A stretch of DNA of 62,770 nucleotides. Origin: a virus. Taxonomy: Duplodnaviria > Caudoviricetes. The stretch is from positions 1 through 62,770 of the IMG/VR virus record IMGVR_UViG_3300038492_000235; one strand, written 5' to 3'. Below are positions 1-62,770 of the stretch, one piece after another. The position numbers and the translations under genes were made by a program. Every line of letters begins with the position of its first letter. Position 1 is the stretch's first letter. The notes beneath the pieces were generated by a model, which was not told where the DNA came from, ran no database searches, and saw only the letters and a program-made list of their open reading frames with translations.

Positions 1-237
1 ATTTTAGTTCCAATTTGCTGTAAGTAGTTGTTTTTTATGAAATAGGCATACTCTATGGCACCCCTCGAATGAGAGTGTGCCTTTCTGGGCAAATTTAAGT
101 GTTGACAATCGTCGAGTTTTGCCATAAATTGGCACATCGCCTTAAGGGTCGCTCGCGCAGGGAAAACGCCTGTAGGATCGACAGAAACGGCGCTAGAATC
201 GACGATCTTTGAATCAAGCTACCCTTACCCATTGTGA

Positions 238-905
238 AAGGTCAGAGGCTCACAGGAAGGGGGGCATTATAATCAATCAAATAAATCAATTGCAGATAAA
301 TTCCGATGCTTCATATAGTGCCCCCTTCCCATGTGGCCTTTGACCCTGCTAAATGGCAATTGTCAATTATGATTTGCAAGTTATGGTTAACAAGTGGTTA
401 GGGGGCAATTGTCAATTATAATTCGCAAGTTGCATAGTGTTAATCATAATTGACAATTGCCCCCTACTTGGGGCATACTACACAGTGCACAATTGTTATA
501 GCTGCCCCCTACACTGCGCATGGTGTGCTCGCCACGCCTCCTGTGGTTAGTGCATACTGTGCGCAGTGTAGGGGGCAATATGTGCGCTGTCAACTGAGAG
601 TTGTGAGCACATATTGCTCAATAGGTAGGGGGCACTGTGCTATCTGTGCACTGTCAATTGACAGTGCTGTGCATTCTATGCTGCCCCCTTCCCTGGTCAG
701 TGTGCAAACTGTGCGCTATGCACTGTGCACGGTCGGCTCACAATGGTGTGCATAGAATGCGCGATGCGTAGGGGGTAGCTGTGCATACCGTGCGCATGTA
801 TGATTTAGTGCACAGTGTGTAGCGATTCTCGACACCCTAAGTCATGCAATACCGTGACTTACGCTATAGCGAATAGGCCCTAAGTCATGCAATACCGTGA
901 CTTAG
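238..905. repeat. Non-coding repeat-rich left-end region (candidate packaging/terminus or origin region)
   Basis: Alternating GGGGCA/TGCCCC units. Imperfect inverted repeat ~240-345. Inverted repeat GGGGCAATTGTCAATTAT/ATAATTGACAATTGCCCC at ~403-462. Exact 24-bp direct repeat TAAGTCATGCAATACCGTGACTTA at 838-861 and 881-904. Confidence 0.7.
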
Positions 906-984
906 GGGGGTATATACGGGATTTTCCAGGAAAAACCGTGGGGACCCGTAGCCGAACATTTTTTATAAAATATGAAAATAAAAC

Positions 985-1014
985 TTGACAAAACAGTGAG
1001 TTAGTAAATATGAT
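985..1014 (+). promoter_or_regulatory. sigma70-like promoter of the repeated TTGACAAAACAGTGAGT class
   Basis: TTGACA-N18-TATGAT; spacer start matches the copies at 56098, 59189 and 61793. Confidence 0.55.
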
Positions 1015-1219
1015 GTCACAAACAGTAATTAGCAATCTTCCCATTCAGAGATTGAAACTTGATATGTTTACTAAAGAACAAGTCAAGATTTATGATGTTA
1101 TTGAAAATCTGTATAGGGTCAGTGGACCTTACGCAGATACAAAATGGTTTCCGACAATGGAAAAAGCTCTTGAGTATATGAGAGATCCTGGGGAATTATT
1201 TAAAGAAAGGACTTAGCAA

Positions 1220-1480
1220 ATGAGCACTGATAAATCAGCAAAAGATATCATCCAGGAAAGCATTGCTAGAATGCAAAGACGCTTTCCATACGGGACAGTT
1301 CAAAAAGTTTGGATTAAAAACACAGCTTATAAGTGGCCTCTTGAAAAAGACCAATGCCTCCACCAAGCCTGCCAACAGTGCCGTGGAACCGGCAGAAAAG
1401 ATAACGGTCAATTTTGCGTTCACATGATCGCATGCAAATGTCCGAATTGTAGACCAGTAATGAGAGCGGGAACTTTGTAA
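1220..1480 (+). CDS. Small Cys-rich (zinc-binding) hypothetical protein
   Basis: CxxC-xGxG...CxH...CxCxxC; RBS AGGA upstream. Confidence 0.6.
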   Translation: MSTDKSAKDIIQESIARMQRRFPYGTVQKVWIKNTAYKWPLEKDQCLHQACQQCRGTGRKDNGQFCVHMIACKCPNCRPVMRAGTL

Positions 1481-1671
1481 TGGCAATTAACCCAAATGGA
1501 ATTTCCGAAGAACAAATCGAAGCATTGAAAGCGAATCCTGAATTCCTAAGAGAAATTCAATCTAACACAATGCTCAAAATCGCCACAGCCCTGGGCAGAA
1601 ATAACGATGTCTTGAAACCGCTGTGGGTCAATTTAAGAGAGCGTCAGGCCGAAAATGACAATGTGGATTGA
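1480..1671 (+). CDS. Hypothetical protein
   Basis: TAATG coupling to the previous ORF. Confidence 0.5.
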   Translation: MAINPNGISEEQIEALKANPEFLREIQSNTMLKIATALGRNNDVLKPLWVNLRERQAENDNVD

Positions 1672-1960
1672 TAGAGAACTTGTAGCCAGGATGAATAGTT
1701 TTAACATCCTGAAAAAACTAAACGATGGTGAATTACCAATACCAGAAAGGTTTCCCTTTATGAAAAAACCGCATTACTTACTGCAACTGTTTGAATACAA
1801 ACATCTCCCTGATCATCTTCAGAAAATCTCAAAACCGTTCCATGATTTGGCACATCAGATGCACGATATGCTGCCTGAGAATCCCGAGACTACGGCAATG
1901 CTGCGTAAGCTCCGGGAAGCGAAGGATTGCGCCGTGACATCCAACGTCATTACGATGTAA
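1655..1960 (+). CDS. Conserved phage helical-hairpin protein (possible Acb2/Tad1-like fold); real start may be internal Met at 1760
   Basis: FEYKHLPDHLQKISKPF...LPENPETTAMLRKLREAKDCAV, a motif I recognise from phage proteins. Confidence 0.55.
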   Translation: MTMWIDRELVARMNSFNILKKLNDGELPIPERFPFMKKPHYLLQLFEYKHLPDHLQKISKPFHDLAHQMHDMLPENPETTAMLRKLREAKDCAVTSNVITM

Positions 1961-2171
1961 TGAAATCGTTACGGAAAATGATGAAAGACAAGGAAGTCAT
2001 TGCTGTGCTTCGTGATGGGCCTTTGAAGGGAATCGAGTTTCCCGTTGACGGGGCGCAGCCTACAATTGACATTCTGAAAGAAGATCTGGGATTCTTAACC
2101 TACAGATGGCACAGATATAGAATTGTCGGTGAATATTTCATAGTAACATATTACTCAAAAGGAATCAATTA

Positions 2172-2441
2172 ATGAGCATTAACCAACGAGTCGAGGAAGC
2201 CCTTGGCAATGGCCTACAAGCTGTAGTAGCAAATCACAAAGCAGTGCTTCCCCCTGCGACAATGGCAATTGAATTTGAAGTCTATACCCAGGCTCAAATG
2301 GAAGAAGACAAGAATATCCTGAACGTTTTCTTGTTATCCATTGGTGGCCGGAAAATGTGGTATGGCAGTTTAAGCAAAGTTTTAGAAGTGATTCAGGAAA
2401 ACGTTAAGAGCGTGGACCTGACCGGAGAGAATGGTGAGTAA
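2172..2441 (+). CDS. Hypothetical protein
   Basis: Coupled ORF in the same operon. Confidence 0.5.
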   Translation: MSINQRVEEALGNGLQAVVANHKAVLPPATMAIEFEVYTQAQMEEDKNILNVFLLSIGGRKMWYGSLSKVLEVIQENVKSVDLTGENGE

Positions 2442-3162
2442 GGACGAAGTAAAAGAAATCGTGCCGATTGAGGAAACTCAGGAGCCCAGCGCGGAAACAA
2501 TCGCTGCTGCGAATCGGTATCGAGAGGCAATCGAGGAAGCTTTCGATAACCAGGATATTGACCTGGGCTCTCGGAACAATTTCCTGAGCCTCAAGGATCG
2601 TGCAGAACTTGATAACTGGCGAGTTGACATTGACCACAGGACCCGGTTCAGCGAGAGAGCCAAAGTGACCTTTTTGCAACAACTTGCGATCCACGGTAAA
2701 AAGAGAATGGCAGCGACGGCCGCTGGCGTTAGCCTTAATACCGTGAAAAATCACGAGAAAAAGGATGAGCAATTCGCAGAGGCGATCCATCAGGTTTTGG
2801 AAATGAGATCTGAGCAAATTACCGCGCACATTGAGAATCAAGCCATTAACGGAATGACAGAGCCTATCGTTGGACGCGACAATGAAGTCGTGGGCTATCG
2901 GACTCGTTACGAACAGCAATTACGGATGGCCGTATTGCGTAGGCACGATCCGAACTATAACGATAAGCGTCAACTGGACGTTACTGTTAAGACTGGTGTT
3001 CTGGTAGCGCCAGGGGGCACTGATCTTGATAAGTGGCTCGCTGCCGGTAAAGAAACTCACGATAAGCAAGTGAAGCAAGTAGAGGAAACACGCAAGGCCC
3101 TGAAGCCCGGCGCGAAAGTTGTTGAGGCTGAAGTTGTAGAGGAGAAAGATGATTCCAAATGA
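2431..3162 (+). CDS. terS: Probable terminase small subunit
   Basis: Directly upstream of and overlapping TerL; HTH-like segment followed by helical region. Confidence 0.7.
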   Translation: MVSKDEVKEIVPIEETQEPSAETIAAANRYREAIEEAFDNQDIDLGSRNNFLSLKDRAELDNWRVDIDHRTRFSERAKVTFLQQLAIHGKKRMAATAAGVSLNTVKNHEKKDEQFAEAIHQVLEMRSEQITAHIENQAINGMTEPIVGRDNEVVGYRTRYEQQLRMAVLRRHDPNYNDKRQLDVTVKTGVLVAPGGTDLDKWLAAGKETHDKQVKQVEETRKALKPGAKVVEAEVVEEKDDSK

Positions 3163-4651
3163 TGCCTTGGACGTGGTATGGAAACCACAAGAAGGGTCAC
3201 AAACGATGTTCCTTTCCTGCCCGGTCTTCGAGGTTCTTTATGAGGGAACCAGAGGCCCAGGAAAAACTGATGCGCTGATTATGGATTTTGCCCAATATGT
3301 TGGGCGAGGTTATGGTGCTGCCTGGAACGGGATTCTGTTCAGACAGACCTTTCCACAGTTGCAAGATGTTATCAAGAAAACGAAGAAATGGTTTCCTCGG
3401 ATATTTCCGGGAGTGAAGTATAACGAAGCCAAATTCTTCTGGACATGGCCTACTGGCGAAATGCTTTTGCTGCGTCAATATGACAAGGTTGACGATTATC
3501 TGAACTATCACGGCCACGAATACCCCTGGGTAGGCTGGGAAGAATTAACCAATTGGGCAGATCCAACCGGTTATTTGAAAATGATGTCAACTTGCCGTTC
3601 GACTGTGAAAGGTATGCCCAGGCACTATCGGGCAACGACAAATCCATATGGACCAGGGCACACATGGGTTAAAGAACGGTTCAGATTGCCGGATTACAGG
3701 TTCAAGTTGATCGATGATTCTTACGATGAGGAAGGGCGTAAAGAAGAGGCCCGAGTTGCGATATTCGGAACTATTCAGGAGAATCGTTTGCTTTTGGACG
3801 CTGATCCTGATTATATTAACCGTATTGCGATGGCGGCCGAGAATGAAGCAGAGCGGGAAGCTTGGCTTTACGGAAGCTGGGACATTATTGCTGGTGGCAT
3901 GTTCTCCGACTTATGGAAGCCGCGATATCATGTGATACCAGATTTGATCGGAACAGTCCCTCGACAATGGCGAATTTATAGAAGCTATGACTGGGGAGAC
4001 TCTTCACCATTTTCAGTTGGATGGCATGCTGTCAGTGATGGCACTGACCTACAATTGCCAACCGGGAAAGTGATGAATACGGTTCGTGGCGATATTTTTC
4101 GGCTGGCCGAATGGTATGGTTGCAAAAAAGGCAAGTCCAATGTTGGCCTCAAATTGCCTACCTCGAAAATTACCCAAGGAATCATAGAGCGCGAGATTGA
4201 ATATGGTTTCAGATGGCGAGATGGCAAGAGAAAAAAATCACGAGTCTACGCTGGACCGGCCGACACAAGTATTTTCAGCGATGAGCGCGGAGGTCCATCG
4301 ATTTCAGTAGAGATGGCCCAACCTCTTAGAATCGACGGTGAACTGTGGCCTGGGGTCCACTGGACACGAGCGGATAAGAGGAAAGGCAGTCGTAAGATTG
4401 GATGGTCGCTGCTTAGACAAATGATGGAAAATTCGATTCCCCCGGAGAAAGGAATCAGGGAGAAACCCGGAGTTTTCATTTGTGAAAGATGCTCGGATTT
4501 TCGGACAATCATTCCGACACTGCCGAGAGATAAACGAGATCCAGATGACCTCGACACTGATGCGGTTGATCACATTGCTGATGAATGGCGTTACTTCGCG
4601 AGATCGACAGGGCAAGTAGCTAGAAGACGAAAAGTAAGGGGTAATTTCTAA
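3149..4651 (+). CDS. terL: Terminase large subunit
   Basis: Walker A GTRGPGKT, Walker B VGWEE, TTNP motif, nuclease YDWG and DHIADEWRY. Confidence 0.95.
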   Translation: MIPNDALDVVWKPQEGSQTMFLSCPVFEVLYEGTRGPGKTDALIMDFAQYVGRGYGAAWNGILFRQTFPQLQDVIKKTKKWFPRIFPGVKYNEAKFFWTWPTGEMLLLRQYDKVDDYLNYHGHEYPWVGWEELTNWADPTGYLKMMSTCRSTVKGMPRHYRATTNPYGPGHTWVKERFRLPDYRFKLIDDSYDEEGRKEEARVAIFGTIQENRLLLDADPDYINRIAMAAENEAEREAWLYGSWDIIAGGMFSDLWKPRYHVIPDLIGTVPRQWRIYRSYDWGDSSPFSVGWHAVSDGTDLQLPTGKVMNTVRGDIFRLAEWYGCKKGKSNVGLKLPTSKITQGIIEREIEYGFRWRDGKRKKSRVYAGPADTSIFSDERGGPSISVEMAQPLRIDGELWPGVHWTRADKRKGSRKIGWSLLRQMMENSIPPEKGIREKPGVFICERCSDFRTIIPTLPRDKRDPDDLDTDAVDHIADEWRYFARSTGQVARRRKVRGNF

Positions 4652-4652
4652 T

Positions 4653-6182
4653 ATGCCAGGAACCGTAGTTAGTTCAGTTCAACCGGAATTCACTGAAGCG
4701 TTGGAGCGCTGGTGGAATTTGATGGAAGACACTCACGAAGGTGAGTATGCAGTAAAGCTTAAGGGAACGTCCTACCTCCCTTATACAGATGCACAGGTAA
4801 GAGACGGTGCAGGAACCGACAATGAGAGTTTAGGGCAGCGCGCTTATGACGCATATAAGCTCCGAGCCAAATACCCGGAGTTCGTAAAGGAAGCGGTCAA
4901 GACAGCGCTGGGCGTTATGCACCGTAAACCTGCGAAGATCACATTGCCCCCTGCGTTGGAAAAGTTTATCGCAGAAGCGACAGTTGACGGTGAAAGTCTG
5001 CAAATGCTTCTGGAAAAGATTACCTTTCACCAGATGGTAACAGGACGTGCCGGAATTCTCGCTGAGATTGTTGATGAAGAAACTCGGGGTATCGACGGAA
5101 TGTATATTGCTCTGTATGGAGCAAAGAGAATTCGAAATTGGGACAATGGGACCAATGACGGGAATGCCAAGCAGAAATTGCAACTGGTAGTTCTGGAAGA
5201 ATCCGAAAACGAGCGCAAGCTAGACGGATTCTCATGGCAGAGAATTACCAAATACCGTGTATTGAGTTTTGGTGCATTAGAGACTGAGAGCACGACAGGT
5301 GTTTACAGGGCCCAAGTATTTCGTCAGGAACAAAACGGTTTCCGGGAAGAAAATCAAATCGCCCCGGTGATCAATGGCCGGACAACAGATGAAATTCCGT
5401 TTGTGTTCATCAATCCAACTGACATCGTTCCGAAGCCAGGAGAACCGCCGTTGCTGGCGCTGGCAAGATTGGCATTAACATATTACCGCTTAAGCGCTGA
5501 CCACAGACAAGCACTGTTTATGAATGGTCAGGACACATTAGTTCGTGAAGGCTATCAGGAAATCGACGGCGAAGATGATATAGTCGTTGGTGCTGCTTCA
5601 GGAGGCATTGACCTGCCTATCGGTGGCCGTGCTTACTATATCGGGGTCGAGGGCCAAGGTCTGGGTGAAATGCGCCAGACACTTGAAGCTGATGAACAGG
5701 AAGCCGCGCACATTGGCGGTCAGTTACTTGAATCGACTAACCGGGAACGTGAATCAGGGGATGCTCTTACTACGCGAGTGGCGAGCAGAACTACCAGTTT
5801 GCCCAGGATAGCGAAAACGTCAGCCTTTGGTCTTGAGACATTGCTGAAGAAAATTGGTCGCTGGATGAGATTGTCGCAAGATCAAATTGACATGATCAGT
5901 GTGCAGCCGAATCTTGACTTTGCTATTGAAGCCTTGAAAGGTTCAACAATTGTTGAATTCCTCACTGCCAAGGGCATGGGTGCTCCGATTTCGTTCAGAT
6001 CTTTGCATAACTATTTACGAGAAAAAGATCTTACCAATTTGAGTTTCGATGAAGAGATGGAACTGATTAGATCCGAGCAAGCATTGTTAGAATTCTTGAT
6101 TCCGATGATGGCTGGCATTCAGGATGAACCGGCTCCGGCAACCGTAGAAGACGATCCAGAGGACGATAATGGCAACGAGTAA
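4653..6182 (+). CDS. Portal protein (DUF4055-like)
   Basis: Position after TerL, 509 aa, YLP...YxxYxxRA and IPFVFI...PPLL motifs. Confidence 0.9.
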   Translation: MPGTVVSSVQPEFTEALERWWNLMEDTHEGEYAVKLKGTSYLPYTDAQVRDGAGTDNESLGQRAYDAYKLRAKYPEFVKEAVKTALGVMHRKPAKITLPPALEKFIAEATVDGESLQMLLEKITFHQMVTGRAGILAEIVDEETRGIDGMYIALYGAKRIRNWDNGTNDGNAKQKLQLVVLEESENERKLDGFSWQRITKYRVLSFGALETESTTGVYRAQVFRQEQNGFREENQIAPVINGRTTDEIPFVFINPTDIVPKPGEPPLLALARLALTYYRLSADHRQALFMNGQDTLVREGYQEIDGEDDIVVGAASGGIDLPIGGRAYYIGVEGQGLGEMRQTLEADEQEAAHIGGQLLESTNRERESGDALTTRVASRTTSLPRIAKTSAFGLETLLKKIGRWMRLSQDQIDMISVQPNLDFAIEALKGSTIVEFLTAKGMGAPISFRSLHNYLREKDLTNLSFDEEMELIRSEQALLEFLIPMMAGIQDEPAPATVEDDPEDDNGNE

Positions 6183-7365
6183 TGAGCTACAGCTTGACGA
6201 GTTCATTGCTTATCAGATAGGGTTGCTGCAATTAAGCGCGAGAATACGGGACAGGGTAATAGCTGTCCTAAATGCAACTGAAGCAGAAGTCGTTGACAAG
6301 ATCGTATCTCGTTTGGCAAATCACGAAGCGTTTCGTGGTATTGGAGATCAGCGTAGAGTTCAGGTTTTGCGTAGAATTATCAACAATATTCGAGGCGCGG
6401 CTTGGGACGAGGCAAATAACATATGGGTTGAGGAAATAACAGCAGTTGCAAGGGCTGATTCGCGTTTTGCAGCTATGATTTTGAACACAACTGCCCCTGT
6501 TATCCTTGACCTCACTGCTTTGTCAAGTGATGACGTTGACAAAATACTGAGGCAGCAACCATTTGAGGGCCGAGTGCTCAGGGAATGGGCAAAAAAGCAA
6601 AAAACTGATGATCTTGCGCGCATTCAAGCACAGATCCGTATTGGAATGATCCAGGGGGAAACATCCAGGCAAATAGCTTCCCGGATTGTTGGGACAACAC
6701 GCAGACGAAATTCAGGAGTTACCGGCACAACACGTAGAAATATGGAAGCGGTAACGCTTACTGCGATCAATTTTGTGTCAAATGCGTCACGTAGAGAGTT
6801 TTATGCTCAAAACAAGAATATTTTAAGCACGGAATTGTTTGTAGCGACCTTGGATAGCCGGACGACACCTATCTGCCGGTCATTTGACGGCGATGTATTT
6901 CCAATTGCTGAAGGTCCACTGCCACCGTTGCATTTCAGGTGCCGGAGTTTACGTGTTGCGTTGCTGAATGGTCAGATTTTAGGGAACCGACCGTTCAAAA
7001 CATCAACCGAACGAAGTCTTGTTAGAGAGTTCCTGCGGTCGAGGGGCATGACCCCAAAAGCTCAAAGGCGAAAAGACCTTCCGTTTGGGCTCAAAGGGCA
7101 GTTTGATAAATTCGCTCGGCCACGTATCCGCGAGCTTACTGGGCAAGTCCCGGCTCGCACGAGTTACGGGGATTGGTTGAGAAGACAAAGTGCAGAATTT
7201 CAAGATGAAGTATTAGGTCCGACTCGCGGAAAATTATTTCGCCGAGGTGGATTAGATCTAAAGAACTTTGTAAGACGTGACGGTAGTCAAGTAACTCTTG
7301 AAGAGTTGGTGAAGCGTCACGAAAGAAACTTCAGAAGGGCTGGGTTGAATCCAGCAGATTTCTAA
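6169..7365 (+). CDS. Minor head/morphogenesis protein (SPP1 gp7/MuF-like)
   Basis: ATLDSRTTPICRSFDG...PPLHFRCRS motif. Confidence 0.9.
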   Translation: MATSNELQLDEFIAYQIGLLQLSARIRDRVIAVLNATEAEVVDKIVSRLANHEAFRGIGDQRRVQVLRRIINNIRGAAWDEANNIWVEEITAVARADSRFAAMILNTTAPVILDLTALSSDDVDKILRQQPFEGRVLREWAKKQKTDDLARIQAQIRIGMIQGETSRQIASRIVGTTRRRNSGVTGTTRRNMEAVTLTAINFVSNASRREFYAQNKNILSTELFVATLDSRTTPICRSFDGDVFPIAEGPLPPLHFRCRSLRVALLNGQILGNRPFKTSTERSLVREFLRSRGMTPKAQRRKDLPFGLKGQFDKFARPRIRELTGQVPARTSYGDWLRRQSAEFQDEVLGPTRGKLFRRGGLDLKNFVRRDGSQVTLEELVKRHERNFRRAGLNPADF

Positions 7366-7410
7366 CCGTTAAGTCATGAGGCTTGACAAAATAATGAGGA
7401 GCATGTAAGA

Positions 7411-8238
7411 ATGCCAAAATTAAATTATGAGTATGACAGTAAGGAAGCTATCCCGGAAGCGCATCAGGATTTGTATACTGAGGTTGACGGCGGCAAATGG
7501 CGCATCACAGAAGTAGCCGGTATCAAAACCCAAGCGGATGTTGACGCAGTGCTTGAAGGTAAGCGCAAAGAAGTCAATGACCACAAGGAAACGAAAACCA
7601 AACTTGCGGCCTATCGTGCCCTGGGGGATGACCCGGAAGCTATTCGTGGTGATTTGGATAAGATCGAGGAATACAAACTCGCTGCCGAAGGTAAGTTTGA
7701 CGAAGGTCAGGTGAATGAACTGGTTGAAAAGCGGATTGCTGCAAAAATGAATACCCTGGAAACCAAATTCGGCCGGGAAAAGAAAGAATTGGAAGAAAAG
7801 CTTGGCGAAGCTACTGGTGAACTGAATGTTTTGAAAGAGGCTCAGGTCGCTCGCACTATCGACGATGCCTTGATGAACGGCTTTAGTGGTTTTGAGCAAG
7901 GCAAACTTCGCGAGGGTGTTCTTTCTGATGTTGTAAAACTGGCGCGTGGTGATTTTGTCTTGAATGAGGAAGGTGAGCCGGTCACGAAAGATAAAGGACT
8001 TCCTGTTTCACTTTATATCGCTGACCACTTTGACAACAAAGCCTGGGCCTGGGAAGGTTCTCGTGGCGGTGGCGGTAAAGGCGGAGACGGCGGCGGCGGA
8101 GGTAAAAATCCGTGGGCTGTTGATTCCTGGGACTTTGATGCACAAGCTGCATATATCCAAAAGCATGGTGTTGCAAAGGCCAATGAACTTGCTGCTCTTG
8201 TTGGCAGCAAAGTCGGTGCTCGTAAGCCTAAAAGTTAG
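7411..8238 (+). CDS. Capsid scaffolding protein
   Basis: Coiled-coil, Gly-rich linker then KNPW; just upstream of the capsid gene. Confidence 0.8.
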   Translation: MPKLNYEYDSKEAIPEAHQDLYTEVDGGKWRITEVAGIKTQADVDAVLEGKRKEVNDHKETKTKLAAYRALGDDPEAIRGDLDKIEEYKLAAEGKFDEGQVNELVEKRIAAKMNTLETKFGREKKELEEKLGEATGELNVLKEAQVARTIDDALMNGFSGFEQGKLREGVLSDVVKLARGDFVLNEEGEPVTKDKGLPVSLYIADHFDNKAWAWEGSRGGGGKGGDGGGGGKNPWAVDSWDFDAQAAYIQKHGVAKANELAALVGSKVGARKPKS

Positions 8239-8250
8239 AAAAATATTGAC

Positions 8251-8297
8251 CTTGTGCAGAAATTCACTTGATTTTTCTGCACAAGTGTCGTATATTC
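8251..8297 (+). promoter_or_regulatory. Inverted repeat overlapping a putative promoter for the capsid gene
   Basis: CTTGTGCAGAAA...TTTCTGCACAAG hairpin enclosing TTGATT, followed by TATATT. Confidence 0.45.
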
Positions 8298-8387
8298 AGT
8301 AAAATAGTTATATCAAGAGTCGGTCATGGGACATGGCTCATAGTTAATTCAGTAAGAGCCATGACAATACTCTAAGGAGGTTTCCCT

Positions 8388-9431
8388 ATGGCTATTGGTG
8401 TAACCAGAATTGCTCAGGTGGTCGTGCCTGAAGTGTTCACACCTTATTTTATGACCGTCACAGAAGAAAAGACGAATCTGATTAATGCAGGCGTCTTGGT
8501 TCTGGACGACTTCATGTCCGGCCTGTTAGCGGGTCCTGGACGCACTTATAATCTTCCTGGCTGGAATGACCTGGACAATGACGATGCGGATATCGCCAAT
8601 GATGATCCGAATGTGAATGCCGGAACCAGCAACATCAACACACATACGCAAATCGGTGTCGGTATGACTCGCCATAAGGCATGGTCAAGCATGGTTTTAG
8701 CTGACATACTTTCCGGTGAAAATGCGCAGGGCGCAATTGCTAATCGCGTTGGTGGCTACTGGTCACGTCAACTTCAAAGGGCCTACATTGCAACCATGAA
8801 CGGCGTATTTGCCGATAACGATGCTGCCGTTAACGGTGACGATACTCACACTGTTGGCGACTTGACTCACGATGTCAGCACACTAAACGGTGGTGTATAC
8901 GCCCAAGGTGTAACTGATTTCAGCGTTGAGCACGTTATTAACGCACTGGCATTGATGGGTGACAGCGCCCAGGATATCGATACGATCATGATGCACAGCA
9001 TCGTGAAATCTCGTATGGAAATCGCCAACCTGATCGATACCGTTCGCGACAGCGAAAACAACGTAATCGAAACGTTCCGTGGCCGTCGTGTTATCGAAGA
9101 CGACAGCATGCCAAACACCGGTGGTGTCTATGAGACATGGTTGCTTGGTAATGGTTCTGCACGTCTTGGTATCGGTGTTCATCCTGAAGCGACAGAGCTT
9201 GATCGCAAGCCTGCTGCCGGTAACGGTTCAGGACAGGACATTCTACACACTCGTGTTCGCTGGATGATTCACCCAGTTGGTCACGCTTTCATTGGATCTC
9301 CCGCAACTGACGGTGGCCCAAGCAATGCTGCATCTGCTGGCAACCTTGCGGACGCAGCTTCATGGAGCCGTAGATACCGTGAGCGCAAGCAAATCAAAAT
9401 TGTTCGCCTCAAGACACGCGAGCATGCGTAA
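8388..9431 (+). CDS. Major capsid protein
   Basis: VVVPEVFTPY N-terminus, FRGRRVIEDD, strong RBS TAAGGAGG, synteny. Confidence 0.9.
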   Translation: MAIGVTRIAQVVVPEVFTPYFMTVTEEKTNLINAGVLVLDDFMSGLLAGPGRTYNLPGWNDLDNDDADIANDDPNVNAGTSNINTHTQIGVGMTRHKAWSSMVLADILSGENAQGAIANRVGGYWSRQLQRAYIATMNGVFADNDAAVNGDDTHTVGDLTHDVSTLNGGVYAQGVTDFSVEHVINALALMGDSAQDIDTIMMHSIVKSRMEIANLIDTVRDSENNVIETFRGRRVIEDDSMPNTGGVYETWLLGNGSARLGIGVHPEATELDRKPAAGNGSGQDILHTRVRWMIHPVGHAFIGSPATDGGPSNAASAGNLADAASWSRRYRERKQIKIVRLKTREHA

Positions 9432-9439
9432 GCATTAAT

Positions 9440-9471
9440 TGATTGGCGCTCCTCGCTGGGAGCGCCAATCA
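9440..9471 (+). terminator. Strong hairpin after the capsid gene (weak U-tail)
   Basis: TGATTGGCGCTCC-loop-GGAGCGCCAATCA. Confidence 0.55.
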
Positions 9472-9491
9472 TACCGTTTAGGAGAATTTAA

Positions 9492-9974
9492 ATGAGTGGT
9501 ATTGATGGTGTAACCAGATATCGCAGACCCCGCCATAGAAATTTGCATAGAAGCACTCGCAGCCGTAAGCTGAATCGTTTTCTTGCAGAACGAGTTACCG
9601 CTTTAACGGGAACCGGAACTGGCACAGTTGTTACTGTGGATTTTGCCAATAACCAATTTGGCGCTGTAGGACATGGATTTCAAAATGGTGCCGGTCCTTT
9701 TGCGTTTACCGCAGGAACGACTTTACCAACTGGTTTATTTGCTGAAAACTCTTACTGGATTATCCGAATTGACGATGATAATTTCAGTGTATCTTCGAGC
9801 CCGAGAGCGGCTATTAATAACGAAGTTGTTGAAATCGGTGATGCTGGTGTTGGCACCATTACAATTACTCCGGCCGCAGAAGATAATATCGATATCTTCT
9901 TGCTTATTCAAAAGGGCGAAGTAAAACCTGAAGTTGTTTTCAATGCAACCGACATTGACAGCTTAATACCGTAA
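9492..9974 (+). CDS. Probable virion structural/decoration protein
   Basis: After capsid gene; beta-rich, Arg-rich N-terminus; RBS AGGAG. Confidence 0.55.
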   Translation: MSGIDGVTRYRRPRHRNLHRSTRSRKLNRFLAERVTALTGTGTGTVVTVDFANNQFGAVGHGFQNGAGPFAFTAGTTLPTGLFAENSYWIIRIDDDNFSVSSSPRAAINNEVVEIGDAGVGTITITPAAEDNIDIFLLIQKGEVKPEVVFNATDIDSLIP

Positions 9975-9987
9975 GAGGAGCAATAAA

Positions 9988-10680
9988 TTGAACGAAGAAA
10001 ACAAACTGCTAATTGCACTACAGAAACTTGACCCGGACAATGATGCTCATTGGACCCAAACCGGAGCACCTATGATGTCTGTATTGCATTCAGAAGATTT
10101 TTTGAATAGCGATACTCTGACTCGCAAAGCATTGACGATGGAGTTCCCGGATTTCAATCGCGATTTCGCTGCTGACCAAAGGGCCGCTGCTGAACTGACA
10201 GAAGAAAAAGTTGGTGAAGCAATCGATAAGCCTCGTGTTGAAGTTGAAGGTGATGTGCTGGTCGAAAAAGAAATTGCCGAAGACGTTGAACTTTCCAATG
10301 AAGTAACAGTGGGAGAATTGCAAGAAAAACTTGCCAAGTTGCGTAAAGTCCAAGCAGACCTTTCTGTTGCTAAAGACAAAGCTATCAAAGCATTTCAAGA
10401 AGCGCAGAAAAAAGCTGACAAAGTTCAGTTGGAAATGGAAGCATTACTTCCGCCCGAGCAGGATAAGCATGTTTCCAATGCACAAGCTTATCTGAAATCT
10501 CAAAAGGCAGAAGTTGAAAAACGTTTCCAGCGACGTAAAGTCTTAGCTGCCAAGTTAGGCGGTGTTGACCTGGGCGAGTTGGACAACCGTTCTCCAATCG
10601 ACAAAGCATATGCGGCCAAACCAAATCCGCAAATGAGACGCCCGGTAATCCCTTTAAAGGATGAGAAAAATGCCGAATAA
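9988..10680 (+). CDS. Hypothetical head-module protein
   Basis: TTG start with RBS GAGGAG; LDPDNDAHWT motif plus coiled coil. Confidence 0.6.
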   Translation: MNEENKLLIALQKLDPDNDAHWTQTGAPMMSVLHSEDFLNSDTLTRKALTMEFPDFNRDFAADQRAAAELTEEKVGEAIDKPRVEVEGDVLVEKEIAEDVELSNEVTVGELQEKLAKLRKVQADLSVAKDKAIKAFQEAQKKADKVQLEMEALLPPEQDKHVSNAQAYLKSQKAEVEKRFQRRKVLAAKLGGVDLGELDNRSPIDKAYAAKPNPQMRRPVIPLKDEKNAE

Positions 10681-11284
10681 AGCGGCTTTTGACCAGTATA
10701 ACGCTACTCAACGTCGAAAGTCTCTTGAAGATCCGGCATGGCCGCTAGCAATAACGAATTCGCTAGAACAGAATTCAGGATTCGATCCTACGATTACGTT
10801 TCCTTCAGGAGCCTTAAGTAGGGATGTTACTATTTCGGTAATTCTGAAACGAACTGCTGCCAATCCTGTTGGTATCATTGTGGAAGTAGGCGGAGCTACA
10901 AGAGGATTAGCTCTATGGGTGCCTGCCGCTTCCACGAATGGCCTAGGATTCGCTTTTGGGCAGTCTGGCAATGACGGCGGATTTATGACTGTCGATAACG
11001 TCTTCCCTTCAGATACCCTACAAGTGAAAATTGTCGCTGCCGTCAGTCCTCGGAACGGGGAAGGCCGTGTTTGGGCTAATGGGCGAAGGGTCATGCGTAT
11101 TAACTCTGTTAACGGAGATTTGAATACGGCTTGGGCATCTTCGGAAAGCGGAGATGTTGGAAATGCAAATGGTAATGTGCATCCTGACGTTCCTATTGGA
11201 GATGATATATCTTTGTCTAACATTGATATTTTAGGCAAAGTTCATTTTCATATTGGACAATTACCCTTGCAATTTAATAGCTAA
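10670..11284 (+). CDS. Beta-sandwich (LamG/ConA-like) virion protein
   Basis: Beta-rich pattern with GEGRVWANG; start taken at ATG 10670. Confidence 0.5.
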   Translation: MPNKAAFDQYNATQRRKSLEDPAWPLAITNSLEQNSGFDPTITFPSGALSRDVTISVILKRTAANPVGIIVEVGGATRGLALWVPAASTNGLGFAFGQSGNDGGFMTVDNVFPSDTLQVKIVAAVSPRNGEGRVWANGRRVMRINSVNGDLNTAWASSESGDVGNANGNVHPDVPIGDDISLSNIDILGKVHFHIGQLPLQFNS

Positions 11285-11299
11285 CCTTGAGAATTTATA

Positions 11300-11815
11300 A
11301 TGGCCTTTACACTTGAAGACGGAACCGGAATTGCCGGAGCAAATGCTTATGTAACAGTTGCCGAAGTGGACGCCTACCACCTGGATAGATTCAATCCAGG
11401 TTGGAAAGGTGACACTGAGCAATTAGAAGCAGCTATTATTCGCGCTACTGATTACGTAGAGACTCGTTGGAGAGGTAAATTCCGAGGACAGAAAGCTTCT
11501 TCTACACAAGGGCTCTCATTCCCTCGGGAAAACCTATGCGACGAGCTAGGAAATGCCCTGACAGGCGTTCCCCAGGTGCTAAAGAACGTTGTGTCCATAC
11601 TGGCGCTTTGCGCCCTTGCTGGACCGCTATACGTCCAGGTAGCAAGCAATACTCAAGGGCAGGCCGTTACTCGTCTGAAGAGAAAAGTCGGACCAATTGA
11701 AACTGATACGCAGTTTGTGGCCGGGGGGCAAGTATCAACTGTTAAGAAATACCCGGAAGCTGACAGACTAATGGGTAATTTGGTTACTTCCGGCAGGAGA
11801 ATTATCCGTGCCTGA
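11300..11815 (+). CDS. Head-tail adaptor (DnaT-like family)
   Basis: EDGTGIAGANAYVTVAE...ATDY...QGLSFPR motif. Confidence 0.85.
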   Translation: MAFTLEDGTGIAGANAYVTVAEVDAYHLDRFNPGWKGDTEQLEAAIIRATDYVETRWRGKFRGQKASSTQGLSFPRENLCDELGNALTGVPQVLKNVVSILALCALAGPLYVQVASNTQGQAVTRLKRKVGPIETDTQFVAGGQVSTVKKYPEADRLMGNLVTSGRRIIRA

Positions 11816-12200
11816 TTTAGCAACCTATGAAGAGCTTAAGCAAGTAGCCAATGAGTTAATTTTTGAAGCTGGTCGCACGGTATCGTTCATACAACTTGAT
11901 TCTACTCCTGACGATACAGCTACCCCCTGGGAGAACTCTACTCCGAGAACAGGCCAAACTTCTGTATCTCTAAAAGGAGTGTTTGTTGAACCGGAATCGT
12001 CTATACAACTTGGCGAAAGTTATGTTTCTAAGGACCTTGTGAAACGTAGCACAAAGATTCTGATAGTTGAGCCCGGTGATAATGACCTATCCACTTTTGA
12101 TGAAATTAACGATGGTGGAGTTAAGTGGAAAATTGAAGGTGTGGAAATACTTAAGCCCGGCACTGTTACTATTGTCGGTTTTGTAGGGGTAAGTCGATGA
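11808..12200 (+). CDS. Head closure/head-tail joining protein
   Basis: Synteny and size. Confidence 0.7.
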   Translation: MPDLATYEELKQVANELIFEAGRTVSFIQLDSTPDDTATPWENSTPRTGQTSVSLKGVFVEPESSIQLGESYVSKDLVKRSTKILIVEPGDNDLSTFDEINDGGVKWKIEGVEILKPGTVTIVGFVGVSR

Positions 12201-12610
12201 GCGCAACACCAGCAGTAGCGAGAACTGAAATCTTCGCTTTATTAAAAGCTGCTTGGGATACCGTTGGGCACCCTATGATGTATGAGAATGTCAAAAACAA
12301 TCCAGGCATTCCAACAGACGAAAGTCCCTGGGCCCGTGCAGTATTAAGGCATGCTACAGGTAAACAAATTACGCTTAGTGAAGAACCGTGCTATGAGAAC
12401 GAAGGTGTCCTGATAGTGCAAGTGTTCGTCCCCCTGGGCGAAGGATTAACTGAAGGTTATACGCTTTGTAAGCTCATAACTGACGCATATAAAAACATAT
12501 CCACTGATGGCGGGGTGTGGTTCAAAAACCCTCGGTTTATGGAAATCGGACCTGATGGTGAGTGGTTTCAATTCAACGTGTTTGTAGATTTTACTTACAC
12601 ACAAGTTTAA
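12197..12610 (+). CDS. Tail terminator-like protein
   Basis: PWAR...GVLIVQVFVP...WFQFNV; directly before tail tube gene. Confidence 0.75.
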   Translation: MSATPAVARTEIFALLKAAWDTVGHPMMYENVKNNPGIPTDESPWARAVLRHATGKQITLSEEPCYENEGVLIVQVFVPLGEGLTEGYTLCKLITDAYKNISTDGGVWFKNPRFMEIGPDGEWFQFNVFVDFTYTQV

Positions 12611-12625
12611 TAAGGGAGATTGATA

Positions 12626-14164
12626 ATGCCTAATGTCAATACCATTAGCTCTAATGGCTCCGGCTTACGAATTGCACTGGAAGACAGTCTAAAAACTCTT
12701 CCGGTAACTCCGATTTGGAATCCAGTTGAGCCAAACAGCTATGGAGATTTTGGTGGCAACATTTCAACAGTTGCTCGAAATCCAATTTCTGCTTCGCGTC
12801 AACGTCTCAAAGGCGTTACAACTGACCTTGATGCGACTGCTCAATTTACAGTGGATCTGACGCAAACTAACATTTCTGACTTACTTCAGGGATTCATGTT
12901 TGCGAACTTCATCCGAAAAACCGAATTTGGCGGAGCCAGTGAAGTTACGAATGTAGACGGCACTGCCAACGAATACGACGCTGCCGCTGGACTGGATGCT
13001 TTCGCAGCCGGTAATTTGATTTTCGCTTCAGGCTTTGGCGACTCTGCCAACAACGGCCTAAAGCAGGTCAGCAGTGCCGCTGCCGCTGCATTGGGAGTGG
13101 TTGAGAGCCTTAACGATGAAGCCGCACCGCCTGCCGCTGCCAAGCTTGTTCTGGTAGGACATCAAAGTGGAGGTGGAGACTTAGACGTGGATGTTGCTGG
13201 AACATACCCGGCACTGACCTCTACAGTTCTGGACTTTACTACCCTGGGCATTAATCCGGGAGAAATGATTTTTGTCGGTGGTGACTTAACCGTTGAACAA
13301 TTTGCCAATGCTGTAAATAATGGCTTCAAGCGTGTTCGCAGTGTAGCAGCAAACCGTCTTGAATTTGATAAGTCAGATCAAGCAATGGTTGCTGAAACTA
13401 CAACATCCGAAACTGTTCGCCTGTTCTTTGGCCGGGTGCTTAAGAATCGCACAGGAACCGATATCGTTTGCCCAACTTATCAGTTGGAAAGAACACTCGG
13501 GGCTCCTGATGAGGCACAGCCCACACAGATCCAGGCCGAATACGTTGTTGGTGCCGTTGCTAACGAACTGACAATGAATATCAATACTGCTGACAAGATC
13601 ACTGCCGACCTGAACTATGTTGGTGTTGATGTGGAATTCGTGGATGGGCCTACTGCCCTGAAAGCTGGCACACGTCCGACACTACAAAGCGCCGATGCTT
13701 TTAATACCAGTTCAGATTTCAGCCGTATCCGTCTTGCACAGGTTGTTGAAGGTAATGTCGCGCCGGACCCGCTATTCGCATACGTATCGGAACTGAGCCT
13801 GGGAATCAACAACAATGTTACTCCGGCAAAAGCCGTTGGAACACTGGGAGCCTTTGGCCTTACCAGTGGAACATTTGAAGTTAGTTCTCAAATGACTGCT
13901 TATTTCCAAAACGTTGCTGCGGTTCAAGCGGTTCGTAACAATGCCGATGTAACCCTGGACTTCGTAATCGCGAAACAGAACGCAGGTATTTCATTTGACT
14001 TGCCACTGGTTTCTCTTGGCGATGCACGTAACAATGTTGAGCAAGATCAGCCAATCACACTACCGTTGACTGCCGATGCAGCGAGTGGTAGCAAGATCTC
14101 TACTGACCTTGATCACACGCTCTTGATGGTCTTCTTTGACTATCTACCGAATGCAGCCCAATAG
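12626..14164 (+). CDS. Major tail tube protein
   Basis: EPNSYGDFGG...ARNPI...RQRLKG N-terminus, synteny. Confidence 0.85.
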   Translation: MPNVNTISSNGSGLRIALEDSLKTLPVTPIWNPVEPNSYGDFGGNISTVARNPISASRQRLKGVTTDLDATAQFTVDLTQTNISDLLQGFMFANFIRKTEFGGASEVTNVDGTANEYDAAAGLDAFAAGNLIFASGFGDSANNGLKQVSSAAAAALGVVESLNDEAAPPAAAKLVLVGHQSGGGDLDVDVAGTYPALTSTVLDFTTLGINPGEMIFVGGDLTVEQFANAVNNGFKRVRSVAANRLEFDKSDQAMVAETTTSETVRLFFGRVLKNRTGTDIVCPTYQLERTLGAPDEAQPTQIQAEYVVGAVANELTMNINTADKITADLNYVGVDVEFVDGPTALKAGTRPTLQSADAFNTSSDFSRIRLAQVVEGNVAPDPLFAYVSELSLGINNNVTPAKAVGTLGAFGLTSGTFEVSSQMTAYFQNVAAVQAVRNNADVTLDFVIAKQNAGISFDLPLVSLGDARNNVEQDQPITLPLTADAASGSKISTDLDHTLLMVFFDYLPNAAQ

Positions 14165-14189
14165 GGCGAATGGGTAAGGGGTAAAAGCG

Positions 14190-14228
14190 AAGTAGGGCGT
14201 TGCTTTATAGCGGCGTCCTACTTATATT
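14190..14228 (+). terminator. Hairpin terminator after tail tube gene
   Basis: AAGTAGGGCGTTGC-loop-GCGGCGTCCTACTT. Confidence 0.55.
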
Positions 14229-14266
14229 ACAGCACCATTAATAACATTAACTGAGGAGCAACAATC

Positions 14267-14722
14267 ATGGCAAAGTATGGCTATTACGCTACTACGAAAA
14301 AAGAAATCGAAGGTGAATGGTTTGCCTATGGCGATTTCGACATCAAAATGAGACGGGCATCAGCGACGAATAAGGAATTCGCTGCCGGTCTTGAAAGAGT
14401 TTCCCGCACAGATCTGAACCGTAAACAACGTCGTGCAGCCGGACGTAAAAAATCCTTGAAAGAGATGACCCCTGAAGAAAGAACTGATTTCTTCATCGAC
14501 CTTTACCTGGAATCAGTGATTCTCGGGTGGAGAGTTGAAGTAAAGCCCGGTAAGGTTGAGGAAGGTTTCATGTGGGATCTCGCAGGAAAGAAAGTTGAGT
14601 TTTCGAAAGAAACTGCCAAAGCTATTTTTCTGAAGTATCCTGAACTGTGGACTGAAGTCATGCTCGATGCACAGGAAAAAGAAAGCTTTGCGGAACTTGA
14701 CGAGGAAGACCTGGGAAACTAA
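14267..14722 (+). CDS. Tail assembly chaperone (gpG-like)
   Basis: Between tail tube and tape measure genes; ends at a slippery G GGA AAC TAA. Confidence 0.85.
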   Translation: MAKYGYYATTKKEIEGEWFAYGDFDIKMRRASATNKEFAAGLERVSRTDLNRKQRRAAGRKKSLKEMTPEERTDFFIDLYLESVILGWRVEVKPGKVEEGFMWDLAGKKVEFSKETAKAIFLKYPELWTEVMLDAQEKESFAELDEEDLGN

Positions 14723-15048
14723 AAGATGTTCTTCTATACCAATTAGTTCATGGAGAGCATGAAGAACAAAGAATTGAAAATGCGTTACGTCAGGGATTTG
14801 ATATTCCTGACGTAATAGCTAATAAGCCCATCCTTTGGGTAGGGCTAGAATTATATCTCAATGCGTTTTTTGCATTAAGTGGTTGCCGATCAGGAATGGG
14901 TGATGGGCCAATAATGTGGACAGCTATTCAAAAGTATTCAGAAGTCCACAGGCTTGATGAGGAGCAAGAAAGATTACTGCATTACTTCATTGCTGGAATG
15001 GATTCAACTTACTTAACGCATATTGAAAACAAACGGAAGAAAAAATGA
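14713..15048 (+). CDS. -1 frameshift extension of tail assembly chaperone (gpGT-like), absent from the ORF track
   Basis: GGGAAAC at 14713-14719; -1 frame open (GKLKDVLLYQ...AFFALSGCR...KRKKK) to TGA 15046-15048. Confidence 0.85.
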   Translation, partial: GKLKDVLLYQLVHGEHEEQRIENALRQGFDIPDVIANKPILWVGLELYLNAFFALSGCRSGMGDGPIMWTAIQKYSEVHRLDEEQERLLHYFIAGMDSTYLTHIENKRKKK

Positions 15049-15452
15049 GTTTAGGAAGATTCGCAATTCGTATAGATCAGCTTGCTCGCAGGATAGATCG
15101 TAATGTGGATATTGCCGTCAAACTCGTTGCCGTTGCAGTAAACCAAACAGTTGTGTTAACGACTCCGGTTGATACCGGTCAAGCGCGTAACAACTGGCGT
15201 GTGTCCCTGGGCACTCCGATCACGGATACTACAAGTGAAGTTGATCCTACTGGGACTACTCGTATCCAGTCGAATAACAGCGTTATTCGACGCCGGTCGC
15301 CCCGAGCCCGTCAATCAATCTACATCACGAATAATTTGCCGTATATCGAAGCATTGAATAACGGTCGGTCAGCGCAAGCTCCGGCTGGATTTGTGCAACG
15401 CGCGGTCTTGGATGGTATTAGAGCCTTGGATGGCGTAAGGATTGTCAGGTAA
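15045..15452 (+). CDS. Neck/tail completion protein (HK97 gp10-like)
   Basis: TPVDTGQARNNW...NNLPYIEALNNG...QAPAG motif. Confidence 0.85.
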   Translation: MSLGRFAIRIDQLARRIDRNVDIAVKLVAVAVNQTVVLTTPVDTGQARNNWRVSLGTPITDTTSEVDPTGTTRIQSNNSVIRRRSPRARQSIYITNNLPYIEALNNGRSAQAPAGFVQRAVLDGIRALDGVRIVR

Positions 15453-18313
15453 TGGCCTCAACACAACGCATTGAAATTATCATTACCGAACGTGGTTCGC
15501 GCCAAGTCCGCCGTAACATCGGTGCTATCGGTGATAGGGCCTCTGCATCGCAGCGGTCAGTAAGGCTCCTCAACCGCACGTTGCAAGCCCTTGCGACTGG
15601 CGCTATTGTTAGTGGAATTTTCCGCCTTGCGGATTCTTTCACAAACTTGCAAAATAGACTGCGTGTAGTTACAAACGGCACTGCTGAATTGGGTGTTGTT
15701 ACTGATGAATTATTCGACATTGCGCGAAGAACCAGAAGTTCGTTTGAAGCTACCGCAGAGCTATACGCGAGAACAGCATTAGCTACTCGTAACCTTGGGC
15801 GATCACAACAAGAGACACTAAATTTCACAGAGTCTTTAAATCAAGCTATTATTCTATCCGGGGCATCTGCCCAGGAAGCGGAGAATGGCTTAATTCAGTT
15901 GTCTCAAGGTCTTGCATCTAATCGCCTTAGCGGTGATGAATTGCGTTCAACTCTTGAACAATTACCAGTTGTTACTGATGTTATTGCAGAATCAATTGGC
16001 GTGACTCGTGGTGAATTGAGAGAACTTGGGGCCCAAGGTAAGATTTCTGCTGAGATTATCCTTGATGCTTTCCGGGACGCTCGCGAAGAATTAGAAATTA
16101 GATTCCAGGAAACCGTTCCTACTCTTGCACAAAGCTTTACCGTGCTGGAAAATACAGTTGTCCGGCTACTTGGATCACTTAATGAGTCTACCGGCATATT
16201 CTCAAACTTATCCCGAGGAATCTTGTTCTTAGCGGATAATTTTGAAGAGTTTGCTCGTATTGTTGCATCTGCCGGGGTTACTACCTTACTGGTAGCAGGA
16301 TTCAATGCTGCTACAACGGCAGTAAATCGATTTACAGCGGCGCTCGCACTTAACCCGTTTGGCGCTATAGCTGTTGCATTGACGGCCACAATTTCCTTGC
16401 TTGTAGCTTTCTCTGATCGCCTTACATTGAACAGTGAAAGCCTTACTACACTTCAGGATTTGGGATCAGCTACGTTTGAAAGAATCGGTGAGGGTATTGA
16501 AGCCCTTACGGAATTTTTCTCTGAGAACTTTGGATTCATTGGCGACTTTGCCAGTGAGACATTTGGTGGAATCAATCTGTCTCTTGAAGGCGTTCTAAGA
16601 TTTACTGCGGAAGTATTAGATGCCTATCTGGGACTATGGATCGGTATCTTCAGAGCCATTATAACTGGCGCGGAATTATTGCCTACTGCGCTACGAGCAA
16701 TTGCAACTGATGCTTTTAATAATGTCCTGGAATTCTTACTGAACCTGCCTAATCTCATTAACCGAATTGGAGTTCAGGTATTCAATGGACTTGTGTCAAT
16801 TATTCAGACTGGAATTAACCAGCTAATTACCGGAGTGAACTTCATATTCGACCAACTGGGCATTGCTGCCATAGCTGCTGTTGAATTAGTGGAAACGGTA
16901 ATTGAAGGTGGAACTTCAACTGAAGAATTCGGCGCTGCTGTTGGCGAAGCATTCAGATCTGGATTCGATTTCCAGGGACTATCCCAGGAACTCGATCTAT
17001 TATTGGATCGGGCAGAAGATTTTACAGAAACAAGACTTGGTAATGCTGCCAGAGATGCTGAAGAAGCTCGTAGAGCAAGAGCAAATCTAACAACGACAGG
17101 CACCAATACGATTCCTGATCAAAATGACAGAGCATTCCAGGAATTACTGGATCGCCTACAGCAAGAAAATGCACTGCTGACTGTCAATGCAGATATCAGG
17201 CAATTAGCACAGGGAGTCATCGCTGCTGAAAACACATTGCGTCGGGAACTAACATCAACTGAGCGCGATCTACTGAGAGTTGAATTACAGACTCAACAAC
17301 AATTAGAGCGTCGCGCTGAAATTTTAGATGGGCTGAATGCTCCACAGACCAATTTCTTGCAAGGGCAAAGAGCACTTGACGAATTGCTGCGTGATGGATT
17401 GATTACCCTTGACCAATACAACACTGCACTGGTTGATCTTGAAGTTCAATTTATCAATACATTTGATGCACAAGGATTCGGTCAAAATTTCCGGTTTACT
17501 CTACGAGACATGGAGCTTGCTACTCGTGACAGTTTAGGTCGTATCGGTGCAACATTTGCTGAAGTCTTTGGCCCTGGTGGAACTGTCAGTCGAGGATTTG
17601 CGGATACTTTTGCAAATGCTTTATTACTGGACGGTCAGATTGATGAGACTACTGGCAAGACTATTAGCTTCAGAAATGAATTCAGAGACGGCATCCAGGA
17701 AATATCTGAAGCCATTGTCAATCAGTTGATTTCTGCATTAGTGCAGGTCGGTATCAATTTAGTATTGACCAATACCATTGGGCGATTACTTGGAACAAGC
17801 TCACTGGCAGCAACTACCGCCGATGCTGCGGCCGCTGCGTCTGCCTGGGCTACTCCTGCTGCACTTGCATCGCTCGCGACACTGGGAACCAATGCCTTGG
17901 CCGCTAACGCTGCTGTGGCTGGCACAATTGCTTCTACAAATGCCCTAGCTCGCATTCCTGGATTCCAGGACGGTGGATTTACCGGTAACGTAGGTCGCAA
18001 TGATATCGCTGGATTTGTGCACGGTAGAGAATTTGTAATGAATGCAAATGCTACTGCCAGAAATAGACCGTTGCTTGAAAACTTGAATAGAGGCGGCCAA
18101 CTTCGTGCCGGTGGAACTGTTGTAAACATTCAAAACAATGCTCCTGGCGTTGTATTTGAGCAACAACAAGTTAGTCGCGACGAAATCAGAATCATTGCAC
18201 GTCAAGCTGTGCGCGAAGATGCTCCAAATGTAGTTGCTGCGGATCTCAATAATCCGAATAGCAAAATAAGTAAATCGGTTAACAGAAACACAACTGCGAA
18301 TAGGCGAAGATAA
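15452..18313 (+). CDS. Tape measure protein
   Basis: QLSQGLASNRLSGDELRS tape-measure motif; C-terminal GFQDGGFTG...AGFVHGREFV. Confidence 0.95.
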   Translation: MASTQRIEIIITERGSRQVRRNIGAIGDRASASQRSVRLLNRTLQALATGAIVSGIFRLADSFTNLQNRLRVVTNGTAELGVVTDELFDIARRTRSSFEATAELYARTALATRNLGRSQQETLNFTESLNQAIILSGASAQEAENGLIQLSQGLASNRLSGDELRSTLEQLPVVTDVIAESIGVTRGELRELGAQGKISAEIILDAFRDAREELEIRFQETVPTLAQSFTVLENTVVRLLGSLNESTGIFSNLSRGILFLADNFEEFARIVASAGVTTLLVAGFNAATTAVNRFTAALALNPFGAIAVALTATISLLVAFSDRLTLNSESLTTLQDLGSATFERIGEGIEALTEFFSENFGFIGDFASETFGGINLSLEGVLRFTAEVLDAYLGLWIGIFRAIITGAELLPTALRAIATDAFNNVLEFLLNLPNLINRIGVQVFNGLVSIIQTGINQLITGVNFIFDQLGIAAIAAVELVETVIEGGTSTEEFGAAVGEAFRSGFDFQGLSQELDLLLDRAEDFTETRLGNAARDAEEARRARANLTTTGTNTIPDQNDRAFQELLDRLQQENALLTVNADIRQLAQGVIAAENTLRRELTSTERDLLRVELQTQQQLERRAEILDGLNAPQTNFLQGQRALDELLRDGLITLDQYNTALVDLEVQFINTFDAQGFGQNFRFTLRDMELATRDSLGRIGATFAEVFGPGGTVSRGFADTFANALLLDGQIDETTGKTISFRNEFRDGIQEISEAIVNQLISALVQVGINLVLTNTIGRLLGTSSLAATTADAAAAASAWATPAALASLATLGTNALAANAAVAGTIASTNALARIPGFQDGGFTGNVGRNDIAGFVHGREFVMNANATARNRPLLENLNRGGQLRAGGTVVNIQNNAPGVVFEQQQVSRDEIRIIARQAVREDAPNVVAADLNNPNSKISKSVNRNTTANRRR

Positions 18314-18819
18314 TGGCTTCACAAGCATTTTATGAATATTTTCTAAACTCTCCATCAACAGTGGTGATGTTGGAATTGCTTGAAATTAGCCATCCCAATT
18401 TCACGCAGACTTATTATATTGTTCGCAATGCCACTAAAGGGGTCACGGTCACTTTAGAGAATTTGGCAGTGCAACTATTTGATTATTATCCACTTAGGAT
18501 AACTCCGTTATCTGCAAGCGATGACTTGGATCAGGCACTTAGAATTGACCTTGGAGATATAGGCGAAGTCTTTCCTCAAGAGCTTGATGCAATCGCAACT
18601 GCTCGTGGATTCGATACCAAGCCTACGGTTATTTACCGCACGTATCGATCTGATGATTTAGCCGCTCCTCTATATGGTCCTTGGACCTTGGAGGTTAGCA
18701 GTTTCAGCTTCAACCAAGATGGGGTATCATTCGAAGCCAAGGCCCCGAGCCTCAACGTTGCCGGGACTGGGCAAATTTACACCTTAAATAGATTCCCTAT
18801 GATGAGAGGATTCTTGTAG
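18313..18819 (+). CDS. Minor tail protein (DUF1833-like)
   Basis: LELLEISHPNF N-terminus, position after tape measure. Confidence 0.75.
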   Translation: MASQAFYEYFLNSPSTVVMLELLEISHPNFTQTYYIVRNATKGVTVTLENLAVQLFDYYPLRITPLSASDDLDQALRIDLGDIGEVFPQELDAIATARGFDTKPTVIYRTYRSDDLAAPLYGPWTLEVSSFSFNQDGVSFEAKAPSLNVAGTGQIYTLNRFPMMRGFL

Positions 18820-19184
18820 TGAGTTTTTCAGTCGATAATTACTTAGACAGGAAATTCAATTACAGAACTTCGAATTGCTGGCATTTAGTTCGAGATGTCA
18901 TTTTAGAACTAACAGGAAATGACCTTGGAGATTTAACGCCACCTGTCATAGATAGTGAAAATTTATCGTCTGCATTCTTGCATAACGAGAAAAAATTCAC
19001 TAAATTACAAAGTCCTGAGAGCCCTTGTATCGTAAGGATGTTAAGGGCCGGACAGACGCCTCACGTAGGCGTTTATTATAATCGTCGATTACTACACATC
19101 CAGCGGCATGGTGTAGAATATTTGCCGCTGGATATAGCCTCAAGGGGTTTTACCATGTTGGAGTTTTACTCATGCAAAATGTGA
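18819..19184 (+). CDS. NlpC/P60-like tail assembly protein
   Basis: NCWHLV...HVGVY...LLH catalytic pattern. Confidence 0.8.
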   Translation: MSFSVDNYLDRKFNYRTSNCWHLVRDVILELTGNDLGDLTPPVIDSENLSSAFLHNEKKFTKLQSPESPCIVRMLRAGQTPHVGVYYNRRLLHIQRHGVEYLPLDIASRGFTMLEFYSCKM

Positions 19185-22100
19185 TGTTCACGGCAAATCC
19201 GTTGGATACATCCGCATGGGAACTTCATCAGGTTTCAGATATCTACACCTTCCTCCAAGAAAAATTACCTGAATGGCCGCCCAGCGCGAGAATTTATAGA
19301 GAGCATGTTGCAGAGTCACATGACGTTACGCCTACCTGTGAGGCTGACGTTAATGCCCTGGGTGACATGGACAACTTGTATGTGGTCGTTTATCCGGCTG
19401 ATCCAGCATCGATCATTATCTCGGTAGTTCTTAGTGCTGCTATTACCGCTGCGGCATTCCTATTACGCCGTGATCCAGAATTCCCAGTTGATGAGCAGCG
19501 AGTAGCTTCATCGAATAACTCTTTGTCCGGCCGTAGTAACAAGTCAAGGTTGAATGGAAGAATACCGGATATCTTTGGTAAGATTCGTTCATTGCCGGAC
19601 CTTATTGCTGTGCCTTATCGCACTTATGAAGATAACCAGGAAGTTGAAACTGCTTATCTTTGTGTTGGCCGAGGACAATATGAAATTCCTGTTGATACAG
19701 TGCGCGAAGGCGATACTCCGATAAACCAAATTGTCGGTTCGAGTGCAGTGATCTATGGGCCCAACGCATCGCCCAATGGGGGATCTGTGCAAGCTACTAT
19801 TGGCGCTGCTATTGCTGATGCTGTGCTTAGTGTGGTTGAAGCGAATCAGGTTAATGGACAGGTTCTTAATCCACCTAATGATGCGGCAGTGATCGGGACA
19901 AATAACATCCGATTTACGTTCCCGAATATCATTGAACTATTGGCCGGTGCCAATCTTGACTTTACTGAAAAGTTCGCGAACAATGATGTTTTGGCAATTA
20001 CCAATGCGGCATTTACCGGATCTATTGACAATGGTGTGTTCACTGAGTCTATGAGATTCGTGAGTCCAAATATCATTGAGTTCCAGACATTTGACCCGAG
20101 CAGCAATTTCCAGGCAAATGATGTAATAGCCTTGTTCAATACTGGTAGCTATACCGGTCCTAGAAAAGATCTGGTTATCGAGATCGATGATAACATGACC
20201 TTTGCTCTGGATGGCACCATTACTGTCATCGGCGGCGGAGGTTTCTCTGGGTATTTAGCCGGTGACAACGTTGTGCTTCTGAATGCTCAATATGATGATG
20301 GGTCAACTGCTGTTGACTTAGACGGCACATATGAGATTGCTACTGCTCCTGGGGGAACTACTATCACGTTAGTGAGCCCTGCAACGGTTAATAGCGATTG
20401 GAATCTAATCGACAACTACGCCGGAGATGTTACCGGCACGGTTAACGGTGTAGAGACAACTGTAAATAGACCTCAAGGTAACTTGACTACTCAATTGCAG
20501 GGTAATTACACTATCAGTTCTGTTACTCCAACAACTATTGTTTTGAGCAATCCTGAAAATGTTGCTGCCGGTTGGACTAATTTAACTGAATATCCAAATG
20601 ATAGAACTGAGTTCGAAACCCATGATGTTGCTTTGTCCGGGGGAAATAAAAGTGTTAATCTGAACGGATCATATACCGCGCTATCGGTATCCTCTAATCA
20701 GATAACCCTGGATAACCCTGCTGGGACTAATGCCGATTGGAACGAACTCGCAGATTACATCGCAGATAGCACTGATTATATTTCTCCAACCATCTCTTCG
20801 TCAGGAGACAGATGGATTGGGCCGTTTAATGTAGAGGTTGATACACTTGAACAAATTTTCACAAACTTTGTGGCTCGCAGAGGACTATACTCGATTGATG
20901 ATGGTGGGCAGCAAAGATCACTAGCTGTTGAAGTCGAACTTGAAGTGGATAGCTTGACTAATGGTGTGCCGGATGGAAACCCTGAATTATTTCAGGTAAC
21001 TATTAATGGTTCTGCTACGCTAAGAACGTTACGGGCAGCTACTATTAGAGCAAATCCGACGTTTTCCGGGCCAATGCAAATCAGAGCCCGTAGGATTACT
21101 GAACGAGATCTTGAATTTGACGGCACCATCACTGATGAAATCGAATGGGAAAGAGCCTATGGCATCTCTCCTGTATCGCAAAGTGACTTTGGTGATATCA
21201 CGACCATACATACCAGAACTCGCGCTACAAGCGGGGCCCTGGCTGTCAGACGCCGTGAACTGAACGCTGTTGTTACCCGTAGAGTGGGATTACGGATTTC
21301 AGGTGATACTTTTGATACTGTTTTAACCGCTACTCAAGATGCTGCGGAGATTCTTGCTGCTGTGCTTAGAGATCCGGTTATTGGTAATCGTCCGGTATCT
21401 CAAATCGACGTGGATAATATCTACGATACCATAGCAGAGGTCGAAACTCATTTTGGAACTGCTCTGGCTCGTCAATTTAACTATTCGTTTGACGAAACTG
21501 ATTTCTCATTAGAGCAAACAATTGCTTCAATCGCTACTGCATGCTTCTGCACTGCATATCGACAAGGCAATATTATCAAAGTAAGCTTTGAAAAAGCAAC
21601 CGTGGATAGCACGTTACTCTTCAACCACAGAAACAAGCTCCCCGGATCGGAGAATCGAGTTGTGTCCTTTGGGCGTCAGAATAATCACGATGGCGTAGAG
21701 TTAACATATATCGATCCAAACGATGGATCGACTTTATACTACTTAATTCCAAATGACAATACCGCGACTAATCCGAGAAGGGTTCAGACTGTCGGCATAG
21801 GATCACAGGAACAAGCCTATTATCACGCATGGCGCGCCTGGAACAAGATTAGGTATCAAAACACCACTACTCAGTTTACAGCGACTCAGGAAGCCGCTGC
21901 GACGATCCTATTGGACCGTATACTGGTAGCAGATAATACTCGTTCCGATGTCCAGGACGGTCAGGTAGTTCGTATCAATGGATTGTTGATCACTACAAGC
22001 CAGCCGGTGACATTTGAAGGTGGAGAAACCTACACAGTATTCTTGCAAAATACTGATGGCACTGTTGATGTGCGCGTGGCAACTGAAGTCATTGGGCAAT

Positions 22101-22876
22101 CAAATCAATTTAATATTGATACGGCCCCGACTAATCCGCTGAATGTCAATCAGAATTACTATGCCCAGGCGACTTATCTGCTTGTGAAAGATAGTGCAAG
22201 TAGAAAAGATGCGTTCCTGGTGACTGAAAAATCTGCTGACGATGGCTACAATTATCAATTAAGTTGCATCAATTATGATGATCAGTATTATCTTAACGAT
22301 AATATAAACTTATGGTTGCCGTTTGAGGAAGCTAGTTTCCGCGATCAAAGCCCAACGCCTAAAACGGGGACTGTGAATGGCGCGGGTTCAGTTATAACTG
22401 AAGTTGGTGGTCGGAACAAACATGTTTATCAAGGCACTGCGGTAATTGACAGCTATGCAATTGACACAGCATATAATTTTCCGGCAAGCTACTCAATTAC
22501 CTGCTGGTTAAATAAGACTGACTTCACGACTCGGGGTAGCATTTTGAATTCCCCGGATGGCAGCACTCAAATCTTCAGAATAGAAGCAACTACCGGTGAT
22601 TTAGAAGCGGGGCATGCCTCAGTTGTAGCGGTCAGTTCTGCATGGCCTGCGTCAGGTGCATGGCACCATGCCGCAGTTACATATGATTCAGCTACAAATG
22701 CTATAAAGTTATATATAAATGGTGCTGAAGTAGCAAGTTCAACAATAACTGGCGCGACTCTTGGAGACATGTCGGCATTTGCAGGATATATTGGACTGGC
22801 AGACGACTTAAGGCTATTTAACAGAGCTTTAACCGCTGCTGAAATTAAAGCAATCTATGACGCAACGGTGATCTAA
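19172..22876 (+). CDS. Tail tip/host-specificity protein with C-terminal LamG-like domain
   Basis: NNSLSGRSN...RIPDIFG...PDL hub motif; WHHAAVTYD...KLYING...DDLRLFNRALT at C-terminus. Confidence 0.9.
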   Translation: MQNVMFTANPLDTSAWELHQVSDIYTFLQEKLPEWPPSARIYREHVAESHDVTPTCEADVNALGDMDNLYVVVYPADPASIIISVVLSAAITAAAFLLRRDPEFPVDEQRVASSNNSLSGRSNKSRLNGRIPDIFGKIRSLPDLIAVPYRTYEDNQEVETAYLCVGRGQYEIPVDTVREGDTPINQIVGSSAVIYGPNASPNGGSVQATIGAAIADAVLSVVEANQVNGQVLNPPNDAAVIGTNNIRFTFPNIIELLAGANLDFTEKFANNDVLAITNAAFTGSIDNGVFTESMRFVSPNIIEFQTFDPSSNFQANDVIALFNTGSYTGPRKDLVIEIDDNMTFALDGTITVIGGGGFSGYLAGDNVVLLNAQYDDGSTAVDLDGTYEIATAPGGTTITLVSPATVNSDWNLIDNYAGDVTGTVNGVETTVNRPQGNLTTQLQGNYTISSVTPTTIVLSNPENVAAGWTNLTEYPNDRTEFETHDVALSGGNKSVNLNGSYTALSVSSNQITLDNPAGTNADWNELADYIADSTDYISPTISSSGDRWIGPFNVEVDTLEQIFTNFVARRGLYSIDDGGQQRSLAVEVELEVDSLTNGVPDGNPELFQVTINGSATLRTLRAATIRANPTFSGPMQIRARRITERDLEFDGTITDEIEWERAYGISPVSQSDFGDITTIHTRTRATSGALAVRRRELNAVVTRRVGLRISGDTFDTVLTATQDAAEILAAVLRDPVIGNRPVSQIDVDNIYDTIAEVETHFGTALARQFNYSFDETDFSLEQTIASIATACFCTAYRQGNIIKVSFEKATVDSTLLFNHRNKLPGSENRVVSFGRQNNHDGVELTYIDPNDGSTLYYLIPNDNTATNPRRVQTVGIGSQEQAYYHAWRAWNKIRYQNTTTQFTATQEAAATILLDRILVADNTRSDVQDGQVVRINGLLITTSQPVTFEGGETYTVFLQNTDGTVDVRVATEVIGQSNQFNIDTAPTNPLNVNQNYYAQATYLLVKDSASRKDAFLVTEKSADDGYNYQLSCINYDDQYYLNDNINLWLPFEEASFRDQSPTPKTGTVNGAGSVITEVGGRNKHVYQGTAVIDSYAIDTAYNFPASYSITCWLNKTDFTTRGSILNSPDGSTQIFRIEATTGDLEAGHASVVAVSSAWPASGAWHHAAVTYDSATNAIKLYINGAEVASSTITGATLGDMSAFAGYIGLADDLRLFNRALTAAEIKAIYDATVI

Positions 22877-23241
22877 TGGCAGAGCTTACAATTGTCCCGG
22901 ATCAGCGGGGCTACAATTTTATAGATGGCATTCACAATGTAATGCAGGAACTTGACGGTGGCTTTAACCGGATTCGCACTGACGTGCTTGATCCCTGGGC
23001 AACTGTGGATGTTCAATGGACGTTGAATAGAGAAGACTTTAATGCTTTAGCAACGTTTTACTATGATACGATAAATCAAGGTGCAGATCTCTTTGAATTG
23101 ATGCTTTATATTGATAGTCATATTCCGACACTGCATCAATGTCGAATTGAAGATACTACTTTTCAAATAGTTTCGCAGCAAGGGAACTCTTACACAGTTC
23201 GAGCGCGATTAGAAGTTAACCCAGAGGTCCACGTTCCGTAA
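22876..23241 (+). CDS. Distal/minor tail protein
   Basis: QELDGGFNRIR motif shared with the N-terminus of the next ORF. Confidence 0.65.
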   Translation: MAELTIVPDQRGYNFIDGIHNVMQELDGGFNRIRTDVLDPWATVDVQWTLNREDFNALATFYYDTINQGADLFELMLYIDSHIPTLHQCRIEDTTFQIVSQQGNSYTVRARLEVNPEVHVP

Positions 23242-24446
23242 TGGCACTATTCAGCATACCGCCCGATACAGATTCGTATGATTTTCGGTCAGGACATGGC
23301 ATTGAGTCAGTGCGCCTGGACGGAGGTAAAAGTCGTTTTCGTCGAGGATTTTTCAATCCTACTGCTCGAATGAATGTCCGTTGGCAATTCAAGGGTAGCC
23401 AGTACGATGATTGGAGAACCTTCTACAAGACTGCGCAGAATAACGGCACTGACTTAATGACCCTGGAACTTGTAGTGAGGGGGGATACCAGAACTCAACA
23501 CCTTTGCCGAATTATGCCGGGAACGGCTCAATTGGCCGGAGTTGAAGGTGAAACTTTTACTGTTAGTGCTCGAATTGAAGTTGATACGGTAAACGTATTC
23601 CAGGAATATACTCCGCCTGCTGGCGGGGATCAACTTCAGGTTCCGTGGTTTCAATTAATTAGGCAAGGAACGATCACCCAGGCGCTCAGTAATAATTACT
23701 ACCCTACGAAAAGTGCTACTTTCATTGGTGATGGAAACTTTAACCAATCTGGAACTGGTATTGAATGGGGGGTTGGAAGTCAGTATAATGTTGTTGATAC
23801 GCTTGGTCAAGAGGGTATTGAAACTGATCATGTTGGCGCTAGTTGGCCGAGATTACGATATGCCAATAGCAATGCCAGAGCATTAGCGAGATTGATATAC
23901 CCTCGGGACATGTTTACGGTAATGACTATTTGGATCAGGAACGGAACTTATAACGCTGGTAGATCGGGGATATTGTTTTCTGCTCCGCAGCAAACTGGAA
24001 ATCAGAGCACTTTTGACCTATCTATTTCTCAAACAACTGGATTACATACCAGTCTAAGAAATGGCGCTTCCCGTCCAGCTTACACATTAAGAGAGCATAC
24101 TGGCTCGGGTCCTGATTATCGTGGCGAAAGCCATATGTATAGCCTTGTTATTTCTCCAAGTTCTGCGCAAGGCACACCAGATGGACAGGTGTATTTATTC
24201 GTGGACGGTCAGGAAGTTGCAGCAGACACTACGACATGGGAAGAAGATAATTTTGTTGCTAGTGCTAATGACGAAAGACTCTCTTTGGGCAAGCGTAATC
24301 AAGCTACCCAAGAAGATAATGCGGATGGGATTAATCAAATGATTAACTTTTACTACATCCCAACGAATTTAGTGCCGACAAACTGGCGCGCAGATATCTT
24401 GGAAAACAATTTCAATTTCTGGAATACGACAGAGTTTAATTATTAA
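23241..24446 (+). CDS. Minor tail protein paralog fused to a beta-sandwich domain
   Basis: VRLDGGKSRFR N-terminus; C-terminal VYLFVDGQEV. Confidence 0.65.
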   Translation: MALFSIPPDTDSYDFRSGHGIESVRLDGGKSRFRRGFFNPTARMNVRWQFKGSQYDDWRTFYKTAQNNGTDLMTLELVVRGDTRTQHLCRIMPGTAQLAGVEGETFTVSARIEVDTVNVFQEYTPPAGGDQLQVPWFQLIRQGTITQALSNNYYPTKSATFIGDGNFNQSGTGIEWGVGSQYNVVDTLGQEGIETDHVGASWPRLRYANSNARALARLIYPRDMFTVMTIWIRNGTYNAGRSGILFSAPQQTGNQSTFDLSISQTTGLHTSLRNGASRPAYTLREHTGSGPDYRGESHMYSLVISPSSAQGTPDGQVYLFVDGQEVAADTTTWEEDNFVASANDERLSLGKRNQATQEDNADGINQMINFYYIPTNLVPTNWRADILENNFNFWNTTEFNY

Positions 24447-24463
24447 GCGAGGAGTATATAGAC

Positions 24464-24805
24464 ATGGTAAAGCAGTTTTTTCTCAACTTATTTGGTTCAA
24501 TCAAAGATTTCTACAATGCGATTGACGCAACGGTAATCGGCTGGACAAAAAAGAATCCCGGAATGCCCTGGCATTTTAGCGGTGCCTTGATCTTGTCCCT
24601 AATTGTATCTCCCTGGGGAACCATTGCTGCACTCGCAGTCCCGATGACGGTTCAAATCATCGTAGAACTATCGCAACACTATCTGACAGTTCGTTTGAAA
24701 ACAGTCAGAGACGCAATTGAGGATACCGTAGCTGCTGGTGTCGGAATATTCATTGCCCAAGGGCTATTAATGTGGTTAAAAGGATTTTTCAATGCCGCTG
24801 GATAA
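24464..24805 (+). CDS. Multi-pass membrane protein (possible holin)
   Basis: About three hydrophobic segments; RBS GAGGAG. Confidence 0.55.
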   Translation: MVKQFFLNLFGSIKDFYNAIDATVIGWTKKNPGMPWHFSGALILSLIVSPWGTIAALAVPMTVQIIVELSQHYLTVRLKTVRDAIEDTVAAGVGIFIAQGLLMWLKGFFNAAG

Positions 24806-25118
24806 AAGAGATATGGAGCGAATTGAGAGCCTAATTAAGGGCTCTCAAACGCATGTGGTTAATGAAGTATTAACCAATCTGGGAATTGACGCAAGGGATC
24901 GTGTCAAAACTCAAAAATTCTTCCACAACCTGCAACGGTTGTCGGAACAACTGGAAGACGGCCAAGTGCTCGATGATCTGCGCTGGGTCCATAGGTTTCG
25001 CACCAATTGGTCAAGCGGAACCATGCGCCTATTAGTGTTCATTGGAACTATGTTCGTTGGTGGACTAGGAACCGTGCTCGTTCTGGGCATTAAATCATAC
25101 TTAATGGGAACTCCGTAA
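24792..25118 (+). CDS. Membrane protein with C-terminal TM helix
   Basis: Single hydrophobic C-terminal segment. Confidence 0.55.
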   Translation: MPLDKRDMERIESLIKGSQTHVVNEVLTNLGIDARDRVKTQKFFHNLQRLSEQLEDGQVLDDLRWVHRFRTNWSSGTMRLLVFIGTMFVGGLGTVLVLGIKSYLMGTP

Positions 25119-25120
25119 GC

Positions 25121-26107
25121 ATGGCAACTTGGAAAGCAACACCTGCTACCATTAATACAGGCAGTGCGACTAACAGCACTTGGTTCACCTGGGCGGCTGA
25201 TACCGATCCAGATTGGCCGGGTGCCATTGGGAGTGGTGTGCTTGGGTTCATTCGCAATAGGAATGCTTCAGAGATTGAAATTGGATACCGGATGAAAGGT
25301 TCCAATGATGATACTGAAATGCGTTTTGAAATCCTTGGTGGCGATGATTTCATGGTTGGTATGTTCATTGGCACAGATCCAGTCGGCAACGAAATTGAGA
25401 TATACTCAACCAACTTTGCCGATATCGATTTCTATGTAGTGGCTTTCTTTGATCACGATGCCGTGTTTCTACAGGATAGTGTTCTGTTCACCACAACGCC
25501 AAGCACCTGGGACAATGTGGACTTCTCAGGAACAATACCTGCTGGTGCCGGAGCAATGATTGGGCTAATCAAGCCTACAGATACAACGAATTATATTGCT
25601 GGCACAAGGCATACTGATGAGAATACCCAAAGCTTCGAGGATACTATACCGAGAGGCGTAGGGATTATGCAGGCGCTTAATGCTAACCAGGAAGCTGAAA
25701 TCTGGAAGAATAACAACAATGCCCAGCTAAGGGTTGTGGGCTATACTCCGGGAGGCTGGGAGATTAATCAGACTTCCATGTCAGACATCTCAGTTCCAAA
25801 CGGTTTATGGCACAACCACGTAGCACATACAGGCAATACTGATGCCCTGGGCGCTATTCTCACTACTCAAAAAACTGGTGGTGGTGGACAGAGCTTTGCT
25901 TTCAGAGGACAGGGCGCGACTTATGATATCCAGGGATTCGTAGCATTTGGGCATTACCCAGTGCGGACAAATACGGGTAACGGAGAATTTGAAATACAGG
26001 GAGGTGGTCTTGATATTAAGACCTACTTCAACCTATATAATGTAGCTTATACACCACCTTCAGGTGGAGATCCAACCATCCATAGACGGAGACAAATGGA
26101 GATATGA
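25121..26107 (+). CDS. Putative virion/fibre-associated protein
   Basis: Beta-rich Gly/Thr/Asn composition, in structural module. Confidence 0.55.
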   Translation: MATWKATPATINTGSATNSTWFTWAADTDPDWPGAIGSGVLGFIRNRNASEIEIGYRMKGSNDDTEMRFEILGGDDFMVGMFIGTDPVGNEIEIYSTNFADIDFYVVAFFDHDAVFLQDSVLFTTTPSTWDNVDFSGTIPAGAGAMIGLIKPTDTTNYIAGTRHTDENTQSFEDTIPRGVGIMQALNANQEAEIWKNNNNAQLRVVGYTPGGWEINQTSMSDISVPNGLWHNHVAHTGNTDALGAILTTQKTGGGGQSFAFRGQGATYDIQGFVAFGHYPVRTNTGNGEFEIQGGGLDIKTYFNLYNVAYTPPSGGDPTIHRRRQMEI

Positions 26108-26111
26108 CGCA

Positions 26112-28643
26112 ATGGCAATCTTAAGACAATATAATGCAGCAACCACAATTGATTTTCCCCTTTATGAAACTACGGGAAATCCATTGCAAGCTGCTGCTAC
26201 CTTCGCAGCCGGTGACGTAACTTTTTCGATAGATGGGGGCGTTGAAGCTAATACTACAAATCTTCCTGCTGATGAAGGTCAAGGCTATTCTCTTGCCCTG
26301 ACCGCTGCCGAGTTAAATGGTGCTCGTATTCGCATCACCATTAAAGATTTGGATGGACCTGCCTGGATGGATCAAGTTATCATTATTGAAACTTATGGTG
26401 CAGTAGGTGCACAACATCCAAATATCGGAGCACCTGAAGTTGTAGTTGGGTCGCTAACGACTGCGGCACTTGACTCGATCCGTGATCACATGCACAATAT
26501 CAATTTCCAGTTTACACGGCCGCAAATTGATCCGTCTACTGGTATTTTTCGTGTTGGTGTTCAGATTATCGATGAACGCGGTGATTTACCAAGCACTGCT
26601 GAAATTAATCCTGGTGAAATTGCCATTGCAAGAAAAGCTCCTGGCGGTGCCGGATATATTGGAGTAGTTAGTGCTACTGCCATGACTGAAGTTGCCGGTG
26701 AAGTTTATATTCAACGGACAATGCCTGATTTTTACGCCGGAGATGTGGTTCGGGTATCCTTTACAAACGTGAATGTTGTTATCGATGGAGTTACCTATGA
26801 ATATGCCGGTGCAACTGCTCGCATTTTCTATACTCAAATCTACCGTAATGATCCTGATGAATTACTGTCAACAACTATCCAGACAGTAACCAGTCAAACT
26901 GAATGGATTCTTACAGATGGTGCGCCGGAAGATGATGTTTACAATGGCGATGCCGTAATCGTTACTGATAACGTTAATGGATTCCGAAAAGGAACCGCTA
27001 TTGTTGATAATTGGGATCAGGGCACAAGCACATTGACTTTGGTCGCTAATCCTGACTTCAGTGTTTTAGCTGACGATATCGTTCAGATCGTTCGTATTTC
27101 TCCGGTGCCGGTGGATACATTATCAACTGCTGCACTTGCTCAGATCAATACGGAAGTTCAAGCTGCTTTGACGGCTCATGGCCTTACTACAGGTCGCGCT
27201 GCATTGATGGATAATATGGATGCCCTTGTAAGTAGTCGCACAACACAGGCTGAAGTTGATGCCAGCTTGATTGCAATTGGGCTTGATCATTTATTATCTA
27301 CTTCAGCAGCAAATGGTGATGTGGCAGATAATTCTATTATGGCTCAAATTGTTTCAGGTAGCAGCCCGGCATCTTGGGCAAGTTACGATAACCAAAACAT
27401 GTCTTTAGAGACAATCAGGGGTGCCGTAGGCATTGGTCTTTTACAGTTTACTAATATTGCTAGTATAGTGACTGCGGACCTAAGCTTCACTTTAAATGCA
27501 GGTAGCACAGTAGATGATCAGTATAACGGTAAAACAATAATCATTATAGACGAAAGTGACAATACTGTTAAGTTTACTGGTGAAGTTTTAGATTATGTAG
27601 GAGGGGCAACTAAGCAGGTTACTTTAGTAAACGCTACAGATTTTACCATTGCTATAAATGATACAGTCTTAATTTTGGGATTTGAAGGACCTTCAAAGTT
27701 AGATGAGTTGCACGATAATCGGTTAACAAGTGGAAGGGCAAGTAATCTTGATAATCTTGATGTTACTGTATCAAGCAGGTCAAGCCATGCTGCTCCTGAC
27801 TTGACCAATTTAGATGTTGCAGTATCATCTCGGGCAACACAGGCTAATGTGGCAACGGAACTTGATACTAGGCGTTTGAATGAGTTATTCATCGCCGCAC
27901 TTTCAGGACAACCTGTAGCAGAATCTCTATTCGCCGATCTTACGGAAGATAATGGTGGAACTCAGCGATTTACTGTTGACGCTTTAGCAAACGGTCCCAG
28001 TGGTGGCGCTGGTGGATTTACAGCAGCAGATAGAACCAAACTTGATGATGTGGAAGCCAGATTAACACAACCAAGAGCGGATAACCTTGATAACCTTGAT
28101 GCTGCTGTCAGTAGCCGATCAAGCCACGGTGATCCTGATCTAACTAAGCTTGACGAACTGCACGATAATAGAATCACTGCTGGTCGCGCAGCTACTTTGG
28201 ATAATCTTGACGTTGCCGTAAGCAGTCGATCAAGCCATGCAGCACCAGACGTGTCAAATCTTGACGTTGCCGTAAGCAGTCGATCAAGTCATGGACCAGC
28301 CGCTGTAACAGCAGATATCGACGCTAACAGCACTCAGCTTGCTCAGATCTTAACGGATATTACGGTCAATCTGACCAATATCCAGGCTAATGCAACTCCG
28401 GCCGAAGTATTGGCTCAAATTGAAACTGCCCTGGCAACCACACTAAGATCTGAACTGACAGCCAAGCCGGGAGCGAACGTGACTATCATCGATGCCTTGC
28501 TCTGGGTGTTTGCGCTGGTTCGTAATAGAATCGAGTTTGACGGCACGACTCTACGCCTCAAGGCTGACGATGGCACTACTGATATTGCTACAGCAGCGCC
28601 GACCGATGATACAAGCACAGCGATTGTGCCGGAGTGGACCTAA
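26112..28643 (+). CDS. Large fibre-like structural protein with internal repeats
   Basis: Repeated LDNLDVAVSSRSSH units; duplicated DDxYNG domain; start taken at ATG 26112. Confidence 0.7.
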   Translation: MAILRQYNAATTIDFPLYETTGNPLQAAATFAAGDVTFSIDGGVEANTTNLPADEGQGYSLALTAAELNGARIRITIKDLDGPAWMDQVIIIETYGAVGAQHPNIGAPEVVVGSLTTAALDSIRDHMHNINFQFTRPQIDPSTGIFRVGVQIIDERGDLPSTAEINPGEIAIARKAPGGAGYIGVVSATAMTEVAGEVYIQRTMPDFYAGDVVRVSFTNVNVVIDGVTYEYAGATARIFYTQIYRNDPDELLSTTIQTVTSQTEWILTDGAPEDDVYNGDAVIVTDNVNGFRKGTAIVDNWDQGTSTLTLVANPDFSVLADDIVQIVRISPVPVDTLSTAALAQINTEVQAALTAHGLTTGRAALMDNMDALVSSRTTQAEVDASLIAIGLDHLLSTSAANGDVADNSIMAQIVSGSSPASWASYDNQNMSLETIRGAVGIGLLQFTNIASIVTADLSFTLNAGSTVDDQYNGKTIIIIDESDNTVKFTGEVLDYVGGATKQVTLVNATDFTIAINDTVLILGFEGPSKLDELHDNRLTSGRASNLDNLDVTVSSRSSHAAPDLTNLDVAVSSRATQANVATELDTRRLNELFIAALSGQPVAESLFADLTEDNGGTQRFTVDALANGPSGGAGGFTAADRTKLDDVEARLTQPRADNLDNLDAAVSSRSSHGDPDLTKLDELHDNRITAGRAATLDNLDVAVSSRSSHAAPDVSNLDVAVSSRSSHGPAAVTADIDANSTQLAQILTDITVNLTNIQANATPAEVLAQIETALATTLRSELTAKPGANVTIIDALLWVFALVRNRIEFDGTTLRLKADDGTTDIATAAPTDDTSTAIVPEWT

Positions 28644-28942
28644 TGGCATTTGATTCAAGACAAAAACGTATGAGCCTCATCAACTGGCGCACAGCCGGGA
28701 TGAGGCGACTATTGCCTATTCCTGACGGCTCCCTGGATACTGCCCAGGACCGCGCTATGCTGCTGGGCATGTATACGGGGATTCCGTTCCCAGCGCCCAG
28801 CACTGAGGTGATTGTGTCGCACATAATTGACAGTCTGGTTGTCCGGGCAACGAATGAAATTGATGGGTTATTTGTCAATGCTACTGATGAAGTAACCGGT
28901 ATTGAAATAAAATTAGCAAGTGAGGTAGATCTAAATGGCTAA
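28643..28942 (+). CDS. Small structural-module protein
   Basis: TAATG coupling; PIPDGSLD...DRAMLLGMYTGI. Confidence 0.6.
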   Translation: MAFDSRQKRMSLINWRTAGMRRLLPIPDGSLDTAQDRAMLLGMYTGIPFPAPSTEVIVSHIIDSLVVRATNEIDGLFVNATDEVTGIEIKLASEVDLNG

Positions 28943-29297
28943 CTTTACCGTGTCTAATGTCACTGCTGAAGTGATTATTACTAAGCCAGTCTACGAAAAT
29001 AACCCAGTTTTGCTTCGTGGTGTGCGAGTTTTGAACTTCGATTTGACCGGAGTGACCACAATTGAAGGAAAATATCGCAAACCTGACGGCACTGAAGGCA
29101 CTTTTACGAACAATGGAGTGATAAATACGCCCACAGCGCAGGCTGGCGGAGACACTTTTGACTTCCAAATTGCTCAAAACGAGCTTGATCAGGCAAGAGG
29201 GTCAAGGCAACCTTGGACGATTTGGTTCACCATTAGTGGTGTAACTGATACTGATCCGCTGACATTAAATGTCTTAAAGGCTGGAAATATCACTTGA
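28935..29297 (+). CDS. Small beta-rich structural-module protein (BppU-like possible)
   Basis: YRKPDG...FQIAQNELDQ pattern. Confidence 0.5.
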   Translation: MANFTVSNVTAEVIITKPVYENNPVLLRGVRVLNFDLTGVTTIEGKYRKPDGTEGTFTNNGVINTPTAQAGGDTFDFQIAQNELDQARGSRQPWTIWFTISGVTDTDPLTLNVLKAGNIT

Positions 29298-29364
29298 CAA
29301 GCGAGGCGAAGCGTCGTATACTGGTAGCTATGATTACCAGTATACACATAAAAGACCCTCCTTC

Positions 29365-29630
29365 ATAAGTTCAATAAAATCAATTGTTTGGCATACTCTG
29401 GCATACCTTGGCATACTTGTGTCCTACCGTAAGTTCAGGAAAAATACGCACTTGGCATACTTGGCATACCTTGGGCGACTTTGCCTAAGTAATTTGCCGA
29501 AATACTTTTTGAAATTTCGACAAGATATGCCAAGTATGCCACTCTCCTGTTTTTATTATACTTATCTCTTATTTTAAGTAGGGCAGAGTAGGACAGAGTA
29601 TGCCAATAGTAATAAAATCAACAAGTTACA
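29365..29630. repeat. GGCATAC iteron-like cluster, candidate replication origin
   Basis: Five direct GGCATAC copies 29390-29470 facing about three inverted (G)TATGCC copies 29525-29605; non-coding gap between structural and replication modules. Confidence 0.6.
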
Positions 29631-29648
29631 TGAAATGTCAATTAACAC

Positions 29649-29677
29649 TTGACAAAGGGTGTGCTGTGGGCTATATT
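29649..29677 (+). promoter_or_regulatory. sigma70-like promoter for the replication module
   Basis: TTGACA-N17-TATATT. Confidence 0.65.
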
Positions 29678-29779
29678 AACCGTAAGAATAAAGACGGGAA
29701 CTTCGAGTCTTCCGTCTTGTGAGCGCAGAGACAATCGCGCTGCTGTGGGCACAAAACTCCGGCAGCGCGGTTTTTAGAA

Positions 29780-30040
29780 ATGGAGATGAATTTGCCAGAC
29801 GATAATTTGAAGTTTCAATGGGAATGGTTATGTGAATGCACCTGCATTTGTTTTAAGCCGAGGTGTGTGATTACTATTACACAAGTTCCCGGTGAAGCCC
29901 TCATGGAGATGAGATGGTCAGAATCAGGGGATGTGTTTTATGAGGAAACTTTAAAAGGCAATGAGCGCGATAGAATTAGGCTTGCTAAAGCTCAGGCCAT
30001 GTCAAAATACCACAATCTTGTTTTGGGCATTCCGGTATGA
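29780..30040 (+). CDS. Hypothetical protein
   Basis: ORF coupled (ATGA) to the helicase gene. Confidence 0.5.
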   Translation: MEMNLPDDNLKFQWEWLCECTCICFKPRCVITITQVPGEALMEMRWSESGDVFYEETLKGNERDRIRLAKAQAMSKYHNLVLGIPV

Positions 30041-31500
30041 CTTTCAAAACCAAACCGTACGACCACCAGCTTGAACATTTCGAAGCTTCCCGAGCCGTAG
30101 AGTGGTTTGCAACTCTTTGGGAAATGGGAGTGGGCAAATCCAAAGTGATGATTGATATCATTTGCTGGTTATTCCTGGAAGGGTATATCAACGGTGTTGT
30201 GGTCGTGGCTCCTGGTGAAGTGCCCAGGAATTGGATAGCAGATGAGATTCCAATCCACGCATGGGAGGGTATCAATGTTGATGGTCATCACTACCAATCG
30301 CCCAAGTCCAAAACTAAATGGCATGCGGCCGCTTGCAAAAGAGTCGTTGATCATCCCGGCTTGTCGTTTCTAACGATCAGTTATGATGCGATCATAACAG
30401 CAAACGGTAAAAAGGTCGCAAAGCAATTTCTTCTAAAGCGCAAGTGCATGATGATCCTGGATGAAGCGCACCATATCAAAAATATCAAAGCAAAACGGAC
30501 GAAAACGATCATCGCAGCCGGTCGTTATGCGGCCTACCGTAGAGTTCTCTCGGGCACTCCTGTAGCACAAGGCCCGTTTGATCTCTACAGTCAATTCATG
30601 TTCCTGGACGAAGAGTTCTGGAAGCGCGAAGGATTTCCCAGCTTCACAGTATTTAAGCATTACTATGGCGTATGGCAAAAGCGAACCAATAATGCGACCG
30701 GCCACCAGTTTGATTACTGCGCTGCATACCGGAATCTTGACGAGTTGCAAAAGATAATTGCTCCATATAGTTCCAGGCTACTCAAAGACGACGTGCTTGA
30801 TTTGCCGGAAAAGATTTACCAAAAACGGTATTTCGAATTGACCAAAGAGCAAGAGAAATACTACCGTGCTCTCCGTGAAGATTTCATGGTCGAGATTGGG
30901 GAAACGGTAGTTGATGCGACAATGGCAATTGTCCGGCTTCTCAGGATGCAGCAAGTGACTTGTGGCTATATGGGTTACTATGACGACATGGATCTCGACG
31001 AGAACAATGAGCCCAAGCTAAAGATGAAGCACATGGATGGGAAAAACCCTCGTTTGGAGCTACTACGTGAGATCTGTGAAGAGGTCCATCATCAGGTAAT
31101 CATATGGGCCCGGTTCCGTATGGATATCGATCTCATATGCGAAGCCCTGGGCGATAAGGCGACTCGTTTTGACGGCGGTGTTTCTGCTGATCAGGCATGG
31201 CAAAACCAATTAGACTTCAAAGCTGGAAAATACCAATTCATAGTGGCTAATCCGGCAAAGGGCCAAGAAGGTTTAACATGGCACTGTGCCAAAACTGTGA
31301 TCTACTATTCGAATTCATTTAAGCTGGTTGCACGTCTTCAGTCTGAGGACAGGGCCCATCGCATCGGTCAAGATCAATCAGTAAACTACATAGATATAAT
31401 TGCACCTGGAACCTGTGACGAGAAGATTGTCGGCGCGCTTCGGGACAAAAAGGAAATATCTCAACTATTACTTGGTGATAAAATGTCGGAGTGGATATGA
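30037..31500 (+). CDS. SNF2-family (SF2) helicase
   Basis: EMGVGKS, DEAH, LSGTP, QSEDRAHRIGQ. Confidence 0.95.
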   Translation: MTFKTKPYDHQLEHFEASRAVEWFATLWEMGVGKSKVMIDIICWLFLEGYINGVVVVAPGEVPRNWIADEIPIHAWEGINVDGHHYQSPKSKTKWHAAACKRVVDHPGLSFLTISYDAIITANGKKVAKQFLLKRKCMMILDEAHHIKNIKAKRTKTIIAAGRYAAYRRVLSGTPVAQGPFDLYSQFMFLDEEFWKREGFPSFTVFKHYYGVWQKRTNNATGHQFDYCAAYRNLDELQKIIAPYSSRLLKDDVLDLPEKIYQKRYFELTKEQEKYYRALREDFMVEIGETVVDATMAIVRLLRMQQVTCGYMGYYDDMDLDENNEPKLKMKHMDGKNPRLELLREICEEVHHQVIIWARFRMDIDLICEALGDKATRFDGGVSADQAWQNQLDFKAGKYQFIVANPAKGQEGLTWHCAKTVIYYSNSFKLVARLQSEDRAHRIGQDQSVNYIDIIAPGTCDEKIVGALRDKKEISQLLLGDKMSEWI

Positions 31501-31784
31501 AATATGTATGGAAAACCCTACGGGCCATTTTCGGCCTTGCAATTCTTTTAATCCTGTTTGCTGCTACCATCGTTTTTGGAACGGTTGGTCTGGTATTGTT
31601 GCTGGCAACGTTGCTTGTGTTCGGTATTGGCGGAGTGCTGGTATTCACATTCTTCGTCTGGGCATCTATCGTCATTGATTTTCCGAAATACTATAAGGAA
31701 ATGACCCGGAAGGGTGAGGAACTTGTGGAATCAACTGATGTAGAAGCTGCGGTTCAGGTTGATATTGAAGCTGGTAAGAAGTAA
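31497..31784 (+). CDS. Membrane protein
   Basis: Long hydrophobic hairpin. Confidence 0.55.
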   Translation: MKYVWKTLRAIFGLAILLILFAATIVFGTVGLVLLLATLLVFGIGGVLVFTFFVWASIVIDFPKYYKEMTRKGEELVESTDVEAAVQVDIEAGKK

Positions 31785-32137
31785 TGCCCAAAGTATATGT
31801 CGTTCAACAACACTTAGCCCGGCAACCGGACGGTTCGTTTAAGCCCAAGCATGATATTAGTCCCGCGAAAAATTTCGGGGAAATAGTGTATGTGTTAGGT
31901 CCAAAGGCGAAGCCCTTCAACATGCACAAGGTCTTGCCGGATATTGAGTTGCGGTTGAAAAATTTTACCAGTGAAGATTATTTGATGCTCATTGGCAATC
32001 CGGCATTGATCGCTGCATGTGCAACTGTTGCTTGTAGAAATACGAACGGTAAAGTTCAGTTTCTACAGTGGAGTGGTTACTATAACGACTACTTGCCAAT
32101 TGAATTAGATCTTTATGAAGACAGGAGATTCAAGTGA
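31784..32137 (+). CDS. Conserved phage hypothetical protein
   Basis: KVYVVQ...PAKNFGEI...DYLMLIGNP...LQW. Confidence 0.65.
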   Translation: MPKVYVVQQHLARQPDGSFKPKHDISPAKNFGEIVYVLGPKAKPFNMHKVLPDIELRLKNFTSEDYLMLIGNPALIAACATVACRNTNGKVQFLQWSGYYNDYLPIELDLYEDRRFK

Positions 32138-32382
32138 AATATTTTGAAAAATTGATAAACAAAAAGATTGATGAAACTGTCCTGGCATCGGAAAAATCGA
32201 TGGATAAGATGTCCGCGTTAGCTGATGAGTTGGGCAATCAGACCGAAGCTCTTGTAGACGAGTTGAAAAAATGCCATAAGTTCATTGCTGAGATTGGCGC
32301 AATGGTTGATAACGATCTCGTCGAGCATGATGAAGTAGCGATTGCCCTGAAGAAGTATTACGGAATTTCCCTCTGGGAATAA
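32134..32382 (+). CDS. Hypothetical protein
   Basis: Coupled ORF. Confidence 0.5.
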   Translation: MKYFEKLINKKIDETVLASEKSMDKMSALADELGNQTEALVDELKKCHKFIAEIGAMVDNDLVEHDEVAIALKKYYGISLWE

Positions 32383-32458
32383 ATTTGAAAAAAAAATTAC
32401 TTGACAAGCCGCGCATTACTCACTATATTGTCAACCAGATAAAGAAATGGAGATTTGA

Positions 32459-33034
32459 ATGTCTGATGCACCACAAATACCGGATTACGGGAATTACCAG
32501 AAACCAAAAGATGAAGACCTGCTGGTTCGTATAGCTGAAACTGCAAAACTGCAAATTGAGGCTGAAGAAATTGTTCAGCGATGCGAACATGAGTTGAAGG
32601 AAGCCAAGCAACGGCTGAAATTCATTGATGAAACTCAGCTACCGGAATTGATGGTAGAGGCCCAGCAAAAGCGGTTGGTAACTGCTGATGGTATCCAAGT
32701 GGATTTGAAGGAAGACTTGTATGCCAGGGTAAAAGAGGATAAAAACGAAGAAGCAATGCAATGGCTTCGTGACAATAATTTGGCAGCAATCATCAAAAAC
32801 GGCCTGACTATATACTTCGGCAAGAATGACGATGAATTTGCTGAAAGAGTCATTGAACTACTGAAAGGTTTTGAACGTCAAATTCCTTTCGAGCGAAAAG
32901 AAACGGTGCATTGGAGAGTTCTGGAAAATTCTCTGAACGAATTACTTGACGATAGCGACATTGAGGTTCCGAAAGATTTGTTTAATTACTATGAACGTAA
33001 GAAGACAAAGTTGAAAGTTTCCTCGAAGATATAA
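32459..33034 (+). CDS. Conserved replication-module protein
   Basis: LPELM...AMQWLRDN...IIKN...VH; own promoter TTGACA-N17-TATATT at 32401. Confidence 0.65.
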   Translation: MSDAPQIPDYGNYQKPKDEDLLVRIAETAKLQIEAEEIVQRCEHELKEAKQRLKFIDETQLPELMVEAQQKRLVTADGIQVDLKEDLYARVKEDKNEEAMQWLRDNNLAAIIKNGLTIYFGKNDDEFAERVIELLKGFERQIPFERKETVHWRVLENSLNELLDDSDIEVPKDLFNYYERKKTKLKVSSKI

Positions 33035-33108
33035 ACGTTGGTGTGGGAGCCAATGACCTTGGAAAGTGCATAACGTATAATTAATCATTCATAATTAAGG
33101 AGTTACAA

Positions 33109-33993
33109 ATGCCCAAGAAAGATGCAGTAGCAAAGGTGCCTGATCGCGAAGCAGCAATTGCCGGTTACGGTGCATATGCCCAGGACGGCATGACGATCAC
33201 GAAAGACGAGATTGCGATTTCGTATTTAAGTCTTTTGCAATCCAACAGTCGCCAAACCAAACGTGACGGTGGTATTCCCGGAGCCCAGGAAGGTCATATC
33301 TTCCATGCCGGAACCGAAGAACTGTTTGACAAATTGACGTTGCAGTTTATCGCACGTCGCCATGCTTTTGTCGAATGGATTGATCGTGATTGCGATGGTG
33401 GCGGATTGGTGGCCGAATATGAACCGAATGACCCTTACGTCAAGAATGCCATTGCGAAGCATGGCAGCAAATTCGGCAAGATTCCGACCCGCGACGAAAC
33501 ATTCAAAGACAGCAATGGTGTTGAGAAATCGAAATACCATTTGGTCGAAACTTTCTACGTTTATGCCTATGTCATGAATGATGAAGGAACCGAGCAGATT
33601 GGAAACCCGGTGATCATCCCAATGCAGTCTTCGAAAATCACGCCTTATAAGAATTGGATCAACAGTCTGAATTCTTTCAAAGGTGCTGATCAAGTTCCGC
33701 CGTATGCGCACCGCACAGTGCTTTCGTCAGTTGTTCCGCCGAAGAAAGACTATTATGTCTACAAGTTCACTCCGTTGAACTATGATGCCAGTCGCAAATT
33801 GAGCGAGAACATCATCGCAAGCCTGATTCCGATGCCGCAGGGCGAAGCTCTGGTTGAAGCAGCCGAAACATTCTCGGGTTTCATCAAGGATGGACGTGTA
33901 ACCGCTGACTTGAGCGATACACAAGGTGATGCTGATGCCGGTGATCCTACCGGTGGCGACGAAGTTCCGAAAGGAACCAAGGCACCATTCTAA
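33109..33993 (+). CDS. Probable ssDNA-binding/annealing protein
   Basis: LSLLQSNS...EW motif, acidic tail ending PF, strong RBS. Confidence 0.65.
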   Translation: MPKKDAVAKVPDREAAIAGYGAYAQDGMTITKDEIAISYLSLLQSNSRQTKRDGGIPGAQEGHIFHAGTEELFDKLTLQFIARRHAFVEWIDRDCDGGGLVAEYEPNDPYVKNAIAKHGSKFGKIPTRDETFKDSNGVEKSKYHLVETFYVYAYVMNDEGTEQIGNPVIIPMQSSKITPYKNWINSLNSFKGADQVPPYAHRTVLSSVVPPKKDYYVYKFTPLNYDASRKLSENIIASLIPMPQGEALVEAAETFSGFIKDGRVTADLSDTQGDADAGDPTGGDEVPKGTKAPF

Positions 33994-34022
33994 ACTGGAC
34001 CTCCCCGTAGGCCCAACCAACG

Positions 34023-34069
34023 GCCCAGACCGTCAGCTTCCGATGTTTCAGGCGGTCTGGGTTCGTATT
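34023..34069 (+). terminator. Hairpin after SSB-like gene
   Basis: GCCCAGACCGTC...GGCGGTCTGGGT. Confidence 0.5.
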
Positions 34070-34091
34070 AATAATTAGAAAAGGCGAGGCA

Positions 34092-34388
34092 ATGCAAAGG
34101 CAAACACCCATAATGACACCTGTATTTCAAGCACCTGTTTTATTGATGGATTATCTGTATCAGATAGCAGAATTGTTAGCTGATAATGAAGAACCGAAGT
34201 CTGTAACTGTTTCGCCTAAAGTATATCAATCCATGCGTTTTCACGGCTTGTTGGGAATGTCCGATCCTGATGAAAATTACCAGAAATCCTATGCCGAAAG
34301 ATGGACCCTGGAAGGATTGCCGGTTATCGTTATGAGAAGCGATAAAGAATACGTTCTGACCGTTGAAAAGCAACCCTTGGGCACATAA
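34092..34388 (+). CDS. Hypothetical protein
   Basis: ORF with RBS GAGG. Confidence 0.5.
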   Translation: MQRQTPIMTPVFQAPVLLMDYLYQIAELLADNEEPKSVTVSPKVYQSMRFHGLLGMSDPDENYQKSYAERWTLEGLPVIVMRSDKEYVLTVEKQPLGT

Positions 34389-35620
34389 TGGCATTCGAAT
34401 GGACAGCCCAGCAAGATAGGGCGCTTATGGAAGTTTCCAGGTGGATGAAGGAACCGAGGCAGCAAGTATTTAAGCTATTCGGATATGCCGGAACTGGAAA
34501 AACAACTCTTGCGCGACATTTTGCAGAGGGGATTGGTGGAGACGTATTGTTTGGTGCGTATACCGGAAAAGCCGCTGATGTAATGAGGAGCAAAGGCTGT
34601 GAAGGTGCCCAAACGATACACTCCATGATTTACCATACGTCTCAGATGAGCCGGAAATATCTGGTAGAGTTGCAAACCAAAAGACGTCATACTTATGAGG
34701 CATTTGCTGAAGATCCGGCCATTGCAATTCCAGGTGATCATCCCGAGGTCGTAGCCCTCGATAAGCAAATTGAGCTTGAAGAAGAAAAACTGAAAAATCT
34801 GAAGTTCAAGCTTAATCCCGAGGGACCGGCCAAGCATGCGGAATTGATCATTATCGACGAGGCAAGTTTCCTGGGCGAAAAGATCAGTCTTGATTTACTG
34901 AGTTACGGAACCAAGATGCTGATCCTGGGCGATGATGCACAGCTACCGCCTCCAAAAGGCCAGAGCTACTTTACAAGTCAGGACCCGGATGTTCAGCTAA
35001 CGGAAATTACCAGACAGGCAAAAGATAGTCCCATTATTCACATGGCGACTAAAGTTCGTAAGAAAGAAAAACTGCCAATTGGGAAATACGGCAATTGCCG
35101 CGTAATTGCTCGTGAAGATATATTGCCGATGGATGTTATGGGCGCGGACCAAATGCTTGTTGGCACCCATAAACTGAGAATACCGACCAATGCCAGGATT
35201 CGAGAGCTAAAGCGCTATCCAGAGCAGACGCCTACAAAAGGCGATAAGATTGTATGCCTACGCAATGATGCAGAGGTTGGGCTTTATAACGGCGCTATTT
35301 GGTATGTGGATGAGCATCATAATGTAGATGGGGACACTTGCGCGTTATCGATCAGATCTGCTGATGGAGACAATTTCCAGGATGTGATTGCACACCGACA
35401 TTATTTTGAGGAACGTTCTCAAGAGCTTAACTGGTATGATAAAATGGATGCCCAGGAATTTGATTTTGGGTATGCACTAACAGTTCATAAAGCCCAGGGA
35501 TCTCAGTGGGATAGTGTAGTAGTATTTAACCAAGCTCATAAATTTCGACAGAATGCACATCGCTGGCTATATACCGGCATAACAAGAGCGGCCGAAGAGT
35601 TGATGGTCGTGGAGATGTAG
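34388..35620 (+). CDS. RecD-like/Dda SF1B helicase
   Basis: GYAGTGKTT, IIDEAS, GDDAQLPP, TVHKAQGSQW, YTGITRA. Confidence 0.95.
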   Translation: MAFEWTAQQDRALMEVSRWMKEPRQQVFKLFGYAGTGKTTLARHFAEGIGGDVLFGAYTGKAADVMRSKGCEGAQTIHSMIYHTSQMSRKYLVELQTKRRHTYEAFAEDPAIAIPGDHPEVVALDKQIELEEEKLKNLKFKLNPEGPAKHAELIIIDEASFLGEKISLDLLSYGTKMLILGDDAQLPPPKGQSYFTSQDPDVQLTEITRQAKDSPIIHMATKVRKKEKLPIGKYGNCRVIAREDILPMDVMGADQMLVGTHKLRIPTNARIRELKRYPEQTPTKGDKIVCLRNDAEVGLYNGAIWYVDEHHNVDGDTCALSIRSADGDNFQDVIAHRHYFEERSQELNWYDKMDAQEFDFGYALTVHKAQGSQWDSVVVFNQAHKFRQNAHRWLYTGITRAAEELMVVEM

Positions 35621-35850
35621 AATGGATATTGTAAAAGCTACTATAACTATCATATATGAAGATTTGGCTATACTAGCAATGCGCCATTATCACGTTTCTC
35701 ATATTGCTGTTGATAAAAAGACCTTCGCCAAATTGGGCGTTGCCGGTAAAATTCACTACATTAAAGGCATACCTCATTTTGACGGCGTTCGGATTGTATT
35801 AGCTGGCGTTAATAAAGAATTTATTCAAGTATGCAGTAAGGAACGTAAAG

Positions 35851-36633
35851 ATGGCTAAGTCACTACAAACGTATCTCGAAATGCTGGCAGAGAATTCGCA
35901 CAGAGAATTTGATGGGCGAGACAGCCTAAGTTTCAATTTCAGAGTGTTCAGAGAAATCGCTGCGGATCTGCCGGTGAGATTTAACGACTATCATAATTTC
36001 AATCCGTTCATCGTGTTGCCCAGAGCTTTGTTGATGTTCGAGCAGCTTGCAATTGATCTGTGGCCCATGATTCATAAGATGCAGCAAGGGGATTCATTTC
36101 AATGCTGCAATTTGGAAATCGATGGAGTGTTCTCTTCACTTGCGATGATTGATACCGGGTATCAAATCGATACCCATGTTCATTTTTTCGACGTGAATTG
36201 CAAGAGCCCGGAACTTGTGACTTTTCAACTGGCACTGACTTTTCTGCATAGAATGCTACCAAAGCCACTTCAGAGTCATCCTGGACAACATCTTCACGTT
36301 TATTCCGGCATTACAGTAGACCGTGACTGGGCAGTTCGAATAAAGCCCAGGGAGCCGGGCAAGTATCTGTTTGATGGTATTCAGCCATATCCTTTTTTGA
36401 TGGGCGACAATTTCATTACTGAATGCGGACTTATCGGCAATGGCAATCTTCCGATGGGAATTAAATCACAATGGTTGCGGAGGGTAGCAATGCCGTTGCT
36501 ATCTGCTGGCAGGCAGATGGAAAATAACATAGATTACGCTTTACAATTAGCAGCAGATATCGTCAGCGACGATTGGCGAGTTTGTGCACTTGCATATTTA
36601 CAGCATAGGAAGGATTTAAAACAACATGGCTGA
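35851..36633 (+). CDS. Possibly degenerate thymidylate synthase/dUMP hydroxymethylase-like protein
   Basis: NPF, CCN, LHVY and C-terminal VAMP...DWRVCALAYLQHR resemble YuA-like phage TS homologues; no RSND motif. Confidence 0.4.
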   Translation: MAKSLQTYLEMLAENSHREFDGRDSLSFNFRVFREIAADLPVRFNDYHNFNPFIVLPRALLMFEQLAIDLWPMIHKMQQGDSFQCCNLEIDGVFSSLAMIDTGYQIDTHVHFFDVNCKSPELVTFQLALTFLHRMLPKPLQSHPGQHLHVYSGITVDRDWAVRIKPREPGKYLFDGIQPYPFLMGDNFITECGLIGNGNLPMGIKSQWLRRVAMPLLSAGRQMENNIDYALQLAADIVSDDWRVCALAYLQHRKDLKQHG

Positions 36634-36895
36634 AGATAAAACAAACCCTCAAGCTGAAAATGAGGAAGTGGTTCGAGTCGGCACGAAGATTACGGAAGTG
36701 TTGCAAGAATCAAAGCTTGACGCATTGACCACATTAATTTTGCTGGCTCGAATTATTGCCATTATTATCATCCGGCAAGCCAAAAATAAGGATCAGATTT
36801 TCGAATTAGCTTCGTTCTTTGATAAAACTATGAGAAAAACGATTTTACAAGCTAAGAATGATTCAAATATTGATCCCAGAATTCCCCAGGCTTAA
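36626..36895 (+). CDS. Hypothetical protein
   Basis: Coupled ORF. Confidence 0.5.
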   Translation: MAEDKTNPQAENEEVVRVGTKITEVLQESKLDALTTLILLARIIAIIIIRQAKNKDQIFELASFFDKTMRKTILQAKNDSNIDPRIPQA

Positions 36896-36982
36896 TATGG
36901 GAATTGGTGAAACGATACTGTCAATTGCATTCATTGCACTTGGCGTCATGCAAATTTTCTTAATGCTAAAGGAAGCGTCGAA

Positions 36983-38983
36983 GTGACTGAAGGAACCCAG
37001 CTTATAATGTTCGCGCCGGAGTGTGCCTGGAAACTCCCGGAAATGGTAAATCTTCCTGATTGGGGTAAGGCTCAACGTATTGCAGTAGACGTTGAAACTT
37101 ATGATCCTTATCTCAAGAAGTTTGGCCCCAGTGTAAGAAGAGGAGGTTACATTGTGGGCGTTTCATTTGCCATTGAGGATGGTCCCAAGCACTACCTTCC
37201 TTTCCGGCATAAAGGAGGGGACAATTTGGATGTGGAGATGTGCCTTGCTTACCTGCGAGATAATGCCGCACGATTCAAAGGCATAGTCGTTGGAGCAAAT
37301 TTGTCTTACGATCTCGACTATCTCTGGGAAGAGGGCATATTCTTCCATCCAAATGCTACTTATGGCGACATTCAAATTGCTGATCCTTTAATATATGAAT
37401 TGCACAACTCGTATAGCTTAGATAACATTGCAAAGCGCTGGGGATTTCCCGGAAAAGATGAAAGCATGCTTGAAAAAGCATTACGGGCATTCGGACTTAA
37501 CGGCAAAGGCGATTTGTGGAAGCTCCCAGGGCGCTACGTAGGCGCTTATGCTGAAGCTGATGTAACGGAGCCATTAAAGGTTTTGCGCAAGCAGGAGCGA
37601 CGCCTGGATGCCGAGGGACTGTGGGATATCTGGACTCTTGAGTCTAATGTGCTGCCTATCAATGTGAAATATCGTCGTCGTGGTGTTTTGGTAGATTTTG
37701 ATCACGTTGACATGATCGAAGCGAAGTGCCTGAAAGAAGAACAAGAATGTGTTGATGTCATAAAGCATATTACCGGCTATACCATAGGCGTTGGCAATTT
37801 CATGAAAGCCGCTGCCTTAAAGCCAGTATTAGAATCAGTCGGTATAAAAGTGGGCATGACCGCAAAAGGATTGCCTAATATTGACCAGGAATTTCTGAAG
37901 TCAATCAAACATCCGGTAGCTGATGCGATGCTTCAGGCACGTAAGGTCAATAAGCGCAGGACTACGTTTGTCCATCAGGTTAGAGAACATGCTATCAACG
38001 GTCGGATTCACTGCACCTTACGTCAGATAGCCATGAGAAGCGCGTCAGGAGACGACCAGGGCGCTCGCTTTGGCCGAATGTCTTGTGTAATGCCAAACTT
38101 GCAACAGCAGCCAAATGACGCCGAATGGAGAGCGGTTTATATACCCGAGCATGGTGCAATTTGGGGTTGCAATGACTACAGTCAACAAGAGCCCAGATGG
38201 ACGACCCATTTTGCGGCGATTACCGGTAAGCGTGGCGCTGAAGATGCTGCCAAAGCTTACCGGGAAGATCCAACACTGGATAACCATGACTTCATGACAT
38301 ATCTGGTATATGGAATCACTCGCCAAAATACTGATCGGGAGAAATACGAAAAGCTTCGTAAGAACGCCAAAATCATCTTCCTGGGCCTTTGCTACGGTAT
38401 GGGCGGAGCGAAACTAGCTACCGGTTTGGGCTTACCCACTAGATGGACTTGGGCAGGTAAAAGAGGTAGTAAGTTTTTTGCTAACCGTGAAGATGCAAAA
38501 TTGTATAGGGCCCAACAAGGATTCGGCCGAATTTGGCAATGTGCCGGGACAGAAGCCCAGGCTATCATCGATCAGTTTAACGACCGGGTTCCATACGTGA
38601 AAGAATTGGCGCACATGGTTAAGACCTATGCGTCTTCGAGAGGCTACATAACCACTGCCGGTGGCCGCAGATTGAATTTCCCGGAAGAAAATAACGGGGA
38701 TTACGGATGGACCCATAAGGCACTTAATAGACTAATTCAGGGTTCATCAGGGGATCAGACTAAGCGAGCAATGGTAATGATCGATCAGATTTACCCAGAT
38801 TACTTTATGCAGCTTCAGGTCCATGACGAATTGAACGGTTCATTTGAATCAGTTAAGCAGGCAAAAGAAGTTGCTCACATAATGCGGACTTGCATGGATG
38901 ACTTAGATCCGGCACCACAAGTTCCGTTCAAAGTTGACACAGAATATGGTCCTAATTGGGGCGATTTGGAGGTTGCGGCATGA
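36983..38983 (+). CDS. polA: Family A DNA polymerase with 3'-5' exonuclease
   Basis: DVET exo I, PNLQQQP, motif A DYSQQEPR, motif B KIIFLGLCYGMG, motif C QVHDEL. Confidence 0.95.
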   Translation: MTEGTQLIMFAPECAWKLPEMVNLPDWGKAQRIAVDVETYDPYLKKFGPSVRRGGYIVGVSFAIEDGPKHYLPFRHKGGDNLDVEMCLAYLRDNAARFKGIVVGANLSYDLDYLWEEGIFFHPNATYGDIQIADPLIYELHNSYSLDNIAKRWGFPGKDESMLEKALRAFGLNGKGDLWKLPGRYVGAYAEADVTEPLKVLRKQERRLDAEGLWDIWTLESNVLPINVKYRRRGVLVDFDHVDMIEAKCLKEEQECVDVIKHITGYTIGVGNFMKAAALKPVLESVGIKVGMTAKGLPNIDQEFLKSIKHPVADAMLQARKVNKRRTTFVHQVREHAINGRIHCTLRQIAMRSASGDDQGARFGRMSCVMPNLQQQPNDAEWRAVYIPEHGAIWGCNDYSQQEPRWTTHFAAITGKRGAEDAAKAYREDPTLDNHDFMTYLVYGITRQNTDREKYEKLRKNAKIIFLGLCYGMGGAKLATGLGLPTRWTWAGKRGSKFFANREDAKLYRAQQGFGRIWQCAGTEAQAIIDQFNDRVPYVKELAHMVKTYASSRGYITTAGGRRLNFPEENNGDYGWTHKALNRLIQGSSGDQTKRAMVMIDQIYPDYFMQLQVHDELNGSFESVKQAKEVAHIMRTCMDDLDPAPQVPFKVDTEYGPNWGDLEVAA

Positions 38984-39924
38984 TAGTGTGTGAAATCAAC
39001 CATAAACAATTCGTAAAGGGAAATTGGGAAATTCAACTAATAGAGCGAGATCGAGAATACGAATACCATGAAATCAAAGTTATTGAACGTCCTATGTTAG
39101 CGGAACGATTTCAAGAGGGGGATTCTATAACATTATTACCTGATAGAACAGACATAGTTTTATGGACTCCTCGTGAATTTCCTTTAGCTTCTACAATTAT
39201 TGCAATTGAACCTTTACCCAGTGAGGAATAGAATTATGATAATTACTCGAACACAATATCGCAAGTCCCATAAGCATAATTCCGGCATGAAAATATGGAC
39301 CTTCGTCGAGTATCGTTTACTGGGAATTAAGGTTTATACGGCTCGTAAGCTGGATAAGGCTGATTATTTAAGGCCAACAGACTAATGGCTTCCCGTGCAC
39401 CCGATCCCAGAATTGAAAATCTCATTACTGCACTTCGGGAAAGCAGGTCTGATGCTGAATACTATTACGGTTCTATGAATCCATATTCACTCTTTCGCAT
39501 TTTAAAATCGATATTTATACGGGCCGAGCCTTTATTTAAGGACGGTCACGTTATAACTGAAATTCGTGGTTATCATTATGACATTACCGGCCGAATATCC
39601 AATGACGGCTACAGGAGATTAAACGATGGTTAGACTTTATGAATTAACTGACGGTAACGTGAGTTGCATGGTAGCAATGGATATGAATTGCCACCTTGAT
39701 AATCTCAATAGCCCTTTACAAATAGAAGCGGTTAGCGAGTATTTTGGCGAAGAACTTAACAATGTAGAATACATGCAAGTCTACCCTAATCTTAAAAGGG
39801 CTCAGGAAATCAGGGATATTTGTTTTGATGGCGCTGCTACTGTCTCACTAACATTGGAACAATGGTCTGCATTGCTTTCTTCTTTCAAAGTTAAGAACGT
39901 GATCATTTCCCAATCTGAATACTA

Positions 39925-40335
39925 ATGGCCGAGCTTGGCAAAAACGGGACCCGGCAACATATTCTCAGTCTCCTCAAAGGTTTTCATGCAATGCCGGTTG
40001 AAAATCCGGCCCGTCCTGGCACACCAGATGTTGAATGCACCTTGGGCTGGATGGAACTTAAATACCTGGAACGTTGGCCGGTAAGAAATGGAATTGTTCA
40101 ATGCAAGCATTTCACTCCACAGCAAAAAGTTTGGCTGAAAAAGCGATGGCGGCATAATAAAGGGGCATGGCTCATTTTGCAAGTAGCAAATGAATGGCTT
40201 GTGTTCGATGGCGAAACTGCCGCTAATCATTTTGGAAAAGAAGATAAAGCTTGGCTTATTGACAATTCATTACTATATTGTCAGTCTAAAATAACCTCAG
40301 AGGAGCTTGTTGAATGTTTAACATCACAGAATTAA
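39925..40335 (+). CDS. PD-(D/E)xK nuclease/Holliday junction resolvase-like
   Basis: ENPARPGTPD...WMELK...QKVW. Confidence 0.8.
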   Translation: MAELGKNGTRQHILSLLKGFHAMPVENPARPGTPDVECTLGWMELKYLERWPVRNGIVQCKHFTPQQKVWLKKRWRHNKGAWLILQVANEWLVFDGETAANHFGKEDKAWLIDNSLLYCQSKITSEELVECLTSQN

Positions 40336-40655
40336 CTCTCGGCGATAAGCTATTTTTATGGCGTCGTCGCATGGGATTCTCCCAAGATGCCGTAGCAGCG
40401 CGCTTTGAAGTATGCTCATCTACGTATCGTCTCTGGGAAAAGGACCGTATGAAGCCCAAAGGTAAAGTAGATGTCCGTGTAAATATAGAGGATGTCACTG
40501 AACCGGAATTTTGCGCTTTAATTCGCCGTAAACATGGCGTTACACAAGGGCAACTTGCCAAAGAACTTGATGTATCCCGGCAATGGGTCAACTACATGGA
40601 GTTCGGCAAAGAAAAACACGACAGATTGGTGAAGTATTGGAACAATAAAATTTGA
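40314..40655 (+). CDS. Tandem XRE-type HTH protein
   Basis: Two HTH units: SQDAVAARFEV..TYRLWE and TQGQLAKELDVSRQWVNYME. Confidence 0.8.
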   Translation: MFNITELTLGDKLFLWRRRMGFSQDAVAARFEVCSSTYRLWEKDRMKPKGKVDVRVNIEDVTEPEFCALIRRKHGVTQGQLAKELDVSRQWVNYMEFGKEKHDRLVKYWNNKI

Positions 40656-40668
40656 AAAATAGGGCGTT

Positions 40669-43017
40669 ATGGCAAAAGGAAACAACAAGGATGCTATCGC
40701 ATTTCTTAAGCAGCATGCCCCGGATGGGTTATGGGTATTAACAGCGATTCGGCCGGATGAAAACTACAAAATAGAAACCCGCACATTCGACATACATACC
40801 GAGGATAAGTGTCTCGAATGGTTAAAGACTCGCAACGGTAAAGACAATATCTACTTTTCCATCAACCAGCCTGAAAACCGGATGTCCAAAAAGGCTGAAC
40901 GTGCTGATATTGCTCGGATGGAATGGATACATGTTGATGTGGACCCTCGGGCCCGAGAAGATATCAAGTCCGAGCAAAGACGGATCAAAAAGTTGCTGAC
41001 TACTGATTTACCGGAAGGATTGCCCAAACCAACATGGGTGATTTTCTCGGGTGGTGGATACCAAGCAGCATGGAGATTAGCAAATGCTATCGAGGTTAAC
41101 GGAGACACAGAAAAAATTGATGAGGCAACTCGATATAACCAGCAGATCGAAATCCTACTGGGCGGCGACAGTTGCCACAACATCGACCGTATCTTCAGGC
41201 TCCCTGGCACTGTCAATCTCCCAAATAGCAAAAAGCGCGAAGCTGGGAGAATTCCTACTGCTGCAAAAGTAGTATATTTTGACGACACGCGCTATCCTGT
41301 GCAATTATTCACAAAGTCTCAGCCTATTCAAATGGCTAATGAGATAACTCACAGGTCAACTGCCCAGGTCAATGTGCCTACTACTGACGTAGTTCGTTAC
41401 GAAGACTTGGAATTTCTTGACCAGTATCGAGTGCCGGACAGGGTAAAAGTTGTAATTGCTCAGGGACGGGACCCTGAGAGGCCGTTAGAGGGCAAAAGGG
41501 GTGATCAGAGTGGTTCGGCATGGCTGTTCTATGCTTGCGTCCAAATGGCGCGCTGCAAGGTGCCTGACGACATCATTTTCTCACTGATCACTGACTCCGG
41601 TTGGGCAATTAGCAAGCATGTGCTTAAAGCTGGCAGAAATGCCCATAAAACTGCTATCAGACAAATAGCCCGAGCTAAAGAAGCTGCGGTTGATCCGAAT
41701 CTCTGTATGATGAACGATAAGCATGCCGTTATCGGTAACTATCACGGTCGCTGTGTCGTTATTGAGGAAATTGAAGATCCGGTTCTTAGTCGTTCGAAAC
41801 TGGAATTTCAAAGCTTCGATGCTATCAAGCAGCGTTACTGCAATCAACGTGTGCAAATCGGCAAAGATAAAGACGACAATCCGGTTTACCAGGAACTTGG
41901 TAAATGGTGGATTTACCATCAGCATCGCCGTCAATACGAGCACGTAACCTTCGCTCCTGGGCGAGAGACAAATGGCATTTACAATCTTTGGCGTGGCTTT
42001 TCATATGAGTCAGTTCCAGGTGATTGCAGTATCTATTTAGATCACGTCAAGCGCAATGTCTGCAATGGCGATGAAGAGGTCTATGAATACGTGCTGAACT
42101 GGATGGCTCGAACAGTGCAATTCCCCGCTACTTCTGGGCAAGTTGCTATTGTTGTGCGCGGTGAAAAAGGAACCGGAAAAAGCAAATTCGCTGAAGTATT
42201 CGGGGCCTTGTTTGGTAGGCATTTTATACCGTTATCGAATCCGGCTCACTTGGTAGGTAGTTTCAATATCCATTTGAGAGATGCCGTAGTGGTATTTGCT
42301 GATGAGGCATTCTTTGCAGGCGATAAACGTCATACGAATGTTCTTAAGCACCTTATCACGGGCCCAGAGATGGCCGTAACGCCCAAAGGGGTAGATACGG
42401 GCTTCTCAGCGAATTTTGTGCATCTTATCATGGCTTCTAATGAGTCACACGTTATTCCGGCATCGGGCAACGAACGTAGATTCTTGATGCTTGAAGTTGG
42501 CAATCAAAACATGGAAGATTTTGAATTTTTCAGTGCTCTTGACAAGCAAATGGATAACGGAGGATTCGAGGGGCTATTGCATATGCTAATGACCCGAGAC
42601 ATCAGTAACTTCTTAGTTCAGAAAGTGCCCAGGACGGCAGCGCTCCATCAGCAGAAGCTACATGGGCTTAATCCTACCCAACAATGGTGGATTCAAGTGC
42701 TTGAGAATGGCGCTGTTGGCGACGACAGTTCATGGCAAAGTGAAGTATTTACTGAAGCTATTTTCGAAGATTATATTGACTATTGCAACACCATGAGAAT
42801 CACACATCGGCAAAGTCCAACTCAGATTGGCATATTCTTGAATGAATACTGCCCTGGAATTGTTGGGGCCGGTAAGAAGATCAGGCAAGTCGAAATAATG
42901 GGCGAAGACGGCATGACCGGCTATGTTCAGAAGCGTAAGAAATTTTACAGGATGCCAAGCCTGGAAACGTGCCGTGAGCGCTGGGAAGAATTGGTAGGTG
43001 ACTATGAGTGGCAATAA
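40669..43017 (+). CDS. Primase-helicase (RepB-like AEP primase + SF3-like ATPase)
   Basis: HVDVD, SGGGYQ, RIFRLPGT; GEKGTGKS, FADEA, ASN. Confidence 0.9.
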   Translation: MAKGNNKDAIAFLKQHAPDGLWVLTAIRPDENYKIETRTFDIHTEDKCLEWLKTRNGKDNIYFSINQPENRMSKKAERADIARMEWIHVDVDPRAREDIKSEQRRIKKLLTTDLPEGLPKPTWVIFSGGGYQAAWRLANAIEVNGDTEKIDEATRYNQQIEILLGGDSCHNIDRIFRLPGTVNLPNSKKREAGRIPTAAKVVYFDDTRYPVQLFTKSQPIQMANEITHRSTAQVNVPTTDVVRYEDLEFLDQYRVPDRVKVVIAQGRDPERPLEGKRGDQSGSAWLFYACVQMARCKVPDDIIFSLITDSGWAISKHVLKAGRNAHKTAIRQIARAKEAAVDPNLCMMNDKHAVIGNYHGRCVVIEEIEDPVLSRSKLEFQSFDAIKQRYCNQRVQIGKDKDDNPVYQELGKWWIYHQHRRQYEHVTFAPGRETNGIYNLWRGFSYESVPGDCSIYLDHVKRNVCNGDEEVYEYVLNWMARTVQFPATSGQVAIVVRGEKGTGKSKFAEVFGALFGRHFIPLSNPAHLVGSFNIHLRDAVVVFADEAFFAGDKRHTNVLKHLITGPEMAVTPKGVDTGFSANFVHLIMASNESHVIPASGNERRFLMLEVGNQNMEDFEFFSALDKQMDNGGFEGLLHMLMTRDISNFLVQKVPRTAALHQQKLHGLNPTQQWWIQVLENGAVGDDSSWQSEVFTEAIFEDYIDYCNTMRITHRQSPTQIGIFLNEYCPGIVGAGKKIRQVEIMGEDGMTGYVQKRKKFYRMPSLETCRERWEELVGDYEWQ

Positions 43018-43256
43018 GAAAATCTATACAGTGCATCAGGCAGGGAACCTCAGAACTACTGAGCTACACCTGTCTGTATGCCCTTGCTGTAAAAGAACGG
43101 CTAATGTTCAGGTTCGCCGTCGTAACACTCAGTATGCCAATGACGAGGCCAACTGGCTATTGTCCTGTAATGATTGCTTTATTGAAGATTGTGAGCAGTG
43201 GGAAGAACGTTGGCATGAGTTACTTTCAAGTATTTATTAAAAAGTGAATTTTTTAC

Positions 43257-43285
43257 TTGACTTATCGATGAGGGTGTCGTATATT
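43257..43285 (+). promoter_or_regulatory. sigma70-like promoter driving the Y/tRNA-Ro60 operon
   Basis: TTGACT-N17 (contains TGAG)-TATATT. Confidence 0.65.
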
Positions 43286-43320
43286 GTAAGGGATGATTGA
43301 ATAACACAAGGGAATGTGTG

Positions 43321-43461
43321 ATGAAGAAATGGAGATTCTTAATCCGAGTTTGTAGTTATTGTTGGTTGCGAAAGTTTCAAGGGTTTACACGAAGCGTAGC
43401 GTTCGGAATGACCCATACTATCTGTGACCACTGTATGAAAAAAGGTAAGCATTTGAAATAA
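43321..43461 (+). CDS. 46-aa zinc-finger-like protein (not in ORF track)
   Basis: MKKWRFLIRVCSYC...THTICDHCMKKGKHLK; stop lies 2 nt before the first RNA. Confidence 0.6.
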   Translation: MKKWRFLIRVCSYCWLRKFQGFTRSVAFGMTHTICDHCMKKGKHLK

Positions 43462-43463
43462 TT

Positions 43464-43584
43464 GGGGCTGTTGCCAGTTGGTTGGCGACCCTTTACCGGA
43501 ACCCTTGTTAGTTGCAGCTATGACTATTGTTGTAGGTAACTGAACGGGAAAAGGTTATCTTTGGTTCGATTCCAAACAGCCCCG
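43464..43584 (+). ncRNA. tRNA-Y chimera 1: tRNA body whose anticodon arm is replaced by a permuted Y-like module
   Basis: Acceptor GGGGCUG/CAGCCCC, D arm GCCA/UGGC, T arm UUUGG-UUCGAUU-CCAAA; insert ~43489-43559 with CUUGU...ACUGA-N9-GGUUAUC. Confidence 0.8.
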
Positions 43585-43591
43585 CAAAAAT

Positions 43592-43719
43592 GCGGCTTGT
43601 AGCTCAGTTGGTAGAGCAACGTAATTTTCCCTGAGCAATCCCTTGTCCCTTGAGGACTGAAGTTTTAGGGTTATCGCATTGAACGCCGTAGGTCGTGGGT
43701 TCGAGTCCCACCAAGTCGC
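43592..43719 (+). ncRNA. tRNA-Y chimera 2 (residual loop AUUGAAC; identity unclear)
   Basis: Canonical D and T arms; 54-nt insert 43622-43675 splits stem ACG|GC that pairs with GCCGU. Confidence 0.85.
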
Positions 43720-43739
43720 CTAAAAGATCATTGAAACAT

Positions 43740-43868
43740 GCTGTCTGTAGCTCAATTGGCAGAGCGCTAAAAACCCGTTTTTAGCCAACTTGTTCCGTAG
43801 GGGACTGATTTAAAAATGGTTATCGACTTCTAATCGAGAGGTTGCAGGTTCGAGTCCTGTCAGACAGC
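43740..43868 (+). ncRNA. tRNA-Y chimera 3: tRNA-Arg(UCU)-like with Y module in the 5' anticodon stem
   Basis: 55-nt insert 43769-43823; removing it gives CUCGA-CUUCUAA-UCGAG. Confidence 0.85.
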
Positions 43869-43874
43869 CAATAT

Positions 43875-43947
43875 TGCGGGATGTTAGCAGTGGTAGCTAG
43901 TTGGCCTCATAAGCCAAAGGTCGCGGGTTCAAATCCCGCTCCCGCAA
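43875..43947 (+). tRNA. tRNA-Met(CAU), initiator-like
   Basis: Cloverleaf, loop CUCAUAA, fMet-like acceptor and T arm. Confidence 0.9.
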
Positions 43948-43951
43948 CAAA

Positions 43952-44075
43952 ACGAAGTTTATCAGTAGCGGACGTTCCATGTAAAATACTAGTTAAGGAG
44001 CAGTCAGACTGAAAAAGGTTCAAGTTGATCGACTGGATTTGCCTATGGCACAATGGATGCCTTGGCTGGCTTCGT
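43952..44075 (+). ncRNA. Unassigned structured RNA inside the Y/tRNA array
   Basis: Terminal stem ACGAAGUU/GGCUUCGU, inner CAGUC/GACUG and UGCC/GGCA. Confidence 0.5.
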
Positions 44076-44081
44076 AATAAT

Positions 44082-44235
44082 AGCCGAGTGGTGGAATTGG
44101 CAGACACGGCACCTCAAAAAGTCTTTTGCCAAACCCTTGTTTCCAAACACTGCTTCTGGAAACTGAAGGTTGAAGGTTATCGGAAAAGTGCTGGACCGTA
44201 AAAAGTCCTTGCAGGTTCAAATCCTGCCTCGGCTA
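44082..44235 (+). ncRNA. tRNA-Y chimera 4: tRNA-Leu(CAA)-like with Y module in the anticodon loop
   Basis: Leu-type D loop, long variable arm, A73; 68-nt insert after CUCAAAA; GGCAC/GUGCU stem. Confidence 0.85.
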
Positions 44236-44247
44236 CAATTGAAATAA

Positions 44248-44314
44248 TGCTGGACTGAAGCATCAGGGTTATCATTCGGAGATAAAAGTCCTGAACGCAA
44301 TATCTTGTTCGGCA
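44248..44314 (+). ncRNA. Free-standing Y-RNA-like element A
   Basis: UGCUGGAC(U)GA pairs with UUGUUCGGCA; ACUGA-N8-GGUUAUC. Confidence 0.8.
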
Positions 44315-44324
44315 GCTATATAAG

Positions 44325-44400
44325 AGAACGGACTGAAGCATATCGGTTATCTTAGACTATTCCTCTAAACGAGTCCGAAACGCAATACCTTGTTCGTTCT
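44325..44400 (+). ncRNA. Free-standing Y-RNA-like element B
   Basis: AGAACGGAC(U)GA pairs with UUGUUCGUUCU; ACUGA-N8-GGUUAUC. Confidence 0.8.
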
Positions 44401-44440
44401 AATCCTTTACCCCATTACTTGCTCTTAGGAGGGCTGAATC

Positions 44441-46033
44441 ATGAGTAATACTTTCAAGAATCTTGCCGGTCACGGTAAGAGAGTTACACCCCAGACAGAA
44501 CCAATCGTAGGTCGTGAAAGCGATATGGCTCAAAATAACGCAGGAGGTTTTACCTTCCAGGTTGGCGACTTTGAGCAACTTCGCAGATTCCTAATCCTGG
44601 GATCGGATGGCGGAACTTACTACGCCGGTCAACGTGCCCACACTTATCAAAATATTGCCTGCTTGCAGCGCTGCATTGCTGAAGATGGCAAGGCCACTGT
44701 TGATCTGATCGTTGAAATTTCGAAAGCGGGTCGTGCCCCGAAAAATGATCCGGCCATTTATGCACTGGCAGCATGCGCTTCAGCAAACGACTTGGAAACT
44801 CGTCAATATGCACTGGCGCATTTGAATTCTGTCTGCCGTATCGGAACGCACTTGTTCCACTTCAACGCATTCCTGAAAGGTATGCGTGGCCGATCAAAGG
44901 CTGTTAACCGTGCTGTTGAAGGTTGGTATACTGCTCGGGACTACAACTCACTGGCATACCAATTGGTGAAATACCAGCAACGTGACGGTTGGAGCCATCG
45001 GGATCTTTTACGGTTGGTTAAGCCCAAAACCGATGATCCGGTTGTGAGCGCAATGTATGCCTGGGCGGTAGGTAAAGAGTATGATGCCTCACTGTTGCCC
45101 AACGTAATTAAGGGCTACGAAACTGCCAAGGGCGAAAGCACAACTCCATCGGCTTATGTGGTTAAAGAGTATGGCTTAACTCGTGAAATGCTGCCAACTC
45201 ACTGGCTAAACGATGTCGGTATCTGGGAAGCTCTACTGGAAAATATGCCTGTAGGTGCATTGATTCGTAACCTGGGCAAAATGACTTCCATTGGAGTAAT
45301 CAAGCCCTTGTCAACTGGTTTAGGTCATGTCCTGAATAAGCTGGGCAGCGAAAGCATCTTGAAACGTGCTCGCGTCCATCCGATTCAATTACTGACAGCC
45401 CTGGCAACGTATCGTTCCGGCAGCGGTTTCCGTGGATCTTTAACGTGGAATCCGGTTCCACAAGTAACAAGTGCCCTGGAAGATGCTTTCTACAAGTCAT
45501 TCGATAATGTAGAGTCCACAGGGAAGCGCTGGTTGCTGGGCCTTGATGTATCTGGCTCAATGTCATTCAGCGGCCATGTTGGATCTTTGAACTTAACGCC
45601 CAGAGAACTTAGCGGGGCAATGGCAATGGTTACTGCTCGTTCGGAATCTCAGTATCACTTCATGGGATTCTGTGACAAATTTGTTCCATTGGACATTACT
45701 GCTAACGACTCAATTCAATCGGTGCTTGGTAAGATCAGCAACTTACCTTTTGGTAGAACTGATTGCTCCTTACCGATGGTATGGGCCTTGAAAAACAAAG
45801 TTGAAGTTGACGCCTTTGTGATCTATACTGACAATGAAACATATGCAGGTGCAATTCATCCTGCCCAAGCATTGCATCAATATCGCCAGAAAATGGGTAT
45901 CGATGCCAAGCTGATCGTTGTCGGAATGACTGCTACCAAATTCACAATTGCCGATCCGCAAGATCCCGGTATGCTGGACATGGTAGGGTTCGATACTTCA
46001 GCGCCAAATCTGATGGCTGAGTTCGTCAAATAG
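44441..46033 (+). CDS. rsr: Ro60/Rsr (TROVE + vWA) RNA-binding protein
   Basis: NNAGGF, LRRFLILGS, KYQQRDGWSHRDLLRL, ALIRNLGKMT, MIDAS DVSGSM, TDNET, GMLDMVGFD. Confidence 0.96.
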   Translation: MSNTFKNLAGHGKRVTPQTEPIVGRESDMAQNNAGGFTFQVGDFEQLRRFLILGSDGGTYYAGQRAHTYQNIACLQRCIAEDGKATVDLIVEISKAGRAPKNDPAIYALAACASANDLETRQYALAHLNSVCRIGTHLFHFNAFLKGMRGRSKAVNRAVEGWYTARDYNSLAYQLVKYQQRDGWSHRDLLRLVKPKTDDPVVSAMYAWAVGKEYDASLLPNVIKGYETAKGESTTPSAYVVKEYGLTREMLPTHWLNDVGIWEALLENMPVGALIRNLGKMTSIGVIKPLSTGLGHVLNKLGSESILKRARVHPIQLLTALATYRSGSGFRGSLTWNPVPQVTSALEDAFYKSFDNVESTGKRWLLGLDVSGSMSFSGHVGSLNLTPRELSGAMAMVTARSESQYHFMGFCDKFVPLDITANDSIQSVLGKISNLPFGRTDCSLPMVWALKNKVEVDAFVIYTDNETYAGAIHPAQALHQYRQKMGIDAKLIVVGMTATKFTIADPQDPGMLDMVGFDTSAPNLMAEFVK

Positions 46034-46045
46034 GTTCTGCGATAG

Positions 46046-46069
46046 GGCAGCGGTTGATACGCCGCTGCC
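46046..46069 (+). other. GC-rich hairpin after rsr
   Basis: GGCAGCGG-loop-CCGCTGCC, no U-tract. Confidence 0.45.
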
Positions 46070-46096
46070 TGTTCGAGGCAGGGCCTTGTATCTGGT

Positions 46097-46169
46097 CTTC
46101 CTGGTAGCTCATGCGGACATAGAGCGCGTATTTATACGAGGTTCCCAGGTTCGAATCCTGGACAGGAAG
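46097..46169 (+). ncRNA. tRNA-like RNA with truncated anticodon arm
   Basis: Acceptor, D and T arms present; anticodon arm is only CGUA-UUUA-UACG. Confidence 0.75.
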
Positions 46170-46180
46170 CAAATTTAGAA

Positions 46181-46939
46181 ATGGAGAGCATTATGCACCA
46201 ATCGAGTTTAGTAGTTGACAGAGAACAGTATAACCGTTTTGTAGAATTGATGCCGGAACTTACTGGCTCTGAAGTATATTTCTTGTCGTTGTCCGCAAGA
46301 TCTAAGTATCTGACTGATGACGAGCGTGAAAAATACAAGCTAACCGGAGCCGAAATGTTCAGTCGGCAAACAGCATTTGATAAGCCTGGGCTTGAATACG
46401 CTCTCGTAAAAATGGAAGCGGAACTTGGTTACAAGAGAACGAAATCCGGCCAAGAATTTCCGGCTCATGCTCTGGTTGTTTATGTGAATGTAAATCCAAG
46501 TTCACTGCCCAAGGCATACGGTAAATTTATGTCGCAAATGGCTAAGATTCAGCTTGAAGCCTTTGAAACGGCCATTACCGGTAAGGAACCTGACTTTAAA
46601 GGATTCCATAACATGCCCAGGAAGATTCTCAGTGCGATTCAAGCAGCAAAGTCTCGTCGGATCTGGGTAGATATCGATATTGATCTGGGCAGTGCCAAGG
46701 GTGATCAACAAGTGTTATTTGAAATCAAGGGGATCTTTGACGAGGAAATTATCATTCAAACTCGTTCTGGTTTCCATGCTTTAGTTGCCAAAGAACGTGC
46801 TGGCAATTACTCAAGAGTTGTTAAAATGATTAACCATAGGCTCTCAGAGTTTGGTGGTGAATGTCAGTATAACAGCAATGCAATGGTTCCTATGCCTGGA
46901 ACCGTGCAGGGCGGAAGTTTAGTAAAATTTATTGACTGA
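46181..46939 (+). CDS. Divergent AEP (primase-polymerase)-like protein
   Basis: WVDIDID, QTRSGFH, VPMPGT match the three AEP motifs in order. Confidence 0.5.
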   Translation: MESIMHQSSLVVDREQYNRFVELMPELTGSEVYFLSLSARSKYLTDDEREKYKLTGAEMFSRQTAFDKPGLEYALVKMEAELGYKRTKSGQEFPAHALVVYVNVNPSSLPKAYGKFMSQMAKIQLEAFETAITGKEPDFKGFHNMPRKILSAIQAAKSRRIWVDIDIDLGSAKGDQQVLFEIKGIFDEEIIIQTRSGFHALVAKERAGNYSRVVKMINHRLSEFGGECQYNSNAMVPMPGTVQGGSLVKFID

Positions 46940-46950
46940 AAGGAACATTA

Positions 46951-47925
46951 ATGGCACTACATCGTTATGAAGATTACCGGCCAAAAACCATTGGCAAGTA
47001 TATCATCGAAAAGGCCAATATCATTTTAGCTGATTGGCATTCTCAAGGTTATGACTTGACAGTCCGACAACTGTATTACCAATTTGTCGCGAGAGATTGG
47101 TTCCCAGGCTCTTGGGTTGATCCGGCAACTGGTTCGACCAATAACCAAAAGTCTTACGAAAAGATGGGGCGAATTGTTAGCCGTGCACGTAAGGCCGGTA
47201 TGATCGACTGGAAGTATCTTGTTGACCTTGGCAGAGTTCCGAAGAAAGCCGGGGAATGGGACAATATCACAGACTTGGTAGAAACTGCTATCAGAGCATA
47301 CCGGAAGGATCGCTGGGTAGGTCAGCAATACCATGTGGAAGTAGCTGCTGAGAAAGACGCTGCAACGAGCATTGTCAATCCCATCGCGCATAAGTGGCAC
47401 ATTGCCTACACTGCCAATAAGGGCTATACAAGTTCATCGGCAATGTATCAAATGGCCCAGAGAATGCGAGAAGCGGCAGCGATATTTGACAAGATTCCGG
47501 TATTAATTTATGTCGGCGACCATGACCCGAGCGGATGCCATATGTCAGTTGATTTGGCAGATCGTATGCGGGAAATGTTTGGTGAGCAACAGTCTTTGAA
47601 TGACTGGCATGGTGGATTTGAGTATGATGATATGCCCTATGCACTGAATAATATGATTGTTGACCGTGTTGCACTGAACATGGATCAAATTCAACAATAC
47701 GAACCGCCAGTGAATCCGGTCAAAGATACAGACAGCCGGAGTCCGGCATATGTAGCCGAGCACGGAGAGGATTGCTGGGAGCTTGACGCCTTGCGGCCGG
47801 ATGTGTTGACGGACCTTGTTGAGACAGCAATTTTAAAATACCTTGACAAAGGGAAGTTTGAAGCCGTTATTAAAGAAGAGGTTGAAGATAAAAAGCGTCT
47901 CGAAGAGTTGCTTGAAAAGTTCTAA
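46951..47925 (+). CDS. TopoVI-A/Spo11-like wHTH-TOPRIM protein
   Basis: TVRQLYY, AEKDA, KGY, GDHDPSG, WELDAL. Confidence 0.75.
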   Translation: MALHRYEDYRPKTIGKYIIEKANIILADWHSQGYDLTVRQLYYQFVARDWFPGSWVDPATGSTNNQKSYEKMGRIVSRARKAGMIDWKYLVDLGRVPKKAGEWDNITDLVETAIRAYRKDRWVGQQYHVEVAAEKDAATSIVNPIAHKWHIAYTANKGYTSSSAMYQMAQRMREAAAIFDKIPVLIYVGDHDPSGCHMSVDLADRMREMFGEQQSLNDWHGGFEYDDMPYALNNMIVDRVALNMDQIQQYEPPVNPVKDTDSRSPAYVAEHGEDCWELDALRPDVLTDLVETAILKYLDKGKFEAVIKEEVEDKKRLEELLEKF

Positions 47926-47935
47926 GAAATAAATG

Positions 47936-47992
47936 GCCCAGAAGAGGCTATAAAAACATGTGATGCACTTACTTGTTTACCCTCTTCTGGGC
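47936..47992 (+). other. Long hairpin at start of main tRNA cluster
   Basis: 12-bp perfect stem GCCCAGAAGAGG/CCTCTTCTGGGC. Confidence 0.55.
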
Positions 47993-47998
47993 AGACTT

Positions 47999-48070
47999 GG
48001 GGCCTTAGCTCAGTGGCAGAGCGGCGCTTTTGCATGGCGTTGGTCGAGAGTTCGAGTCTCTCAGGCTCCA
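47999..48070 (+). tRNA. tRNA-Ala(UGC)
   Basis: Cloverleaf, G3-U70. Confidence 0.95.
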
Positions 48071-48077
48071 CAAGTTA

Positions 48078-48149
48078 GATGCTGTGACCGAGTGGCTAGG
48101 TGTAAGCCTGCAAAGCTTATTCACGTCGGTTCGAATCCGACCGGCATCT
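48078..48149 (+). tRNA. tRNA-Cys(GCA)
   Basis: Cloverleaf, U73. Confidence 0.95.
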
Positions 48150-48291
48150 CAATCTCAAGGGTGCAATTCCCGTAACACCGAGTAGGTGTGCGAGACTGGG
48201 CAGCGGACAATCTTTCGATTGTTGGGCGCTAATCCAACATGGCTATTAGAATGTTCATGACATCCGGTAACAAGGTTGCTGCTCCACCTTA

Positions 48292-48364
48292 GATTCCGTA
48301 GCTCAGAGGCCAGAGCGGGTGGCTGTTAACCACTTAGTCGTAGGTTCGAATCCTACCGGAATCT
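48292..48364 (+). tRNA. tRNA-Asn(GUU)
   Basis: Cloverleaf, loop CUGUUAA. Confidence 0.95.
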
Positions 48365-48367
48365 CAA

Positions 48368-48422
48368 TGAGATAAGAAGTGCAAAGCGGCTTTACCCAGG
48401 GTTCGATTCCCTGCTTATCTCA
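48368..48422 (+). ncRNA. Minimal tRNA-like RNA (acceptor + T arm, ~20-nt connector)
   Basis: GAGAUAAG/CUUAUCUC stacked on CAGGG-UUCGAUU-CCCUG. Confidence 0.7.
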
Positions 48423-48427
48423 AACAT

Positions 48428-48499
48428 GTTCCTGAAGGCAGATGGCGAGCCGCTTGGCTTTCACCCAAGTGTTAGTGGGTTCAATTCCCACCAGGAATA
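48428..48499 (+). tRNA. tRNA-Glu(UUC)
   Basis: Cloverleaf, loop CUUUCAC. Confidence 0.93.
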
Positions 48500-48601
48500 C
48501 AATGTCGTAAGTGAGCCAATACCGGTTAAAGCTTGCTGGGGAAAAGGGCCTTTTGACAACCTAGACAAATTACTGCAACGCCCTTTTTGCAGTAAAATTT
48601 C

Positions 48602-48676
48602 GCCTCAATAGCTCAGTGGATTTAGAGCGGCTGTCTTGTAAACAGCGGGTCGGGGGTTCGAATCCCTCTTGAGGCT
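48602..48676 (+). tRNA. tRNA-Thr(UGU)
   Basis: Cloverleaf, loop CUUGUAA. Confidence 0.95.
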
Positions 48677-48679
48677 CAA

Positions 48680-48827
48680 TGAGCGTGACGGTAAAGGAGA
48701 TGTGGTGCCCTTACACCGTGATCAGCGCTACGCTCGGCACCCAATGGTAACGATTGGTCCGGCTTTAGGGAACGTTCCGAGGTAATTCCCGGCACCCTTA
48801 CAAGGTTCAAATCCTTGCAATCGTTCA
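48680..48827 (+). ncRNA. Enlarged tRNA-like RNA (~148 nt)
   Basis: UGAGCG/CGUUCA ends, T arm CAAGG-UUCAAAU-CCUUG, several internal stems. Confidence 0.6.
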
Positions 48828-48829
48828 AC

Positions 48830-48902
48830 GCCTTAGTAGCTCAACGGACAAGAGCGTCTGGCTTCCACCCAGGGGATAAGGGTTCGATTCCCTTCTAAGG
48901 CT
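48830..48902 (+). tRNA. tRNA-Gly(UCC)
   Basis: Cloverleaf, loop CUUCCAC, U73. Confidence 0.93.
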
Positions 48903-48912
48903 CAAATAACAT

Positions 48913-48987
48913 AGGCCCATAGCTCAGTCTGGTCAGAGTAGGGGACTCCAAATCCCTTTGTCGAGGGTTCGAATCCTTCTGGGTCTG
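48913..48987 (+). tRNA. tRNA-Trp(CCA)
   Basis: Cloverleaf, G73. Confidence 0.95.
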
Positions 48988-48992
48988 CAAAT

Positions 48993-49083
48993 GCGTCTGA
49001 GGCATACTGTTGGTTCTGTAGCGGCAGGCTGTAAACCTGTTCCCTTCGGGTGAAGATCGTTGGTTCGATTCCAACCGGGCGCA
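48993..49083 (+). tRNA. tRNA-Tyr(GUA)
   Basis: Loop CUGUAAA, variable arm, unusually long D region. Confidence 0.88.
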
Positions 49084-49102
49084 CAAAGTTTTACCTAAAC
49101 AC

Positions 49103-49175
49103 GCGGTGTTAGCATAGCGGATTATGCACCACCCTGTCACGGTGGAGGACGCGGGTTCGAGTCCCGTGCATCGCG
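49103..49175 (+). tRNA. tRNA-Asp(GUC)
   Basis: Cloverleaf, G73. Confidence 0.95.
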
Positions 49176-49185
49176 CAAAATGTTC

Positions 49186-49258
49186 TTCCTCGTAGCTCAG
49201 TGGACAGAGCATCGGGTTTCTACCCCGAGTGTCGCGGGTTCGAATCCTGCCGAGGAAA
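49186..49258 (+). tRNA. tRNA-Arg(UCU)
   Basis: Cloverleaf, loop UUUCUAC. Confidence 0.93.
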
Positions 49259-49266
49259 CAAATAAC

Positions 49267-49295
49267 TTGACATTACAATGAGGAAGTATTATATT
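49267..49295 (+). promoter_or_regulatory. Internal promoter in the tRNA cluster
   Basis: TTGACA-N17 (TGAG)-TATATT. Confidence 0.65.
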
Positions 49296-49318
49296 ATGAA
49301 AGAACCTGAGAAGATCAT

Positions 49319-49391
49319 TGCTCCATAGCTCAATGGCTAGAGCATCCGGCTTTTAACCGGGAGGTTCTAGGTTCGAGTCCCAGTGGGGCAA
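49319..49391 (+). tRNA. tRNA-Lys(UUU)
   Basis: Cloverleaf. Confidence 0.93.
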
Positions 49392-49405
49392 CAACTATTT
49401 TATTT

Positions 49406-49480
49406 CAGCCTATGGGCCAGTTGGCCGTGGCCGTCTGGTTTGGGACCAGAAGATCGAAGGTTCGAATCCTTCTAGGCTGA
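49406..49480 (+). tRNA. tRNA-Pro(UGG)
   Basis: Cloverleaf, C1-G72. Confidence 0.95.
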
Positions 49481-49483
49481 CAA

Positions 49484-49600
49484 AAGAGTGCTGCTTTCAA
49501 CATTGCAAGCGGACAAAGGTGAATGGGCATGTAGCTCACACAACGCTGAGTTCCACTTGAAGCTGGAAGCCGTTCTTACTGAGGAGATCGCAGCACTCTT
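49484..49600 (+). ncRNA. Unassigned multi-stem RNA
   Basis: 11-bp perfect terminal stem AAGAGUGCUGC/GCAGCACUCUU plus inner hairpins. Confidence 0.6.
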
Positions 49601-49604
49601 ATAT

Positions 49605-49677
49605 GTGGCTCTAGCTGAGACGGTTTAGCGCCGGAGTGAAGTCCCGGAGCAGGTGGGTTCGATTCCCACGGGTCACA
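49605..49677 (+). tRNA. tRNA-Phe(GAA), atypical anticodon loop
   Basis: Loop GUGAAGU with A31-C39 mismatch. Confidence 0.85.
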
Positions 49678-49764
49678 CAAATACAGGCACGACGGGGATG
49701 CCTATCTGAAAGTGCGTTTAGGCTTTACTCTGATCAAGTATAGGTCAAGTGCTACCCCGGATAT

Positions 49765-49847
49765 GGCGGTATGGTGGAATTGGTATACGCAGTGGTTTTA
49801 GAAACCACCGGGCTAGTCCCATGTAGGTTCGAGTCCTACTACCGCTA
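49765..49847 (+). tRNA. tRNA-Leu(UAG)
   Basis: Class II cloverleaf. Confidence 0.95.
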
Positions 49848-49859
49848 CAATAAGCGCCT

Positions 49860-49942
49860 GGGAACGTGATGGAACTGGTATACATAGCAGACTTAAAATC
49901 TGTGGGCCCTGTGCCGTGCGGGTTCGAGTCCCGCCGTTCCTA
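49860..49942 (+). tRNA. tRNA-Leu(UAA)
   Basis: Class II cloverleaf. Confidence 0.95.
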
Positions 49943-49951
49943 CTAAAATAT

Positions 49952-50035
49952 AGAGGGTGCCGCGCTATGGTGCGCAAGCGGTCTTGAAAACCGTTGGGGT
50001 CGGAAACGGCAGGGGTTCGAATCCTCCACCCTCTG
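49952..50035 (+). tRNA. tRNA-Ser(UGA)
   Basis: Class II cloverleaf, G73. Confidence 0.9.
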
Positions 50036-50041
50036 CAACAT

Positions 50042-50116
50042 TCCCTTGTAGCTCAGTGGAATTAGAGCAATGCGCTACGAACGCATGTGTCGGGAGTTCG
50101 AATCTCTCCAAGGGAA
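50042..50116 (+). tRNA. tRNA-Arg(ACG)
   Basis: Cloverleaf. Confidence 0.95.
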
Positions 50117-50122
50117 CAAATT

Positions 50123-50374
50123 ATGAATAGAAAACAAAAAGTCTCAGTAAGGCAAGAATTAGGTAAGCTAATTGCCAGCCACAGAAAACTATGTGGTTTG
50201 ACCCAAAAGAAGTTGGCGGAGTTAGTCGGAGAACAACGAGATTACATACGCCAATTAGAAAGAGGTGCAATAAAGCGACCTGATGTTTTTGTCATGCAAC
50301 AATTAGCCAGAAGATTTGGAGTGACAGTTAATCACTTGCTATTAAAAAGTTTGATTAATTCAAGAAATAACTGA
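50123..50374 (+). CDS. XRE-family HTH protein inside the tRNA cluster
   Basis: GLTQKKLAELVG...YIRQLERG; start moved to ATG 50123; its TGA stop is the first 3 nt of the next tRNA. Confidence 0.85.
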   Translation: MNRKQKVSVRQELGKLIASHRKLCGLTQKKLAELVGEQRDYIRQLERGAIKRPDVFVMQQLARRFGVTVNHLLLKSLINSRNN

Positions 50375-50444
50375 CCCATAATTCAGTCGGTAGAATACCC
50401 CGCTCATAACGGGACAGTCGCAGGTTCGAGCCCTGCTGGGTCAA
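50372..50444 (+). tRNA. tRNA(CAU), probably Ile2 (lysidine) rather than Met
   Basis: Acceptor UGACCCA/UGGGUCA identical to this genome's tRNA-Ile(GAU). Confidence 0.85.
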
Positions 50445-50452
50445 CGCAACAT

Positions 50453-50528
50453 TCCTCTGTAGCTTAGTCTGGTTCAAAGCGCTGGCCTTACAAGTCAGAT
50501 ATCGTAGGTTCGAATCCTACCGGGGGAA
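50453..50528 (+). tRNA. tRNA-Val(UAC)
   Basis: Cloverleaf. Confidence 0.95.
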
Positions 50529-50554
50529 CAAGATTATACCATAAAGGATATGCA

Positions 50555-50887
50555 ATGCAAGAATTGGTTTGGTTTTTATCAGGGTTAGGAATATTAGTGT
50601 TTCTTATTGCAATTATATTGAATTGGGACCGCTATAATGCTAAAACCTCAATACCAGCTATTGAAAAAATGGACAGGGTTGAGGAAATCTTGACAGATGG
50701 CAAGGGACTATTTGACTTTTTAGCGGAGCAATCTTGCAACTCACAAGAGCTTATCGTAGGTAGTTGGTGGATACGGCAATTGGAGCACAAAAACATGATT
50801 GACTATATAGACAATTGCCGATTGTTTTTGGGAAAAAGAATAACTTTATCAAGTGAATTGGACGAATACGAAATCCAATTCACTTGA
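50555..50887 (+). CDS. Membrane-anchored hypothetical protein
   Basis: N-terminal TM helix; RBS AAGGA. Confidence 0.6.
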   Translation: MQELVWFLSGLGILVFLIAIILNWDRYNAKTSIPAIEKMDRVEEILTDGKGLFDFLAEQSCNSQELIVGSWWIRQLEHKNMIDYIDNCRLFLGKRITLSSELDEYEIQFT

Positions 50888-50896
50888 TAAGATAAT

Positions 50897-50970
50897 TGAC
50901 CCATAACTCAGTCTGGTAGAGTAGCATCCTGATACGGTGCCGGTCATAGGTTCAAATCCTATTGGGTCAA
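50897..50970 (+). tRNA. tRNA-Ile(GAU)
   Basis: Cloverleaf. Confidence 0.95.
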
Positions 50971-50995
50971 CTAACATTGGTGAATGAACACGTAT

Positions 50996-51070
50996 GGTGA
51001 GTGTAGCTTAGTGGCCGAAAGCACTGCGCTGTGACCGCAGGGAGCGCGGGTTCGAATCCCGTCATTCGCC
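50996..51070 (+). tRNA. tRNA-His(GUG)
   Basis: Cloverleaf with G-1:C73. Confidence 0.95.
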
Positions 51071-51074
51071 CAAC

Positions 51075-51158
51075 GGAAGGTTGGCAGAATTGGTATTGCA
51101 GCGCCCTGCTAAGGCGTAGGCCCTTTGTGGTCTAGGGGTTCGAGTCCCTTACCTTCCG
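51075..51158 (+). tRNA. tRNA-Ser(GCU)
   Basis: Class II cloverleaf. Confidence 0.95.
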
Positions 51159-51166
51159 CAACATAC

Positions 51167-51241
51167 TGCCGGGTGGCGAAATTGGACAAACGCACTTGAT
51201 TTTGAGTCAAGATATTATGGGTTCGAGTCCCATCCCGGTTG
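51167..51241 (+). tRNA. tRNA-Gln(UUG)
   Basis: Cloverleaf, unpaired 1-72, G73. Confidence 0.93.
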
Positions 51242-51325
51242 CAAGATTATTTTTTGATTTAATGCTTGACAATTCGATGAGGATGTATTATACTTATCGA
51301 AACGTTAACGAAAGGACAAATTATC

Positions 51326-51784
51326 ATGAGTAAAGATTTAGCGACTACTGGACAAACATCGCCGGACAATGGTCGGTTTCGACCTGACAGCAGAACAGTT
51401 TATGTTTATCACCATGACGTGGATATTGCCACAGCCCGTGCTGTATATCGTCGTCTGAAAAGCGAGAACATTGCTGCTTTCCTACCCTCAGTTGATATCC
51501 TGGGCGGTATGCCGGAAAATCTAGCCAAGCAATTTGCTATTGACAAATCAGCCTTGGTAGTAATGCTGTTTTCAGCGGAAATGGAGAAACTACCACTTGA
51601 CAAGGCAGCGGTTCACATTGCCACTACTGTAGCAAATTTGCAGGAACATCAGGTATTCGTTATTCCAGTATTAATCAACCATACGGAAATTCCGGCACAG
51701 TTTGGCAAGCCGATCAATTTATCGAGCCCAGGTGGGTTCGAACGGATTCTGAAAAGTATTCGTTTCTTTTTGGGGGTAAGTTAA
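51326..51784 (+). CDS. Stand-alone TIR-like domain protein
   Basis: VYVYH..D...A..V...L......F....I.GG...AI.KS.LVVMLFS...VIPVL pattern; own promoter at 51266. Confidence 0.6.
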   Translation: MSKDLATTGQTSPDNGRFRPDSRTVYVYHHDVDIATARAVYRRLKSENIAAFLPSVDILGGMPENLAKQFAIDKSALVVMLFSAEMEKLPLDKAAVHIATTVANLQEHQVFVIPVLINHTEIPAQFGKPINLSSPGGFERILKSIRFFLGVS

Positions 51785-51785
51785 C

Positions 51786-52250
51786 ATGGCAAGAGTTCAT
51801 ACGCAAACGGCGCGAAAAGATTACCCGGCAGATGGCATTTGCAAAGGGGATGTTTACTACAAATGGACGTTGCGACAAGCCAGGGTTGGTAGGGGTCAGT
51901 TATTTCGAAGCAAAACCTATCCCAAGCCGTGGCAGCTAACACTGTCTCCATTCAAACAGGAGATGCTGAAACTAAACTACGACATTGAATCAATCGGTTT
52001 AGATTCCTTTGATGAATCCTACCTGGAAGAAATTCGCTCTCGGGTAGAAGATTTGATGGGAGAAGTTGAAGAGGCTCTGTATCAATTGCCGGAATCACTT
52101 CAGGATTCTCACATGTTGGCAGAAAGATATGCCGAAATGGAAAATTGGTATTCGGAATTGGAATATATTGATATCGATGATGAAATGGGCGACGATGAAA
52201 AAGAAGATATGTTCCACCAATTCCAAGCCTGCGTTTACGAAGGAGAGTAA
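51786..52250 (+). CDS. Hypothetical protein with acidic C-terminus
   Basis: ARKDYP...KGDVYYKW...SKTYPKPWQLT. Confidence 0.65.
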   Translation: MARVHTQTARKDYPADGICKGDVYYKWTLRQARVGRGQLFRSKTYPKPWQLTLSPFKQEMLKLNYDIESIGLDSFDESYLEEIRSRVEDLMGEVEEALYQLPESLQDSHMLAERYAEMENWYSELEYIDIDDEMGDDEKEDMFHQFQACVYEGE

Positions 52251-52253
52251 TTA

Positions 52254-52682
52254 ATGTTCACGAAAAGAGAAGAAGCAAATTTTCTAAGGGGTCGCGACCG
52301 AAACGCACCGGAAGTCAGAAGAGTTCTATACTGGCAGGGGAAAGAGATGCAGCGAAAAGACGCCTGGGAAAAAGCACGTAAGGCTAAGGGCGGAATGCCG
52401 GAGAATATTGTTAAATGCGATCAGGGCCCAGGAGCTATCCAAAGGCGTATTGTTGCAAAACTTACTGAAAGTGTCGGCGATCAAGTTTATGGATTACCAG
52501 ATACCACGTCAAATGCTATTAGCATTTGTAACAACAATGTTCTTTATGCAGACCGCCATAGCTGTGAAATTATTCGCAAGCATTTCAGCATTGCTAAAAA
52601 CAAACCTCTGTATTTTTTGGGTATGCGAGTCTTTGTAGACAAAACCGTTCCCTATCGGAATTGCTCAATACGAATTGGATAA
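52254..52682 (+). CDS. Hypothetical protein
   Basis: RBS AAGGAG. Confidence 0.55.
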   Translation: MFTKREEANFLRGRDRNAPEVRRVLYWQGKEMQRKDAWEKARKAKGGMPENIVKCDQGPGAIQRRIVAKLTESVGDQVYGLPDTTSNAISICNNNVLYADRHSCEIIRKHFSIAKNKPLYFLGMRVFVDKTVPYRNCSIRIG

Positions 52683-52783
52683 AAGCTGAACGGGAATGCC
52701 GGTTTCAAACAAACAAATCATAAAATCGAAATATGGTTCCCTAACATTACCGGCATTCCCGCAAAGCATTCAGGAGGATTATT

Positions 52784-52951
52784 ATGGCAGGCACAAAAAC
52801 GTTCAGAGTGCAAATTATCGAAGGTGGTGCAGTTCGTAAAACGATTATCGATTATGGCACCAGCAAGACAGCGGTAAAAGCAACATACGTCCTGGCTCCG
52901 GGTCAAAGTATTAAGATTACGGAAATCAAGCCGAAAAAAGAAGAGAAGTAG
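52784..52951 (+). CDS. 55-aa basic protein (not in ORF track)
   Basis: AGGAGG RBS; MAGTKTFRVQII...KPKKEEK. Confidence 0.65.
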   Translation: MAGTKTFRVQIIEGGAVRKTIIDYGTSKTAVKATYVLAPGQSIKITEIKPKKEEK

Positions 52952-53103
52952 TTGCAAACTTTCAACTTATGAATTATATTACACGATGAAAACGAATAGA
53001 TCAAATTGCCTAATGTGTAATGGCGAAGCGCCGATTTGTTTTGAATGTGGTCGCGGCCTATGGCTTTTGGTCGTGTTAATAATCTTTTGTGTATGAGGCG
53101 TCA

Positions 53104-53346
53104 ATGAGCAAATTCCTTACGTTGGTATCGGTCGAATCAAATCACGGCAATGCTGTATGGCACGGCGAAGCTACTGAAGATAATTTCAAATCAATGATGA
53201 AACTGATTGAAAATGGTGGACTCTGCACCTTCAAGGTTAAAGTTAGTGAAAGGCAGCTTGCAGCCGGTCATGCCCCTTTTCCTGAAGACGCAAAGCCCAG
53301 GGCTAGACGCTCTCGTAGGGAAACTGCTACTGACGCAGAAGAATAA
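53104..53346 (+). CDS. Hypothetical protein
   Basis: RBS GAGG before ATG 53104. Confidence 0.55.
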   Translation: MSKFLTLVSVESNHGNAVWHGEATEDNFKSMMKLIENGGLCTFKVKVSERQLAAGHAPFPEDAKPRARRSRRETATDAEE

Positions 53347-53732
53347 ATTTGGCCTGTCCTGCCAATACCCGCAAATCTTCAACTGTTCCATGATTGCGGT
53401 CCTTTCGTATCCCGGTCCTTTTGGGCTGGGATATTTTTTTGAAATATCACTTGACAAATGGATGAGGGTTTATTATATTGCACTTACTGGTTGGAATTAG
53501 GGGATTAATGAAAATCGGTATGGAGTCACTGTAAAGTGACTCCATTTAATTCTCAGAAATGGAGAGGTATTTCGTCTTAAGGGAGCAGTAGTGGATTTTA
53601 TAGCCATAGCAGGAGGCTTAGCAGTCGTTGGGCCCGTATTCGCTTTAGTAATGGCAGCAGCCAAATCAGTGCAGAGACAAGACGAAATTAAATACAAGGA
53701 AATGATAGTTAACGGTTTCCTAGATTACTTGG

Positions 53733-54716
53733 ATGAAGATTATGATAATGTATAGCATACTCGGGACATTTTTCTACCTGCTGGCAATTTACCTTTGGGC
53801 ATTATCAGCCATTTATACCGAAAGGCGTAACGACAGGGCCTATCCCTGGCTTAGGCGCGTTCTCGTGCGTCCGGGCCTCTATCCGTCCATTAACTGGTTT
53901 TCGTTCGCTACAACGGCTATCAGCGGCGTTATTTTTGGCGAAATGATTGTTCAGTATCAAGCCTATTACCTCATCCGACCGATTACCCTGGGATATTTCC
54001 TGGGCTATCCATTATTTTCATGGTTGAACCACTATGGACTGATGAAGTATAAAGACCAGTGGAACTGGCGAAAACTCCGCTGGGAAACGCCCAAACTTTA
54101 CATTGGAACTGTTGCACCTGAATCAATTATATATGACCTTCCTGAAATTCCAGGATTTCCTGAAGATATTACCATCCCCAAATTAGATTGGGGCAAGGAA
54201 TTAGATATTGCCCTGGCTTCAAACAAACCTCCTGTTATTGGATATGACCTTAATGAAAAAATGGCAGAAGAGGTAACGGCTAATTGGCGCGGATGGAGAG
54301 TTGAAAACAAACTACCTCTGTTTCGTGTCGGGGATAAATACGACGCATGCAGCGGAATTAAAGGAACTATTGTTGCCTACGAACCTAACGGCCGTTGGGC
54401 AATGGTTGATACCCAATCTGGATTTGAGCTTATCGAAATTGACCTTGTTGTGCCAGCCGAATTACATGATGTTGATTTAATTTCTTGCGGTGAGTTCAAT
54501 CTTGGAACACTTTGTATTAACATCAAAGGATACAAATACGAATCGGTTATCTATCGCGTAACAAAAGATAGCCCACATAAGCAATCATGCAACCTCTGCG
54601 ATCATTATAACGAAATCTACACACAATCCGATGTGCAATACGGGAAACTAGACGTGATTGCTCTCAGTGCGGCACATTGGAGCAGAATGGCGGAGTTAAT
54701 TGATGCTCTTGAATAA
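53733..54716 (+). CDS. Membrane protein with soluble C-terminal region
   Basis: Three N-terminal hydrophobic segments. Confidence 0.6.
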   Translation: MKIMIMYSILGTFFYLLAIYLWALSAIYTERRNDRAYPWLRRVLVRPGLYPSINWFSFATTAISGVIFGEMIVQYQAYYLIRPITLGYFLGYPLFSWLNHYGLMKYKDQWNWRKLRWETPKLYIGTVAPESIIYDLPEIPGFPEDITIPKLDWGKELDIALASNKPPVIGYDLNEKMAEEVTANWRGWRVENKLPLFRVGDKYDACSGIKGTIVAYEPNGRWAMVDTQSGFELIEIDLVVPAELHDVDLISCGEFNLGTLCINIKGYKYESVIYRVTKDSPHKQSCNLCDHYNEIYTQSDVQYGKLDVIALSAAHWSRMAELIDALE

Positions 54717-55092
54717 ACTTGAAAATCAGGAAGGGCCCAGTCGCTTTAATGTAGTTAGGTATAGTAAAAAGCCCAGGGGATTCGCATGGGTTTTGTGCAG
54801 CGCAAACGGGCATGCTATACTTGAATCTATCAGGCTATACAGCCGAAATGATAATTGCAAAAGGTCTGCTCAGGCATTGAAATATGCCGTGCTTCAAGGC
54901 AGATTCGAAATTGAAACCTTGGGCAAGAAGGGACATTATGTTGCTCTCTACTCTGCGAATGGAAAATCGCTGGGAATTAGTAACGTCTTCAGCCGAAAAG
55001 ATTCAGCCCTTCGAGCAATAAGAAGAATCAAAGCTGCCGTAGGCAGAACTGAAAAATTTACAGAAAAACCATTTACCGAAAGGAAAGAATAA
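54700..55092 (+). CDS. YegP/DUF1508-like tandem-domain protein
   Basis: Two W/Y.L.SANG..I..S..Y/FS......AI repeats. Confidence 0.8.
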   Translation: MMLLNKLENQEGPSRFNVVRYSKKPRGFAWVLCSANGHAILESIRLYSRNDNCKRSAQALKYAVLQGRFEIETLGKKGHYVALYSANGKSLGISNVFSRKDSALRAIRRIKAAVGRTEKFTEKPFTERKE

Positions 55093-55286
55093 TGACAAAG
55101 CAAGAAGCACTGAACAAATTAAAAGCCTCGAAAAACCATGACGAATGGAATCAAACGGTGGATGCAGTAAAAGCCGCTAACAACGGCCAATACCCTGATT
55201 GGTGGTTTCCCGAAGTTATCCAGACAAATCTGGCAAACAAAACTTTTGGTCCGGGTGCCGATGGTATTAAGGTAAGTGCTTTTTAG
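55092..55286 (+). CDS. Hypothetical protein
   Basis: EWN..VD.VK...GQYPDWW motif; coupled. Confidence 0.6.
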   Translation: MTKQEALNKLKASKNHDEWNQTVDAVKAANNGQYPDWWFPEVIQTNLANKTFGPGADGIKVSAF

Positions 55287-55288
55287 CA

Positions 55289-55591
55289 ATGCCGAAATCG
55301 GTTAGCGACGAAATAGCCGAAGTGCTGCATGATCTCGCTAGACATAAAATGGGCATGACCTGTTTTCGAGAGATTACAGGAATTGCCATTGAAGATCCGA
55401 TAAAAGCACTGCAACATGCAGCATTAGAAATGGAGAAAGCAAGAGAAACAATTCACAATTTACGTTCTGCTATATCCTTGGCCGGAGTCCAACGTGGATA
55501 CCGGCCAATGGAGCCTGGGCAGGACCCTATTGAATACCTGAAAGGAAAGTATCATGGGAGAATTCGCATGGATTCAGATACCGATGTTTGA
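55289..55591 (+). CDS. Hypothetical protein
   Basis: Coupled ORF. Confidence 0.5.
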   Translation: MPKSVSDEIAEVLHDLARHKMGMTCFREITGIAIEDPIKALQHAALEMEKARETIHNLRSAISLAGVQRGYRPMEPGQDPIEYLKGKYHGRIRMDSDTDV

Positions 55592-56078
55592 ACCGGTATA
55601 CAGCGGAATGAAAACAATGGGCAGTTTAATATTGCCGGATCATTTATTGCACGAGGAGGCAGTAGAAAAAGAGCCCCACATCACAGTGCTTTATGGGATA
55701 CATCCCGGCAGTGATTCTGAGCCCAGCTACAAATATTTGCAGGGGTTTTCTCAACTTGTTAAAGATCGATTCCCAATTACCGTTCGAGAGCTACAGGTAT
55801 TTGCAAATGCTGATTACGACGTTCTGTCTCTCCGTATGGAATCCCCAAAGCTAATGGCTTGGAACAAAGAATTGGTTAACATCCTGGAATACGACAATCG
55901 GTTAACGCAGACTTACCCGGAATACAAACCTCATGCTACCATTGCAATCCTTAAACCGGGATTTGGTCAATCTTATGTAGAGGGTTTGCGAAACAGATTG
56001 AATGGCGTTACCTTCCAAGCCGAGGGCTCCGAGTATTGTGAGCCGGACAAAGAGAAACGGACTCATTGGTTCTTCTAA
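55554..56078 (+). CDS. 2H phosphoesterase, Acb1/T4 gp57B-like
   Basis: Two HxT motifs: EPHITVLYG and YPEYKPHATIA. Confidence 0.85.
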   Translation: MGEFAWIQIPMFEPVYSGMKTMGSLILPDHLLHEEAVEKEPHITVLYGIHPGSDSEPSYKYLQGFSQLVKDRFPITVRELQVFANADYDVLSLRMESPKLMAWNKELVNILEYDNRLTQTYPEYKPHATIAILKPGFGQSYVEGLRNRLNGVTFQAEGSEYCEPDKEKRTHWFF

Positions 56079-56097
56079 AACTTTTCTAAAATAATGC

Positions 56098-56126
56098 TTG
56101 ACAAAACAGTGAGTGTGTATTATCTT
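56098..56126 (+). promoter_or_regulatory. Repeated early-type promoter
   Basis: TTGACAAAACAGTGAGT...TATCTT. Confidence 0.65.
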
Positions 56127-56157
56127 AACTTAAAAGTTAACGAAATGGAGATTTGAA

Positions 56158-56496
56158 ATGACAAGATTGAAATTAGGTTTGACAGTTGTAGGGGGCTTGA
56201 TTGCACTATTATCATTGGTCCTGGGACTTCGATTAGCTGGTATCGGAATTTTTGCTGTTACCGAACCGTTGGCCGAAGATGCGCGGCGCACTGTTTATGA
56301 GAATAGTGCTTCGTATGTCCAGGGCAAGGTGCAATCTCTCAGTAAATACTATGCAGAGTATCATGCAGCCGGATCAACTGAAGAAACCAAAACTGCCCTG
56401 AAGGGCGTAATTCAAATGCAGTTTGCGGAATTTGATGCTGACGACATCAAAAATGACAAGCTGAAACAATTCCTAACAGATATGAGAGGATTCTAA
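56158..56496 (+). CDS. Membrane-anchored protein (paired with following lipoprotein)
   Basis: N-terminal TM; RRTVYENSASYVQG. Confidence 0.65.
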   Translation: MTRLKLGLTVVGGLIALLSLVLGLRLAGIGIFAVTEPLAEDARRTVYENSASYVQGKVQSLSKYYAEYHAAGSTEETKTALKGVIQMQFAEFDADDIKNDKLKQFLTDMRGF

Positions 56497-56498
56497 CT

Positions 56499-57026
56499 AT
56501 GTATCGCATTACTCAATTACCCGTTTTCAAGTTCTTCCTGGCAATTATCGTGTGCGCCTTGATGATGAGTATGGACGGCTGTGACAGCCGCGTGTCGGAT
56601 ACCGACGAAAAACAAACTGCCCAAACTGAGAAGTTGGTGGCGGAAGCCAACCGGCAGGTAGGCATGCCTAATATCGTGAATTTCCAAGAGCGGAAACTGG
56701 CAAAAATGATTCTGGAACTTCGCGATCAAGAAAACGTGATCAATTATTTTTATACTCAGGCGGAAATGACCGGTAAGCTCAATTACATCGGCCGATGTGT
56801 AGGCTTTGGAATTCCTGCATCAGTGCAATTTACAAACCCGGAAAGAGAAATCGGCACTGGCTTGAACGGAACTATTGCAACAATACCGCAACCAGACCCT
56901 TCTGGCCTCTTCATGCCGGACGGACTTGATGCTACTTTCGTTATGATGATCGACCCCAAAGACGGGAAACCCAAAGCAAGTTATTGGGAGCCGAAGATCG
57001 TAGTATCGCCATTCAAACTGCACTAA
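56499..57026 (+). CDS. Putative lipoprotein
   Basis: Signal peptide ending DGC; GMPNIVNFQERK, GFGIP, PQPDPSGLF. Confidence 0.7.
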   Translation: MYRITQLPVFKFFLAIIVCALMMSMDGCDSRVSDTDEKQTAQTEKLVAEANRQVGMPNIVNFQERKLAKMILELRDQENVINYFYTQAEMTGKLNYIGRCVGFGIPASVQFTNPEREIGTGLNGTIATIPQPDPSGLFMPDGLDATFVMMIDPKDGKPKASYWEPKIVVSPFKLH

Positions 57027-57041
57027 GGAGAATCGCCCAGG

Positions 57042-57377
57042 ATGGGATGGGACAAGGAGACGCGCAGACGCAAGTTCAAAGAGCTACGTGCTGAACTTGG
57101 GGGCAAATGCCATAACTGTCAAGGAACGCATTGCCCCGGACATTCCTGCAACCACTGGCATGGTCAATCATGCCTTGAGTTTGCTCACGTCCGCCCTACT
57201 GGACTCAATGGCCGGAGCCGGGGCAGCACTAGCCGCTACTATGATGTAAGGCGTAATAAGGACTGCTACCGGCTCATGTGCCACCACTGCCATCGGTTAT
57301 TTGATGATGGTTGGCTACAATTTATTGAAGATGAAAATCGATTTGTCGAAAGGATCGTGGAAGATGCAGGATTTTGA
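57042..57377 (+). CDS. HNH-like zinc-binding nuclease
   Basis: LGGKCHNC...LEFAH...LMCHHCH. Confidence 0.75.
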   Translation: MGWDKETRRRKFKELRAELGGKCHNCQGTHCPGHSCNHWHGQSCLEFAHVRPTGLNGRSRGSTSRYYDVRRNKDCYRLMCHHCHRLFDDGWLQFIEDENRFVERIVEDAGF

Positions 57378-57379
57378 TT

Positions 57380-57681
57380 ATGAATGATCCGGCAGTGCAA
57401 GTAGCAATGTTTATACTAATCATTTGCGCTTTCGCTATGCTGGGCATTACATTGAAAGTCACCGGTATATTAGAAAGTGTAAATCGATCAATGACAAAGG
57501 CGGTAGATCTCGCCAGAAAGATTAAACGATGAATTGGCCGAAAAGAATTCCTGTTGGCAAAAAGTTAAACATCATTTGGTTTGCAATTGCCGGTAGCATT
57601 TGTGGTGCCGTAGGCTTATGGATCTTCGCCGGTTGGTATGGCTTCGCAGAATTTTGGGAACTTGTGAAATCATTATTTTAA
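57380..57681 (+). CDS. Two coupled 50-aa single-TM proteins (57380-57532, 57529-57681)
   Basis: Read directly; ATGA overlap; below ORF-track cutoff. Confidence 0.5.
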
Positions 57682-57952
57682 TGCTACATTAGCATATGGA
57701 AAGACAGCCGAAAGACTTTGAATTTTACCGCATATATCTGGTAAGGGATAAGGGCCCAACTGTGTCCATCTCTCTTGCCCAGGGTGAGCTAGTGCTGACC
57801 GATTATAGGCAAATGGATACGTTAGAAGAATTTAACGATGTGATTAATTCATCTCCGCTCGGCTATTATCACAGCTTTCGCATTGAGGATGCGAAAGGCA
57901 CAACTCACGTATCAATTTTTGACCCTAACATAAAGGCAGTGGTGAAATCATA

Positions 57953-58240
57953 ATGGATATTGGACAATTAAAAGAGCAGATAGCCACTCTGACAGCGGAA
58001 CAGGAAACAGCCGAAGCAAAACTATTGGCGGCAATTGGAGAGCGGAAGAGGATGCGCTTACGGCTGTTTAGAGCCGAAGAGATTGTAAGCATGCTTATCA
58101 GGTATATAAGTTCAGACCCTAATTTTGATCCTGCGCTATATTTAAAGCTGAAGGAAACAGCCGAACAGTATTCATTTGAGGATGATAAGGATGTCGAGAC
58201 AGCCGAAACAGCCGAAGGGGATTCTAAAACGGACCTTTAA
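57953..58240 (+). CDS. Coiled-coil hypothetical protein
   Basis: Coupled ORF; contains ACAGC(C/G)GAA repeats. Confidence 0.55.
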   Translation: MDIGQLKEQIATLTAEQETAEAKLLAAIGERKRMRLRLFRAEEIVSMLIRYISSDPNFDPALYLKLKETAEQYSFEDDKDVETAETAEGDSKTDL

Positions 58241-58553
58241 CGGAAAATGGTTCTGGCAACTGAAAAATTCAAATACGGTTGCAATTCTGGAATCCGAAAC
58301 TTTTGAAAAGCCCGAGACAGCGGAACAACATTTTGCCGAGACAGCGGAACAGGTTTCGACAGCGGATAAAAACTGTATAGTGACCGGTGATGATACAAAT
58401 GGATATCGGTATAATATCATTGACGAACACACCAGACAGCGGAAAGCCTTTCAGCCCTGGGCATATATAACCAAGCATAAAGCAAGGCAATCAATGAAAC
58501 AAGCCATTGCAGATTTGAAAGAAGCAAATAGAAATGGAGATTTTGAAATATGA
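58191..58553 (+). CDS. Second YegP/DUF1508-like protein
   Basis: GKWFWQLKNSN..AILESETF; start uncertain (58176-58191). Confidence 0.6.
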   Translation: MSRQPKQPKGILKRTFNGKWFWQLKNSNTVAILESETFEKPETAEQHFAETAEQVSTADKNCIVTGDDTNGYRYNIIDEHTRQRKAFQPWAYITKHKARQSMKQAIADLKEANRNGDFEI

Positions 58554-58766
58554 ATAAAACAATAAGTGAATTTTTGCACAAACTACCTTTCCGGTTATCT
58601 GTGCCTATATTGGTATATCTTGACGAGCAAAAACGAATCGAAACCGATAAACTATTCCAGCAACTTCGTTAAATTTCTTTTCTTCGTTTCTGTGATATTC
58701 GTCACTTGACATATCAATGAGTAACTTATATTACTTGCGAACATCAAACAAGAAATGGAGAATACA

Positions 58767-59036
58767 ATGAAAAAAGTTAACACAATGCTTGACGGACAAT
58801 GGAAAGAAGTGCGGGATTCTCAGAAAGTTATGGAGTATTTGAATAAGCGCACTGAAGGTTATGGAGTAGAAGCGCTTTATTCGACTGAATCGGAAACAAT
58901 TTGCACATATGTTAATGTGGGCGATCATCATTTGCCAACATACATTCATTGCCTGATTACCGATAAGCTTTATTATATAGATATGGCAACATACTACCAA
59001 CGCAACGCATTAATGGGACCGGTTCAAGTTCATTAA
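58767..59036 (+). CDS. Early hypothetical protein
   Basis: Start reassigned to the ATG after GGAG RBS. Confidence 0.65.
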   Translation: MKKVNTMLDGQWKEVRDSQKVMEYLNKRTEGYGVEALYSTESETICTYVNVGDHHLPTYIHCLITDKLYYIDMATYYQRNALMGPVQVH

Positions 59037-59251
59037 ACCGAGTAGAGAATACACCAAAGAACAACCAACCAATTTAAGGTGTATTCTCCATACATCCCAA
59101 AAGCGCAATTGATCAAATGCCCAGTGGACCGTTCATCCGCTGGGCATTGCGCGTTTAAAAAGGAAATTTACTTTTTGTGATTTATTACTTGACAAAACAG
59201 TGAGTATGCCGTATATTATAAGTGAACATCAAACAAGAAATGGAGAATACA

Positions 59252-59821
59252 ATGATTACCAAGACTATCACCGGTTACACAATCGAAGAACTGAAAGAAC
59301 AAGGTAACACTGAACTAATTGAAAAGATTATCGAGAAAAACCGTAGCATTAATACGGAACTCGGTTGCTGTCTTGACATAGACGTAGATAACTGGAAAGA
59401 TCGCCTACTTTCAGAATACGGTATCGAGGCGAACAAAATCTATTACTCAATCGGATTCTGTCAAGGTGATTACGTAGCAATTGACGGCTGTATTTCTGAT
59501 CTCAAATTATTTATGCGCAAGCATAAAATGTATAATTCTTTCCGTTGTTTTTACGTTGTCGCCGATTCTGATTATGTCGTGACGATGGATGAAAGGCGCA
59601 ATAATCAGCGTGTAACGGTCTATGATGATTATGCAAGCGAAAAATGCGACAATCTGTTTGAAGATTTTGAAAGCACAGTTACCCAGGGTATCAGCGAATT
59701 GGCCGACACTATTATGTATGCCTTGCAAGAGCAAATCCTATTCATGAATTCCGACGATCAGGTTTTAGAGACTTTAAAAGCTAATGAATATCATTTTGAT
59801 GCAAATGGAGAAATTATTTAA
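59252..59821 (+). CDS. Acidic early protein
   Basis: IYYSIGFCQGD and C-terminal ANEYHFDANG; start after cassette RBS. Confidence 0.7.
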   Translation: MITKTITGYTIEELKEQGNTELIEKIIEKNRSINTELGCCLDIDVDNWKDRLLSEYGIEANKIYYSIGFCQGDYVAIDGCISDLKLFMRKHKMYNSFRCFYVVADSDYVVTMDERRNNQRVTVYDDYASEKCDNLFEDFESTVTQGISELADTIMYALQEQILFMNSDDQVLETLKANEYHFDANGEII

Positions 59822-59895
59822 TTTTCCACTTGACAAATCAGTGAGTAGGTATTATATTATAAGTGAACATCAAACAATAAGAAATGGAGAATACA

Positions 59896-60402
59896 ATGAA
59901 AAAGCTTACTATCGACGAACTGACAAACCGTTCAATCCTTCGCAATCAAGATCAACTGGTAAATTTCGTTTTCATCAATACTGATATGGGCGATGATCGT
60001 GCGCCATTTTCTCGCGAAGATATCTGCAACCAATATGAGCCCAGAGAAATTGATTGTCCGCTCGGGTCTACCTGGGAGATTACGCCAGAGAACCAAGACG
60101 AAAAGGCAAATGACGCTGAAAATATGGGACTTGATATTCTTGATGATGAGGAATTACATGATAAGTGGATGCAATTTGCCGACGAAATCCGGGATATGAC
60201 AGACTTTGATGATCGGGAAATTTTCACATGGTATTTGGTATCTGATCACTTTGGATGGTTCATTGAAGAACACACCAATTATCCATATATGAAAACCGAT
60301 GTTGGTTTCTTTTGGGGTCGCACTACCTTTGGTCAATTGATCGCCTCTGATTACGTAATGGAACAATACCACAAATACTATATGAAGAATTGCAACTTTT
60401 AA
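59896..60402 (+). CDS. Acidic early protein
   Basis: EIFTWYLVS...WGRTTFGQ; start after cassette RBS. Confidence 0.7.
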   Translation: MKKLTIDELTNRSILRNQDQLVNFVFINTDMGDDRAPFSREDICNQYEPREIDCPLGSTWEITPENQDEKANDAENMGLDILDDEELHDKWMQFADEIRDMTDFDDREIFTWYLVSDHFGWFIEEHTNYPYMKTDVGFFWGRTTFGQLIASDYVMEQYHKYYMKNCNF

Positions 60403-60530
60403 ATTTCCTCTCCGGGATAATTGACCCTCGTCAATATGTCAAGTTGACAATTCAGTATATTGCTAGTGTTCAAACAATGAGCACTAGCAATCGTTTAAGG
60501 ATAAACACAATAAGAAATGGAGAATTCAAA

Positions 60531-60770
60531 ATGACATTCAACAAAAAGAAAATCGCATTTCCGGTATTAGCTGCGCGGACAATCGTTAATGGTAAAATCG
60601 CAATTGTTGCCGCTCCTAAGCTTGGCACACTAAACACTCTCTGTGATGAAGCCCAGGCAAATCGGCCTAAGTTTCAAAATTTGAACTTGATTTCTAACGC
60701 TGCCGAGTTTAGAATGTATTCACATAGCGTGGAAATGTTTTTAGTTCCTACTGCATTCATGACAGCCTAA
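60531..60770 (+). CDS. Early hypothetical protein
   Basis: GGAG RBS before ATG 60531. Confidence 0.55.
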   Translation: MTFNKKKIAFPVLAARTIVNGKIAIVAAPKLGTLNTLCDEAQANRPKFQNLNLISNAAEFRMYSHSVEMFLVPTAFMTA

Positions 60771-60783
60771 CGGAGATATCAAA

Positions 60784-60960
60784 ATGACAACTCAAATTTT
60801 CAAAGCAACCGATTTTATCAGCATCCGCAATCGTCAAGGCTCATTTCAATTATTGAGTGATCGTATTCGCCGTAAAATCAATGGCGTATTTCATTACGGT
60901 TATCTTGCCAATATCAATGGCGCATGCCGGTTTGTATTTGAAACTAACATTGGAGTATAG
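60784..60960 (+). CDS. 58-aa early protein (not in ORF track)
   Basis: GGAG RBS; MTTQIFKATD...ETNIGV. Confidence 0.55.
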   Translation: MTTQIFKATDFISIRNRQGSFQLLSDRIRRKINGVFHYGYLANINGACRFVFETNIGV

Positions 60961-61233
60961 TAAGATGAAAATCAAAATTAGTAAAGACGAACAAGAATTT
61001 TTAGAGCGTTTAAAGCTTGATCTTTCTAACGCCCATACAGAAACGGTAAACGATGAAAACCCAAGTGGCTATACTCCACTTTACGATACCTGCCTTGCCG
61101 CTGAGGAGTTATTAGAAAGACTTGAATTAATGGGCATAATCGAACGGTAATATATTTTTTATCTTTCTACTTGACAAATCAGTGAGTATGCCGTATATTG
61201 TAAGTGAACATCAAAAAAGAAATGGAGAATACA

Positions 61234-61722
61234 ATGAACACAATTTTTGAACAAGTAAGACTACTATTTGATTTCGTCCGCGTCAATGGCTACGATATCA
61301 ACGCCGACAAAAGCGAACTGCAAAATATGCCTCGTAATATGCTAACGGTCTATGAAAATGCTCAGTATATGGCAACCACTCAAGGTAGCTCTGAAGCTAA
61401 CCATTATTTCGAAACTAACATTTGGTCATTTGTCCCTAAGCCCGATGATTGCCCAGCAAAGTTGACCACTCGCCAGTATTATGTGCTGATTGCAATTTGT
61501 GACTATCTTTGCACCCTTCCTATCGGCCAATACACATTTGATAATCTCAGAGTTGCCCAGCATTCCGGTATCAATCAAAAGGCCATCCATTTTGATGTTG
61601 TGCAAATGATCCGTCTTGATTTCCTTACCGGGATGTCGTATGGCACTATGCAACTATCACATGAAGCGCTCACACTGCCCAGGATCGGCGAATACGGCAA
61701 CCTTAGACGTTTCCAAGCTTAA
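61234..61722 (+). CDS. Early protein, possible C-terminal winged helix
   Basis: LTTRQYYVLIAI...VAQHSGINQKAI. Confidence 0.6.
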   Translation: MNTIFEQVRLLFDFVRVNGYDINADKSELQNMPRNMLTVYENAQYMATTQGSSEANHYFETNIWSFVPKPDDCPAKLTTRQYYVLIAICDYLCTLPIGQYTFDNLRVAQHSGINQKAIHFDVVQMIRLDFLTGMSYGTMQLSHEALTLPRIGEYGNLRRFQA

Positions 61723-61727
61723 TCCCT

Positions 61728-61781
61728 GAATATCTCGTGTGATGCCTCTTAGGGGGCATCATGCAAGGTATTCACTTTTTT
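61728..61781 (+). terminator. Intrinsic terminator
   Basis: GTGATGCCTC-TTAG-GGGGCATCAT extended stem followed by T-run. Confidence 0.65.
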
Positions 61782-61853
61782 GAACTTTTTACTTGACAAA
61801 ACAGTGAGTGTGCCGTATATTGTTTATGAACATCAAACAATATGGAGAATACA

Positions 61854-62186
61854 ATGAACATCAAAAGCATGGGATTCAGCACTAAAACGGATATCGAAAA
61901 AGAAGCAATGCCTCAATTCGGAATTGCCGTTTGTTCAACTATGTATATTGCAGAAACACGTAATGGCATCTTCTTTAAAGTTCAGCATTCTGGTAATGAT
62001 ATAGATCGATATGAATTTTCAGTTGCCGGATTGCGCAAAGCTGTAGCATCATTGCTCAGTTGTTCCAATAGAGCATATACCTTAATCTGTAGGGGCATGA
62101 ATCTTGATCAGATTCAGTATTGTCAGAAAATTCTTTCCGAATACGCAACTGCTAACGGCACAACTTTAAACATTACACATTATTAG
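61854..62186 (+). CDS. Early hypothetical protein
   Basis: Start after cassette RBS. Confidence 0.6.
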   Translation: MNIKSMGFSTKTDIEKEAMPQFGIAVCSTMYIAETRNGIFFKVQHSGNDIDRYEFSVAGLRKAVASLLSCSNRAYTLICRGMNLDQIQYCQKILSEYATANGTTLNITHY

Positions 62187-62200
62187 AAATGGAGAATGCA

Positions 62201-62404
62201 ATGAACAGACCCAAATTTATCATCGGTCAGATTTTGAACTTTGACTTTGAACGTGTCAAGGTCCGTAAGGTATTAGAGACTGCCCAGGGAGTGAAATACA
62301 TGCTGTTTTCCGCGCATGGTCTGCCCTTTCAGAATGCAGTTAGTGAAGATCAATTAAATGCGCTGCCGGAATGGTATTCGGCAAGTGCTCATTACGAATG
62401 GTAA
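62201..62404 (+). CDS. Early hypothetical protein
   Basis: GGAG RBS. Confidence 0.5.
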   Translation: MNRPKFIIGQILNFDFERVKVRKVLETAQGVKYMLFSAHGLPFQNAVSEDQLNALPEWYSASAHYEW

Positions 62405-62426
62405 TCATAAGGAAATGGAGAATGCT

Positions 62427-62729
62427 ATGTGTAGGAATTTCGAACTACCAAAAATTGGATTTTGCTTTACTCATAGAGAACGCGAAGCGTATAACGAAAT
62501 GCTGGGCAAACTGAAAGAAAGATGTGCGCAACTGGCTAAAGAATCCCATCGCTATACTACTGCCTTTGTGCCGTCAGAATTGAAAGATGCCTATACAAAA
62601 ACATGGCGCGCAGTTAATCATATGCAGCAGGCAGTTAAAAATATGCACGATGCCGGTTTATTGACTTTGGAAGACTGGCAAGCTATCACTGATACCGGAG
62701 AAGACGACAGCCCATTGTTTAATGACTAG
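62427..62729 (+). CDS. Early hypothetical protein
   Basis: GGAG RBS before ATG 62427. Confidence 0.55.
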   Translation: MCRNFELPKIGFCFTHREREAYNEMLGKLKERCAQLAKESHRYTTAFVPSELKDAYTKTWRAVNHMQQAVKNMHDAGLLTLEDWQAITDTGEDDSPLFND

Positions 62730-62770
62730 TTAACAAATCAGTGAGGTTTTTGAGCCATTTTGAAAAGTCG

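Follow-up and report, generated by a model that had tools for sequence, protein, structure and literature searches.

Predicted tRNA-shaped Y RNAs beside a phage Ro60 gene

A complete 62.8-kb phage genome (IMGVR_UViG_3300038492_000235, 62,770 nt; the whole stretch is referred to here as the window) encodes, next to its Ro60 gene, four RNAs that are wired like ordinary tRNAs with free acceptor ends and carry a predicted Ro60-binding hairpin at the anticodon side. Literature searches returned only Y RNAs with a closed acceptor or a terminal stem, although they did not extend to the supplementary YrlA lists of Chen et al. 2014, where an open-acceptor example could be hidden, or to the 2020 Annual Review on bacterial Ro60 (PMC10870794). 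The same architecture occurs beside Ro60 genes of many other phages and bacteria. A sequence-only reading had proposed six Y-RNA-like modules here, four of them circularly permuted and grafted into tRNA anticodon arms. We find that this observation holds, with a correction for two of the four units, and that the interpretation attached to it is supported.

Six modules upstream of rsr

The rsr gene (44441-46033, + strand) encodes a 530-aa Ro60 ortholog (phrog_850) with TROVE (4e-39) and Ro60 vWA (3e-68) domains in Pfam, and it matches Ro60/Rsr chains in the PDB at E values of 1e-122 to 1e-125. The four tRNA-shaped units lie 200-980 nt upstream on the same strand. A search for ACTGA-N7-10-GGTTATC returned seven matches in the window, all on the + strand, where 0.03 were expected and 0 of 100 shuffles reached seven. 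Six of them lie at 43539-44351 with spacers of 9, 8, 9, 8, 8 and 8 nt, and one stray lies at 39556. The partner strand CTTGT precedes ACTGA in the first four units (43504, 43642, 43789 and 44136) and follows it in the last two (44304 and 44389).

Four modules lie inside tRNA bodies (W1-W4). ARAGORN with inserts allowed identified these bodies at 43464-43585, 43593-43720, 43741-43869 and 44082-44236, together with an ordinary tRNA-Met(CAU) within the array (43875-43948, 48.3 bits). Default ARAGORN and Rfam at gathering score detected only the tRNA-Met. The anticodons and introns that ARAGORN assigned to W1-W3 are artefacts of forcing an intron model and were not used. In each unit the acceptor strands pair 7/7 with one another, whereas pairing with the neighbor is 5/7, 5/7, 1/7 and 4/7, and no closed acceptor hairpin is present.

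In W1 (43464-43584), the Ro hairpin (43504-43543) with GGUUAUC (43553-43559) takes the place of the anticodon arm, and the D arm is atypical. W2 (43592-43719) has a 7-bp acceptor from 43593 with a possible eighth pair (43592:43719), a Ro hairpin (43642-43660) and GGUUAUC (43669-43675). These are followed by an anticodon-like hairpin with a 7-nt loop (43673-43689), a 5-nt variable loop (43690-43694) and a T arm from 43695. W3 (43740-43868) has a 7-bp acceptor from 43741 with a possible eighth pair (43740:43868), a 9-bp stem (43775-43783 with 43811-43819), a Ro hairpin (43789-43808), GGUUAUC (43818-43824), an anticodon-like hairpin (43823-43837) and a variable loop (43839-43843). W4 (44082-44235) is a class II body with a long variable arm (44193-44208) and discriminator A. 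An intact anticodon-type stem (44108-44112 with 44188-44192) encloses its module, with the Ro hairpin at 44136-44166 and GGUUAUC at 44175-44181, and ARAGORN reads it as a Leu-type body with a 68-nt insert. W4 has no tRNA-type unit as a neighbor. Grafting into anticodon arms describes W1 and W4, but in W2 and W3 the module sits between the D arm and the retained anticodon-like hairpin, at a five-helix junction for which no 3D model was made.

The remaining two modules are plain Y-RNA hairpins without D, T or acceptor arms. In Y5 (44248-44314) the ends pair (44249-44253 with 44309-44313), followed by ACUGA (44254), GGUUAUC (44267-44273), an apical hairpin with a 7-nt loop (44269-44285) and CUUGU (44304). 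In Y6 (44325-44400) the ends also pair (44326-44331 with 44394-44399), with ACUGA at 44332, GGUUAUC at 44345-44351, a hairpin at 44352-44368 and CUUGU at 44389. The rsr start codon follows 40 nt after Y6. A possible further module (44002-44071) has a terminal stem that pairs 6/6, but its fold z-score is -0.5 and its GGUUAUC is degenerate.

The units share a 3' flank with the phage's tRNA genes. W1 (G73-CAA), W3 (C73-CAA) and W4 (A73-CAA) carry N73-CAA, and W2 carries C73-CUA. An array of 23 ordinary tRNA genes lies at 47999-51242 (+), and with tRNA-Met the phage's 24 tRNA genes have CAA in 21 cases, CUA in two and CGC in one, against a background frequency of 0.036 for C[AU]A. Downstream of rsr, a tRNA-like RNA (46097-46169, +) has acceptor, D and T arms but an anticodon arm reduced to a 4-bp stem with a 4-nt loop. 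It scores 17 bits as tRNA-Sec, and could be a further partner RNA, although its membership is uncertain. A promoter-like site upstream of the array (43257-43285, +) matches 10 of 12 consensus positions, but 15 such sites were found against 7.7 expected, so it is not evidence of function.

Folding of the array corroborates the tRNA register. W1-W3 fold unit by unit at -44.5, -38.8 and -43.5 kcal/mol, against -30.9 and -32.7 kcal/mol for the cross-unit register. The hairpin stems beyond the Ro helix differ between units yet pair, with 9 of 10 pairs in W1 and 5 of 5 in W4.

Recurrence beside rsr and covariation

Linkage to TROVE genes and covariation of the helices had been named in advance as tests of the sequence-only reading, and both came out positive. 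A strict regular expression for the permuted Ro helix found it in only 11 of 61 scanner hits near rsr and was too rigid, so it was replaced by alignments. All 61 hits lie on the rsr strand. A MAFFT alignment of 23 units (A1) yielded an RNAalifold consensus of open acceptor, D stem, outer stem, Ro hairpin and T stem. In A1, 95.8% of cells pair against 76.8% in shuffles, 128 cells changed on both sides against 34.7, and slid controls pair at 34-49%. The scanner that selected these units demanded a 7/7 acceptor and a 5/5 T stem, so these two helices are partly paired by selection. The pair next to the bulge covaries, with G-C in 12 and A-U in 10. R-scape was not run on these alignments.

A model of the open form (R1) was then searched against rsr loci. 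Hits of at least 70 bits and 100 nt occur in 11 of 80 viral, 20 of 80 metagenome and 35 of 80 bacterial-genome loci; a scan of all public genomes was not made. No hit at E<1e-6 was found in 100 unrelated phage loci (861 kb). These control loci came from an exact-motif scan of viral contigs (CTTGT...ACTGA...GGTTATC), which gave 119 stretches, of which 16 held the only 17 motif matches with any tRNA-arm-like flank or a second motif, and these were treated as chance. In five whole genomes of 3.4-6.2 Mb, all 10 hits of at least 70 bits lie in the rsr locus, and hits elsewhere are 72-75-nt tRNAs of at most 60.7 bits, with 150 of 483-733 first-look candidates scored per genome. Within the window, W2 and W3 score 96.1 and 102.2 bits. 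W1 and W4 score only 54.1 and 40 bits, within or near the range of ordinary tRNAs (up to 49 bits in the window), so their membership rests on direct reading. The RNA downstream of rsr scores 24 bits.

Bacterial hits that were not used to train the model support the same structure. Among 58 such hits, 96.9% of cells pair against 81.1%, with 261 double changes against 54. The tertiary 15:48 pair covaries as well, being G:C in 11, A:U in 10 and other in 2 units of A1, and G:C in 40, A:U in 13 and other in 4 units of a second alignment (A2), which is fitted to the model's structure. None of 500 shuffles reached this. Of 132 distinct related units, 25 encode CCA after N73, where 1/64 is expected by chance.

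The phage itself has no close relative, as Rsr identity is at most about 55%, so its own units could not be compared with orthologs. Seven rsr loci from 366 cultured-phage records were examined (FuzzBuster, Cashline, Mareelih, Nappy, Blueeyedbeauty, Evy and Trina). None has an open unit of at least 55 bits, and where an RNA is seen it is the closed form.

Proposed function and alternative readings

We conclude, with a probability of roughly 0.7, that W1-W4 are Y RNAs of the YrlA kind built in tRNA gene order: acceptor strand, D arm, Ro60-binding module closed by a hairpin loop, T arm, acceptor strand. In the module, CUUGU pairs with AC(U)GA around a bulged U, and an outer stem is closed by the GG of GGUUAUC. 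The sequence architecture, the covariation, the linkage to rsr and the tRNA-type 3' flanks rest directly on the data presented here, whereas processing, Rsr binding and the partner of the tRNA body are inferences from them. In this view the array is transcribed together with tRNA-Met and cut out by the host tRNA machinery, with RNase P acting at the 5' end and RNase Z or exonucleases at the 3' end, after which CCA is added. The phage Rsr would bind the internal bulged hairpin and the tRNA-shaped body, now with a free acceptor end, would serve to recruit effectors, while Y5 and Y6 would be body-less Y RNAs for the same Rsr. The shared trailer and the encoded CCA of related units support tRNA-like processing indirectly, as the sequence-only reading had suggested, and Mycobacterium smegmatis YrlA, with a 7-bp acceptor stem, is cut by RNase P RNA in vitro and receives CCA in vivo (PMC4201824). 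Cleavage, CCA addition, charging, decoding, Rsr binding and the suggested adaptor or decoy role were not assayed, and there are no data on expression or RNA ends; among listed sequencing runs, no RNA run contains the stretch, and the four DNA runs that do, all of one study and possibly the source of the stretch, were not mapped. Binding is assumed from the motif and gene linkage only. The Ro helix has a bulged U and an A-U pair where animal Y RNAs have a bulged C and a U-A pair.

The alternatives appear unlikely. The RNAs could be canonical YrlA molecules read across unit borders, each combining the Ro strand and T arm of one unit, a closed acceptor hairpin made from the spacer, and the D arm and Ro strand of the next. 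Rfam YrlA does match 43533-43652 (35.1 bits) and 43667-43800 (28.3 bits) in exactly this register and only across unit borders, with a 7-bp cross-unit stem in the first that pairs a stretch of the 3' part of W1 with the 5' part of W2, neighboring acceptors pair 5/7 for W1-W2 and W2-W3, and canonical tandem YrlA arrays exist in related loci. However, both scores are far below the gathering score of 69, each unit's own acceptors pair fully with compensating differences, and the cross-register folds are 10-14 kcal/mol weaker. This register would also orphan the 5' half of W1 and the 3' half of W3, which is followed by tRNA-Met (1/7), W4 has no tRNA-type neighbor, and the tRNA-type trailer follows each unit's own acceptor. 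It is likewise improbable that both registers are used, with processing or conditions deciding between them. Partial cross-unit complementarity in W1-W3, T arms that can pair their acceptor strand both ways in 9 of 80 bacterial loci, and arrays mixing both forms (four open and one closed units in one related locus, L216) speak for it, but the cross-unit helices in the window are imperfect and weaker, and we infer that the local Ro hairpin would form first during transcription.

We also doubt that the units are decoding tRNA genes in which the module is a removed intervening sequence or a tolerated extra arm. With the insert skipped, W4 reads as a clean class II Leu-type tRNA with a 7-nt anticodon loop, and W2 and W3 keep a hairpin with a 7-nt loop followed by a standard 5-nt variable loop. 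In 64 related units this loop has U at position 2 in 42 (shuffles 0.30) and a purine at position 6 in 50 (shuffles 0.46). Yet the middle triplet is very variable (33 different triplets in the 64 units), W1 has no anticodon-like loop, and the same 7-nt-loop hairpin caps Y5, which has no tRNA body. The insert is too short for a self-splicing intron and matched no intron family, no splicing endonuclease or RNA ligase was found among the 19 proteins scanned, the 24 tRNA genes already cover all 20 amino acids, and in the five whole genomes the units occur only beside rsr. Decaying pseudogenes, or tRNA genes disrupted by a small mobile insert, are the least likely reading. The atypical D arm of W1, the failure of standard tRNA finders on all four units and a RefSeq pseudo 'tRNA-OTHER' label on a comparable region of Rhodococcus phage Trina could suggest decay, but covariation keeps every helix, including the insert's own stems, across phages and several bacterial phyla, the 15:48 pair covaries, the trailer is conserved and scanner hits share the rsr strand.

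A further reading, which is not excluded but is improbable, is that these are working tRNA/Y-RNA chimeras that, after RNase P/Z processing and CCA addition, are charged by synthetases that do not read the anticodon. W4 has a class II body with A73 as for leucine, and W2 and W3 have a possible G-1:C73 pair as for histidine. A Ro60 ring would then ride on an aminoacyl-tRNA look-alike, which would tie Ro60 to elongation factor, the ribosome or tRNA-targeting host defence nucleases as a decoy or sensor in the phage-host conflict over tRNAs.

The architecture is not a curiosity of one phage, as in our sample it sits beside rsr in about a fifth of viral and metagenome loci and in 35 of 80 bacterial-genome loci. 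It gives a testable answer to whether the tRNA likeness of Y RNAs extends to the acceptor end, meaning RNase P/Z processing, CCA addition and perhaps charging. It suggests how the open and closed forms interconvert, because a tandem array contains both registers, and it would link phage tRNA arrays with Ro60 in one transcription and processing unit. It also shows that Rfam YrlA, Rfam tRNA and default tRNA finders miss or mislabel these genes.

Relation to known Y RNAs and tRNA genes

YrlA (RF02553; PMC4201824; 10.1101/312249) is the closest known system. Like W1-W4 it is encoded beside rsr on the same strand and has tRNA-like D and T arms, an acceptor-type stem and a covarying 15:48 pair. Its Ro60-binding helix lies on the anticodon side of an L-shaped body, as does the predicted one of W1-W4. 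The CNGA-type 5' strand resembles the published GNCGAAN0-1G motif, which is paired to a UUG-type strand, and closed-acceptor YrlA units in related loci also carry GGUUAUC. The AC(U)GA strand paired with UUGU is invariant in 6 of 6 modules, but this is a variant of the motif with U as the bulged base, and whether it counts as the YrlA helix is left undecided. The connectivity differs. In YrlA the 5' and 3' ends form the Ro stem and the acceptor stem is a closed hairpin (order T, acceptor hairpin, D), whereas in W1-W4 the ends form the acceptor stem and the Ro helix is a closed hairpin (order D, Ro hairpin, T). YrlA is described as a circularly permuted tRNA with a closed acceptor stem, and here the unpermuted form exists as a gene. 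The Ro site is stated to lie in a long stem formed by the two ends in all characterized Y RNAs (10.1101/312249), which applies to Y5 and Y6 but not to W1-W4. At gathering score Rfam found no YrlA in the window or in 15 related loci, but closed units of related loci also reach only 34-52 bits, indicating that the model is narrow.

As tRNAs (RF00005), W1-W4 have a 7-bp acceptor, D arm, T arm and tRNA-type 3' flank, but none reaches the gathering score of 29 bits, and a 55-80-nt module replaces the anticodon arm or sits beside it. Some relatives do pass as tRNA with a long insert.

Processed M. smegmatis YrlA also ends up with an opened 7-bp acceptor stem and an added CCA, showing that the tRNA machinery can act on a Y RNA (PMC4201824). 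There the open end arises by cleaving a closed hairpin, which leaves a nicked, two-piece molecule, whereas here a single chain is encoded in tRNA order and the open end is the primary design. Deinococcus radiodurans Yrn1 (RF01053) has tRNA-like features in D-to-T order, but its Ro stem, formed by the ends, occupies the acceptor position and leaves no free acceptor end (PMC4201824), and it has no match in the window. Thermus phage phiLo encodes a Ro60 with two Y-like RNAs upstream, Yrl1 and Yrl2, each with a 5'-3' terminal stem and a CGAA-type motif (PMC12135203). These resemble Y5 and Y6, while no tRNA body or open acceptor form is described there. Circularly permuted tRNA genes of algae and one archaeon (10.1101/312249) likewise encode the same RNA fold in two circular orders. 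Two-piece tmRNA from permuted genes is a further case. Those are translation RNAs restored to normal function by processing, whereas here the permutation relates two forms of a Ro60 partner RNA.

A Ro60 locus with four tRNA-shaped units

The phage genome is a virus record of 62,770 bases that is rated complete and came from an aquatic metagenome. All long ORFs lie on the + strand, and the encoded proteins include Pam3-like structural proteins, a family A DNA polymerase, helicases, and a primase. The ORF at 44441-46033 encodes a Ro60 ortholog (Rsr) with a TROVE domain (Pfam, 4e-39) and the Ro60 vWA domain (3e-68) that is assigned to phrog_850 in PHROGs. The protein matches structures of vertebrate Ro60 and Deinococcus radiodurans Rsr over its full length (E 1e-122 to 1e-125). 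A TIR-domain protein (Pfam TIR_2, 2e-06, just above the cut-off) is encoded at 51326-51784, directly after the tRNA array.

The motif ACTGA-N-GGTTATC occurs seven times in the genome, where 0.03 occurrences are expected. Six of these lie between 43539 and 44351, and each of the six has a CTTGT partner. The seventh exact match (39556-39574) is located 4 kb upstream of the array without tRNA or CUUGU context and is probably due to chance. A possible additional, degenerate Y module lies at 44002-44071, between tRNA-Met and the unit W4, and carries ACUGA, a GGUU-type motif, a CUUGG strand, and ends that pair 6/6, but its fold is no better than that of shuffled sequences (z = -0.5).

With default settings, ARAGORN and Rfam at gathering score find only a tRNA-Met (43875-43948) in this stretch. 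When long inserts are allowed, ARAGORN identifies four further cloverleaf bodies at 43464-43585, 43593-43720, 43741-43869, and 44082-44236 (here W1 to W4), the positions at which the sequence-only reading had placed them. Our own scan for T arms, followed by a search for the partner of the next seven bases, gave a perfect upstream partner in all four units, located 96-129 nt before the T arm, and no downstream partner that would close a hairpin. The reported arrangement of Y-RNA-like modules within tRNA bodies beside rsr is confirmed.

A tandem array of such units also contains canonical YrlA read across the unit borders, and this alternative register is the main risk to our reading. Rfam does detect YrlA in that register at 43533-43652 and 43667-43800, but at only 35 and 28 bits against a gathering score of 69. 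The acceptor strands of each unit pair 7/7 with one another, whereas neighboring strands pair 5/7, 5/7, 1/7, and 4/7. The W1-W3 array folds unit by unit, and single units are 10-14 kcal/mol more stable than cross-unit segments. The hairpins that close the Ro helix differ in sequence yet still pair (9 of 10 pairs in W1 and 5 of 5 in W4). W4 has no tRNA-type neighbor and W3 is followed by an ordinary tRNA, and the acceptor end of each unit is followed by the trailer of the phage's own tRNA genes. All of these observations favor the within-unit register. The anticodon-like hairpin found in W2 and W3 (see below) also caps Y5, a plain Y-RNA hairpin of the same array that has no tRNA body. We therefore read this hairpin as part of the Y RNA and not as a decoding anticodon.

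The phage carries 24 ordinary tRNA genes (43875-51242), of which 21 have CAA rather than CCA directly after the discriminator base, two have CUA, and one has CGC. A trailer this uniform suggests a processing or CCA-repair signal specific to this phage or its host. W1, W3, and W4 are followed by CAA and W2 by CUA, while C[AU]A has a frequency of 0.036 at a random position. Whatever this trailer does, selection treats the four units like tRNA genes at their 3' ends. Elsewhere, 25 of 132 distinct units of this kind encode CCA after the discriminator, where 1 in 64 is expected. Another tRNA-like RNA follows directly after rsr (46097-46169) and is preceded by a strong hairpin (46046-46069). It has good acceptor, D, and T arms, but its anticodon arm is reduced to a 4-bp stem with a 4-nt loop, so it cannot decode.

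Anatomy of the module

Within the module, CUUGU pairs with AC(U)GA, leaving the U bulged. Enforcing this helix costs 1.8-3.8 kcal/mol relative to the free fold. Outside it lies a second stem whose outer pairs use the GG of GGUUAUC and which spans 9 bp in W3 (43775-43783 with 43811-43819).

The graft differs between units, and the claim that the modules are grafted into anticodon arms requires refinement. In W1, the remainder of GGUUAUC is the variable loop, so the module stands in for the anticodon arm. In W4, a 5-bp anticodon-type stem (44108-44112 with 44188-44192) encloses the module inside a class II body with a long variable arm. In W2 and W3, the module is followed by a small hairpin with a 7-nt loop (AUUGAAC and CUUCUAA, respectively) and by a standard 5-nt variable loop. 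By tRNA numbering this hairpin is the anticodon arm, and the module is an extra arm between the D and anticodon arms. Among related units with room for it, 64 of 72 have such a hairpin, against 56% of shuffles. Loop position 2 is U in 42 of 64 (shuffles 0.30) and position 6 is a purine in 50 of 64 (shuffles 0.46), whereas the middle triplet varies freely.

Open-acceptor units beside other rsr genes

The phage Rsr has no close relative (best identity about 55%), so we collected 80 viral, 80 metagenome, and 80 bacterial-genome rsr loci. Our scanner found 61 open units within 1.5 kb of rsr in 38 of the 160 viral and metagenome loci, all on the rsr strand, and 47 closed (canonical) units in 35 loci. 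A single open call came from 1.0 Mb of unrelated phage DNA. In the genome loci there were 62 open units on the rsr strand and five on the other strand, with open units in 42 of 80 loci, as well as 37 closed units in 26 of 80 loci. The main exception to the same-strand, upstream rule is one Chloroflexia genome (locus L317, 5964-6585, minus strand of the locus), in which four open units sit downstream of rsr on the opposite strand. Group I introns (85-89 bits) lie a few kb downstream of rsr in three related viral contigs (L004, 3625-3842; L006, 7619-7836; L010, 8866-9082).

Covariation and linkage to TROVE genes had been named in the sequence-only reading as tests of the module, and both were examined. 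A MAFFT alignment of 23 units (A1) gave the expected five helices as its RNAalifold consensus. In this alignment, 95.8% of cells paired, against 76.8% in shuffles and 34-49% in slid controls, and 128 cells had changes on both sides, against 34.7. The scanner had demanded a paired acceptor and T stem, so only the D stem, the outer stem (92%), and the Ro hairpin (90%) are free tests. A covariance model built from this alignment (R1) scores W3 at 102, W2 at 96, W1 at 54, and W4 at 40 bits, while the ordinary tRNAs of the phage score at most 49.

Hits to R1 of at least 70 bits and 100 nt occur in 11 of 80 viral loci, 20 of 80 metagenome loci, and 35 of 80 bacterial-genome loci. Of the 31 viral and metagenome loci, 16 gave no training sequence, and none of the bacterial loci was in the training set. 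There were no hits at E<1e-6 in 100 control loci (861 kb). The 58 bacterial hits were aligned to the model (A2) and pair in 96.9% of cells against 81.1%, with 261 double changes against 54, although this alignment leans towards the model's structure. The tertiary 15:48 pair switches between G:C and A:U, with counts of 11 and 10 and two exceptions in A1, and of 40 and 13 and four exceptions in A2, which 0 of 500 shuffles reach. The body is therefore under selection for the tRNA L-shape. In five whole bacterial genomes, for each of which only 150 candidates were scored, all 10 hits of at least 70 bits lie in the rsr locus, and hits elsewhere are 72-75-nt tRNAs of at most 60.7 bits.

Inferred mechanism, origin, and relation to known Y RNAs

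The sequence analysis demonstrates the architecture of these units, its conservation, its exclusive linkage to rsr, and the tRNA-type flanks, and it supports the proposed interpretation of tRNA-shaped Ro60 partner RNAs, with one refinement about where the module sits. The steps that follow are inferred. We propose that the array is co-transcribed with tRNA-Met, that RNase P and the 3' tRNA machinery release the units, and that CCA is added. Rsr would bind the internal bulged hairpin, as Ro60 binds the bulged helix of other Y RNAs, and the tRNA body would recruit a partner. A precedent is YrlA of Mycobacterium smegmatis, which has a 7-bp acceptor stem, is cleaved by RNase P RNA in vitro, and receives CCA in vivo (PMC4201824). 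For a phage Ro60, binding of upstream Y-like RNAs and of host PNPase has been reported (PMC12135203).

Whether the units are charged is open, and aminoacylation was not assayed. W4 (class II body, A73) resembles a leucine acceptor. W2 (43592-43719) and W3 (43740-43868) can form an eighth acceptor pair (G:C) between the base before position 1 and the discriminator, and this possible G-1:C73 pair resembles that of histidine acceptors. W2 also has a G·U pair at position 3:70, which is an identity mark of alanine tRNAs.

We infer that the open and closed forms interconvert. A tandem array of closed units contains open units in the other register, and the reverse is also true, so duplication followed by loss of the outer halves converts one form into the other. 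Open and closed units do coexist in single arrays, for example in one of the collected rsr loci (L216).

Whether an existing Rfam family or publication already covers this topology had been raised beforehand as the test of novelty. Rfam 15 has no family for these RNAs, and some relatives pass as tRNA with a long insert. The Rfam YrlA model scores clear closed-acceptor units beside rsr in four loci (L207, L249, L288, and L290) at only 34-43 bits against the gathering score of 69, so routine annotation will miss most phage and environmental YrlA. In Rhodococcus phage Trina (NC_042040.1; locus L293, 2643-2851), RefSeq annotates a 209-nt pseudo 'tRNA-OTHER' just upstream of the Ro gene. The sequence reads as canonical closed YrlA units, so this call joins the D arm of one element to the T arm of another. 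A jumbo-phage survey, the phiLo paper (PMC12135203), and a 2026 preprint on tRNA mimics do not describe the open form, and full-text literature searches, which did not extend to supplements or to the 2020 Annual Review, gave nothing closer.

Chen et al. 2014 (PMC4201824) describe YrlA with a closed acceptor stem-loop and discarded hits overlapping tandem tRNA genes. Wang et al. 2018 state that all characterised Y RNAs hold the Ro60 site in a stem formed by the two ends, and only speculate that some might be processed towards tRNA form. The units described here are YrlA-type Y RNAs that differ from this description in their open acceptor stem and in an internal hairpin as the inferred Ro60 site. 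This form is widespread, well supported by comparative evidence, and directly testable.

What the first reader, a model, noticed from the sequence alone, without database searches (positions are those of the whole stretch)
44248..44440. Two minimal Y RNAs with the animal-type UUAUC motif sit in the rsr leader
Seen: 67- and 76-nt tandem paralogues (GGACUGAAGCAU...GGUUAUC...AGUCC.GA..CGCAAUA.CUUGUUCG) ending 40 nt before the rsr start. Established, from memory: human Y1 begins GGCUGGUCCGAAGGUAGUGAGUUAUC, i.e. UCCGA-N8-AGUUAUC, and UUAUC is the conserved loop motif of nematode stem-bulge RNAs. The spacing here is the same. Inference: this suggests deep conservation of a second functional element, and their position allows Rsr autoregulation of its own mRNA.
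Basis: partly seen in the sequence, partly recalled or inferred. Interest (0 to 1): 0.75.

Follow-up and report, generated by a model that had tools for sequence, protein, structure and literature searches.

The report
Two small phage Y RNAs before rsr
Two short hairpin RNA genes just upstream of a phage's Ro60 (rsr) gene belong to a very common family of bacterial and phage Y RNAs, and they carry a short conserved word at the same position as in animal Y RNAs.

Summary
Window 44248-44314 (67 nt) and 44325-44400 (76 nt) are tandem paralogues that end 40 nt before the rsr ATG (44441).

A covariance model built only from 28 similar elements beside rsr in other viral contigs finds exactly these two places in the whole 62.8-kb phage genome (31.3 and 28.4 bits; next best E 1.3). 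They are small, YrlB-like Y RNAs. Their ends pair into a Ro60-type bulged helix, GGAC(U)GA / UUGUUC. An 8-position upper stem follows, and the loop opens with UUAUC.

GGNCYGA-N8-GGUUAYC is general. GGTTATC occurs 120 times on the rsr strand against 9 on the other in 80 viral loci, and 218 against 34 in 80 bacterial loci. The spacing is the one printed for human Y4 and mouse Y1 fragments. Chen 2014 had noted part of the word as 'YUAY'. I found no paper that links it to the animal UUAUC.

Autoregulation of rsr is untested. The layout permits it, but the layout is not universal.

Four more Y modules lie upstream (43464-44238), inside tRNA-shaped scaffolds whose ends form the acceptor stem, unlike YrlA. 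Two of them clearly belong to an architecture seen in 17 of 80 bacterial loci, which I did not find described.

Verdict: a new member of a known kind, with a useful cross-kingdom motif link.

The parts
43257..43285 (+). Best sigma-70-like promoter match upstream of the whole RNA array and rsr (TTGACT-17-TATATT)
   Evidence: 10 of 12 positions, the best of the 15 sites found in 42900-48100. No + strand terminator-like site lies between it and rsr. This is a consensus match only.
43464..43587 (+). E1: tRNA-shaped scaffold (acceptor, D arm, T arm) whose anticodon side is replaced by a closed Y hairpin (UUGUUA ... UAACUGA-N8-GGUUAUC)
   Evidence: Sequence. RNAfold gives a 7-bp acceptor, D and T hairpins, z -2.87. 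R2 scores it 33.5 bits, no higher than ordinary tRNAs. The reading of the hairpin is by eye.
43593..43722 (+). E2: complete non-permuted tRNA scaffold with a Y hairpin (UUGUCC-loop-GGACUGA-N8-GGUUAUC) between the D arm and an anticodon-like arm
   Evidence: Model R2, built from 18 such elements of other loci, scores it 86.4 bits (E 2e-22) over the full length. Ordinary tRNAs of the array reach at most 52.5 bits. Acceptor pairing is 7 of 7.
43741..43871 (+). E3: same architecture, with an anticodon arm (loop CUUCUAA) after GGUUAUC
   Evidence: R2 80.9 bits, E 7e-21. RNAfold z -3.18. Rfam tRNA-Sec partial match of 22.7 bits over the tRNA parts.
43875..43948 (+). Ordinary tRNA-Met (CAU) inside the array
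   Evidence: ARAGORN. Rfam tRNA 48.3 bits.
44082..44238 (+). E5: tRNA-Leu-like scaffold (long variable arm) whose anticodon loop carries a Y hairpin (UUGUUUCC-loop-GGAAACUGA-N8-GGUUAUC)
   Evidence: Sequence. Acceptor 7 of 7, with a T arm. RNAfold gives acceptor, variable and T hairpins. R2 scores only 26.9 bits. The reading of the insert is by eye.
44248..44314 (+). Copy A, a minimal Y RNA. 5' strand GGACUGA 44252-44258; GGUUAUC 44267-44273; 3' strand UUGUUC 44305-44310; the ends pair UGCU/GGCA
   Evidence: R1 31.3 bits, E 2.2e-6, full model length. The RNAfold minimum-energy structure equals the family model: bulged lower stem, upper stem and loop; -18.7 kcal/mol, z -2.1.
44325..44400 (+). 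Copy B, a minimal Y RNA. 5' strand 44330-44336; GGUUAUC 44345-44351; 3' strand 44390-44395; the ends pair AGAAC/GUUCU, compensatory relative to copy A
   Evidence: R1 28.4 bits, E 1.4e-5 for 44326-44399. RNAfold -15.3 kcal/mol, z -1.39.
44401..44425 (+). Stretch that resembles only the 3' half of a Y RNA (CCCC-AUUA-CUUGCUC). It ends 16 nt before the ATG
   Evidence: Listed as a 64% third copy of the 25-nt repeat. There is no 5' partner and no R1 hit. Its meaning is unknown.
44427..44433 (+). Shine-Dalgarno-like AGGAGGG of rsr
   Evidence: Read from the sequence.
44441..46033 (+). rsr, the Ro60 orthologue (530 aa)
   Evidence: Pfam vWA_Ro60 2.8e-68 and TROVE 4.2e-39. PHROG 850 'RNA-binding protein' 3.6e-80.

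Best explanation
Copies A and B are genes for two small trans-acting Y RNAs of the hairpin (YrlB-like) class. They partner the phage's own Ro60 protein, Rsr.

Each RNA pairs its 5' and 3' ends into a stem that contains the Ro60-type bulged helix. Here that helix is GGAC(U)GA over UUGUUC, the local version of GGGC(C)GA/UUGCCC in relatives and GGUC(C)GA in animals. Eight positions further on, a G-G closes an upper stem and the loop opens with UUAUC.

The two RNAs are most likely made as part of one long transcript. It would start near 43290 and also carry four tRNA-shaped Y RNAs, a tRNA-Met and the rsr mRNA. Host tRNA- and mRNA-processing nucleases would then cut them out. Once bound to Rsr they would act as Y RNAs do elsewhere: as a gate on the Ro60 ring and as a tether to another factor such as host PNPase.

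The conserved GGUUAUC is most likely a hinge or contact at the top of the Ro60-binding stem. It would set how the variable loop or tRNA-like module sits relative to the ring.

Shown here: family membership, fold, motif conservation and layout. Inferred: transcription, processing, Rsr binding and the role of the motif.
For: (1) Model R1 was built from 28 of the 29 candidates that my script found beside rsr in other viral contigs. It hits only 44248-44314 and 44326-44399 in the complete 62,770-base genome on both strands.

(2) The same model finds 114 hits at E <= 0.01 in 80 bacterial rsr loci that were not used to build it. Of these, 112 are on the rsr strand, and 68 of 80 loci have at least one hit. 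It also finds hits in the unannotated gaps before rsr of the phages Nappy and FuzzBuster.

(3) The fold is supported by covariation. In 15 of 16 RNAalifold pairs, both sides change in at least one sequence and the pair is kept. For the upper stem, which my selection did not constrain, 83% of cells pair against 55.5% in shuffles. The covariation score is 0.719 against 0.229 (0 of 500 shuffles), and it falls when the partners are slid. Copy A and copy B differ from each other by compensatory changes in the terminal stem.

(4) The 5' motif and the word sit at a fixed offset. In 95 unique + strand GGTTATC contexts from viral loci, positions -15 to -10 read GGGCCG in 58-67 of 95. The bacterial figure is 147-171 of 186.

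(5) There is precedent. M. smegmatis YrlA and YrlB lie upstream of rsr and are processed from one precursor (PMC4201824). Thermus phage phiLo has two Y-like RNAs upstream of its Ro60 that bind it and, with it, host PNPase (PMC12135203).

(6) Hinge idea: the conserved UA of this word makes a roughly 30-degree kink in the solved S. Typhimurium YrlA module (10.1101/312249).
Against: There is no expression evidence of any kind. No RNA run holds this DNA, so the ends and the existence of discrete RNAs are unproven.

The thermodynamic signal is modest (z -2.1 and -1.4).

The two copies score low within the family (31 and 28 bits against up to 70 in bacteria).

They depart from the published GNCGAA motif at two positions (ACUGAA). 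In phiLo Yrl2 the C-to-U change at the equivalent spot weakened binding about three-fold.

Rfam has no match here even at E <= 10. It also had none in 15 related loci, so that blank says little.

Part of the lower-stem covariation is by construction, because my script chose partners that pair.

On the role of GGUUAUC: Ro60 binding elsewhere maps to the lower stem. Only that part was resolved in the phiLo complex, so a Ro60 contact is not shown.
Confidence: 0.8

Rival explanations
1. The two elements act in cis as an Rsr-binding leader of the rsr mRNA. When Rsr is in excess it binds the unprocessed leader and lowers (or stabilises) its own message.
For: No promoter-like or terminator-like site lies between the elements and rsr, so they should be on the rsr transcript. 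The last Y module ends within 60 nt of the rsr start in 14 of the 33 viral loci that have an end-paired upstream module. These include separate lineages: L011 25 nt, L014 16 nt, L035 23 nt, L067 21 nt, and the L019 group 40-42 nt. In FuzzBuster it ends 9 nt before the annotated start. Many bacterial hits end at about 2410, just before rsr. A half-Y-like stretch abuts the Shine-Dalgarno word.
Against: Nothing tests it. In the window the Shine-Dalgarno word lies 27 nt beyond the folded RNA and is not part of it. In other loci the Y RNAs lie downstream of rsr or are followed by terminator-like hairpins, so coupling is not a family trait. The same elements occur two to six per locus, far from the start, as expected of trans-acting RNAs. 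Co-transcription by itself is already explained by co-expression of partners (M. smegmatis precedent).
Confidence: 0.15
2. They are decaying duplicates of the upstream tRNA-embedded Y modules, or of each other, and are no longer functional. They resemble the family only by descent.
For: Low model scores relative to bacterial members. A departure from the GNCGAA motif. A further truncated, half-length copy follows them.
Against: Both keep every family feature at the right spacing. They also differ from each other by compensatory changes in the terminal stem (UGCU/GGCA against AGAAC/GUUCU), which indicates selection on pairing. The CUGAA variant is shared by all six modules of this genome and by all four modules of L039 and one of L088. 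That fits a lineage-specific Rsr specificity rather than decay.
Confidence: 0.07
3. They are processing or punctuation signals, or attenuator hairpins, of a tRNA-mRNA operon, with no Ro60 connection of their own.
For: They sit between tRNA-like genes and an mRNA. A stable hairpin before a gene can protect it from 5' decay.
Against: The family is found beside rsr on the rsr strand: 112 of 114 bacterial hits. The window's own 23-tRNA array at 47999-51242 holds none. The conserved words are the Ro60-binding ones. No U-run follows either hairpin.
Confidence: 0.04

Closest known systems
YrlB of M. smegmatis and S. Typhimurium, and Yrn2 of D. radiodurans (small hairpin Y RNAs bound by Rsr; Chen et al. 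2014, PMC4201824)
   Same: A small RNA beside rsr on the same strand. A long hairpin is made by pairing the ends. The Ro60-type motif is near the 5' end. A second Y RNA accompanies tRNA-like ones. In M. smegmatis the RNAs lie upstream of rsr on one precursor.
   Different: Those RNAs were found by immunoprecipitation, and the paper reports that searches with YrlB found orthologues only in other S. enterica serovars. The window's RNAs are unproven as RNAs and carry CUGAA instead of CGAA.
Yrl1 and Yrl2 of Thermus phage phiLo (PMC12135203)
   Same: Two Y-like RNAs directly upstream of a phage Ro60 gene, with a stem-bulge-stem and the CGAA word. They bind the phage Ro60 in gel shifts and form a ternary complex with host PNPase.
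   Different: A different phage lineage. Whether the phiLo RNAs carry GGUUAUC was not visible in the text I read. The window has UGAA where phiLo has CGAA, and phiLo's C-to-U mutant bound about three-fold weaker.
YrlA (tRNA-like Y RNA; Chen 2014; structure in preprint 10.1101/312249)
   Same: The same 5' strand motif followed by the conserved YUAY. Here the full word is GGUUAUC at the same place.
   Different: YrlA has T, acceptor-like and D arms between the two strands of the Ro60 stem. Copies A and B have none. The window's tRNA-shaped neighbours E1-E5 have the opposite topology: free acceptor ends and a closed Y hairpin.
Vertebrate Y RNAs (Y1, Y4) and nematode stem-bulge RNAs
   Same: A bulged Ro60 helix made by the ends, an upper stem, and a loop that opens with UUAUC. 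The distance from GGNCYGA to the word is the same.
   Different: No match to any Rfam model at E <= 10. No polymerase III style U-run. The loop is much smaller. The replication role ascribed to the animal motif has no known bacterial counterpart. A review states that bacterial Y RNAs are not homologous with the vertebrate clades (PMC4726728).

Membership tests
Bacterial/phage Y RNA, small hairpin (YrlB-like) class | Encoded within a few kb of a Ro60/Rsr gene, on the same strand | tested here: met
   Copies end 127 nt and 40 nt before rsr on the + strand.
Bacterial/phage Y RNA, small hairpin (YrlB-like) class | GNCGAAN0-1G motif near the 5' end (Chen 2014) | tested here: not met
   The window has ACUGAAG. 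The first G is A, compensated by a U in the 3' strand. The C before GAA is U. The same C-to-U variant occurs in L039 (4 modules) and L088. Position and spacing are otherwise exact.
Bacterial/phage Y RNA, small hairpin (YrlB-like) class | 5' and 3' ends pair into a stem that holds the Ro60-binding helix | tested here: met
   RNAfold minimum-energy structures. Model alignment over all 66 positions. Covariation in relatives.
Bacterial/phage Y RNA, small hairpin (YrlB-like) class | Sequence-and-structure similarity to elements beside rsr in other genomes | tested here: met
   R1, which holds no window sequence: E 2.2e-6 and 1.4e-5, with nothing else below E 1.3. E-values are rough because the calibration was short.
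Bacterial/phage Y RNA, small hairpin (YrlB-like) class | Exists as a discrete RNA that is bound by Rsr and needs Rsr to accumulate | not testable with these tools
   No RNA run is listed for this DNA. Binding needs an experiment.
YrlA (tRNA-like Y RNA) | T arm, acceptor-like stem-loop and D arm between the two strands of the Ro60 stem | tested here: not met
   Only 38-46 nt lie between GGUUAUC and the 3' strand, with no T or D arm words.
Metazoan Y RNA / sbRNA (Rfam models) | Match to the curated covariance models | tested here: not met
   No Y RNA or sbRNA family appears among the 10 matches at E <= 10 in 43700-44600 or among the 22 gathering-level matches in the window.
Metazoan Y RNA / sbRNA | UUAUC at the 5' end of the loop, at a fixed distance from the Ro60-binding 5' strand | tested here: met
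   Window: GGACUGA-N8-GGUUAUC in both copies. The same N8 is seen in printed human Y4 and mouse Y1 fragments. The motif is described in PMC4450293 and PMC4726728.
Autoregulatory protein-binding mRNA leader | The binding site overlaps or occludes the ribosome-binding site, and the position relative to the start is conserved across homologues | tested here: inconclusive
   The Shine-Dalgarno word lies outside the fold. Proximity to the start recurs in 14 of 33 viral loci but is absent in others.
tRNA-embedded, non-permuted Y RNA (neighbours E2, E3) | 7-bp acceptor made by the ends, a D arm, a Y hairpin, then an anticodon-like arm and a T arm | tested here: met
   R2 scores 86.4 and 80.9 bits for 43593-43722 and 43741-43871, against at most 52.5 for ordinary tRNAs. 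E1 and E5 are not separated from tRNAs by score.

The most novel reading that the evidence does not exclude
GGNCYGA-N8-GGUUAYC is one ancestral 22-nt unit shared by bacterial, phage and animal Y RNAs. All Y RNAs would then be homologous, contrary to the statement in the 2015 review. The animal/nematode 'UUAUC' element would be a Ro60-linked hinge or contact older than any role in DNA replication.

The tRNA-embedded, non-permuted forms found here place UU-AYC exactly at the junction into the anticodon stem. That hints that Y RNAs began as a tRNA carrying a Ro60-binding hairpin at position 26. YrlA would be a permuted descendant and the small hairpin RNAs stripped-down descendants.
Probability: 0.3. 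Interest if true: 0.75.

Novelty: new member of a known kind. Interest (0 to 1): 0.45.

Why it matters
The two RNAs themselves are ordinary. Small Y RNAs beside rsr turn out to be nearly universal, present in 68 of 80 bacterial loci by a model built from phage sequences.

Two things may matter more.

First, the motif link. The word that nematode and vertebrate workers call UUAUC, and that bacterial workers noted as YUAY, is the same word at the same distance from the Ro60-binding strand. That argues for common descent or a common Ro60-linked constraint. It also makes the function of the animal motif testable in simple phage or bacterial systems.

Second, the neighbours. This phage and many bacteria carry Y hairpins inside otherwise complete tRNAs with free acceptor ends, some with an encoded CCA. 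I did not find this architecture described. It could connect Ro60 to tRNA enzymes in a new way.

Tried and rejected
- **Rfam.** No Y family matched in the window at gathering level or at E <= 10. None matched in 15 related loci that visibly hold Y RNAs, so the blank is uninformative.
- **DNA similarity to named phages.** Only the tRNA-Met region matched. No close relative was found.
- **The genome search 'relatives'.** I used the search for related loci instead.
- **Earlier findings.** Closed.
- **UUAUC as the 5' strand of a small anticodon-like hairpin, as in copy A (UUAUC-N7-GAUAA).** Rejected as a general rule. In 30 minimal RNAs only 7 have 4 or more such pairs, no better than shuffled loops.
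- **A YrlA-like reading that spans neighbouring tRNA-shaped units (5' strand of one, 3' strand of the next).** Rejected. The distal pairs covary within units (UAAC/GUUA, GGAC/GUCC, GGGAC/GUUCC, GGAAAC/GUUUCC). The acceptor stems are 7 of 7 within units. Bacterial examples are not adjacent to one another.
- **Expression.** No RNA holder is listed for 43250-44700. Four DNA runs of one study, possibly the source, hold it.
- **Reviews.** PMC10870794, PMC6047535 and PMC6542706 are not held. I cannot exclude that they already make the motif link or describe the tRNA-embedded form. The supplements of Chen 2014, which hold its alignments, were not seen.
- **The loose bacterial test without a UUAUC requirement.** It has a high background (128 candidates on the opposite strand against 185), so only the excess is meaningful.

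Full report
**What is there.** The window is a complete 62,770-base virus record. The 530-aa ORF at 44441-46033 is a Ro60 orthologue, Rsr (Pfam vWA_Ro60 2.8e-68, TROVE 4.2e-39; PHROG 850).
- The repeat finder reports their 5' parts (22 nt, 86%) and 3' parts (25 nt, 88%) as direct repeats.
- Each starts with GGACUGAAG, has GGUUAUC fifteen positions after the first G, and ends with CUUGUUCG.
- GGTTATC is over-represented in the window: 20 against 6.25 +/- 2.6, with 0 of 100 shuffles as high.
- Six + strand copies are packed into the 900 nt before rsr.
- The longer pattern ACTGAAGNNTNNNGGTTATC has four exact matches, all in that stretch.

**Are they Y RNAs?** Rfam gives no Y-type match here, at gathering level or at E <= 10. 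It also finds none in 15 related loci (54 matches, all tRNA or tmRNA), so I built my own test.
- With Rsr as query I fetched 80 viral-contig loci (38-55% identity).
- A script that looks for the 5' strand motif, the word, and a pairing 3' strand 40-70 nt downstream found 29 non-redundant small candidates.
- I aligned 28 of them, leaving out the 83-nt L039:4593-4675 (A2).
- RNAalifold predicts a lower stem made by the two ends and an 8-pair upper stem whose last two pairs use the GG of GGUUAUC. In 15 of 16 pairs, both sides change in at least one sequence and the pair is kept.
- The lower stem was partly selected for pairing by my script. The upper stem was not. For it, 83.0% of cells pair against 55.5% in shuffles, and the covariation score is 0.719 against 0.229 (0 of 500 shuffles as high). 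Both measures drop when partners are slid by 1-3 columns.
- The covariance model from this alignment (R1) holds no window sequence. Run with filters off over both strands of the whole genome, it finds 44248-44314 (31.3 bits, E 2.2e-6) and 44326-44399 (28.4 bits, E 1.4e-5), and nothing else below E 1.3. E-values are rough because of the short calibration.
- RNAfold on copy A returns the family structure as the minimum-energy fold (z -2.1). Copy B is weaker (z -1.39).
- The two copies differ in the terminal stem by compensatory changes (UGCU/GGCA against AGAAC/GUUCU).

**How common is the family?**
- R1 finds 114 hits at E <= 0.01 in 80 bacterial rsr loci from many phyla, fetched. Of these, 112 are on the rsr strand, and 68 of 80 loci have a hit.
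- In cultured actinophages, whose records annotate nothing there, it finds small Y RNAs in the gap before rsr. Nappy has two flanking a classical YrlA. FuzzBuster has two after a YrlA, the last ending 9 nt before the annotated start.
- This matches published cases. M. smegmatis YrlA and YrlB lie upstream of rsr and are cut from one precursor, and every studied species has a small hairpin Y RNA besides the tRNA-like one (PMC4201824; I read results parts 1 and 3 and passages).
- Thermus phage phiLo has two Y-like RNAs upstream of its Ro60 that bind it and host PNPase (PMC12135203; passages and sections 18-19).
- So copies A and B are new members of a known kind.

**The Ro60-binding helix.** The relatives' consensus is GGGC(C)GA paired with UUGCCC. 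The third position covaries with its partner and the second C is unpaired. The window has GGAC(U)GA with UUGUUC, so A-U replaces G-C or G-U and the bulge is U.
- This departs from the published GNCGAA motif at two positions.
- All six modules of this genome share it, as do the four modules of L039 and one of L088.
- In phiLo Yrl2 the corresponding C-to-U change weakened binding about three-fold.
- I read it as a lineage-specific specificity. That is inference.

**The UUAUC claim.** It is conserved.
- In the 80 viral loci GGTTATC occurs 120 times on the rsr strand and 9 times on the other. In 95 unique contexts, positions -15 to -10 read GGGCCG in 58-67 of 95.
- In the 80 bacterial loci the counts are 218 against 34, and 147-171 of 186.
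- I also tested without requiring the word. Among 45 non-redundant end-paired candidates on the rsr strand of the viral loci (4 on the other strand), the 5-mer at offset 17 is TTATC in 21, TTACC in 4 and TTATT in 1. At least 3 more carry the word shifted by one base.
- The looser bacterial version has a high background (185 against 128), but TTATC (31) and TTACC (11) are the only enriched 5-mers, and neither is among the ten commonest 5-mers listed for the other strand.
- Printed fragments give GGUCCGA-N8-GGUUAUC for human Y4 (PMC5493846) and GGUCCGA-N8-AGUUAUC for mouse Y1 (PMC4597359). This is the same spacing as GGACUGA-N8-GGUUAUC here.
- I could check only these two animal RNAs.

**Is the link already in print?** Part of the word is. 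Chen 2014 notes a conserved 'YUAY' that begins the V loop of YrlA. The YrlA structure preprint reports that its conserved UA makes a roughly 30-degree kink.
- A search for 'UUAUC' with 'Y RNA' found 5 papers, none on bacteria.
- 'GGUUAUC' searched alone matched 286 papers. None of the 15 best-ranked listed concerns bacterial Y RNAs.
- The 2015 review says the bacterial RNAs are not homologous with the vertebrate clades.
- Three Wolin-laboratory reviews and all supplements were not available, so I cannot claim the link is unpublished.

**What the word does.** This is not shown. In minimal RNAs it does not pair inside the loop more than chance allows (7 of 30 with 4 or more pairs), so it is conserved as sequence. 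Its fixed distance from the Ro60 helix, whatever follows it (a small loop, a V loop and T arm, or an anticodon stem), points to a role tied to the Ro60-bound stem. With the kink seen in YrlA, a hinge or contact that orients the variable module is my preferred reading. Against a simple affinity role, Ro60 binding maps to the lower stem in the systems studied, and only that part was resolved in the phiLo complex.

**Surroundings.** The best promoter-like site is at 43257-43285. No + strand promoter-like site lies between 43987 and rsr, and no terminator-like site lies before rsr. Between the promoter and copy A lie a 46-aa ORF with two CxxC pairs, then four tRNA-shaped elements and a tRNA-Met.
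- Each of the four elements holds a further Y module, but in the opposite topology to YrlA. The ends form a 7-bp acceptor stem, and the Y stem is a closed hairpin: 3' strand, loop, 5' strand, N8, GGUUAUC.
- In E1, E2 and E3 the hairpin follows the D arm. In E5 it sits in the anticodon loop, and in E1 it takes the place of the anticodon arm.
- The distal pairs covary within each unit.
- A strict script finds the same architecture in 21 modules of 17 of the 80 bacterial loci and in 3 of the 80 viral loci. Five of the 24 non-redundant examples have CCA after the discriminator.
- A model from 18 of those 24 (A3, R2; 21 of 26 pairs with compensatory change) scores E2 at 86.4 bits and E3 at 80.9 bits. 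The best ordinary tRNA of the phage scores 52.5. E1 (33.5) and E5 (26.9) are not separated from tRNAs.
- I found no description of this form in the papers I could search.

**Autoregulation.** The layout allows it, since the RNAs should be part of the rsr primary transcript. Closeness of the last Y RNA to the rsr start recurs: within 60 nt in 14 of the 33 viral loci with an end-paired upstream module, out of 64 loci with enough flank. Many of those loci are related to one another.
- Elsewhere the Y RNAs lie downstream of rsr, or a terminator-like hairpin intervenes.
- In the window the Shine-Dalgarno word (44427-44433) is outside the fold.
- An unexplained stretch at 44401-44425 that looks like the 3' half of a Y RNA sits between copy B and the Shine-Dalgarno word.
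- Nothing here tests regulation.

**Verdict.** The identification as Y RNAs is well supported (0.8). The motif conservation is real and general. The regulatory idea remains a hypothesis (0.15, and not exclusive of the main reading). No expression data exist for this DNA.

Noticed in passing
window 43464-44238: Four tRNA-shaped elements (E1 43464-43587, E2 43593-43722, E3 43741-43871, E5 44082-44238) each carry a closed Y hairpin with GGUUAUC. The ends form the acceptor stem, which is the opposite topology to published YrlA. E2 and E3 score 86 and 81 bits with a model built from other genomes.
   Followed up: yes
L088:2310-2439, L092:2158-2282, L129:4453-4581 and 21 others: The same non-permuted 'tRNA with a Ro60-binding hairpin between the D arm and the anticodon arm' occurs in 17 of 80 bacterial rsr loci. 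It often has a 7-nt anticodon-like loop, and 5 of 24 examples have an encoded CCA. I did not find it in the papers I could search.
   Followed up: partly
window 43537-44336 (all six modules); L039:4599-4956; L088:2371: Every Y module of this phage has CUGAA where the family has CCGAA, that is, a bulged U instead of C. Two other lineages share this. It suggests co-variation with the cognate Rsr.
   Followed up: no
window 44401-44425: An orphan stretch resembling only the 3' half of a Y RNA (CCCC-AUUA-CUUGCUC) ends 16 nt before the rsr ATG and abuts the Shine-Dalgarno word.
   Followed up: no
window 43949-44081: A 133-nt spacer between tRNA-Met and E5 contains the word GACUGAA (about 44008) but has no GGUUAUC at the family offset and no model hit. 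It may be a degraded module.
   Followed up: no
window 43321-43461: A 46-aa ORF with two CxxC pairs lies between the promoter-like site and the first tRNA-shaped element. It has no Pfam or PHROG match.
   Followed up: partly
window 47999-51242: An array of 23 tRNA genes on the + strand, plus tRNA-Met at 43875, covers all 20 amino acids in a 62.8-kb phage. rsr, an unknown 252-aa ORF and a topoisomerase-like ORF (PHROG 6247) sit between the Y RNAs and the array.
   Followed up: partly
L081:2087-2432 (phage Nappy), L082:2190-2476 (phage FuzzBuster): Cultured actinophages have a YrlA plus two small Y RNAs in the unannotated gap before their Ro-like gene. The GenBank records annotate none of them.
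   Followed up: partly
papers read: Eukaryotic tRNA-Val 5' halves printed in those tables carry GUGGUUAUCAC in the D arm, the same word and left context as Y4 (GUGGGUUAUC). This is a lead for a tRNA origin of the Y RNA 5' region, nothing more.
   Followed up: no
L069:1063-1488, L057:6433-6657, L083:4460-4861: tmRNA genes (one of them permuted) and tRNA arrays often sit next to rsr in phage loci.
   Followed up: no
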